Shown here: positions 1 through 24,000 of the stretch, piece by piece | Layout: each line of letters starts with the position of its first letter | Numbering within the stretch: position 1 is the stretch's first letter | Program-made: the position numbers and the translations under genes | Notes under the pieces: generated by a model | What the model was told of the DNA's origin: nothing | What the model saw: the letters and a program-made list of their open reading frames with translations, nothing else | The model's database searches: none | From: an uncultured bacterium | GTDB taxonomy: Bacteria; Armatimonadota; UBA5829 | Direction of reading: 5' to 3' | DNA length: 24,000 nucleotides | Assembly (NCBI GenBank): GCA_964611645.1 | Contig: CAZTAO010000003.1 | Span: forward strand, 95,184-119,183

Positions 1-317
1 AGCTTGCGGGCTTTCTGTCCGACGAACTGACCAAGTACGCCAAGCAGTATGAGGTTGTCGAGAGCCTGTTGTTCACCCCCAATGTAATCCCCGAGCCAAT
101 GACCCCATTCAAGTCCATTCGGGGCCTGATGGACTACTACCTCACCGCTGCAGATACCGTCCTATGCCTTGTCTACTTCCGGGACCCCCAGTGCCTGATC
201 CGATCCGGCTATCTGGACGAGCAGGCGCTGCGCCTCGATGGTATAGAGTTCATCCTGAATGAGATGCGCGAGCAGTTGTTCGCCAGCACGCGCAGGCTGC
301 TGGAGGTGAGCTGTTGA
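1..317 (+). CDS. hypothetical protein, 3' end of a gene that starts left of the window
   Basis: Frame 3 is open from the window edge (LAGFLSDELTKYAKQYEVV...) to TGA 315-317, so the TTG at 69 in the ORF track is internal. The stop overlaps the TTG start of the next ORF (TTGA at 314-317). I recognise no motif. Confidence 0.45.
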   Translation, partial: LAGFLSDELTKYAKQYEVVESLLFTPNVIPEPMTPFKSIRGLMDYYLTAADTVLCLVYFRDPQCLIRSGYLDEQALRLDGIEFILNEMREQLFASTRRLLEVSC

Positions 318-1690
318 GCCGCCTGTCGGGCATTGTGTGCGTGATGGCCGCTTTCTGCCTGTGTTCTCAGGCAGGAGCGCAGGTTAGCGGTCCGCTCACG
401 CTTCGTCCTGCCGTCCCTGAAGACAATGTGGAGTCTGTCACGATGGAAGCTCCTCTGATAGAGGCAAACGACACCGTGTTCACCGCCCAGGGCGGCGTCC
501 GGTTCACCAGCGGGGAGAAGCGGGCAAGGGCCCAGAAGATAGCGTACAACACCGCCACCTCAACCGGGCAGATGCTCAATGCCAGGTTCACCACCTGCAA
601 CGAGGAGAACCCTCACTATTATCTCTCCGCCAGAAGCATCGTGCTTGGGGCCGGCAACTGGGTGAGCACACGAGGGGCCTCGCTGACTTTGTTCGGGGTG
701 AAAGTGATCACTCTTCCCATGCTCAGCTTCCGGGTTGGCAACAGGCAAGGTGGCAGCACGCTCCCCACTCCGGGTTACGACAGCAGAGACGGGATCACGC
801 TTGGGCATAGCTTTGTCCTGATGGACAGCCCCCGCAGCACGGCAGTCGCAGGCATCAAGCTCACCGCCAAACATGGCTACCAGCTTGAGATGACCGCTCA
901 GCACGGGCTGGACGGTCTCCTTTCCAGGCCGCCGGGCAGGCTGCTCAGATACGACTCGCTTCAGAATGAAGTCCGAGATGTTTCCGCGAAAGACGGGCCG
1001 TTGAGCTGCCTTGCAGATTTACACTCGTCCAGGCTAACGGCGTTCGGTTCACTATCTTTGCGTTCTCGGGCGACTGACTTGCACAACACCAGCCTGGTCT
1101 ACTACAAGCGCCCGGAGGTTGGTCTGTATTACGTTCCCAGGCATGTGAACCTCTGCGGAGCCGGGATGGATCCTCGTCTCCAGTTGCTGCCGGAGATTGT
1201 TGCCAGTTGGGGTAGATATGCTGAGATTCCTAACCCCTTCGGCACGGTGGGCAGGACAGGCGCATCGGTCTCACTTCCGGTCCGCGCGTTCAAGATGTCG
1301 CCGGATTCGGCTGTGCAACCGATACTGACCTATAGCTGGGCAGAGTACTCCACGGGGTCGACATATCGGGTCTTTGGTTGGGGCTTGGACTACAGCAAGA
1401 TTTTCAGAGACGGGTCGTTTGCCACTCTGCGCTACACCCAGAAGAATGACTCGGGCTTCACCCCATTTGAGTTCGACGATCTGGATTACAGCAAGGTGTT
1501 GGAGATCGGCGCCCAGTTGAGAAGGGGACGGCATACTTACGGCTTTGTGGGCAGTATGGATGCAAGCAGAGGCACACTCGAAGACTGGGAAGCAATCTAC
1601 GGCTACAGACTGGACTGCCTCGCCGGCGTCGTGTCCTGGAACGGCCGCTACAAGCAATTTCGATTCGGGGTGGACCTGCTGGGGTTGTAG
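314..1690 (+). CDS. secreted outer-membrane protein, LptD/OstA-like (tentative)
   Basis: Signal peptide MSRLSGIVCVMAAFCLCSQAGA/QV. The N-terminal block ANDTVFTAQGGVRFTSGEKRARAQKIAYNTATSTGQMLNARFTTC...YYLSARSIVL...LTLFGVKVITLPMLSF...LPTPGYDSRDGITLG follows the OstA/LptD pattern as I remember it. The C-terminal half is rich in aromatic residues and Gly, as expected for beta-strands. Confidence 0.5.
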   Translation: MSRLSGIVCVMAAFCLCSQAGAQVSGPLTLRPAVPEDNVESVTMEAPLIEANDTVFTAQGGVRFTSGEKRARAQKIAYNTATSTGQMLNARFTTCNEENPHYYLSARSIVLGAGNWVSTRGASLTLFGVKVITLPMLSFRVGNRQGGSTLPTPGYDSRDGITLGHSFVLMDSPRSTAVAGIKLTAKHGYQLEMTAQHGLDGLLSRPPGRLLRYDSLQNEVRDVSAKDGPLSCLADLHSSRLTAFGSLSLRSRATDLHNTSLVYYKRPEVGLYYVPRHVNLCGAGMDPRLQLLPEIVASWGRYAEIPNPFGTVGRTGASVSLPVRAFKMSPDSAVQPILTYSWAEYSTGSTYRVFGWGLDYSKIFRDGSFATLRYTQKNDSGFTPFEFDDLDYSKVLEIGAQLRRGRHTYGFVGSMDASRGTLEDWEAIYGYRLDCLAGVVSWNGRYKQFRFGVDLLGL

Positions 1691-1732
1691 TATCCCCACC
1701 GAGACACAACCCCCAACACCCAGCAGGCCGCG

Positions 1733-1761
1733 TTGCCAAAGGGCCTCTCGCTTGCTAGAAT
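1733..1761 (+). promoter_or_regulatory. sigma70-like promoter of the 1797-5942 operon (predicted)
   Basis: TTGCCA (1733-1738), 17-nt spacer, TAGAAT (1756-1761). It lies 36 nt upstream of the TTG start at 1797, which has GGAG at 1785-1788. Prediction from sequence only. Confidence 0.4.
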
Positions 1762-1796
1762 ATGGTTGTTGATGAAAACCCCTTGGAGAGTTCTTC

Positions 1797-2246
1797 TTGA
1801 AGCATCGTCCCTCTTTTGATGAGACCTATATGGATGTGGTGGATGTTATCGCACGAAGGTCCACCTGCCTGCGGCGGCATGTCGGCGCGGTTGTGACCAT
1901 AGACCGCCGCATACTGTCGCACGGCTACAACGGCGTAGTAAGCGGCCGGGAGCACTGCTGCGAGACCGGTGTCTGCCTCAAAGACAAGGCCGGCAATGAA
2001 GATTTCAAGATCTGCGTGCATGCGGAGCAGAATGCCATCTGCCAGTGTGCCAAGCGGGGCCTGGCGGTGGAGGGGGCGACAGTATATGTGAACGCAGACG
2101 TGTGCGTTACCTGCGCCAAACTGCTGGTCAGTTCCGGCATTGCCAGGTGCGTGGTGCGGCGCGACAGAAAAGGCTCCGAAGACGGTTTGGATGTGCTTCG
2201 GCAGTCCGGGGTGGAAGTGATAGAGTGGCCCGATGGCTCAGCCTGA
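1797..2246 (+). CDS. deoxycytidylate (dCMP) deaminase, ComEB-type
   Basis: PSFDETYMDVVDVIARRSTCLRRHVGAVV...GYNG...CVHAEQNAI...VCVTCAKLL carries the cytidine/deoxycytidylate deaminase zinc motifs (HAE ... CxxC) in the dCMP-deaminase arrangement. TTG start with a Shine-Dalgarno sequence. Confidence 0.85.
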   Translation: MKHRPSFDETYMDVVDVIARRSTCLRRHVGAVVTIDRRILSHGYNGVVSGREHCCETGVCLKDKAGNEDFKICVHAEQNAICQCAKRGLAVEGATVYVNADVCVTCAKLLVSSGIARCVVRRDRKGSEDGLDVLRQSGVEVIEWPDGSA

Positions 2247-2922
2247 GATAAGGGCGTTCGTTTTTGACATAGGGGCCACCCTGGTCACAGGCCCGCCGGT
2301 CGCTCCCAACAAAGTCATAGCGGCACTGCTGCACGGGGTTACACCCAAGCAGGTCGCCTCCGTGATTATGACCTGTGACCTGCAGTCCTTCGCCCAGGCG
2401 ATATCGGCCCTGGAGGAGCGATTCGGCGCGATTGGTGAGTCCGAGCAGGCAGCAATCCGGGAGCTTTGGGATTCGCAATTGGGCGCGCCGGTTGCCATAG
2501 AGGGCGCGGTGGAGACTGTGCTGGCCCTCAAGCGCGAGGGTTTCAGGATAGGCCTGCTCTCAGACATCTGGACGCCATACTTCATGGGTGCATGCGAAGC
2601 GATACTCGAGGTAGTCGAGGCTGCGGATTGCGTCACCCTGAGCTGCCGCACCGGCCATCGCAAGCCTGAGCCCTTCAACTTCCGGACGGTTCTGTCCGGG
2701 TTGGGAGTGGAGCCGGGGGAGGCTGTGATGGTGGGCGACACATACGAGCATGACATCCACCCGGCGCTGGAAATGGGAATGCGGGCTGTGTGGGTCCTGT
2801 GCAGGCCCGACCGGGAAGCCGAGTCAGCCAGAGGCGTAATGGAAGGCAGCCTGCCAATGCCCACAAGGACCATCTTCGACATAACAGAACTAGCCGCGCC
2901 TGAAATCTGGCGCAGCCTTTAG
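2233..2922 (+). CDS. HAD-superfamily hydrolase (atypical motif I)
   Basis: Motif I is FVFDIGATL: the Asp nucleophile is present but Gly sits where the second Asp of DxD normally is. Motif II LLSD, motif III Lys in HRKPEP, motif IV VGDTYEHDI. The ATG at 2233 lies 14 nt inside the deaminase gene. Confidence 0.75.
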   Translation: MAQPEIRAFVFDIGATLVTGPPVAPNKVIAALLHGVTPKQVASVIMTCDLQSFAQAISALEERFGAIGESEQAAIRELWDSQLGAPVAIEGAVETVLALKREGFRIGLLSDIWTPYFMGACEAILEVVEAADCVTLSCRTGHRKPEPFNFRTVLSGLGVEPGEAVMVGDTYEHDIHPALEMGMRAVWVLCRPDREAESARGVMEGSLPMPTRTIFDITELAAPEIWRSL

Positions 2923-2930
2923 GAGAGAAC

Positions 2931-3545
2931 ATGCAGATCGAACGAGTTGAGCGCCATAGTCTGGATGAGTTGGTTGCGAATATGAGGAAGGTGGGGATGC
3001 TCACCGACCCCAGCGCGCGCGTGTATGAGAAGTGCGATGTGCAGGTGGTGACCTACCATACCGATGAGATTGCGCCTGCGCAGAGATACGTTCTCACCCA
3101 GGAGATAATGAAAGTCCGCAACCTCCGCTGGGCGCTTCGGGAGCACGGGGTAGACCTGTTCAAGCTGGACGGCTACGCCAGCATCTGGCTTCCCGGATAC
3201 GAGGAGCCCATAGACGTTCTCCCGCCGGTGATAGAAGAGTCCCGAGAAGCAGATGGCTCTGTTGTGAAGATACTCAACGACGGTATGCACCGGGTCTACC
3301 TCGCCCGGATGGAACGATGCCCGGTGCAGGTGGTCTATGTGACCGGTGTGCCCGAACAATACCCATACTATGCGTTTCCGCTTGTTGATGGCTGGAATGG
3401 CGTGGAGATAGTAAGCGAGCTTCCCGAGGGGTATATCAAGAAGTGGCACCGCATCAAGAACTACAAGTCCCTCTACCGGGACTTCAACACCGGTTTTACC
3501 AATGTCGGTGGGCCGCGAGGGAACTTTACCAATGCCGCAAAATGA
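2931..3545 (+). CDS. ParB/sulfiredoxin-fold (ParBc-like) protein of unknown function
   Basis: VKILNDGMHRVYLAR matches the DGxHR core of ParB-like nuclease/Srx domains, with an upstream PAQRYVL...LRWALREHGVDLF segment. AGGAG at 2920-2924 precedes the ATG at 2931. Amino-acid composition is normal, whereas the 267-aa antisense ORF is Ser/Arg/Pro-rich. Confidence 0.55.
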   Translation: MQIERVERHSLDELVANMRKVGMLTDPSARVYEKCDVQVVTYHTDEIAPAQRYVLTQEIMKVRNLRWALREHGVDLFKLDGYASIWLPGYEEPIDVLPPVIEESREADGSVVKILNDGMHRVYLARMERCPVQVVYVTGVPEQYPYYAFPLVDGWNGVEIVSELPEGYIKKWHRIKNYKSLYRDFNTGFTNVGGPRGNFTNAAK

Positions 3546-4989
3546 GAGGTCGGAGCTTGAGTTTGTCCCGCTGCACTTCGGAGACAAGCTGCACGTAGTC
3601 AACCCGCGCGCGCGGCTCGGGGTGCTGACGCTGTGGAGCAAGATTCCGTATGTGCTTGAGAAGATGGGTGAACTCGGTATCGACCTCGACCCCCACACCA
3701 GCAAGATAGCCGCAATAGGCACCCTCTACGGCAACGGCATTCCGCACCTGCTGCGAAACCTTCTGTACAATCCCCAGATCACCGGGCTGATAGTCTGCGG
3801 GGCGGACAGGTCCGGCTCGGCAGGCGAGCTTCAGGCGTTTTTCGAGAAAGGCCTTGAAGAAACGACTGTGCTCGGGGAGACGGTCAGTATGGTATGCGGA
3901 ACCAACAGGGTTATCGATGACCGCGTTACGCCGGACATGTTCAGCGTGAAGCCGGTCATAGTGAGTGTGGGCGACCTCAAGAGCGACGAGAGCCGTGGCA
4001 AGCTACGCGAAGCAATAGACTCCTGGCAGCCGGGATCCTATCTGAACCCCGATCGGACGGTTGTCGAACTCCCTAGGCCGGAACTGGTCTGTTTCCCCGG
4101 CGACCCTCGCAACCAGAACATATCCAAAGACTCCCCGCTGGACGCGTGGCGGGAACTGGTCTTCCGAATCTATCGCTTTGGCCACATGACCAAGCTGCGC
4201 AAAGGTGACAGGCAGGAGTTGCAGAACGTCCGCGTGGTTATCCGAGAGCCACGGCCGGACACCGCCGAACGGCTGCGGGAGTATGGTTTCGACCTGCACT
4301 CGCTTGAGGCCTATCAGAAGGACATGCTCGAGTCCGAGCTTCCGCCGGACCAGTCCTACACCTACGGCAACCGCATCCGATCATACTACGGCTTCGATGC
4401 CCTGGCTAAGTTCGCCGTGAGGCTGAAGTCCAATCCGCAGGACCGCGACTGCTATCTCTCCCTGTGGAACAGCTTCAAGGACATCGACGCCGACGACTCC
4501 CCCTGCCTGGTGTCCCTGTTCTTTCGAACATACGACGGCAGGCTGACTCTGACCGCCGTATACCGTACACACAACGCAGTCGACGCCTGGCTGAAGAACG
4601 CGTACGGGCTGATGAAGTGCCTCGAGGAAGTGTCTCGCGATTCGGGGATACCGATGGGCGAGCTCACCATGATCAGCCACTCCATCAGCATCGATCCATC
4701 CCGGTTCGATGTCGCCGAGCGCGTTGCGAAGTCCAGGGGCTTCGAGATAGACTTCGACCCCAACGGGCAGTTTGCGGTGAGCCTGGAGGAGGGGGAGATA
4801 GTTGCACGGCATCTGGACGATTCCGGGCGGGTGCTGGGCGAATATCGGTCAAAAAAGGCCGAGCGCATTCAGCACGAGATCGCCCGCGACTGCGCGATTT
4901 CCGATGTGAACCACGCTATGTATCTTGGCCGACAACTTGCCCGGGCGCAGGTGTGTTTAGAGACCGGCGAAGAGTTTGAGGAAAGCTGA
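3502..4989 (+). CDS. multidomain thymidylate-synthase-fold enzyme (MtrA-like N-domain + TS-like core + DUF4346-like C-tail)
   Basis: ATG at 3502; an alternative ATG at 3532 would overlap the upstream gene by only 14 nt. aa ~20-160: LGVLTLWS...IAAIGTLYGNGIPHLLRNLLYNPQITGLIVCGADRSGSAGELQAFFEKGLEE resembles the MtrA-type domain. aa ~205-405 is TS fold: YGNRIRSY, DRDCYLSLWN, DSPCLVSLFF (Cys335, nt 4504-4506, at the nucleophile position), LTLTAVYRTHNAVDAWLKNAYG (the LYQRSxD...PFNIASY block) and GELTMISHSISID (the GDAHIY block). aa ~412-495: DFDPNGQFAV...HAMYLGRQLARAQ resembles the DUF4346 signature. All alignments are by eye. Confidence 0.7.
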   Translation: MSVGREGTLPMPQNERSELEFVPLHFGDKLHVVNPRARLGVLTLWSKIPYVLEKMGELGIDLDPHTSKIAAIGTLYGNGIPHLLRNLLYNPQITGLIVCGADRSGSAGELQAFFEKGLEETTVLGETVSMVCGTNRVIDDRVTPDMFSVKPVIVSVGDLKSDESRGKLREAIDSWQPGSYLNPDRTVVELPRPELVCFPGDPRNQNISKDSPLDAWRELVFRIYRFGHMTKLRKGDRQELQNVRVVIREPRPDTAERLREYGFDLHSLEAYQKDMLESELPPDQSYTYGNRIRSYYGFDALAKFAVRLKSNPQDRDCYLSLWNSFKDIDADDSPCLVSLFFRTYDGRLTLTAVYRTHNAVDAWLKNAYGLMKCLEEVSRDSGIPMGELTMISHSISIDPSRFDVAERVAKSRGFEIDFDPNGQFAVSLEEGEIVARHLDDSGRVLGEYRSKKAERIQHEIARDCAISDVNHAMYLGRQLARAQVCLETGEEFEES

Positions 4990-4994
4990 GCGGT

Positions 4995-5942
4995 ATGACA
5001 GACAACGACCTAATCAGGCGCATCGAGTCGCTCAACAGGCGGCCGCTGAAGAACAAGCCCGAACCGGGGGAGGCAGTTTCGGGATTTCCGGAGCGGATGG
5101 AGGCTTCTTCTCTCTATCGAGGCCGCAGTGGTCGCTCCTCAAATCCCGAAACACCTGGGGATGGTGTTTCGGGACTTGAGCGGAGCGGAAGTCCCGAAAC
5201 ATCCCACGAACCTCCAGTGCTCAAGCTGGAGGAGACGATAGCGGGGGTGGTTACCGAGCCGAGGCCAGGCTGCTGCTACTACCACATCGAATGCCAGGCG
5301 GACTTGCCTGAGGTCTGCGCAGACATCATCCACGGCCGGTTCGTTCATCTTACCGGCCACCCGCACTCCGCCCCCATCGCCCCGCTTGCGGAGGGGTTCA
5401 GCTTGGAATCGCTGGACCCGACCAAAGTGGTGTTTATGGATATCGAGACCACCGGGCTAAGGGGCTGCCCGCTGTTTCTGATTGGCGCGATGCGATCCGA
5501 TGGTGAGAAGTTCATATTCAAGCAGTATTTTGCGCGTGACTACTGCGAAGAATCCGGCGTGATCGCGGCGTTTGCAGAGGACTTGCGCGATGTCGACCTG
5601 TTGGTGACTTTCAACGGGCTGAGGTTCGATATGCCGTTCATAGTGGGCCGAGGCTCGCATCACGGCATTCGCGTGCACTGCCACGGAGCGCACCTCGACC
5701 TCCTACTCGCCGCCAGAAAACATTACCGCAAAGAGACCCCCAACCACAAGCTCCAGACCCTGGAGCGGGTGATATGCGGTCGCGAGCGCGAGGGCGACAT
5801 CCCCGGCAGCCAGATTCCCCAGGCATACGATGACTACGTCTTCTCCGGCGACGCCTCCAGGATCACAACCATACTACACCACAACCGCCTGGATCTGCTC
5901 ACCCTGCCCGAACTGATGACCAGGATGTGGCGGGAAGAGTAG
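4995..5942 (+). CDS. RNase H-like (YprB/COG3359-type) predicted 3'-5' exonuclease
   Basis: VVFMDIETTGL (exo motif I), LLVTFNGLRFDMPFI (motif II) and HHNRLDLLTLPEL (motif III). The N-terminal DLIRRIESLNRR leader is typical of this family. ATG lies 5 nt after the previous stop, with GAGGAAAG upstream. Confidence 0.7.
   Translation: MTDNDLIRRIESLNRRPLKNKPEPGEAVSGFPERMEASSLYRGRSGRSSNPETPGDGVSGLERSGSPETSHEPPVLKLEETIAGVVTEPRPGCCYYHIECQADLPEVCADIIHGRFVHLTGHPHSAPIAPLAEGFSLESLDPTKVVFMDIETTGLRGCPLFLIGAMRSDGEKFIFKQYFARDYCEESGVIAAFAEDLRDVDLLVTFNGLRFDMPFIVGRGSHHGIRVHCHGAHLDLLLAARKHYRKETPNHKLQTLERVICGREREGDIPGSQIPQAYDDYVFSGDASRITTILHHNRLDLLTLPELMTRMWREE
5076..5200. repeat. palindromic repeat cluster inside the exonuclease ORF
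   Basis: GTTTCGGGA at 5076-5084 and 5166-5174; its complement TCCCGAAAC at 5144-5152 and 5192-5200. A perfect 12-bp stem pairs 5144-5155 with 5163-5174 across a 7-nt loop. A second 7-bp stem pairs 5171-5177 with 5189-5195. Confidence 0.8.
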
Positions 5943-6041
5943 GGGAAGCACACCCGTAGCCCATAGGTCCCGTGTGTCTCATACGCCCCGTTGTTGTATA
6001 ACTATATGGTATATTCTTTTACATACATATCCAGAACGGGC

Positions 6042-7028
6042 CTATTGCCCGCCCCCTGCGACACCCGCTATCGCCGCAGCTATCTTCTCCGCCGTAGGCA
6101 TACATGCATCTTCTAGCACCCCGCTGAACGGCATGGGTATGTGTTCGGTTCCAAGCACCTTGGGCGGGGAGTCGAGGTAGTCGAAGCACTCCTCCGAAAC
6201 CCTCCGCACTATCTCGGCGCCAAAGCTCGACACGGGCGTGCATTCCTGCACCACCAGCAGCTTGCCTGTCTTCTTCACCGATTCGGCTATCAGCTCAAAA
6301 TCCAGCGGCACAAGGGTGCGCGGGTCTATGACTTCGACGCCTATCCCCGAACTCTGCCCCAACTCATCAGCCACCCGCAGCACGCTCTCCAGAAGGTAGG
6401 AGGTCGAGACTACGGTAACGTCCGCCCCCTCGCGCCGCACGATGCCTTTGCCGAACGGGATGGCGTAGTCCCCGTCCGGAACCTCTCCCTTGTTGGAATA
6501 GATGAACCGATGCTCGAGGAAGATCACCGGGTCGTCGTCCCGGATGGCGGTCTTCAGCAGGCCCTTGGCATCGTATGGCGTAGATGGCACAACTACCTTC
6601 AGCCCCGGGGTGTGCGCGAACCACGACTCCAGGCTCTGTGAGTGGTGCGCGGCTTCCCTGCTGCCGGACCCCTGCTCGCTGCGGATCACCATCGGCACAC
6701 ACACCGCCCCACCGGACATCAGCCTCAGCTTCGCGGCCTGGTTCACCACCTGGTCCCACGCGGTGGCGATGAAGTCGATGTACATAACTTCCACCACCGG
6801 CCTCAGCCCCGCAACAGCAGCGCCGACTGCCAAGCCAATAAACCCGCACTCCGATATCGGGGTCTGCCGAACCCGCATCTCTCCGAACTCCTCAAGCTGG
6901 CCCTGCTGGACCCCCCAGACTCCGCCGTATCGGCCTATATCCTCACCTATCTGGAACACCGACTGGTCGCGGCGCATCTCTTCCGCCAGGGCGTCTCGTA
7001 GGGCTTGTGTATAAGTTATTACTGCCAT
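6042..7028 (-). CDS. 2-oxoacid (pyruvate/acetoin-type) dehydrogenase E1 component, beta subunit
   Basis: ITYTQALRDALAEEMRRDQSVFQIGEDIGRYGGVWGVQQGQLEEFGEMRVRQTPISECGFIGLAVGAAVAGLRPVVEVMYIDF is a typical E1-beta N-domain. ATG lies 3 nt after the E1-alpha stop. Confidence 0.9.
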   Translation of the reverse strand: MAVITYTQALRDALAEEMRRDQSVFQIGEDIGRYGGVWGVQQGQLEEFGEMRVRQTPISECGFIGLAVGAAVAGLRPVVEVMYIDFIATAWDQVVNQAAKLRLMSGGAVCVPMVIRSEQGSGSREAAHHSQSLESWFAHTPGLKVVVPSTPYDAKGLLKTAIRDDDPVIFLEHRFIYSNKGEVPDGDYAIPFGKGIVRREGADVTVVSTSYLLESVLRVADELGQSSGIGVEVIDPRTLVPLDFELIAESVKKTGKLLVVQECTPVSSFGAEIVRRVSEECFDYLDSPPKVLGTEHIPMPFSGVLEDACMPTAEKIAAAIAGVAGGGQ

Positions 7029-7031
7029 CTT

Positions 7032-8000
7032 CTACAAACCTCCCAGGTGGTTTTCCGCTCGGAACTCGGCGACATCCGGCAGAGCGCTGGATTTGGCAAA
7101 CGCCTCAGCCTCATCAAGCTGCGCGCCAACCCTTTGGCGGACGTCTTTCAGCGCTTTGGCATTCGCCGCGCCGGAGTCCAACAGCCTCTTCTCAAAGGTG
7201 ACAATCGGGTCGTGCTCCCGCCAGTAGCTTTCCTCTTCGCGAGTTCGCAGCTTGCAGTCCTGCAGCACCATGCAGTGCCCCTCGTGCCGCAGGGTCTTGC
7301 ACTCCAGCAGCGTCGGCCCTTTGCCCGATCTCGCGCGCGCCACTGCTTTATCAGCCGCAGCCTTCACTTGCTCCACATCGTTGCCGTCCACGGTCACACC
7401 GGGAATCCCATACCCGGCCGCCCTGGCTGACACATCCGGCAAGGGCATCACGTCGCAGGACGGGGTTGTCGCGGCCCAGTGGTTGTTCTCGCACACGAAC
7501 ACAACCGGCAGACACCACAGCGCGGCCATGTTGATGCTCTCATGGAATGTGCCCTGGTTGGAGGCGCCATCGCCGAAGAAGCTGATTGTCACCTTACCAT
7601 CGTTCTTGTAGAGGCTCGAATAAGCGAGGCCGTTGGCCATTGGTATTCCGCCGCCGACTATCCCGTTGCCGCCCATATACCCGATTTCCGGCGCGAAGAT
7701 GTGCATAGACCCGCCCCGGCCCCGACTGTAGCCTGTCTCCTTGCCCAGCAGTTCCGCCATCACCCGCTTTGGCTCGCAGCCCTTGGCAATCGCGTGGCCG
7801 TGGCCCCGATGGGTGCTGACCACGTAGTCCCCAGGCTCCAGCGCCGCGCAGACACCCGCCGCACACGCCTCTTCGCCGATGTACAGATGCAATGCCCCGA
7901 CCAGCAGCCCCTGCCGGTGCAAGGCCTTGGCCCGCTCCTCAAACCCTCGGATCAGGAGCATTGTCTCCATTAGCTTCATTGAATCAGTCTGATTTTTCAC
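7032..8000 (-). CDS. 2-oxoacid dehydrogenase E1 component, alpha subunit (TPP-dependent)
   Basis: YIGEEACAAGV, HRGHGHAIAKG, GGSMH and the TPP motif GDGASNQGTFHESINMAALWCLPVVFVCENN. I place the start at GTG 8000, which overlaps the mttB-like stop as GTGA. The alternative is ATG 7979. The ORF-track start at 8105 would overlap the upstream gene by 109 nt. Confidence 0.85.
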   Translation of the reverse strand: MKNQTDSMKLMETMLLIRGFEERAKALHRQGLLVGALHLYIGEEACAAGVCAALEPGDYVVSTHRGHGHAIAKGCEPKRVMAELLGKETGYSRGRGGSMHIFAPEIGYMGGNGIVGGGIPMANGLAYSSLYKNDGKVTISFFGDGASNQGTFHESINMAALWCLPVVFVCENNHWAATTPSCDVMPLPDVSARAAGYGIPGVTVDGNDVEQVKAAADKAVARARSGKGPTLLECKTLRHEGHCMVLQDCKLRTREEESYWREHDPIVTFEKRLLDSGAANAKALKDVRQRVGAQLDEAEAFAKSSALPDVAEFRAENHLGGL

Positions 8001-9484
8001 GCTCCCAACAGCTCTTTCCTCGCGCTCGCGACTATTCCATCCAATTCCCTGACCCAATCCGCAGTCCGCTCGACGGGCTGGTAGCCCTTCATCTGCTCCC
8101 GCCACATCTGGTCGGCCTCATCCAGTATCGCATTCTCATCGGCTTTCCACAGGCCGGTGGTGGGGTCGTCGGTGCGGAAGAGCGGCGAGGAAAACATCTC
8201 GCGGAAGTGGGCGATGGTATGCTCGCTGCCGATCATGTTCTCGCCGGTTTCGATGGACTCGCGGATAAGGTCATACGGCACGGTCTCATCGCTCACACAT
8301 ACCTCTTCAGGGACAAACAGCGCCTTCTTGATCTCGATATCCAGCACCGCCTGGGTCGGCGAACCGACACCGCCGTTCCCAATGGTCCCCACGCCGGGGT
8401 AATTGAACACCGTGCTTCCCTGCAGCCTCATATTCCTGTGCATCCCGCCCAAGCTCTCCACCACAGCCTGAATGCCCGGCTTCCTGGCGGCGGGGGTGAA
8501 GAATGTGTCCACCCGGATATGGCCGCCGAAGAATGCGTTGAACAGTTCCTTCACGCCGATATTCGCCAGCGAGGATTCGACCGTCGCGCTGGTGACATCC
8601 GCGGTTCGCATATCCAGCATCGATGCCAGCGCGCGGCCCGTGATGTCGGCATCATTGTTCTGGGTCCATACGGCCACCATCCCCCCCAGTATCTCAGCCG
8701 CCATCATCACAGTCGCGCCTGCGGCTGTGACGGGAGTGTTGAGGCCAATCACCATCATCGTAGCAACGTGGTACCGCCCGATCCCCAGCCTGGCCCGCTC
8801 CACGGCTTCCTCAGCGGAACGGTAATCAAAGGCCAGCGGAGGAGTCACGCACTGCGAACCTGCGAGGTAGGCCGATTCCTTCGGTTTGCCGGTCATAAGC
8901 TCGCCGACCGCCTGGATATACTTGATCATCTTCGGGTCGATGGCCTCGATGCCGCCGACTTTGTCGGTGATCTTCAGCGCCATTGCCAGCGACTCAATTC
9001 GCTCGGTCTGCGGCGGCGCGTCCTGGCGGTACCAGTTTGCGATGTAGCCGATCTCAGGCACGCTGTGCGCCCATTTGTGCATATCGGTGAATATCCTGGA
9101 GTCCACGGGCAGCACCCGCTCGGTGGGGTAGTCGTAGTATGCGGTGGGGCCGCAGTCGAAGACGGTTGTCCGCATCATCTTCCTCATCCGCTGCTCTTCC
9201 CGCTCACGTCCGCCGGTCCAGGTGAGGAAATGGCCGTAGTCTACGATGCCGAAGCGGTTGATGAACTGCTCTCGCTCGTCATCCTCCGTCCGGGTCCGCG
9301 CCTGGCTCAGAGCGAACTCCTCGATCAGCTTCCGAGGAATCCGCACGCGCCCGCTTGGCGACAACTCGCACCCCGCCGCAAGCATATCCCCCTGCATCTT
9401 CTCATGCTCCACGCGCATCCCAACGTCCCCAAGAAGCCGCACCACATCATCCCGCAATCTCTCCAACTGCGACTGAGTCAACAT
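7997..9484 (-). CDS. MttB-family (trimethylamine/quaternary-amine) methyltransferase homologue, non-pyrrolysine
   Basis: 495 aa. The N-terminus LTQSQLERLRDDVVRLLGDVGMRVEHEKMQGDMLAAGCEL..GRVRIPRKLIEEF and the overall length fit COG5598/MttB-superfamily proteins as I recall them. There is no in-frame TAG. AGGAGGAG Shine-Dalgarno at about 9492-9499. Confidence 0.65.
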   Translation of the reverse strand: MLTQSQLERLRDDVVRLLGDVGMRVEHEKMQGDMLAAGCELSPSGRVRIPRKLIEEFALSQARTRTEDDEREQFINRFGIVDYGHFLTWTGGREREEQRMRKMMRTTVFDCGPTAYYDYPTERVLPVDSRIFTDMHKWAHSVPEIGYIANWYRQDAPPQTERIESLAMALKITDKVGGIEAIDPKMIKYIQAVGELMTGKPKESAYLAGSQCVTPPLAFDYRSAEEAVERARLGIGRYHVATMMVIGLNTPVTAAGATVMMAAEILGGMVAVWTQNNDADITGRALASMLDMRTADVTSATVESSLANIGVKELFNAFFGGHIRVDTFFTPAARKPGIQAVVESLGGMHRNMRLQGSTVFNYPGVGTIGNGGVGSPTQAVLDIEIKKALFVPEEVCVSDETVPYDLIRESIETGENMIGSEHTIAHFREMFSSPLFRTDDPTTGLWKADENAILDEADQMWREQMKGYQPVERTADWVRELDGIVASARKELLGA

Positions 9485-9513
9485 ATACCGTCTCCTCCTA
9501 GAAAAGCACTATT

Positions 9514-9827
9514 AACATCGATATACAGGATGGACAGGATAAGAGGAACGATCCACAGATGACGCAGATTTCTGTTGGCAGTTGGCAGTTGACGGTTGCC
9601 TGTCACCTGTATTCGAAGCTCTCAATCGTGTATTAGCCCAATTCCCCCTTTGAAGGGGGCTTCCGCAGAAGGGGGATGTGAGCGGCGTACCGATCACGTA
9701 CAATGTCAGCGATAGGAAGTCACATCCCCCCCACTGCGTGGCCCCCTTGCCAAGGGGGAATTGGGCAGCGTGCTTCTCCAACCGTCAACCATTCCCGTCC
9801 CCCAAATCCCGTATATCCTGTCCATCC
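9514..9827. repeat. ~300-bp composite palindromic (MITE-like) intergenic element
   Basis: Module order is A(9514-9541) B(9551-9569) C(9588-9598) D(9637-9687) D'(9720-9765) C'(9778-9790) A'(9814-9827). GGATGGACAGGATA at 9528-9541 is the inverted complement of TATCCTGTCCATCC at 9814-9827. GCCCAATTCCCC...GGGGAATTGGGC and GGGGGATGTGA...TCACATCCCCC are also inverted pairs. Confidence 0.8.
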
Positions 9828-9830
9828 ATG

Positions 9831-11189
9831 TCAAATACCCGAATTCACCATCCCAATAGCCTCATCCAGCCCCCGCAGCACGGTGTCCAGTTCCTCACGG
9901 GAGATCACCAGCGGTGGGGCGAGGACCAGGATGTCGCCGTTATTCCGCAGGATCATGTTGTGCTCCAGGAACCAGTCTCTTATCTTTGTGCCGACGCCTA
10001 GCTTGGGGTCGAGCGGCTTTTTGGTCTTGCGGTCGGCCACAAGCTCGATGGCCCACAAGAGGCCGATGCCTCGGATATCGCCGACTATCGGATACTTGTA
10101 GAGCTTGTTCAGTTCCTGGGTCATGTACGCGCCGTTCTCCGCGGTACGCTCGACCAGCTTCTCTTTCTCCATCAGTTTCATCACAGCCAGTGACGCCGCG
10201 CAGGCGAGGGTGTGGCCGCCATAAGTGCCGCCGGAACGGAACTCCTTGCCCGGTTCGCCCCTGAAGATATCGGCGATCCGCTGAGTGGTGATGGTGGCCG
10301 ACAGCGGCACGTAGCCTCCGCTGATGGCCTTGCCGATGGTCATGATGTCCGGCGTGACATTCCAATGCTCGCAGGCAAACCACTTGCCGGTCTTGCCGAA
10401 CCCTGTCTGGACTTCATCGAATATCAGCAGGATTCCATATCGGTCACACAGTTGCCTGATCCCTTCCAGATAGCCCCTGGGGGGCAGCGGGTAGCCGGTG
10501 TTGGAGCCGGGGATGGGGTCCATGATCATCGCCGATATGGTATCTGGAACCTCCGCAAGAATCGCGTCCTCCACTGCTTTGAGGCAGGCGAGGCCGCAGG
10601 TCTCCCGCTCCTGGCCCAGCTCGCAATGAGCGCAGGATGCGGAGGGCACGAACACAGTTCCCGGCACCAGCGGCTCAAAGTATTCCCGGAACCACGACAG
10701 CCCGGTAATAGCCGCGCCACCGAGCGTAGTTCCGTGATAGGAGTTCCTCCGAGCCAGCACCTTCCATCGCCGCGGCTGGCCGTTTTGCAGATGGAACTGC
10801 CGCGCCATCTTGATAGCGGCCTCGTTGGCTTCGGACCCGCTGTTCACGAAGAATGTCACCGACAAATCCCCCGGCGCAACCTCCGCCAGCTTGATGGCAA
10901 GTTCGATGAGAGGTTCGGTGAAGGCATCTACGTAGTTGGGGAAGAACTCGAGCTTGTCGATCTGGTCTTTGAGCGCCTGGTTGATCTCGGGCCGGCAGTG
11001 GCCGCAGATGGTGGTGAGCAGTGAGGCAAAGGTATCGAGGTAGCGGTTGCCGTTCTCATCGATGATATAGCAGCCCTCGCCCCCCGCGAATATCTTGGGC
11101 CCCTTGGCCAGTTCTGCATTGCTGGCAAAATGCGGAATTATGTATCGCAGCGCCGCCTCGTGAAGCCGGTCGCTCTTCTCGTTTCCCAT
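9831..11189 (-). CDS. class-III (omega) pyridoxal-phosphate aminotransferase
   Basis: SYHGTTLGG, LIFDEVQTGFGKTGKWFA and PDIMTIGKAISGGYVPLSA (PLP lysine in TIGK). Length 452 aa. Confidence 0.85.
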   Translation of the reverse strand: MGNEKSDRLHEAALRYIIPHFASNAELAKGPKIFAGGEGCYIIDENGNRYLDTFASLLTTICGHCRPEINQALKDQIDKLEFFPNYVDAFTEPLIELAIKLAEVAPGDLSVTFFVNSGSEANEAAIKMARQFHLQNGQPRRWKVLARRNSYHGTTLGGAAITGLSWFREYFEPLVPGTVFVPSASCAHCELGQERETCGLACLKAVEDAILAEVPDTISAMIMDPIPGSNTGYPLPPRGYLEGIRQLCDRYGILLIFDEVQTGFGKTGKWFACEHWNVTPDIMTIGKAISGGYVPLSATITTQRIADIFRGEPGKEFRSGGTYGGHTLACAASLAVMKLMEKEKLVERTAENGAYMTQELNKLYKYPIVGDIRGIGLLWAIELVADRKTKKPLDPKLGVGTKIRDWFLEHNMILRNNGDILVLAPPLVISREELDTVLRGLDEAIGMVNSGI

Positions 11190-11249
11190 CGGTTGCCCCC
11201 TGTGAAACTAAACGTGCAGGATTACATTATAGCCCTGCAGGCCAAAAGA

Positions 11250-11430
11250 GTCGACAGTCAATAGTCCACAGTCGACAGTGGTTGACGGTGGACGAAGGTT
11301 GCCGGTTGTCGGTTGACAGTTGACGGTTGGGAACGGTAGTATCCGCAGATGACGCAGATGAACGCAGATGGGGAAGGGAGTTGACGATTGGGAATGGAAG
11401 TATCCACAGATGGCGCAGATGGGGAAGCGG
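11250..11430. repeat. intergenic tandem/modular repeats (GTTGAC-type and CGCAGATG-type)
   Basis: GTCGACAGT occurs twice (11250-11258, 11271-11279). A 29-mer CGGTTGTCGGTTGACAGTTGACGGTTGGG lies at 11303-11331. A 61-nt unit (11318-11378) is tandemly duplicated as a 52-nt unit (11379-11430) with 6 substitutions and a 10-nt AACGCAGATG indel. Confidence 0.85.
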
Positions 11431-11469
11431 CATGTGAGGTCTCTGACTTCCAACCTCTAACATCTAGAC

Positions 11470-11544
11470 TGGTGGGCCCACTCGGATTCGAACCAAGGAC
11501 CAAGCGGTTATGAGCCGCCCGCTCTACCGCTGAGCTATGGGCCC
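11470..11544 (-). tRNA. tRNA with anticodon CAT (elongator Met or Ile2/lysidine type), CCA encoded
   Basis: The reverse complement GGGCCCA-TA-GCTC-AGCGGTA-GAGC-G-GGCGG-CTCATAA-CCGCT-TGGTC-CTTGG-TTCGAAT-CCGAG-TGGGCCC-A-CCA folds by hand into a 75-nt cloverleaf. Position 1:72 is a paired G-C, so it is not a bacterial initiator. Confidence 0.9.
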
Positions 11545-11556
11545 ACGCTGGTATCT

Positions 11557-11585
11557 ATTATATCATCTGGCGGCGGAAGGGGCAA
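11557..11585 (-). promoter_or_regulatory. sigma70-like promoter of the tRNA gene (predicted)
   Basis: Minus strand: TTGCCC (11585-11580), 17-nt spacer, TATAAT (11562-11557). The -10 ends 12 nt upstream of the mature tRNA 5' end. Confidence 0.5.
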
Positions 11586-11636
11586 CGGCGAATTCGCGCA
11601 ATCCGGATCAGGCTCCCTCTTCCGCACAGAGCCTCA

Positions 11637-11663
11637 GTCCCATTAGTGTCCCATAGGTCCCAT
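11637..11663. repeat. GTCCCAT-type short repeat module
   Basis: GTCCCATTAGTGTCCCATAGGTCCCAT. The 12-mer CCCATAGGTCCC (11650-11661) recurs at 5960-5971. The inverted form ATGGGACTAATGGGAC...TTATGGGAC lies at 14335-14368. Confidence 0.75.
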
Positions 11664-11743
11664 CGCGCAGAGATTTCCTGAAATTCCCGTTTACATTCCG
11701 TTCTGTCGCTGCATCTAACTCAGGAAAGACAGAGGTACCGCGG

Positions 11744-12214
11744 TTGGCGATATCCGAAGAAGAACTGGTGGCGCGGGCACAGTCGGGCGACACGGGGGCA
11801 TTCGACGCCCTCATTGGCCTGCACCAGCGGCGGGTCTTCGCGCTGGCGTTCCGGATGCTCGACAGCGCCGATGATGCCGCGGATGTCCAGCAGGAGACTT
11901 TCGTTCGCGCTTGGCGGAGCCTGCGCAAGTTCCGTGGGGACGCGGCATTCTCCACCTGGCTGCACCGGATAACCGTCAATTTGTGCCTGGCCAGAAAGCG
12001 CCGCAGGCATTTTGAATGGCTCAGCCCGGCTATCGAGTCGAGCCTGGGAGACCCCACGCAATCGGTAGGGGCCGCCTGCCTGGTGAGGACAGAGAGGGCG
12101 GTGGCGGTCAACAGCGTGGTAGCCTCGCTGCCGGCGCATTACCTGGCGCTGATTGTGCTGCGGGAAATCGAGGAGCGGCCGTTCGAGGAAATTGTGCGGA
12201 TTCTGGGCTGCTGA
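11744..12214 (+). pseudogene. ECF-type sigma-70 family factor, 3'-truncated
   Basis: Region 2 is DAADVQQETFVRAWRSLRKFRGDAAFSTWLHRITVNLCLARKRR. Region 4 starts LPAHYLALIVLREIEERPFEEIVRILGC and then hits TGA (12212-14), before the expected recognition helix (GTVKSRLxRAR-type). The sequence beyond belongs to a transposase fragment on the other strand. Confidence 0.6.
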
Positions 12215-12914
12215 CTTTCATCACGCGACACTCAGGATCAGAGGAAGATGCAGACTTAGTGCCTGCTTCCTTGAGCACCCTGGCACGCTCGGCCAGAATC
12301 GCTTTCCGCCTCACTGGGTCCTTCAGGTCTTCGGGCAGTTCGTTCCCGTTTCCATCGCCATAGAGTTGGTCCTCAGCAGAATCCGTCGTCTCAGCCTTGC
12401 GAAGCGTCTCGTCCACAGCGGCCAGTTCCCGGGACAAGTTCTTGGCATCGTAAACTGACTTCCTGGAAGCCTTGGCGGCAATCTTGGTAGAGTCCACTGA
12501 AACTACGTTCAGAAGCACCAGGCCACACGAAGCACACAACCTCACGCTGTCCACAAACAGCAGCCTCAGCTCCTCATACTTCTGCTTCCGAAAACGAGCT
12601 ATCGTATGGTGATCCGGAGTCAGACCGTCAGCAAGCCACATATAGCGCTTGTCGTTCTTAGCCAAGTCCTCAATCTTACGGCTGCTGAAAGTGCCCTTAG
12701 AATATGCATACACCAACAGCTTTGCCAGGACGCGTGGAGGATACGCAGGACAGCCACTATCGCTATAACCGGATTCCATAACTGACCAGTCCAGATTCTC
12801 CATCACGTCGTTGAGCGCGCGGACGTCACAGTCAGCGGCAACTGCGTCATCCAGACTGGTCGGAAACAGCAGTATCTGTCTCCTATCCAAAACCGAATCC
12901 TTGAATCTGCCCAT
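12215..12914 (-). mobile_element. IS1182/IS5-type transposase, N-terminal fragment only (DDE domain missing)
   Basis: The InsH/DUF772-type N-domain reads CPAYPPRVLAKLLVYAYSKGTFSSRKIEDLAKNDKRYMWLADGLTPDHHTIARFRK. Homology-like sequence ends at ...SSSDPECRVMKVS (~12213), where such transposases normally continue into the catalytic domain. The rest of ORF 12108-12914 is antisense of the sigma gene. GGAGGG Shine-Dalgarno 7 nt before ATG 12914. Confidence 0.6.
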
Positions 12915-12989
12915 AGCGAATCCCTCCTATAGAGGAATTCGACAAACACACCCATAATACCTGTACAAAAAGAGCACTTTTGAGACAGC

Positions 12990-13024
12990 CTGCAGGCAAC
13001 TGAAGCAACGAAATATGCCAATGC
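12990..13024. repeat. direct repeat copy 1 flanking the TetR-SMR pair (possible IS end)
   Basis: CTGCAGGCAACTGAAGCAACGAAATATGCCAATGC, immediately after the SMR stop codon. It matches 14096-14129 at 29 of 35 aligned columns in the same orientation. Confidence 0.7.
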
Positions 13025-13366
13025 TTAATGCGGCGATCCACTCAGATTCAATCCAATAACACCAAGAATGATGAGTAGAATCGAGATGCCCTTTGCCACG
13101 GTGAACGAGTCGCGGAAGATTATGATGCCACCGATGGTAATCAATGCGGTTCCAACGCCTGACCAGATTGCGTAGACCATGCCAATATCCAGCTTCTTGA
13201 CAACTAGGCCAAGCAAGAAAAAACAGAAGATGTAGCATGTCACCATAACCGTGGTCGGACCGGTACGCGTAAAGCCCTGACTGGCCTTCATGCTTAATGT
13301 CCCAATCACTTCGAGCAGAATCGCCGCGCCAAGATACACCAAACTCATCACCGGTATGTTATTCAC
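13025..13366 (-). CDS. SMR-family (EmrE/QacE-like) small multidrug efflux protein
   Basis: 113 aa with four hydrophobic helices. It has the membrane Glu in AAILLEVIGTLSMK and the YAIWSGVGTA motif. GTG start 13366 shares one nucleotide with the TetR TAG stop, and AAAGGAGG lies 6 nt upstream. Confidence 0.85.
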   Translation of the reverse strand: MNNIPVMSLVYLGAAILLEVIGTLSMKASQGFTRTGPTTVMVTCYIFCFFLLGLVVKKLDIGMVYAIWSGVGTALITIGGIIIFRDSFTVAKGISILLIILGVIGLNLSGSPH

Positions 13367-13911
13367 TATGATCCTCCTTTGCTCTTTGCTGATTCTGATG
13401 CCAACACCAGCAATCGATCGAGAACGTGTTTGCGCAATTCGCCTGTTGGTGGCGAGAATGCAAATAGATCGGCCAGATATAATCCATCTGCAGCTAGACG
13501 AATGATTGTCGCCAATACAGGATCACCGCCATCTGTTTCGGCCTGATGCTGCCATTGTTGATATTGCTGACGCACAGTTGCCAATAATGAAGGATCATTT
13601 GCGATTGCGGCCAGTAGGCCGACTCCAAAGCCCGCATTTTCCGCATCGTCGAGTGCAGAGGCCAGTAGATAAGCGCGCATCCATCCTCCCGGCACATCTG
13701 AATGGTGGTGCGCGATTGAATCATTGAAATGTAAGACCATCTCTGTGAGTAATCCCTGAAGCAGTGCAGTTTTCGTGGGGAAGTGATACAATACACCGCC
13801 TTTGCTGACCCCCGCTTCTTTCGCCACGGCGTCCAACGTCAGCCGGTCAGCACCGTCGCGCTGTACCACAATGCGTGCAGCATGATATAGCCGTCGTTTT
13901 GTATCCTTCAT
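13366..13911 (-). CDS. TetR/AcrR-family transcriptional repressor
   Basis: HTH LTLDAVAKEAGVSKGGVLYHFPTKTALLQGL. I place the start at ATG 13911 (MKDTKRR...), because the ORF-track TTG at 13947 is the TTG of a consensus -35 hexamer. Confidence 0.8.
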   Translation of the reverse strand: MKDTKRRLYHAARIVVQRDGADRLTLDAVAKEAGVSKGGVLYHFPTKTALLQGLLTEMVLHFNDSIAHHHSDVPGGWMRAYLLASALDDAENAGFGVGLLAAIANDPSLLATVRQQYQQWQHQAETDGGDPVLATIIRLAADGLYLADLFAFSPPTGELRKHVLDRLLVLASESAKSKGGS

Positions 13912-13917
13912 ACACAT

Positions 13918-13947
13918 AGTATACCGTCCAGCCGGTGTAGTTGTCAA
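13918..13947 (-). promoter_or_regulatory. near-consensus sigma70 promoter of the tetR-smr operon (predicted, probably leaderless)
   Basis: Minus strand: TTGACA (13947-13942), 18-nt spacer, TATACT (13923-13918), then ATGTGT, then ATG (13911-13909). Confidence 0.55.
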
Positions 13948-14095
13948 CCTTGGACTCAGCAGAGAAGCGCCGTCACTTCTTCGTTGCTTCGATCGGCTCC
14001 GATCGAAGACCGACTCGCAGAGGCGGCAGGTTCGGCTGTATCACTTTGGAGGGATGCTTCCTATGATGTTGAATGTGCGTGGCTTTCGGCCCCGG

Positions 14096-14129
14096 CTGCA
14101 GGCAACCGAGCAACGAAGCATGCCTAAGC
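14096..14129. repeat. direct repeat copy 2 flanking the TetR-SMR pair
   Basis: CTGCAGGCAACCGAGCAACGAAGCATGCCTAAGC; see 12990-13024. Confidence 0.7.
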
Positions 14130-14173
14130 CTACAGCAATTTGCTGGAACTGACAGAGCCATTTTCACCTTAAC

Positions 14174-14212
14174 GGGCGGGGATGGGGGTTGTCAGCGGGG
14201 GCGGTCGGGGGG
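14174..14212 (+). other. G-run tract with G-quadruplex potential
   Basis: GGGCGGGGATGGGGGTTGTCAGCGGGGGCGGTCGGGGGG contains five runs of at least 3 G on the plus strand. Confidence 0.5.
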
Positions 14213-14243
14213 CGGTTGATGGTGGAGGGCGGTTTGAAACGCG

Positions 14244-14510
14244 GATTACGCGGCCCTTCGACAAGCTCAAGATCGCACGGATGACGCGGAACAGACCTGG
14301 CGTGGAACTTGGGGATCGGTTGCAGGTTGCGGGGATGGGACTAATGGGACATATACGACTTATGGGACGCGAGGGGAGTAGACCTGATCTGCTTACTTCC
14401 TCCATTTCTGGCTTTCCGCTTCCGTTCCCTCGTCTCTCTCCGTGCTTTCCCCCTTTCGCGCTTTCGTGATCCCGTGCTTCGTACCTTCCAGCTTCGCGAT
14501 TCGGAAAGAT
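14244..14510. repeat. composite of degenerate repeat modules upstream of lepA
   Basis: ACGCGGATTACGCGG and GCACGGATGACGCGGA are variants of the CGCAGATGA module. GGTTGCAGGTTGCGG is a variant of the GTTGAC module. ATGGGACTAATGGGAC...TTATGGGAC lies at 14335-14368. CGTGCTTTC...TTTCGCGCTTTCGTG...CGTGCTTCG...CTTCGCG (14441-14498) is the inverted CACGAAA/GCGAAA module. Confidence 0.65.
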
Positions 14511-14538
14511 TTGGCTGCTTCTGGTAAAATAGTATTCT

Positions 14539-16350
14539 ATGGAAAATCAGCAATCACATATACGTAACTTTTGCATCATCGCGCACATCGATCATGGCAA
14601 GTCCACCCTCGCCGACCGTATCCTGGAATTCACCGGGGCGGTTGAGAAGGGGCGGATGATGAATCAGCTTCTGGACAGCATGGACCTGGAGCGCGAGCGG
14701 GGCATTACTATCAAGATGAAGGCCGTCCGCCTGTGGTATAACGCCAAGGACGGGCAGACTTATGAGCTCAACCTCATCGACACCCCCGGCCACGTGGACT
14801 TCACATACGAGGTCTCGCGGTCTCTGGCGGCTTGCGAGGGGGCGATTCTGGTGGTGGACGCGTGCCAGGGGGTTGAGGCGCAGACCCTCGCCAACACCAA
14901 CCTCGCAATGAACCACAACCTGGAGATCATCCCGGTCATCAACAAGATAGATGTCGACCGGGCCGACCCCGAGAAGGTGGCCGCAGAGATAGAGGAGATT
15001 CTTGCCCTCGACGCTTCGGACGCCATCCTGGCAAGCGCCAAAATGGGGATCGGAACCGAGGAGATACTCGAGGCGATTGTAACCCGGATTCCGCCGCCCG
15101 CGGGCAAGCGCGACGCCCCTTTGCGGGCCTTGATCTTCGACTCCCACTTCGACCAGTACGTCGGGGTAGTAGCCTATATCCGCGTGATGGACGGCAATAT
15201 CGAGCCCGGAATGCGGATTCGGATGATGGCCAGTGGCAAGGATTTTGAAGTGAACTCGGTCGGCATATTCAAGCCTGAGATGTTTGAGACGGAGAGGCTT
15301 TCGGCGGGGGAGGTTGGTTACGTGACCGCCTCCATGAAGACCGTCGGAGATACCCGGGTTGGGGATACCATCACCGATGCGGAAAACCCCGCCACGGATA
15401 TACTGCCCGGCTACCGGGAAGTGCAGCCGATGGTCTACTGTGGGCTGTTCCCGATAGAAACCAACCAGTACGCCAACCTGAAAGACTCGCTCACCAAACT
15501 CCAGCTCAACGACGCCGCCCTGACCTACGAGCCGGAAAGCTCGGCAGCGCTGGGGCTTGGCTACAGGTGCGGGTTCCTGGGCCTGTTGCACATGGAGATA
15601 GTGCAGGAGAGGCTGGAGCGGGAGTTCGGGCTGTCTCTTATTGCCACCGCCCCAAGCGTGGTCTACCAGATCACACGCACCGATGGCGAGGTGCTCTTGA
15701 TAGATAATCCCAACGACCTCCCCGACCCCACCGAGATGGATAAGGTCGAGGAGCCGTTTGTGAATGCAACCATTATGGTCCCCAAGGATTATGTCGGGGT
15801 CACCATCGACCTCTGCCTCGACCGCCGGGGAGTCTACGGAAGTCTGGAATACCCCAGCCCGGACCTCGTGATGGTTCACTTCAAGCTCCCGCTGGCGGAG
15901 ATACTTATGGACTTCTTCGACACCCTCAAAAGCCGCACGCGGGGGTATGCGTCGTTCGACTACGAGTTCACCGGCTACGAGCAGTCCAGCGTGAGCAAGC
16001 TGCGAATTCTGCTGAACGGCGACCCGGTGGACGCCCTGTCATTCATCACCCACCGCGACCGCGCGTTTACCAGGGCAAAGGTGCTGGTGGAGCGGCTGCG
16101 AGACGTGATCCCGCGCCAGCAATACGAGTGCCGGATTCAGGCGGCCCTGGGCGGAAAGATCATCGCTGCGGCGACAGTAAAGGCCTTCCGCAAGAACGTT
16201 ATCGCCAAGTGCTACGGCGGAGACATAACCCGAAAGCGCAAACTCCTGGAGAAGCAAAAAGTGGGTAAAAAGAGGATGAAGAGCATAGGCTCAGTAGAGG
16301 TCCCGCAAGAAGCCTTTATGAGCGTGCTGAAGATCGGGGATGACAAATAG
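14539..16350 (+). CDS. lepA: elongation factor 4 (LepA)
   Basis: [37 protein letters not shown] and a C-terminal LepA-specific domain ending ...[28 protein letters not shown]. 603 aa. Confidence 0.97.
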
Positions 16351-16516
16351 AATCGCGAAGACCGCGAAATGGGCGAAGGACGCGAAAAGAGCCGATTATC
16401 CGCAGATGACGCAGATGAACGCAGATGGAGTTGACGGTTGTCGGTTGACAGTTGACGGTTGGGCTGACGCGAACCCAATTCCCCCTTTGAAGGGGGCGAG
16501 GGGGATGTGAGCGGCG
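16351..16516. repeat. composite repeat element (modules G-B-C-D) between lepA and tspO
   Basis: GCGAAG/GCGAAA repeats at 16351-16394. The 32-mer TATCCGCAGATGACGCAGATGAACGCAGATGG at 16397-16428 is identical to 11340-11371. The 29-mer at 16435-16463 is identical to 11303-11331. CCCAATTCCCCCTTTGAAGGGGGCGAGGGGGATGTGAGCGGCG lies at 16474-16516. Confidence 0.9.
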
Positions 16517-16543
16517 TTTGAATCAGAATCTGGAGGCAGTGCT

Positions 16544-17023
16544 GTGAAAATGTCTGGCATACCGGGGCTTGTAATATGCGTAGTCATTTGCATGATGGCC
16601 GGGGTGATCGGCTCTATCTTCACCACCTCAAGCGTCACCGGCTGGTATACGACCATCCAAAAGCCCTCGTTCAACCCGCCTGGTTGGATATTCGGCCCGG
16701 TGTGGACGACTCTCTACATCCTCATGGGCATTGCGCTGTGGCTGGTGCTGAGGAGCGGGGCTGATGCAAGCCTGGTGCGGCCTGCGGTGTGGGTGTTCGC
16801 ATTCCAGCTTGCGCTCAACGCCGGCTGGTCGATAGTCTTCTTCGGCCTCCACTCCCCCGGCTGGGCCTTCGCAGTCCTCGCCGCCCTATGGCTCCTGATC
16901 CTCGCCAGCATCCTGCTATTCTGGCGCATCTCAACCGCCGCAGGCGCGCTACTGCTGCCCTACATCGCGTGGGTCAGCTTTGCGGGGGTGTTGAACTGGG
17001 CGATATGGCGGTTGAATGGGTGA
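16544..17023 (+). CDS. tspO: TspO/MBR family tryptophan-rich sensory protein
   Basis: GWYTTIQKPSFNPPGWIFGPVWTTLYILMGIALW, five hydrophobic helices and a C-terminal WVSFAGVLNWAIWRLN. GTG start with GGAGG 7 nt upstream. Confidence 0.9.
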   Translation: MKMSGIPGLVICVVICMMAGVIGSIFTTSSVTGWYTTIQKPSFNPPGWIFGPVWTTLYILMGIALWLVLRSGADASLVRPAVWVFAFQLALNAGWSIVFFGLHSPGWAFAVLAALWLLILASILLFWRISTAAGALLLPYIAWVSFAGVLNWAIWRLNG

Positions 17024-17188
17024 GGTTGGAATGGTCCCTGCAACGGCCGCGAAGCGAAGCGGACGCCGACCAACATCTCGGAATTGGCATCAACTTCCCT
17101 GACACTGCTGTGCCACATTACGCGAGACACGCAGACTCTGGATGGTTCCGCAAAGGCTAGCTCCGGCGTGGGCGTCAACACCTGATAG

Positions 17189-17917
17189 TTATGTCTTTAC
17201 GTGTTTCCCTCTGTACTTGAACCGCCATATGGCTACGATTAACAAGAGCACGCAGACTCCTAACTCTCTGCCCACGGCTGTCTGTTCCTGCGCCATCGAA
17301 CTGCTCTCGTGTACTCGGATTGCGGCACTCCACCTGGATATGCCTAGTGAGGCGATTCCAAGGTACACGTTCCAGAAATTTGCTGCCTCAAACGCAGAGT
17401 CATCCCCAGACACTCTGGACTTGTCATACAACAAGTTCATTCCCTTGATACCTGCTGTATAGTCATACCACTCGTGTGGTTGCCCAGAGTAGTGACCGGA
17501 GTCCGTCTTGGGTGCAAGTGAATACTGGCTTGCGGACGCTATGACGCCATAGCCGTAGCCCAGAAATCCACCGGCGAACTGCACACACAGAACAAACAGC
17601 AAGACCGCCGGCAGCCTATGTAGCCGAATTCCGAGGCGTCGGTTCAGGTCGAAGAAAGAGCCGCCGAGGACTAGTAGTGCAACAATCAGCCCCCAGCCCA
17701 TGCCATTTGACGTCGTGGTCGCCAATGTTCGGCTGACTCCGTCAACACTCATTCCTCGGATCATTAGGCTATCATTGCCGACTAGCAATTGGAAGGGAGA
17801 CCACTTAATAAGAGCGGTCAATACACCATACGCTGCCAAGACTGCACACGCCAAGACTACGCCGCTCTGTCTGCCACGACCCAATTCAAGCTTCAAGATT
17901 ACCATCCTCCGCGACAA
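17189..17917 (-). CDS. hypothetical polytopic membrane protein
   Basis: 242-aa ORF with about 4-5 hydrophobic segments (VVLACAVLAAYGVLTAL, GWGLIVALLVLGG, LPAVLLFVLCVQFAGGFLGYGYGVI, LGVCVLLLIVAIW). I recognise no family. The start is uncertain (TTG 17917 or ATG 17905). Local GC is lower. Confidence 0.5.
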   Translation of the reverse strand: MSRRMVILKLELGRGRQSGVVLACAVLAAYGVLTALIKWSPFQLLVGNDSLMIRGMSVDGVSRTLATTTSNGMGWGLIVALLVLGGSFFDLNRRLGIRLHRLPAVLLFVLCVQFAGGFLGYGYGVIASASQYSLAPKTDSGHYSGQPHEWYDYTAGIKGMNLLYDKSRVSGDDSAFEAANFWNVYLGIASLGISRWSAAIRVHESSSMAQEQTAVGRELGVCVLLLIVAIWRFKYRGKHVKT

Positions 17918-17978
17918 AAGCTCCGGTGCCAGAATCCATATACCGAGTTGGATACCAGGTGTTGCGAAGCATTACCCT

Positions 17979-18524
17979 CTACTTGTAGACCTTGCCGATG
18001 CCTGCCTTGACCCAGTCAACCCAGTCCTCCCGGGTGACTGCCATCGCAACTATGGACTTTGCATCGCCTGTACTAAACCACTCAGAACTCTTGTACTCCA
18101 AGTTGGAGAACCCCCACCTACCCGACTTGGGAATGCAATATAGCGACACTTGGTCGAGCGGGTACTCCGCCTTGCCCTTGTCCGTATCCCCGCTAAGCAC
18201 CGCCGAGAAGCTCATTATCCCGGCACGTAGCGTCGCCCCCTCTTCTACTGTCTCGCCCATCAGGCAACTGACATCACCCGTACCGACCTGAATAGTGAGG
18301 CGTCTAGCCAAACCATATCCCCCATCCGCATCGCTCAGGTGCGACGGGTTCTCTCTAAGCACTTCGTGGAGCCGCGCGGCAAATCGCTCGAAGCTGACCT
18401 TTGGGTTGGCCAGTATCTCCCGCTGGTTCGCTTCCGCTTGCTGCCGCGCCTTCTCTGACCGTTGCCCTGAAGCGCAGCCAACCATCAGAACAGTGACGAG
18501 CAAACAACACATGACCCTTATCAC
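17979..18524 (-). CDS. hypothetical lipoprotein
   Basis: I place the start at GTG 18524, with AAGGAGG 5 nt upstream. This gives MIRVMCCLLVTVLMVGC/ASG, a lipobox (LMVGC). The remainder is soluble with no recognised domain. The ORF-track start at 18617 would add 31 non-signal residues. Confidence 0.6.
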   Translation of the reverse strand: MIRVMCCLLVTVLMVGCASGQRSEKARQQAEANQREILANPKVSFERFAARLHEVLRENPSHLSDADGGYGLARRLTIQVGTGDVSCLMGETVEEGATLRAGIMSFSAVLSGDTDKGKAEYPLDQVSLYCIPKSGRWGFSNLEYKSSEWFSTGDAKSIVAMAVTREDWVDWVKAGIGKVYK

Positions 18525-18582
18525 GATTGCCTCCTTAGCTCGGAAACTCGTCTCAGAATGCTCCGCAGCTTCCGCTGCTAGC

Positions 18583-18921
18583 TCAACTGCCGCCAGTAGG
18601 TTGTGTTCCGCCCGCATTCCGACGCGCTAGTGCTTGATCTATGGCGGCCGTGAATGGTCGCCATATGTTCGGGAAGTACTGGAAGTGCCAGTCGCCTTCG
18701 GTTGTCTCAATCGTGAGCCATCTTAACCCGAACGCCCACAGCAGGCACACTACGGGCCACAATGGCAAAATGATCCACAGCAAGTCCGGCCACCAAAGAA
18801 CCCGCAAGCGATAGCCTTTGAGGCTCTCAATTGGACAGTGCCTTTTGCCGATCGTTACTCCCCTGTCGGAGACTCGCAAGCCGCCCATCTGTCTCTCGTA
18901 GAATATCTCTTCACCGTTCAT
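18583..18921 (-). CDS. hypothetical small membrane protein
   Basis: 112 aa. ATG 18921 has GGAGG 5 nt upstream. There is a central Trp-rich hydrophobic hairpin (LWWPDLLWIILPLWPVVCLLWAFGLRW). No recognised family. Confidence 0.55.
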   Translation of the reverse strand: MNGEEIFYERQMGGLRVSDRGVTIGKRHCPIESLKGYRLRVLWWPDLLWIILPLWPVVCLLWAFGLRWLTIETTEGDWHFQYFPNIWRPFTAAIDQALARRNAGGTQPTGGS

Positions 18922-19107
18922 CGACTCCTCCTGTCACACGCGCTTGCCAGCGATTGCCTCGGTAACCCGTACCGTCACGGTCGTGCGCCCTGCCAGAACA
19001 AACACAGAAGGCTCAGTACCACACCCGGTGGTCTGCGCGAATTCCCAACGCCCACTGACTACTTCCACAACCCCCAAGATTTCCCTTCTACTGCTTCGTT
19101 CCCGCCT

Positions 19108-19692
19108 TCACTCCCCCTCCACCTTCGCGCTGTCCAATTGCCCTTGGGTCAGGTTTTCTGCGTGGTCGAGGCTGGCTCCGGTTAGTTTGGCGTCGGTGAG
19201 GTCTGCTCGGTATAGGTCGGCGCCGTCGAACTCGGCGTTGGTCAGGTTGGCGTAGGTGAGTTCCGCGCGGCTCAGGTCTGCGCAGTCCAGAAAGGCATTT
19301 GTGAGGTTGGCCCCTATCAGGCTGGCACGAGTGAGGTCCGCCCCTATCAGGATGGCTCCTGTGAGGTTGGCGTTGATCAGGAGAGCGCGGGTGAGGTTTG
19401 CGTCGGTGAGGCAAGCTCCGACCAGAACCGCATTGTCGAGCGCGGCATTAGAGAGGTTGGCTCCCATCAGCTTTGCGCCGGATAAGTCGCAGCCAATAAG
19501 AACGGCCCCGGAAAGATTGGCCTGGCATAGATCACGGCCGGAAAGGTCCGTGCCGGTCAAGTCGACCTCGGATAGATCAGCTCCGGCCAAGTCCGCGCCA
19601 AGCGGCCACCTGTATCCTCGCACTTCTTTTCTCAGCGCTGCTCTCTCCTGGAACAATTCTGTACCACTGATAATCACTTCGACGGACATCAC
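19108..19692 (-). CDS. pentapeptide-repeat protein
   Basis: About 150 aa of uninterrupted A(D/N)LxX repeats (ADLAGADLSEVDLTGTDLSGRDLCQANLSGAVL...ADLYRADLTDAKLTGASL). The start is GTG 19692 or ATG 19689. Confidence 0.9.
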   Translation of the reverse strand: MMSVEVIISGTELFQERAALRKEVRGYRWPLGADLAGADLSEVDLTGTDLSGRDLCQANLSGAVLIGCDLSGAKLMGANLSNAALDNAVLVGACLTDANLTRALLINANLTGAILIGADLTRASLIGANLTNAFLDCADLSRAELTYANLTNAEFDGADLYRADLTDAKLTGASLDHAENLTQGQLDSAKVEGE

Positions 19693-19710
19693 CTTTTAAC
19701 CTGCACGACA

Positions 19711-19749
19711 CTCACATCCCCCTTACCCCCTTCAAAAGGGGGAATTGGG
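19711..19749. repeat. D-type repeat module, inverted copy
   Basis: CTCACATCCCCCTTACCCCCTTCAAAAGGGGGAATTGGG is the reverse complement of the 16474-16511 module with about 3 differences. Confidence 0.85.
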
Positions 19750-19805
19750 TTTGTTGCGCAATTGCTGACTTCGGCTACAAGCATTACGCTCCGCCCTCTC
19801 TCTAA

Positions 19806-19825
19806 CTCTCTCCCCCAGGAGAGAG
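19806..19825. repeat. CTCTCTCC-N4-GGAGAGAG hairpin (E module)
   Basis: 8-bp stem 19806-19813 / 19818-19825 with loop CCCA. The same stem sequence occurs at 21130-21149. Confidence 0.8.
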
Positions 19826-19932
19826 GACTAGGACTGTCCCTGGCTGTTCACGCAGTGCTCCACCATCAAACCCTCCAGCCATCAAACCCTGCAAAACTGC
19901 CATACGCTATCAGCTATAAGCCATAGGCTGGT

Positions 19933-19962
19933 TTGACACATACCCCCCCAAACTCGCATAAT
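19933..19962 (+). promoter_or_regulatory. candidate sigma70-like promoter for the DegT-type gene
   Basis: TTGACA (19933-19938), 18-nt spacer, CATAAT (19957-19962), about 58 nt upstream of GTG 20021. Confidence 0.35.
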
Positions 19963-20020
19963 ATCTAGCGGTACGAGCTTCGCTTTTGCAGGCGTTTGCT
20001 CACGTGTGAGGTGTAGTCCA

Positions 20021-21127
20021 GTGGCCATTCCCATAGCTAACCCCAAAGTCCAGAACCTGGCGATCAAGGCTGAGCTTGCTGCGGCGGTTGATGAGGTCCT
20101 TGAATCCTGCCATTTCATACTTGGCGAGAACGTGACCCTGCTGGAGCAGGAGATTGCGCGGTACTGCGCGGCGTCTCACGGCGTTGCAGTCAACAGCGGC
20201 ACCGACGCCCTCGTGATCGCTCTTGCGGCCAACGGCATCGGCCCGGGGGATGAGGTCATCACCACGCCCTTCACGTTTGTGGCGACCGCCGAGGCGATAA
20301 TGATAGTCGGGGCGAAGCCGGTGTTTGCGGACATCGACCCCAAGACATTCAACCTCGACCCCAATTGCATCGCCGACAAGATCACAACCAAGACCAGGGC
20401 CATCCTGCCAGTGCACCTCTATGGCCAGTGCGCGGACACCGACGCCATCGATTCCATCGCCCGAACCCACGGACTCAAGGTCATCTACGACGGCGCGCAG
20501 GCAATCGGCTCGAAGCGCCACGGCAAGGGGATCGGGGAGTTCGGCGACGCTGCGACCCTGAGCTTCTTCCCGACCAAGAACCTGGGCGGGTGCGGGGACG
20601 GCGGGATGGTGCTGGCCAACTCGGACGAAGTTGCGGCGGCGGCGAAGATGTACAGGTTCCACGGAATGGACGCCACCTACAGCTACGAAAAAGTCGGCTA
20701 CTGCAGCAGGCTCGACGAGATCCAGGCCGCGCTGCTGAGAGTGAAACTCAAGTATATCGACGCATGGAACGCAGGCCGCCGGGCCAACGCGGCTTACTAT
20801 ATAGAGAAGATGTCGGACCTGCCGATCCAGCTTCCGATCCCGGACCCGGAAAACTTCCACATCTACCACCAGTTCACCCTCCGGTTTGGCAAGCGTGACC
20901 AGCTCAAAGCCAAGCTGGCGGAGTTGGGAGTGGGGAGTGGAGTCTATTACCCAAGTCCGCTGCATGTCCAGAAGGCTTATGCGAACCTGGGATACAAGCA
21001 AGGCGATTTCCCGGAGTCGGAGAAGGCGGCACTGGAGTGCCTGAGCCTCCCGGTCTTCCCGGAACTCCCGCCGGATGACAGAAACACAGTGGCTGAGGCT
21101 GTGGTGCAGAGTGTGAAGGAACTGTAA
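20021..21127 (+). CDS. DegT/DnrJ/EryC1/StrS-family sugar aminotransferase
   Basis: FILGENVTLLEQEIARY, NSGTDALVIALAANGIGPGDEVITTPFTFVATAEAI, PVHLYGQ and SFFPTKNLG (PLP lysine). I prefer GTG 20021 (GAGGTG 7 nt upstream); the ORF-track start is GTG 20006. Confidence 0.9.
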   Translation: MAIPIANPKVQNLAIKAELAAAVDEVLESCHFILGENVTLLEQEIARYCAASHGVAVNSGTDALVIALAANGIGPGDEVITTPFTFVATAEAIMIVGAKPVFADIDPKTFNLDPNCIADKITTKTRAILPVHLYGQCADTDAIDSIARTHGLKVIYDGAQAIGSKRHGKGIGEFGDAATLSFFPTKNLGGCGDGGMVLANSDEVAAAAKMYRFHGMDATYSYEKVGYCSRLDEIQAALLRVKLKYIDAWNAGRRANAAYYIEKMSDLPIQLPIPDPENFHIYHQFTLRFGKRDQLKAKLAELGVGSGVYYPSPLHVQKAYANLGYKQGDFPESEKAALECLSLPVFPELPPDDRNTVAEAVVQSVKEL

Positions 21128-21129
21128 TT

Positions 21130-21149
21130 CTCTCTCCCGGGGGAGAGAG
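21130..21149. repeat. CTCTCTCC-N4-GGAGAGAG hairpin (E module) 3 nt after the DegT stop
   Basis: 8-bp stem 21130-21137 / 21142-21149 with loop CGGG. No downstream T-run. Confidence 0.8.
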
Positions 21150-21373
21150 CTAGAGAGAGGGCGCTCTGTATCAATAAGGTATATGGCTGCGGGAACTCAG
21201 AATGCGTAGTATTGAGAAGCCAGTGCAGGTAGTCGTTCCCGCAGCATAGCAAAAACCCACCCTACCCTCCCTTGTCAGGGAGGAAGACGACGACGAGACC
21301 GCCTGCGGTCTTACCCCCTGATAAGGGGGCGCGGGGGGTTTGTGTAATGACATTTCATCGGAGGTAATGCCCC

Positions 21374-22441
21374 TTGAAGGCTATGATACTCGCGGCGGGG
21401 GTTGGGTCCCGGTTGGACCCGCTTACCCGCAAAGTACCAAAACCGATGGTGCCGATAGTCAATAAGCCGGTTATGGAGCATATAGTCGGCAACCTGGCGA
21501 AGTGCGGTTTTCGGGATGTGATGGTGAACGTGCACTACCTCGGCGACCAGATTATGGACTACTTCGGCGATGGCTCCAAGTGGGACATCCATATCCACTA
21601 CTCGGTAGAAGACCAGCTTTGGGGCGATGCGGGAAGCGTGAAGCGGTGCGAGGACTTCTTCGACGAGCAGACATTCCTGGTAGTCGGAGGAGATGACCTC
21701 ACCGACATCGACTTCGGCAGGCTGGTGCGCCATCACCAGGAGAAGAAAGCGCTCGCAACAATTGCGCTTTCGCTGGTGGAGGAGCCATCCGAGTACGGTA
21801 TAGCCCTTCTCAATGACAAGGGCCGCATCACCCGATTTCTCGAGAAGCCCAAGGGTGAGGTGATCTTCTCCAATTCCGCGAACACCGGCATCTATGTCTT
21901 CGACAAAAGCGTTTTGGAGCTCATACCAAAGGGCACCAAGTATGGCCTGGGAGCAAACCTGCTCCCTCTGCTGCTCGAGCAGAAGTCCCGGTTTTATGGG
22001 TTCTTGACCTCCGGCTACTGGAAAGATGTCGGGAGCCTGCGTGAGTATCACCAGGCCCACCACGATGCCCTCAGTGGGCGAGTGGACATCAAGCTGCCGG
22101 TCCCGGAGAAACGCAAGTATGTGTGGATGGGGGAGAACGTGGAAATTGACCCCTCCGCCGAAATAGGCTATCCTGTGGTGATAGGAAACAACTGCAAGAT
22201 AGGCAAAGGCGCCAAACTCCTGGAGTATTCCGTGCTGGGTGACGGCTGTATTCTGGAGGAGGGCGCTGTTGTGAGCTGCAGCATCCTCTGGCAGGGCGCA
22301 AGCGTGCTCAAGGACACGATGCTTCAACGCTGCGTGGTTGGTGACAACTGCGCAGTCAAATCCAACGCGGCAGTATTCGATGGAGTCATAGTAGACCCCA
22401 CAAGACGCAACACCGCAAACGGCGAAAAGCCCGCTGCGTAG
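21374..22441 (+). CDS. NDP-sugar pyrophosphorylase (sugar-1-phosphate nucleotidyltransferase) with C-terminal hexapeptide-repeat domain
   Basis: MKAMILAAGVGSRLDPLTRKVPKPMVPIVNKPVMEHIV is the GxGxRLxPLTxxxPK signature. The C-terminus has left-handed beta-helix repeats (IGNNCKIGKGAKLLEYSVLGDGCILEEGAVV). TTG start with GGAGG 9 nt upstream. Confidence 0.85.
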   Translation: MKAMILAAGVGSRLDPLTRKVPKPMVPIVNKPVMEHIVGNLAKCGFRDVMVNVHYLGDQIMDYFGDGSKWDIHIHYSVEDQLWGDAGSVKRCEDFFDEQTFLVVGGDDLTDIDFGRLVRHHQEKKALATIALSLVEEPSEYGIALLNDKGRITRFLEKPKGEVIFSNSANTGIYVFDKSVLELIPKGTKYGLGANLLPLLLEQKSRFYGFLTSGYWKDVGSLREYHQAHHDALSGRVDIKLPVPEKRKYVWMGENVEIDPSAEIGYPVVIGNNCKIGKGAKLLEYSVLGDGCILEEGAVVSCSILWQGASVLKDTMLQRCVVGDNCAVKSNAAVFDGVIVDPTRRNTANGEKPAA

Positions 22442-22445
22442 ACCT

Positions 22446-23963
<1,518 letters not shown>

Positions 23964-24000
23964 TTTTGCTGGAGCACACAGAAATGGACAAGCCGAAGGC

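Follow-up and report, generated by a model that had tools for sequence, protein, structure and literature searches.

A conserved four-gene cluster of anaerobic bacteria, with a deaminase, a HAD hydrolase, ParB-CE and a thymidylate-synthase-like fusion: a possible route to dTMP

The window analysed here is a 24,000-nt piece of an Armatimonadota (UBA5829) contig. It carries the following features.

1733 to 1761, plus strand: match to a sigma-70-like promoter (TTGCCA-17 nt-TAGAAT with a TG extension), 36 nt 5' of the first start codon
1797 to 2246, plus strand: ComEB-like dCMP deaminase, 149 aa; TTG start with GGAGAG ahead of it; HAE and CxxC zinc motifs present
2233 to 2922, plus strand: HAD-IA hydrolase with a C1 cap, 229 aa (HAD profile, 3e-13)
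2931 to 3545, plus strand: ParB-CE (PF24392, 1.9e-61), 204 aa, a single-domain ParB/sulfiredoxin fold
3532 to 4989 (485 aa) or 3502 to 4989 (495 aa), plus strand: thymidylate synthase (TS) fusion, made of an MtrA-like, an archaeal-type TS and a DUF4346 domain
3550 to 4101, plus strand: MtrA-like (corrinoid-protein-like) N-terminal domain of the fusion, with profile matches to the MtrA structures 5laa (1e-5) and 8q3v (1.8e-5)
4102 to 4716, plus strand: archaeal-type TS domain of the fusion (TIGR03283, 6.8e-33)
4744 to 4980, plus strand: PterinBD-DUF4346 C-terminal domain of the fusion (PF14251, 6.3e-19)
4995 to 5942, plus strand: RNase_H_2 (YprB-like) DEDDh exonuclease, 315 aa (1.4e-33), with a disordered N-terminus

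A check of the open reading frames placed five plus-strand genes where the sequence-only reading had them, with the junctions that it described (overlaps of 14 nt at the first and of 14 or 44 nt at the third, gaps of 8 nt at the second and of 5 nt at the fourth), and its domain calls were borne out by profile matches for all five proteins (deaminase, HAD, ParB-CE, TS and RNase_H_2). The convergent gene said to close the block was also found (6042 to 7028, minus strand, E1 beta/transketolase-like). For the fusion, the start at position 3532 is the better one, because a GAGGGA Shine-Dalgarno-like motif is found there and none at 3502, and because NCBI calls a product (P0001) of 485 aa. The one promoter predicted earlier is present as a consensus match only, two sites being found as compared to 1.6 expected from shuffled sequences. 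No terminator-like hairpin was found 3' of position 5942 (z = 0.79). The surroundings of the cluster in the window are ordinary chromosome.

The ParB-CE gene turned out to be the hub of a conserved cluster. A ParB-CE scan in which each species was represented by a single genome gave 75 loci from about 10 phyla, 51 of which were well flanked (at least 2.5 kb on each side of ParB-CE). Among these 51 loci, the deaminase was present in 41, the HAD gene in 40 and the TS fusion in 33; all four genes were found together in 25, and HAD and ParB-CE accompanied the fusion or the deaminase in 49. A search started from the TS fusion recovered the same cluster. The gene order was repeated in several phyla, over dozens of genomes, an adjacency far beyond chance, the core genes being found in Armatimonadota, Desulfotomaculia, Desulfobacterota, Nitrospirota, Planctomycetota and others, mostly in strict anaerobes. 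ParB-CE and the fusion always overlapped or were separated by no more than about 30 nt. In Peptococcaceae, the trio of deaminase, HAD and ParB-CE is located between rpiB-glyA and the wecB-atp operon, glyA encoding SHMT, the source of CH2-THF. No further recurrent neighbour was found in the ParB-CE loci: no glycosyltransferase, DNA kinase, restriction or reader gene recurred beside the cluster, no defence or DNA-level modification partner was found at it, and PADLOC detected nothing past the deaminase fold. The core module is made up of four genes (deaminase, HAD, ParB-CE and TS fusion) and is conserved across many anaerobic phyla. The module is not obligatory as a unit, since the trio occurred without the fusion in 13 loci and ParB-CE with the fusion but without HAD in 8.

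Synteny, which the sequence-only reading had itself put forward as a refutation test, was strong for four of its five genes and failed for the RNase H-like exonuclease, which followed the fusion in no more than 5 of the 75 loci, all of them from Armatimonadota. The exonuclease is probably co-transcribed with the cluster in the window, but it is a lineage-specific add-on, a passenger outside the conserved module, and its inclusion in the unit by the sequence-only reading is not supported. A literature search yielded no paper characterising this gene set, in line with the earlier reading, which knew of no such characterised system.

The deaminase matched dCMP_cyt_deam_1 (PF00383, 1.9e-17) and the phrog_174 dCMP deaminase (7e-42), and scored 107.6 bits against TIGR02571 (ComEB), under the cut-off of 219. 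That it supplies dUMP is well supported. Some loci, from Nitrospirota and Bacillota, have a true dCTP deaminase (TIGR02274, 198-207 bits; cut-off 92.8) instead of the dCMP deaminase, a swap indicating that the module is tied to the making of dU nucleotides. The window deaminase also resembled anti-phage dCTP deaminases (NF041025, 1.7e-18; PADLOC dCTPase, 2.3e-24), but only over the catalytic domain (about 50 residues) and without the kinase-like domain of these defence enzymes.

In the HAD protein, motif I was non-canonical (F-D-I-G-A-T-L), the Asp+2 general acid/base being replaced by Gly, while motifs II-IV were intact. This variant was kept in 53 cluster-linked homologues, and an alignment with PDB 4ygq put FDIGAT opposite FDIDGT. 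An enzyme without the Asp+2 general acid would fit a phosphoanhydride substrate rather than a dNMP, and would thus spare dUMP and dTMP.

The label 'ParB-like' was right as to the fold; the family is not wholly unknown, however, as it has already been named ParB-CE, 'CE' standing for 'conflict effector' in the nomenclature of the Aravind laboratory (PMC12871103). The AF2 model (pLDDT 91.6) gave only weak matches in Foldseek, to Atu1540, sulfiredoxin, Noc, the serine kinase SerK and SbnI (E about 1e-3). Residues Q51, E102, D117-G-x-H120-R121 and R183 were invariant family-wide, an enzyme-like set that is kept across housekeeping, phage and defence members, and the C-terminal segment was conserved and strongly basic (KKWHR...YRDFN...GPR). 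Distant members adjoin dCTP deaminases, and one lies within a defence island (KAP/QatB/TatD, a PNP-NB-ARC gene and a kinase-DCD gene). Nicastro and colleagues are said to have predicted in 2023 that such ParB versions degrade nucleotides, phosphate linkages being the target.

The fusion (AF2 model with pLDDT 90.3 and pTM 0.83) had 499 homologues, to which their sources give the names 'thymidylate synthase' or 'DUF4346 domain-containing protein'. In its MtrA-like domain, the cobalt ligand His84 of MtrA aligned with Ser106 (motif CG-DRSGS). The strongest family match of the TS domain was to the methanogen TS (TIGR03283, 113.9 bits), PF00303 reaching only 21.1 bits, and both scores were under the Pfam and NCBIfam cut-offs. 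No solved structure of the DUF4346 domain was found by sequence. Compared with the E. coli enzyme, Cys335 corresponds to C146, Arg355 to R166, Asn366 to N177, Tyr288 to Y94, Arg315 to R126 and Arg237 to R21, while D169 is substituted (Asn358). The catalytic Cys, the equivalents of R21, R126 and R166, Y94 and the uracil-type N177 were invariant in 40 homologues, and the folate-binding Asp169 position was occupied by Asn in 39 of 41 fusion copies. Canonical ThyA cannot carry out its folate-dependent reaction without Asp169. Among the canonical folate contacts, the fusion also had no IWDEW motif and no C-terminal folate lid. The contention that this protein, then taken as 495 aa long, is not an ordinary ThyA is upheld by its scores, its two extra domains and the replacement of Asp169. 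In Desulfonema magnum and in the HSG2 genome, the same cluster contained a second, stand-alone TS (with an intein in the Y-T-Y-G active-site loop in D. magnum), so that the fusion may not be 'the' TS in these organisms.

We propose, with the chances evenly balanced in our judgement, that the cluster is a housekeeping operon of anaerobic bacteria for a predicted, uncharacterised route from dCTP/dCMP to dUMP and then dTMP. The deaminase would make the dU nucleotide, this being a ComEB-type dCMP deaminase in most genomes, including the window, and a dCTP deaminase elsewhere. Cys335 of the fusion would then attack C6 of dUMP, and a one-carbon unit would be transferred to C5. Given the Asn in place of Asp169 and the lack of an IWDEW motif and of a folate lid, the C1 donor or the reductant would presumably be handled by the fused MtrA-like and DUF4346 domains, and the fusion would presumably be a cofactor-atypical thymidylate synthase. 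HAD and ParB-CE would act jointly as nucleotide phosphohydrolases on triphosphates arising from anaerobic ribonucleotide reduction (dCTP, or dUTP in genomes with a dCTP deaminase), providing the monophosphate needed by the deaminase and the TS; they probably hydrolyse pyrimidine dNTPs to dNMPs. Among the three roles suggested by the sequence-only reading, the alternative thymidylate route fits best, because of the housekeeping context, the deaminase swap, Asn177 and the lack of a defence, glycosyltransferase or DNA-modification partner, whereas hypermodification and antimetabolite synthesis found no positive support in bacterial loci.

A variant that we consider rather unlikely keeps the same path from the dC nucleotide to dTMP, with ParB-CE as a ParB/Srx-fold nucleotide kinase (e.g., for dTMP, a dNMP or a deoxynucleoside) and HAD as a regulatory nucleotidase or an inactive scaffold. 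The nearest solved folds of ParB-CE include the ATP/ADP-dependent phosphotransferases sulfiredoxin, SerK and SbnI, and its DGxHR motif is shared with sulfiredoxin and SerK, not with the GERRxR CTPases, so that it could be a kinase, in which the basic C-terminal segment might serve to bind a second nucleotide. Phages often have a TS linked to a dNMP kinase, and the 8 loci devoid of HAD pair ParB-CE directly with the fusion. However, the linkage to the deaminase and HAD is equally strong in the 13 loci devoid of the fusion, and nucleotide degradation is the published prediction for the distant members beside dCTP deaminases and defence genes.

It is unlikely that the TS fold makes a modified pyrimidine (e.g., 5-hydroxymethyl-dUMP or 5-hydroxy-dUMP), destined for DNA or a nucleoside metabolite, with ParB-CE phosphorylating the product and HAD clearing competing dTMP and dUMP, as in phage SPO1/T4-type hypermodification. 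In phages, pathways for modified T likewise bring together a dCMP deaminase and a TS homologue with a nucleotidase and a kinase. The closest solved folds of the TS domain were the flavin-dependent dCMP hydroxylase (9iqc/9iqu, TM 0.71-0.78), MilA and ThyA, and the residue equivalent to Leu143 was the non-hydrophobic Asp, Ser or Gly. D169N is reported to be diagnostic of flavin-dependent 5-hydroxy-dCMP synthases (PMC13326640), and the product of the fusion might therefore not be dTMP. An N169 TS gene overlapping a ParB-CE gene, together with a dCMP deaminase, is found on a phage contig (L086) that also has Acb2/Tad1, Dam and HNH genes. Against this stand the mostly strictly anaerobic hosts, which argue against an O2-dependent hydroxylation, the conserved housekeeping neighbourhoods, the strong conservation of the cluster proteins (ParB-CE is 61-81% identical across Armatimonadota) and the lack of recurrent modification partners. 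Furthermore, the TS domain was closest by sequence to the housekeeping methanogen TS, phage hydroxylases being absent from its profile search at E ≤ 0.01, and a 4.7-Mb Desulfobacterota genome had a short N169 TS with a dCMP deaminase only, in what looks like an ordinary TS locus.

An anti-phage defence in which the deaminase, ParB-CE and HAD would destroy dCTP upon infection, the TS fusion being incidental, is very improbable. The conflict-effector name, the likeness of the deaminase domain to dCTP-depleting enzymes and the single distant member in a defence island speak for it, but a sensor, STAND or PUA component is lacking, the highly conserved proteins have a fixed syntenic place in the core chromosome across phyla, unlike defence islands, and tight coupling to a TS is sensible for metabolism rather than for defence. 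Just as improbable is an ordinary ThyA operon with fortuitous neighbours and functionally irrelevant extra domains, since, despite the frequent database name and the commonplace adjacency of dCMP deaminase and TS, the protein scores below the cut-offs of ThyA and TIGR03283, carries the D169N replacement and contains two further domains that are conserved and have invariant motifs of their own, and the synteny of HAD and ParB-CE described above contradicts it.

As to known systems, the DxDxT motif is canonical in the HAD of the precedent system, unlike in the cluster HAD, and this counts against the housekeeping route to dTMP. The role proposed for HAD and ParB-CE in this route would parallel that of Dcd/Dut or of MazG-type enzymes.

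The ORF listing reproduced the five plus-strand genes that had been described in the sequence-only reading, together with all the junctions between them.

Genes of the block (ORF calls)
1797-2246, plus strand: gene 1, deaminase
2233-2922, plus strand: gene 2, HAD hydrolase
2931-3545, plus strand: gene 3, ParB-CE protein
3502/3532-4989, plus strand: gene 4, TS fusion
4995-5942, plus strand: gene 5, RNase H-like exonuclease

The block is closed by a convergent E1-beta-type gene (6042-7028). For gene 4, the start at 3532 (485 aa) appears preferable to the one at 3502 (495 aa), because GAGGGA is present upstream of the former and not of the latter, and because the product called by NCBI (protein record P0001) has 485 aa. 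The single promoter that had been proposed for the block was supported by a good consensus match at 1733-1761, but the scan returned 2 sites versus 1.6 in shuffled sequences. No terminator-like structure was found 3' of position 5942. With a promoter scan near the shuffle level and no terminator, we took the limits of the transcription unit from gene spacing alone.

The window is ordinary chromosome, with genes for LepA, AdoHcy hydrolase, an MttB-like methyltransferase and an aminotransferase. Among named organisms, its host is most closely related to MAGs of the Armatimonadota. The upstream same-strand gene (314-1690, plus strand) encodes a 458-aa protein with a weak LptD-like match (NF002997, 1e-5), which points to a diderm host; 106 nt separate its end from the start of the deaminase gene, so that transcripts may read through into the cluster. 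The 495-aa homologue of the MttB superfamily of corrinoid-dependent methyltransferases (trimethylamine/glycine-betaine type; 7997-9484, minus strand) adjoins a 2-oxoacid dehydrogenase E1 alpha/beta pair (6042-8105), and suggests a host running corrinoid-dependent C1 metabolism. A DUF772 transposase ORF (12108-12914, minus strand) lies in a region (12108-14000) where GC falls to about 0.50, versus about 0.59 elsewhere, and which is probably an insertion sequence.

Four of the five genes form a unit whose gene order recurs across phyla. Searching from the fusion, we found an 8.2-Mb genome (locus L001) with the order deaminase-HAD-ParB-CE-fusion, a Bacillota-labelled MAG with the same order in which the first gene is a dCTP deaminase, and a 7.6-Mb genome with ParB-CE and fusion alone. 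At L001, a pyruvate formate-lyase-like glycyl-radical enzyme is encoded directly 5' of the deaminase (L001:3632-5938), which fits the anaerobic lifestyle of the carriers. A scan of a one-genome-per-species collection with ParB-CE gave 75 loci, from Armatimonadota, Abditibacteriota, Peptococcaceae/Desulfotomaculia, magnetotactic Nitrospirota, Nitrospinota, Thermodesulfobacteriota, Planctomycetota, Binatia, Patescibacteria and one member of the Nanoarchaeota. Cultured hosts include Desulfofundulus thermobenzoicus, D. australicus and Desulfovirgula thermocuniculi, and Desulfonema magnum provides a complete genome.

Neighbours were counted by tblastn mapping at the 51 loci with at least 2.5 kb of flank on each side. 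ParB-CE was accompanied by a deaminase at 41/51 loci (38 ComEB-type, 3 dCTP deaminase), by the HAD at 40/51 and by the TS fusion at 33/51; all four genes were together at 25/51, and only 2/51 had none of the partners. The deaminase, HAD and ParB-CE genes (the trio) occurred without the fusion at 13 loci, in Peptococcaceae between rpiB-glyA and a wecB-atp operon, while ParB-CE and fusion were found without the HAD at 8 loci. The ParB-CE and fusion genes always overlapped or were separated by at most about 30 nt. All-against-all clustering of 909 neighbouring ORFs disclosed no other recurrent partner. Gene 5, which had been counted as a member of the operon, drops out of the unit: it is found 3' of the fusion in just 5 loci, all of them in Armatimonadota. 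It encodes an RNase_H_2/YprB-type DEDDh exonuclease (PF13482, 116.6 bits, above the Pfam threshold) with all its motifs present (D-I-E, N-G-L-R-F-D and H-H-N-R-L-D).

The fusion consists of three domains (AF2 model, pLDDT 90.3). The N-terminal one is homologous to the corrinoid-binding protein MtrA (profile matches to 5laa at 1e-5, 8q3v at 1.8e-5, 5l8x at 2.7e-4 and NF002126 at 4.9e-4); the cobalt ligand of MtrA, His84, is replaced by Ser106 (motif DRSGS), a serine shared by nearly all copies. At the C-terminus lies DUF4346, now labelled 'PterinBD' in Pfam, for which a profile search for a solved structure returned none. The middle, TS domain matched TIGR03283 at 6.8e-33 over 191/201 profile positions (3-193), with 113.9 bits against a cut-off of 174.55; this equivalog describes a stand-alone protein of about 200 aa, and the domain is here fused on both sides. 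PF00303 gave 21.1 bits against a gathering threshold of 24.3 (E 1.9e-4), for residues 287-368 only. Judged by these profiles, the TS domain has a far stronger affinity with the methanogen type (TIGR03283) than with ThyA (PF00303). The sequence-only reading had allowed for an ordinary ThyA orthologue; the sub-cut-off scores, the position between two other domains and the replacement of Asp169 (E. coli ThyA numbering) by Asn358 speak against this.

HMMER alignment with solved ThyA equated Cys335 with C146, Arg355 with R166, Asn366 with N177, Tyr288 with Y94 and Arg315 with R126, and Arg237 is probably the counterpart of R21. None of the six (C335, R237, Y288, R315, R355 and N366) varies among 40 homologues, while R127 is not kept (Asp316). 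In ThyA, Asp169 binds the pterin ring and Asn177 specifies uracil. The R-x-x-N...N pattern that includes the Asn replacing the folate-binding Asp169 was present in 39 of the 41 fusion copies read, and the position of Leu143 is occupied by Asp, Ser or Gly. Since the C146/R166/N177-type residues are kept and Asp169 is changed to Asn, nucleotide binding and covalent catalysis look intact, and the one-carbon/cofactor site differs from that of ThyA.

D169N is reported as the diagnostic change in the flavin-dependent TS homologues of 5-hydroxycytosine phages (NAR 2026, PMC13326640). A special kinship of the TS domain with the phage flavin hydroxylases was rejected, the likeness being structural only: with a sequence profile, ordinary ThyA came up at about 1e-4 but AfhB, the flavin-dependent dCMP hydroxylase, did not. 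We also rejected the idea that D169N is general to short, archaeal-type bacterial TS, since ordinary short bacterial TS keep Asp, and the idea that it marks every ParB-CE-linked TS, since permuted variants (loci L069 and L073) keep it too (ARSHDVYGGLPQN).

These permuted variants, of the arrangement X-DUF4346-TS, come from two deltaproteobacterial MAGs (L073:7985-9604 and L069) and show that the pairing of DUF4346 with TS is not confined to one domain order. In Desulfonema magnum and Desulfobacterales HSG2, the cluster is headed by an extra, stand-alone short TS with N169. The D. magnum gene (CP061800, L062:4492-6261, 5' of the HAD) is split by an intein of the LAGLIDADG type (about 390 aa), which separates GEHY from TYGQ in the conserved Y-T-Y-G/Tyr94 active-site loop, and the spliced protein is D169N; the HSG2 orthologue (P0390) has no intein. 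A Saccharibacteria MAG (L066:7637-9037) carries a fusion with in-frame TAG, TGA and TGA at the invariant Tyr288, Arg315 and Trp363. UGA recoding was rejected because the three stops replace three different residues; this copy is a pseudogene or an assembly error. Abditibacteriota also have an enlarged, 786-aa fusion with two DUF4346 matches (P0003/P0004), the gene for which lies apart from the trio and adjoins a HIRAN gene; another MAG of this phylum (L024) has the trio without a fusion. On a phage-like contig with Acb2/Tad1, Dam and HNH genes (Logan SRR24908218, L086:5097-8260), a short TS with N169 overlaps ParB-CE by 4 nt, and a dCMP deaminase gene lies 1.2 kb downstream; this gene set is possibly a phage nucleotide-modification or supply module.

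The product of gene 3 matched PF24392 (ParB-CE) over its full length (positions 1-147/147; 206.8 bits against a gathering threshold of 23, E 1.9e-61). According to PMC12871103, 'CE' stands for conflict effector, a term from the nomenclature of Nicastro, Burroughs, Iyer and Aravind (NAR 2023). The AF2 model (pLDDT 91.6) has a ParB/sulfiredoxin core, and gave weak matches (E about 1e-3) to the solved structures of Atu1540, sulfiredoxin, Noc and the serine kinases SerK and SbnI. The authors of the CE nomenclature reportedly predicted that certain ParB versions degrade nucleotides at phosphate linkages, and are said to have traced such effectors back to housekeeping homologues. The family-wide invariant residues Q51, E102, D117-G-x-H120-R121 and R183 favour an enzymatic role over a scaffolding one. 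The protein has NDGMHR instead of the GERRxR box II of canonical ParB clamps, and its 204-aa single-domain model has no HTH; as it comprises a single domain with neither an HTH nor a dimerisation domain, it is not a DNA clamp. Longer family members, checked for Rosetta-stone fusions, contained no informative extra domain. Distant members occur beside a dCTP deaminase, in a defence island with a kinase-DCD anti-phage deaminase, and in phage-like contexts. The defence island (ENA ERZ27271429 contig, L080:127-9624) contains a ParB-CE with 31% identity, flanked on one side by a KAP-NTPase/QatB/TatD set and on the other by a PNP_UDP-NB-ARC STAND protein followed by a kinase-like plus DCD anti-phage dCTP deaminase.

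Gene 2 encodes an HAD-IA protein, above threshold with the Pfam HAD models (PF00702, 50.9 bits; PF13419, 44.7 bits). Its motif I is F-D-I-G-[AS]-T-L in 53/53 aligned cluster-linked homologues, instead of the canonical D-x-D-x-[TV], and alignment with PDB 4ygq places D-I-G-A-T opposite D-I-D-G-T. The Asp+2 general acid/base is thus Gly, while motifs II-IV are kept (S110, K144 and G168-D169...D174). Gene 1 encodes a small ComEB-like dCMP deaminase with the HAE and C-V-T-C zinc motifs (PF00383, 63.5 bits). It scored 107.6 bits with the ComEB equivalog TIGR02571, against a cut-off of 219, and its putative substrate is assigned from context. Those dCTP deaminases of the cluster that were compared with NCBIfam, a set to which shorter loci also contributed, proved to be bona fide members of TIGR02274 (198-207 bits).

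Sequence and context together show a predicted dC-nucleotide deaminase and a putative dUMP-type TS-fold enzyme as the two ends of a conserved module, and indicate that deamination in the cluster can take place on either the monophosphate or the triphosphate. We consider it quite likely that the cluster is a deoxypyrimidine module of the thymidylate branch. With rather less assurance we favour dTMP as the product of the fusion, on the basis of the housekeeping context, the affinity with methanogen TS and the uracil-type Asn. Handling of the C1 donor or the reductant would fall to the MtrA-like and DUF4346 domains, as they are tied elsewhere to pterin- or corrinoid-dependent C1 enzymes (NF002128, TIGR00284) and the folate contacts of the TS domain are lost. 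The HAD and ParB-CE proteins, for their part, may trim dCTP or dUTP to the monophosphate, which would explain why either type of deaminase fits in the cluster. This specific role is a tentative proposal, made by analogy with the PUA-Calcineurin-CE-HAD anti-phage system, where dNTP is converted sequentially to dNDP and dNMP and MazG/HAD variants exist (bioRxiv 2026, PMC12871103): that system provides an HAD-plus-partner cascade in which MazG is able to replace the partner. It is also consistent with the predicted nucleotide-degrading nature of the ParB-CE family and with the HAD motif, since an enzyme devoid of the Asp+2 acid suits a phosphoanhydride leaving group and would spare dNMPs. Taken as a whole, the explanation stands in our judgement at an even balance.

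One rival is that the cluster makes a modified pyrimidine, 5-hydroxymethyl-dU or 5-hydroxy-dU. It is favoured by D169N, by a polar residue in place of Leu143, by what the TS domain resembles in structure and by the phage locus, but the hosts are anaerobic, the synteny is of a housekeeping kind and there are no downstream modification or reader genes. It is plausible, given its resemblance to Srx and SerK, that ParB-CE is a kinase. A defence system is poorly supported: PADLOC-DB 2.0 gave only partial similarity to a deaminase domain and to DEDDh, with no match of its defence models to HAD, ParB-CE or fusion, and PHROGs gave only generic dCMP deaminase, TS and HAD matches and none for ParB-CE. 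A phage origin was likewise rejected, as scans of IMG/VR with ParB-CE found one distant solitary copy, and none with the phage-type copy as query, and BFVD contained only remote ParB/Srx folds. Chance adjacency is poorly supported in view of the recurrence of the gene set.

Thymidylate synthesis is an essential step of DNA metabolism, for which ThyA and ThyX are, to our knowledge, the only established solutions. We place the present finding within thymidylate biosynthesis, to which it would add an atypical synthase together with two new accessory enzymes. It would represent a third architecture, kept across Armatimonadota, Desulfotomaculia, Desulfobacterota, Nitrospirota and other anaerobes, which lacks the residue needed by canonical ThyA for folate chemistry and is tied permanently to two more uncharacterised enzymes. 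The literature on DUF4346, PterinBD, ParB-CE and a third or missing TS yielded no experimental or descriptive paper on the cluster, in agreement with the initial impression that no such system had been characterised; judging by the Pfam names ParB-CE and PterinBD-DUF4346, computational work had already picked out the component domains and possibly also the neighbourhood.

There is a real but unproven chance of a new TS mechanism. In its most far-reaching form, which we think unlikely, the fusion would be a mechanistically new class of TS, the sole one in many anaerobic bacteria, that uses the TS-fold Cys nucleophile with no folate oxidation. It would obtain the C1 unit and/or reducing equivalents via the MtrA-like/DUF4346 domains (e.g. 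from a His-off corrinoid methyl donor, or with flavin/deazaflavin in the D169N pocket); a ParB-fold protein and an HAD would supply it by a new route, leading from dCTP/dUTP to the monophosphate. If the fusion is the sole TS of its hosts, dTMP synthesis would have a new cofactor logic, and the poorly defined dCTP to dCMP/dUMP step would be filled in nucleoside-triphosphate-reducing organisms. The ParB-CE fold, otherwise known only as a predicted immune effector, would then have a housekeeping function, and would illustrate concretely how a defence effector can be drawn from core metabolism. At least three carriers of the module are in culture (Desulfofundulus thermobenzoicus, Desulfovirgula thermocuniculi and Desulfonema magnum), which opens it to direct tests.

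Compared with known proteins, the TS domain has the fold of ThyA and methanogen-type TS (Foldseek E 1e-10 to 1e-12) and keeps their P-C motif with the catalytic Cys, the Arg residues that bind phosphate, Tyr94 and Asn177. Unlike ThyA, the fusion has neither the IWDEW folate motif nor the C-terminal lid, and its TS activity is predicted. The best structural neighbours of this domain (TM 0.71-0.78) are AfhB and the 5-hydroxy-dCMP synthases of phages HY126, RB69 and DLP3 (PDB 9iqc, 9iqu; PMC13326640). They share D169N, the mark of lost folate use, but have the cytosine-specific N177D and require O2, whereas the fusion has the uracil-type Asn177 and occurs in anaerobic hosts. The N-terminal domain shares the core N-x-G-I...N-L-[IL]-x-N-P-x-I...C-G with MtrA, the corrinoid-binding subunit of tetrahydromethanopterin S-methyltransferase (PDB 5laa, 5l8x, 8q3v), paralogues of which fused to DUF4346 exist (NF002128). 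In contrast to MtrA, it lacks His84 and a membrane anchor and is found in bacteria that have no methanogenesis; corrinoid binding by the domain is putative.

ParB-CE has the fold core of ParB-CTPase, sulfiredoxin and SerK-SbnI proteins (Foldseek probability about 1.0, E about 1e-3), with the Box-I-like P-A-Q-R-Y and the phosphate-binding D-G-x-H-R, but is distinguished by a conserved 60-residue C-terminal segment and is at most 17% identical to any solved structure. With the PUA-Calcineurin-CE-HAD system, the cluster shares the pairing of an HAD with a second nucleotide phosphoesterase of the 'CE' families, the mechanistic analogy used here. The partner is calcineurin-fold in that system and ParB-fold in the cluster; the former has a PUA sensor, an HAD with DxDxT and a defence setting, the latter no PUA sensor, an HAD with DxGxT and a housekeeping setting. 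Finally, the cluster follows the same logic as the classical routes, Dcd plus Dut in E. coli and ComEB in Bacillus, from a dC nucleotide to a dU nucleotide and on to TS, and both classical types of deaminase are interchangeable in it; unlike in these routes, phosphate trimming would be carried out by the HAD and ParB-CE pair, and not by Dut or a MazG-type enzyme.

What the first reader, a model, noticed from the sequence alone, without database searches (positions are those of the whole stretch)
3502..4989. 495-aa fusion: MtrA-like domain + divergent thymidylate-synthase core + DUF4346-like tail
The central ~200 aa keep the TS-fold landmarks by eye. These are the Cys nucleophile context SPC (Cys335, nt 4504-4506), the WN block (SLWN), an Arg in YRTHN aligned to the QRS phosphate-binding Arg, and a His in SHSISID aligned to GDAHIY. 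The canonical H after the Cys, the Q of QF, the RR pair (only DRD here) and the PFNIASY Asn context are all altered, which suggests a different substrate or cofactor. The core is sandwiched between two domains. The N-domain resembles the methanogen corrinoid protein MtrA (IAAIGTLYGNGIPHLLRNLLYNPQITGLIVCGADRSGSAGELQAFFEKGLEE). The C-tail (DFDPNGQF...HAMYLGRQLARAQ) resembles what I remember of DUF4346, a domain usually attached to pterin-binding proteins. Where MtrA has KGH, this protein has RSGSAG, so His-on corrinoid ligation is doubtful. I am not aware of a characterised TS-family enzyme with pterin- or corrinoid-associated accessory domains.
Basis: partly seen in the sequence, partly recalled or inferred. 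Interest (0 to 1): 0.78.

Follow-up and report, generated by a model that had tools for sequence, protein, structure and literature searches.

The report
Three-domain thymidylate-synthase-like enzyme, divergent subtype
This gene encodes a thymidylate-synthase-type enzyme sandwiched between two cofactor-associated domains; it belongs to a large but never-studied family and has a cofactor pocket altered in a way so far seen only in phage enzymes that use a flavin instead of folate.

Summary
ORF 3502-4989 (the real start is probably ATG 3532, giving 485 aa) encodes three domains: an MtrA-fold domain, a short methanogen-type thymidylate synthase (TS) core, and DUF4346.

The architecture is not rare. 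It appears in at least 242 clusters at 50% identity and at least 181 species. Databases call it only "thymidylate synthase" or "DUF4346 protein", and I found no paper or solved structure for it.

The family splits in two:
- **Type I** (CPR bacteria, DPANN archaea) keeps all canonical ThyA contacts.
- **Type II** (this window, Armatimonadota, sulfate reducers, Nitrospirae) keeps the catalytic Cys, Arg166 and Asn177. It always has Asp169→Asn, His207→Ser/Thr/Gly and Tyr209→Asp/Asn/Ser, and it has lost Arg127.

Asp169→Asn is the published signature of the flavin-dependent 5-hydroxy-dCMP synthases of phages. These are also the closest solved structures.

The MtrA-like domain lacks His84, Glu54 and the meander motif, so MtrA-style corrinoid binding is unlikely.

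Type II genes sit in a recurring cassette: dCMP deaminase (or dCTP deaminase), a HAD phosphatase, a ParB/sulfiredoxin-fold protein, then the TS fusion.

My best reading is a dUMP-specific thymidylate synthase with re-tooled cofactor handling. I could not test whether it is the organism's only TS.

The parts
1797..2246 (+). dCMP deaminase, first gene of the cassette. In some other genomes a dCTP deaminase occupies the same slot.
   Evidence: PF00383 E 2e-17. PHROG dCMP deaminase E 7e-42. Closest solved structures are dCMP deaminases 4p9c, 2hvv and 1vq2. It overlaps the next gene by 14 nt. A DCD replaces it in L004, L070 and L075.
2233..2922 (+). HAD-superfamily phosphatase of unknown substrate.
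   Evidence: PF00702, PF13419 and PF13242. Only sub-threshold NCBIfam hits. Generic HAD matches in PDB. Found next to the TS fusion in 28 of 81 loci by profile search; an independent blastp clustering of the same neighbouring ORFs put HAD-like ORFs in 44 loci.
2931..3545 (+). ParB-CE protein (PF24392). It has a ParB/sulfiredoxin fold with a DGMHR nucleotide-binding motif. It probably binds an NTP, and its function is unknown.
   Evidence: PF24392 E 2e-61. AlphaFold model pLDDT 90.6. Best folds are sulfiredoxin, Atu1540 and ParB N-domains. About 900 homologues, all annotated 'hypothetical'. Adjacent to the TS fusion in 37 of 81 loci across several phyla. Its stop overlaps the TS start by 14 nt.
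3532..4989 (+). Three-domain TS fusion gene, type II.
   Evidence: Model m897f5f8b5158, pLDDT 91.3.
3616..4020 (+). MtrA-fold (Rossmann-type) N-domain without the His-on corrinoid ligand.
   Evidence: PDB MtrA E 7e-5 with the family profile. NF002126 E 5e-4. MtrA His84 aligns with Ser106 and Glu54 with Tyr76 (495 numbering). The GAIPFxEN meander is absent. Gly57 and Asn64 are retained.
4120..4692 (+). Short, methanogen-type thymidylate synthase core.
   Evidence: TIGR03283 E 7e-33, 113.9 bits, below the 174.55 cut-off. Foldseek against PDB: 9iqu E 2e-12 with TM 0.76, then MilA and ThyA.
4504..4506 (+). Codon of the catalytic Cys335 (equivalent to E. coli Cys146).
   Evidence: Invariant in 119/119 relatives. 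It becomes Ser in the degenerate second TS copy of the 786-aa Abditibacteriota proteins.
4573..4575 (+). Codon of Asn358, at the position of E. coli Asp169, which binds the pterin. This is the Asp169→Asn change that defines type II.
   Evidence: Ungapped 11-residue register from Arg166 to Asn177. Asn in 64/64 type II proteins and Asp in 43/43 type I proteins. Asn in all 80 genome loci.
4756..4980 (+). DUF4346 domain (three beta strands plus two helices), following directly on the TS core.
   Evidence: PF14251 E 6e-19. Conserved Asp419, Gly422, His471 and Gly476 (495 numbering). No solved relative.
4995..5942 (+). RNase_H_2 / PolB-exonuclease-like protein, 5 nt downstream. It is a lineage-specific neighbour and probably not part of the core system.
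   Evidence: PF13482 E 1e-33. Present downstream in only 5 of 81 loci.

Best explanation
The gene encodes a thymidylate-synthase-type enzyme that works on dUMP. dUMP is supplied by the dCMP deaminase encoded in the same operon. Cys335 adds to C6 of the uracil ring; Arg355, Arg315 from the partner subunit and Arg237 hold the phosphate; Asn366 reads the uracil. A one-carbon unit is then placed on C5, and the most likely net product is dTMP.

This protein belongs to a derived subclass ('type II') of a large three-domain family. In type II the pocket that holds the pterin ring in ThyA has been re-tooled: Asp169 is always Asn. The one-carbon donor and/or the reductant is therefore probably not handled as in ThyA.

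DUF4346 follows the TS core exactly where the C-terminal lid of ThyA sits. I read DUF4346 and the MtrA-fold domain as cofactor-holding modules. The MtrA-fold domain is not a His-on corrinoid protein.

The translationally coupled ParB/sulfiredoxin-fold protein and the HAD phosphatase are accessory nucleotide-handling enzymes. One idea that fits both cassette versions is that the ParB-like protein converts dCTP or dUTP to the monophosphate.

**Shown:** the domain architecture, the TS fold, conservation of the catalytic residues, the type I / type II split, and the recurring cassette.

**Inferred:** the substrate, the product, the cofactor switch, and the roles of the accessory domains and neighbouring genes.
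For: - TS fold and methanogen-type TS homology over the whole core.
- Cys invariant; Arg166 99%, Asn177 98% and Arg126 91% conserved over 119 relatives down to 25% identity.
- Residues at positions 167 and 126' are the deoxy-type Ser/Thr and Arg, following the MilA criteria.
- A dCMP deaminase sits upstream in a tight operon. In other genomes a non-homologous dCTP deaminase fills the same slot, which argues that the cassette needs a deoxyuridine nucleotide.
- Type I relatives with the same three domains score at the equivalog threshold of methanogen-type TS (168-190 bits against 174.55). They occur as lone genes among housekeeping genes in small CPR and DPANN genomes.
- Tandem TS-DUF4346 duplicates in Abditibacteriota have lost the Cys only in the second copy. 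This is expected for an obligate TS-like dimer with shared active sites.
- Cofactor re-tooling: Asp169→Asn in 64/64 type II proteins against Asp in 43/43 type I. Type-specific residues in the N-domain (Gly77, Gln92) co-vary with it.
- In the 390-position profile NF002128 the MtrA-like and DUF4346 parts are contiguous, so the TS core sits inside a pre-existing two-part module.
Against: - I could not establish whether genomes with type II lack thyA and thyX. If they have one, a second dTMP synthase is less likely.
- Asp169→Asn abolishes dTMP synthesis in canonical TS (from my own recollection of L. casei D221 mutant work, not checked here).
- In every tested phage enzyme Asp169→Asn marks a hydroxylase, not a methylase (PMC13326640).
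- His207 and Tyr209, described as 'extremely conserved' across TS, dCMP and dUMP hydroxymethylases and MilA, are both replaced.
- The score on TIGR03283 (113.9) and on PF00303 (21.1) is below each curated cut-off.
- A plain dTMP pathway does not explain the conserved HAD and ParB/Srx-like partners.
Confidence: 0.45

Rival explanations
1. The enzyme makes a 5-substituted dUMP other than dTMP, such as 5-hydroxymethyl-dUMP or 5-hydroxy-dUMP. The ParB/sulfiredoxin-fold protein (as a kinase or NTPase) and the HAD phosphatase then process this product or clear competing nucleotides. That is the logic of phage base-modification pathways: deaminase, TS homologue, kinase, nucleotidase. The product would go into DNA or a nucleoside metabolite.
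For: - Asp169→Asn is the published diagnostic of the 5-hydroxy-dCMP synthases.
- The best structural matches are those enzymes, 9iqu and 9iqc.
- Sequence neighbours among cultured phages include the PaMx11-type TS homologues, which some records annotate as deoxyuridylate hydroxymethyltransferase.
- The residue three before the Cys (E. coli Leu143) is Asp here, as in hydroxymethylases.
- The conserved HAD and ParB/Srx-fold partners are otherwise unexplained.
- A type II-like copy sits on a jumbo-phage contig.
Against: - Flavin hydroxylation needs O2. By my own knowledge of these species, not tested here, the cultured carriers (Desulfofundulus, Desulfovirgula, Desulfacinum, Desulfoglaeba) are strict anaerobes. 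Many of the MAGs come from digesters.
- The Leu143 position is variable across the family. It is Glu in a methanogen-type TS, so that criterion does not transfer.
- The gene is chromosomal, spans several phyla and sits among housekeeping genes. It has no glycosyltransferase or other modification genes nearby and no defence-system hits.
- Wholesale replacement of T in cultured species would probably have been noticed (inference).
Confidence: 0.22
2. The enzyme uses ordinary ThyA chemistry. Methylene-tetrahydrofolate (or a related pterin) serves as both one-carbon donor and hydride donor. The flanking domains are structural or binding aids that compensate for the shortened core. The Asp169→Asn, His207→Ser and Tyr209→Asp changes are neutral or compensated.
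For: - Type I relatives with identical architecture keep all ThyA contacts.
- Ser396 and Asp398 could still hydrogen-bond the 3'-OH (inference).
- DUF4346 is otherwise found attached to pterin-binding proteins (TIGR00284 hit).
- Part of the DUF4346 beta-hairpin aligns with the C-terminal hairpin of ThyA.
Against: - Five canonical positions change together and without exception across 64 clusters and 80 species. That pattern looks like a functional shift rather than drift.
- His357, next to Asn358, also becomes invariant.
- Asp at position 169 is needed for dTMP formation in canonical TS (from my own knowledge, not tested here).
Confidence: 0.15
3. The enzyme is a corrinoid-dependent methyltransferase. 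The MtrA-like domain carries a methyl-cobamide, and the Cys-activated C5 of dUMP attacks it directly, giving dTMP without a reduction step. The cobamide is re-methylated from a methyl-pterin.
For: - The N-domain is homologous to the corrinoid protein MtrA.
- MtrA Gly57 and Asn64, which contact the nucleotide tail, are retained.
- Corrinoid proteins without a His ligand exist (own knowledge).
- The window also encodes an MttB-family methyltransferase, so corrinoid metabolism is present.
Against: - His84, its partner Glu54 and the conserved GAIPFxEN meander are all missing, and this is true in both subtypes.
- Type I keeps the pterin-binding Asp169 and the full ThyA set, which argues for methylene-pterin chemistry in the ancestral three-domain form.
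- No cobalamin riboswitch lies upstream in the window or in 9 related loci.
Confidence: 0.06

Closest known systems
Methanogen-type (short) thymidylate synthase, TIGR03283 (e.g. ORF59 of Methanobacterium virus PhiF1)
   Same: It has the same compact, roughly 200-aa TS core, alignable end to end (E 7e-33). The Pro-Cys nucleophile, Arg166, Asn177, the YTYG motif and the conserved Glu after the first phosphate loop are shared.
   Different: That enzyme stands alone and keeps the RR pair, Asp169, His207 and Tyr209. The window protein scores 113.9 bits against a cut-off of 174.55, carries Asn, Ser and Asp at the last three positions, and is fused to two extra domains. Even the methanogen enzyme's cofactor use is poorly documented (PMC9012536).
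ThyA (E. coli / L. casei thymidylate synthase, PF00303)
   Same: It shares the fold (Foldseek E about 1e-10), the catalytic Cys146, Arg166, Arg126', Asn177, Tyr94 and Trp133, and by inference a dimer with shared active sites.
   Different: The window protein lacks the Glu58 helix and the small domain. Asp169→Asn, His207→Ser, Tyr209→Asp and Arg127→Asp. Phe176 and the Trp80/Trp83 folate contacts are not conserved. It scores below the Pfam gathering threshold.
Flavin-dependent 5-hydroxy-dCMP synthases of phages (RB69 gp48, HY126 AfhB; PDB 9iqu and 9iqc)
   Same: These are the best structural matches (TM 0.70-0.76). They are short TS cores, keep the catalytic Cys, and share the diagnostic Asp169→Asn change.
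   Different: They have Asp at position 177 (cytosine-specific), keep the RR pair and His207, stand alone, and need O2. The window protein has Asn177 (uracil-specific), extra domains and, by my own knowledge of the named species, mostly strictly anaerobic hosts.
MtrA, corrinoid subunit of the methyl-H4MPT:CoM methyltransferase (PF04208; PDB 5laa, 8q3v)
   Same: It shares a Rossmann-type fold and the motif G-x-x-x-(L/I)-x-N-x-x-x-N-P-x-I ... C-G.
   Different: The window domain has no His84, no Glu54, no GAIPFxEN meander and no membrane helix. Its partner is a TS core rather than MtrH.
Bifunctional DHFR-TS of protozoa and plants
   Same: An N-terminal nucleotide-binding-type domain is fused to a C-terminal TS. 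This precedent suggests that a cofactor-recycling activity can be fused to TS (own knowledge; DHFR-TS chains appear among the hits through their TS part only).
   Different: The N-domain here has no DHFR homology, and there is an additional C-terminal DUF4346.

Membership tests
Thymidylate synthase superfamily (ThyA fold, PF00303) | TS alpha/beta fold | tested here: met
   AlphaFold model pLDDT 91.3. Foldseek against PDB gives E 2e-12 to 1e-9 to TS, MilA and AfhB, with TM up to 0.76 on the target.
Thymidylate synthase superfamily (ThyA fold, PF00303) | Catalytic Cys in a Pro-Cys motif (E. coli Cys146) | tested here: met
   Cys335, invariant in 119/119 relatives.
Thymidylate synthase superfamily (ThyA fold, PF00303) | Phosphate-binding Arg166 and Arg126' | tested here: met
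   Arg355 is 99% and Arg315 is 91% conserved.
Thymidylate synthase superfamily (ThyA fold, PF00303) | Pfam gathering score | tested here: not met
   21.1 bits against 24.3; only aa 287-368 matched.
Canonical folate-dependent ThyA (dTMP synthase) | Asn177 reading uracil | tested here: met
   Asn366 in WLKN, 98% conserved.
Canonical folate-dependent ThyA (dTMP synthase) | Asp169 binding the pterin ring | tested here: not met
   Asn358. Asn in 64/64 type II proteins and in all 80 genome loci.
Canonical folate-dependent ThyA (dTMP synthase) | His207 and Tyr209 binding the 3'-OH of dUMP | tested here: not met
   Ser396 and Asp398. The role of these residues is described in PMC5175136.
Canonical folate-dependent ThyA (dTMP synthase) | Arg127' (second Arg of the RR pair) | tested here: not met
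   Asp316 in the window; Lys, His, Asp or Gly across type II.
Canonical folate-dependent ThyA (dTMP synthase) | dTMP formation with dihydrofolate release | not testable with these tools
   Needs an enzyme assay or thyA complementation.
Methanogen-type thymidylate synthase (TIGR03283 equivalog) | Score at or above the curated cut-off of 174.55 bits | tested here: not met
   113.9 bits for the window and 88-119 bits for other type II proteins. Type I proteins score 168-190 and PhiF1 TS scores 187.
MtrA corrinoid protein (PF04208 / TIGR01111) | Homology to the MtrA Rossmann-type domain | tested here: met
   Family profile against 5laa and 8q3v gives E 7e-5. NF002126 gives E 5e-4. Type I relatives reach E 6e-27.
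MtrA corrinoid protein (PF04208 / TIGR01111) | His84 lower axial ligand with Glu54 hydrogen-bond partner | tested here: not met
   His84 aligns with Ser106 (Ser in 94/119 relatives, never His). Glu54 aligns with Tyr76.
MtrA corrinoid protein (PF04208 / TIGR01111) | Meander consensus GAIPF-Y/F-xEN | tested here: not met
   The aligned segment reads VCGTNRVIDD and carries no such motif.
MtrA corrinoid protein (PF04208 / TIGR01111) | Bound cobamide | not testable with these tools
   Needs UV-visible spectra or metal analysis of the protein.
DUF4346 (PF14251, 'PterinBD-DUF4346') | Pfam gathering score | tested here: met
   69 bits against 29.6, covering profile positions 2-84 of 86.
Flavin-dependent 5-hydroxy-dCMP synthase (RB69 gp48 / AfhB) | Asp169→Asn signature | tested here: met
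   Asn358. The signature is defined in PMC13326640.
Flavin-dependent 5-hydroxy-dCMP synthase (RB69 gp48 / AfhB) | Asn177→Asp (cytosine substrate) | tested here: not met
   Asn366 is retained.
Flavin-dependent 5-hydroxy-dCMP synthase (RB69 gp48 / AfhB) | Bound flavin and O2-dependent hydroxylation | not testable with these tools
   Needs biochemistry. By my own knowledge the cultured carriers named are strict anaerobes, which argues against O2 chemistry.
dCMP/CMP hydroxymethylases (T4 gp42, MilA) | Asp at position 177 plus an acidic residue at position 143 | tested here: not met
   Position 177 is Asn. Position 143 is Asp in the window but variable across the family (Ser, Gly, Asp, His, Asn, Lys).

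The most novel reading that the evidence does not exclude
Type II enzymes are ThyA-fold enzymes of cellular organisms that have swapped the pterin in the TS pocket for a cofactor with a 2,4-dioxo ring, such as a flavin or deazaflavin. The invariant Asp169→Asn points to this, as in the phage hydroxylases. Because the hosts are mostly strict anaerobes, the chemistry would be O2-independent. Two options fit. One is a flavin-mediated reductive methylation of dUMP, that is, ThyX-like chemistry on a ThyA scaffold with a Cys nucleophile, which would spare dihydrofolate reductase. The other is synthesis of a new 5-substituted deoxyuridylate that the ParB/sulfiredoxin-fold protein and the HAD phosphatase then process. 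Either would be a third mechanistic class of thymidylate-type synthesis, spread over several bacterial phyla.
Probability: 0.2. Interest if true: 0.85.

Novelty: new variant of a known kind. Interest (0 to 1): 0.66.

Why it matters
Thymidylate synthesis is essential and is a drug target. Only two enzyme classes are known, ThyA and ThyX.

This is a third, widespread arrangement: at least 181 species, including CPR bacteria, DPANN archaea, Armatimonadota, sulfate reducers and magnetotactic Nitrospirae. Nobody has characterised it.

Its type II branch carries the same single-residue signature that, in 2026, was shown to mark a folate-to-flavin cofactor switch in phage TS homologues. If type II is the sole TS of these organisms, it shows how dTMP is made with a re-tooled cofactor site and what DUF4346 and the non-corrinoid MtrA-like domains are for. 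If it is not the sole TS, it points to an unknown modified-pyrimidine pathway in cellular genomes.

Both outcomes can be tested directly with cultured carriers and an E. coli thyA complementation.

Tried and rejected
**Searches that found nothing**
- Literature: nothing on DUF4346; nothing combining MtrA, thymidylate synthase and tetrahydromethanopterin; nothing on 'dCMP hydroxylase'; nothing on thymidylate synthase in Armatimonadota.
- 'ParB-CE' returned only ParB-Cerulean or ParB-centromere papers. One search was wasted by a loose term setting.
- No THF, cobalamin, FMN or other riboswitch upstream of the cassette: nothing in the window except a tRNA, and nothing in 9 related loci.
- No ThyA, ThyX or FolA within the window or in 86 flanking regions, apart from the fusion itself. 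This does not settle the whole-genome question.
- No solved structure for DUF4346 and no sequence-level solved relative for ParB-CE.
- The BFVD viral structure library shows only TS-core matches and no three-domain viral protein.
- Among cultured phages only the TS core is found.

**Ideas considered and rejected**
- A defence system: no meaningful PADLOC hits for the TS fusion, ParB-CE or HAD.
- A change of nucleotide substrate to a ribonucleotide: positions 167 and 126' are deoxy-type by the MilA criteria.
- The upstream deaminase acting on a pterin rather than dCMP: a dCTP deaminase replaces it in the same slot, and its closest solved relatives are dCMP deaminases.

**Tools or look-ups that failed**
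- Exact look-ups of P0001 and P0279 were not on record, so the window's own contig and the Desulfoglaeba context were not retrieved.


Full report
**1. The observation**

A second ATG at 3532 has a GAGGGA box about 10 nt upstream. It matches the 100%-identical 485-aa database entry P0001 and the point where homologues begin to align, so 485 aa is the likelier product.

Profile searches confirm all three parts:
- DUF4346 (PF14251), aa 419-493: E 6e-19, well above the Pfam cut-off.
- A thymidylate synthase core, aa 207-397: it matches the whole 201-position methanogen-type TS model TIGR03283 at E 7e-33, but at 113.9 bits it falls below the 174.55-bit equivalog cut-off.
- An MtrA-like N-domain: weak with the single sequence (E 0.011 against PDB 8q3v; NF002126 E 5e-4), and E 7e-5 with a profile of 46 relatives.

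An AlphaFold model built on that alignment is confident (pLDDT 91.3, pTM 0.85). Its central domain matches TS-fold structures at Foldseek E 1e-10 to 2e-12.

**2. How common it is**

The fusion is not peculiar to this genome.
- An exhaustive HMMER scan of 1.84 billion cluster representatives found 242 clusters at E<1e-30. Of the 149 best, 120 have the full N-TS-DUF4346 order.
- A scan of one genome per GTDB species found 181 species.
- Carriers include Armatimonadota (the window's nearest relatives, 60-65% identity), Vulcanimicrobiota, Bacillota (Desulfofundulus thermobenzoicus, Desulfovirgula thermocuniculi), Thermodesulfobacteriota (Desulfacinum, Desulfoglaeba alkanexedens, Desulfobacca), Nitrospirae (Magnetobacterium), Planctomycetota, KSB1, Patescibacteria, Nanobdellota, an archaeal contig and a jumbo-phage contig.
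- Sources name these proteins only 'thymidylate synthase' or 'DUF4346 domain-containing protein'.
- I found no paper on the fusion or on DUF4346 and no solved structure.

**3. Two subtypes**

I aligned 119 diverse full-length members and compared them with E. coli ThyA, a methanogen-type TS (virus PhiF1), PaMx11 gp51 and RB69 gp48. The family divides cleanly.

*Type I* (43 representatives; Patescibacteria, Nanobdellota, KSB1, an archaeal contig):
- It keeps the RR pair, Asp169, His207 and Tyr209 of ThyA.
- It scores 168-190 bits on TIGR03283, like a genuine stand-alone methanogen-type TS (187 bits).
- It hits Pfam MtrA strongly.
- It was a lone gene among housekeeping genes in the three contexts examined.

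*Type II* (64 representatives, all 80 retrieved genome loci, and the window):
- It keeps Cys146 (100%), Arg166, Arg126 and Asn177.
- It always has Asn for Asp169, Ser/Thr/Gly for His207, Asp/Asn/Ser for Tyr209, and a non-Arg residue for Arg127.
- It has its own invariant residues: Arg237, and in the N-domain Gly77 and Gln92.
- The register from Arg166 to Asn177 is ungapped, so the Asp169→Asn assignment is secure.

Asn177 is conserved. The His in SHSISID lies three residues before the His207 position and is not invariant. The Arg of DRD is Arg126.

**4. What the changes mean**

The MilA paper states that His207 and Tyr209 bind the 3'-OH of the nucleotide. It also says they are 'extremely conserved' in TS, dCMP hydroxymethylase, dUMP hydroxymethylase and MilA, and that Ser167 plus Arg126' specify deoxyribonucleotides (PMC5175136). 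The window has Thr356 and Arg315 at those two positions, so a deoxynucleotide is still expected. Ser396 and Asp398 could take over 3'-OH binding (inference).

Asp169 contacts the pterin ring in ThyA (own knowledge). A 2026 study found that Asp169→Asn is the conserved signature of phage TS homologues that make 5-hydroxy-dCMP with a flavin and O2. It proposed the signature as a predictor (PMC13326640). The crystal structures of such an enzyme (9iqu, 9iqc) are the best structural matches to my model (TM 0.70-0.76).

Those enzymes have Asp at position 177, whereas the window keeps Asn, so uracil rather than cytosine is read. By my own knowledge of the species, the cultured carriers are strict anaerobes, and many of the MAGs come from digesters. 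O2-dependent hydroxylation is therefore an unlikely conserved function. I read Asp169→Asn as evidence that the cofactor pocket no longer binds a pterin in the ThyA manner. An amide side chain would suit a 2,4-dioxo ring such as a flavin or deazaflavin (inference).

**5. The flanking domains**

In MtrA, cobalamin is held by His84, which is hydrogen-bonded to Glu54, with a conserved meander GAIPF-Y/F-xEN. Gly57 and Asn64 contact the nucleotide tail (PMC4915002). In the window, His84 aligns with Ser106, which is Ser in 94 of 119 relatives and never His. Glu54 aligns with Tyr76, and the meander motif is absent. Gly57 and Asn64 are kept. This holds for both subtypes. MtrA-style His-on corrinoid binding is therefore not supported, and the domain is better described as an MtrA-fold, glycine-rich nucleotide-binding-type module.

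In NCBIfam profile NF002128 the MtrA-like part (positions about 112-270) is immediately followed by DUF4346 (275-369). The TS core is thus inserted into a pre-existing two-part module.

DUF4346 (three strands plus two helices; conserved Asp419, Gly422, His471, Gly476) follows the TS core where the C-terminal lid of ThyA lies. Its first hairpin even aligns with the C-terminal hairpin of ThyA. I could not inspect coordinates, so its contact with the active site is inferred.

Some 786-aa Abditibacteriota proteins carry a second TS-DUF4346 unit in which the Cys is Ser. This fits a TS-like dimer with shared sites in which only one site needs to be active.

**6. Genomic context**

In the window five genes are packed with overlaps or gaps of 5-14 nt: dCMP deaminase (1797-2246), HAD phosphatase (2233-2922), ParB-CE (2931-3545), the TS fusion, and an RNase_H_2-type exonuclease (4995-5942).

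Across 81 non-redundant type II loci, within 4.5 kb:
- ParB-CE is present in 37.
- A dCMP deaminase is present in 26.
- A HAD is present in 28 by profile search; an independent blastp clustering of the same neighbouring ORFs put HAD-like ORFs in 44.
- 36 loci, mostly Thermodesulfobacteriota, have none of these.

In a Bacillota MAG and two Nitrospirae, a dCTP deaminase sits where the dCMP deaminase is elsewhere. This non-homologous replacement is the strongest contextual evidence that the cassette needs a deoxyuridine nucleotide.

ParB-CE is more conserved than the TS fusion (70-80% against 60-65% within Armatimonadota). Its confident model (pLDDT 90.6) has the sulfiredoxin/ParB N-domain fold with a DGMHR motif, so it probably binds a nucleoside triphosphate. 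A speculative role that fits both cassette versions is conversion of dCTP or dUTP to the monophosphate.

Type I genes lacked all these partners in the three contexts examined.

**7. Verdict**

My best reading (0.45) is a dUMP-specific thymidylate synthase of a divergent subclass whose one-carbon donor or reductant is handled differently from ThyA, with DUF4346 and the MtrA-fold domain as cofactor modules.

The rivals are:
- a different 5-substituted dUMP processed by the ParB-like and HAD proteins (0.22);
- ordinary ThyA chemistry with neutral substitutions (0.15);
- corrinoid-mediated methyl transfer (0.06).

The key missing fact is whether type II genomes lack thyA and thyX, which I could not obtain with the tools. 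No such gene lies in the 86 flanks, but that is not a genome-wide test.

The finding is a real, widespread, uncharacterised variant of a well-known enzyme family, and the experiments to resolve it are clear.

Noticed in passing
P0003, P0004 (786 aa, Abditibacteriota); also P0124, P0253, P0144: These long forms carry a tandem second TS-DUF4346 unit. In P0003 and P0004 the second copy has Ser for the catalytic Cys and Met for the His of SHSISID, but keeps YRTHN, WLKN and the Arg126 motif. It looks like a fused pseudo-dimer with one dead site.
   Followed up: partly
L006 (ENA contig labelled Patescibacteria_UBA6164, 189,409 bp), gene 8001-9440: A type II-like fusion (Asp169→Asn, with Arg126 replaced by Ala) sits on a contig that also carries phage sheath, T4 gp19 tail-tube and baseplate genes. 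The contig is probably a jumbo phage or prophage mis-binned as Patescibacteria. It has no ParB-CE, HAD or deaminase nearby.
   Followed up: partly
window 2931-3545 and about 900 homologues: ParB-CE (PF24392) is a compact, highly conserved family with a sulfiredoxin/ParB fold. It has no assigned function and no solved relative by sequence. It is linked to type II TS fusions in several phyla and deserves study in its own right.
   Followed up: partly
window 7997-9484 (-): An MttB-superfamily (trimethylamine methyltransferase-like) gene sits next to pyruvate/2-oxoacid dehydrogenase E1 alpha and beta genes (6042-8105, -) and a class-III aminotransferase (9831-11189, -). It indicates corrinoid-dependent methyl metabolism in this organism. 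A 556-aa ORF on the opposite strand (7892-9562) is probably spurious.
   Followed up: no
window 11473-11544 (-) and 12108-12914 (-): A tRNA gene is followed by a DUF772 transposase ORF in a stretch of lower G+C (0.528 over 12-14 kb, against about 0.59 elsewhere). This may be an insertion-sequence landing site.
   Followed up: no
window 4995-5942 (+): An RNase_H_2 / PolB-exonuclease-like gene lies 5 nt downstream of the TS fusion. It is conserved there in only some Armatimonadota (5 of 81 loci). Any functional link to the cassette is unknown.
   Followed up: partly
NCBIfam NF002128 (390-position 'MtrA' profile), seen through P0210, P0243 and P0204: A separate family annotated as MtrA consists of an MtrA-like domain directly followed by DUF4346, without a TS core. 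The two flanking domains of the fusion therefore form an independent module whose function is also unknown.
   Followed up: no
L048, L051, L058, L066, L068, L072, L074 (Desulfacinum, Desulfosoma, Syntrophobacteraceae): These loci show a different cassette order: dCMP deaminase, TS fusion, HAD, with no ParB-CE within 7 kb. HAD and ParB-CE can therefore be linked to the TS fusion independently of each other.
   Followed up: no
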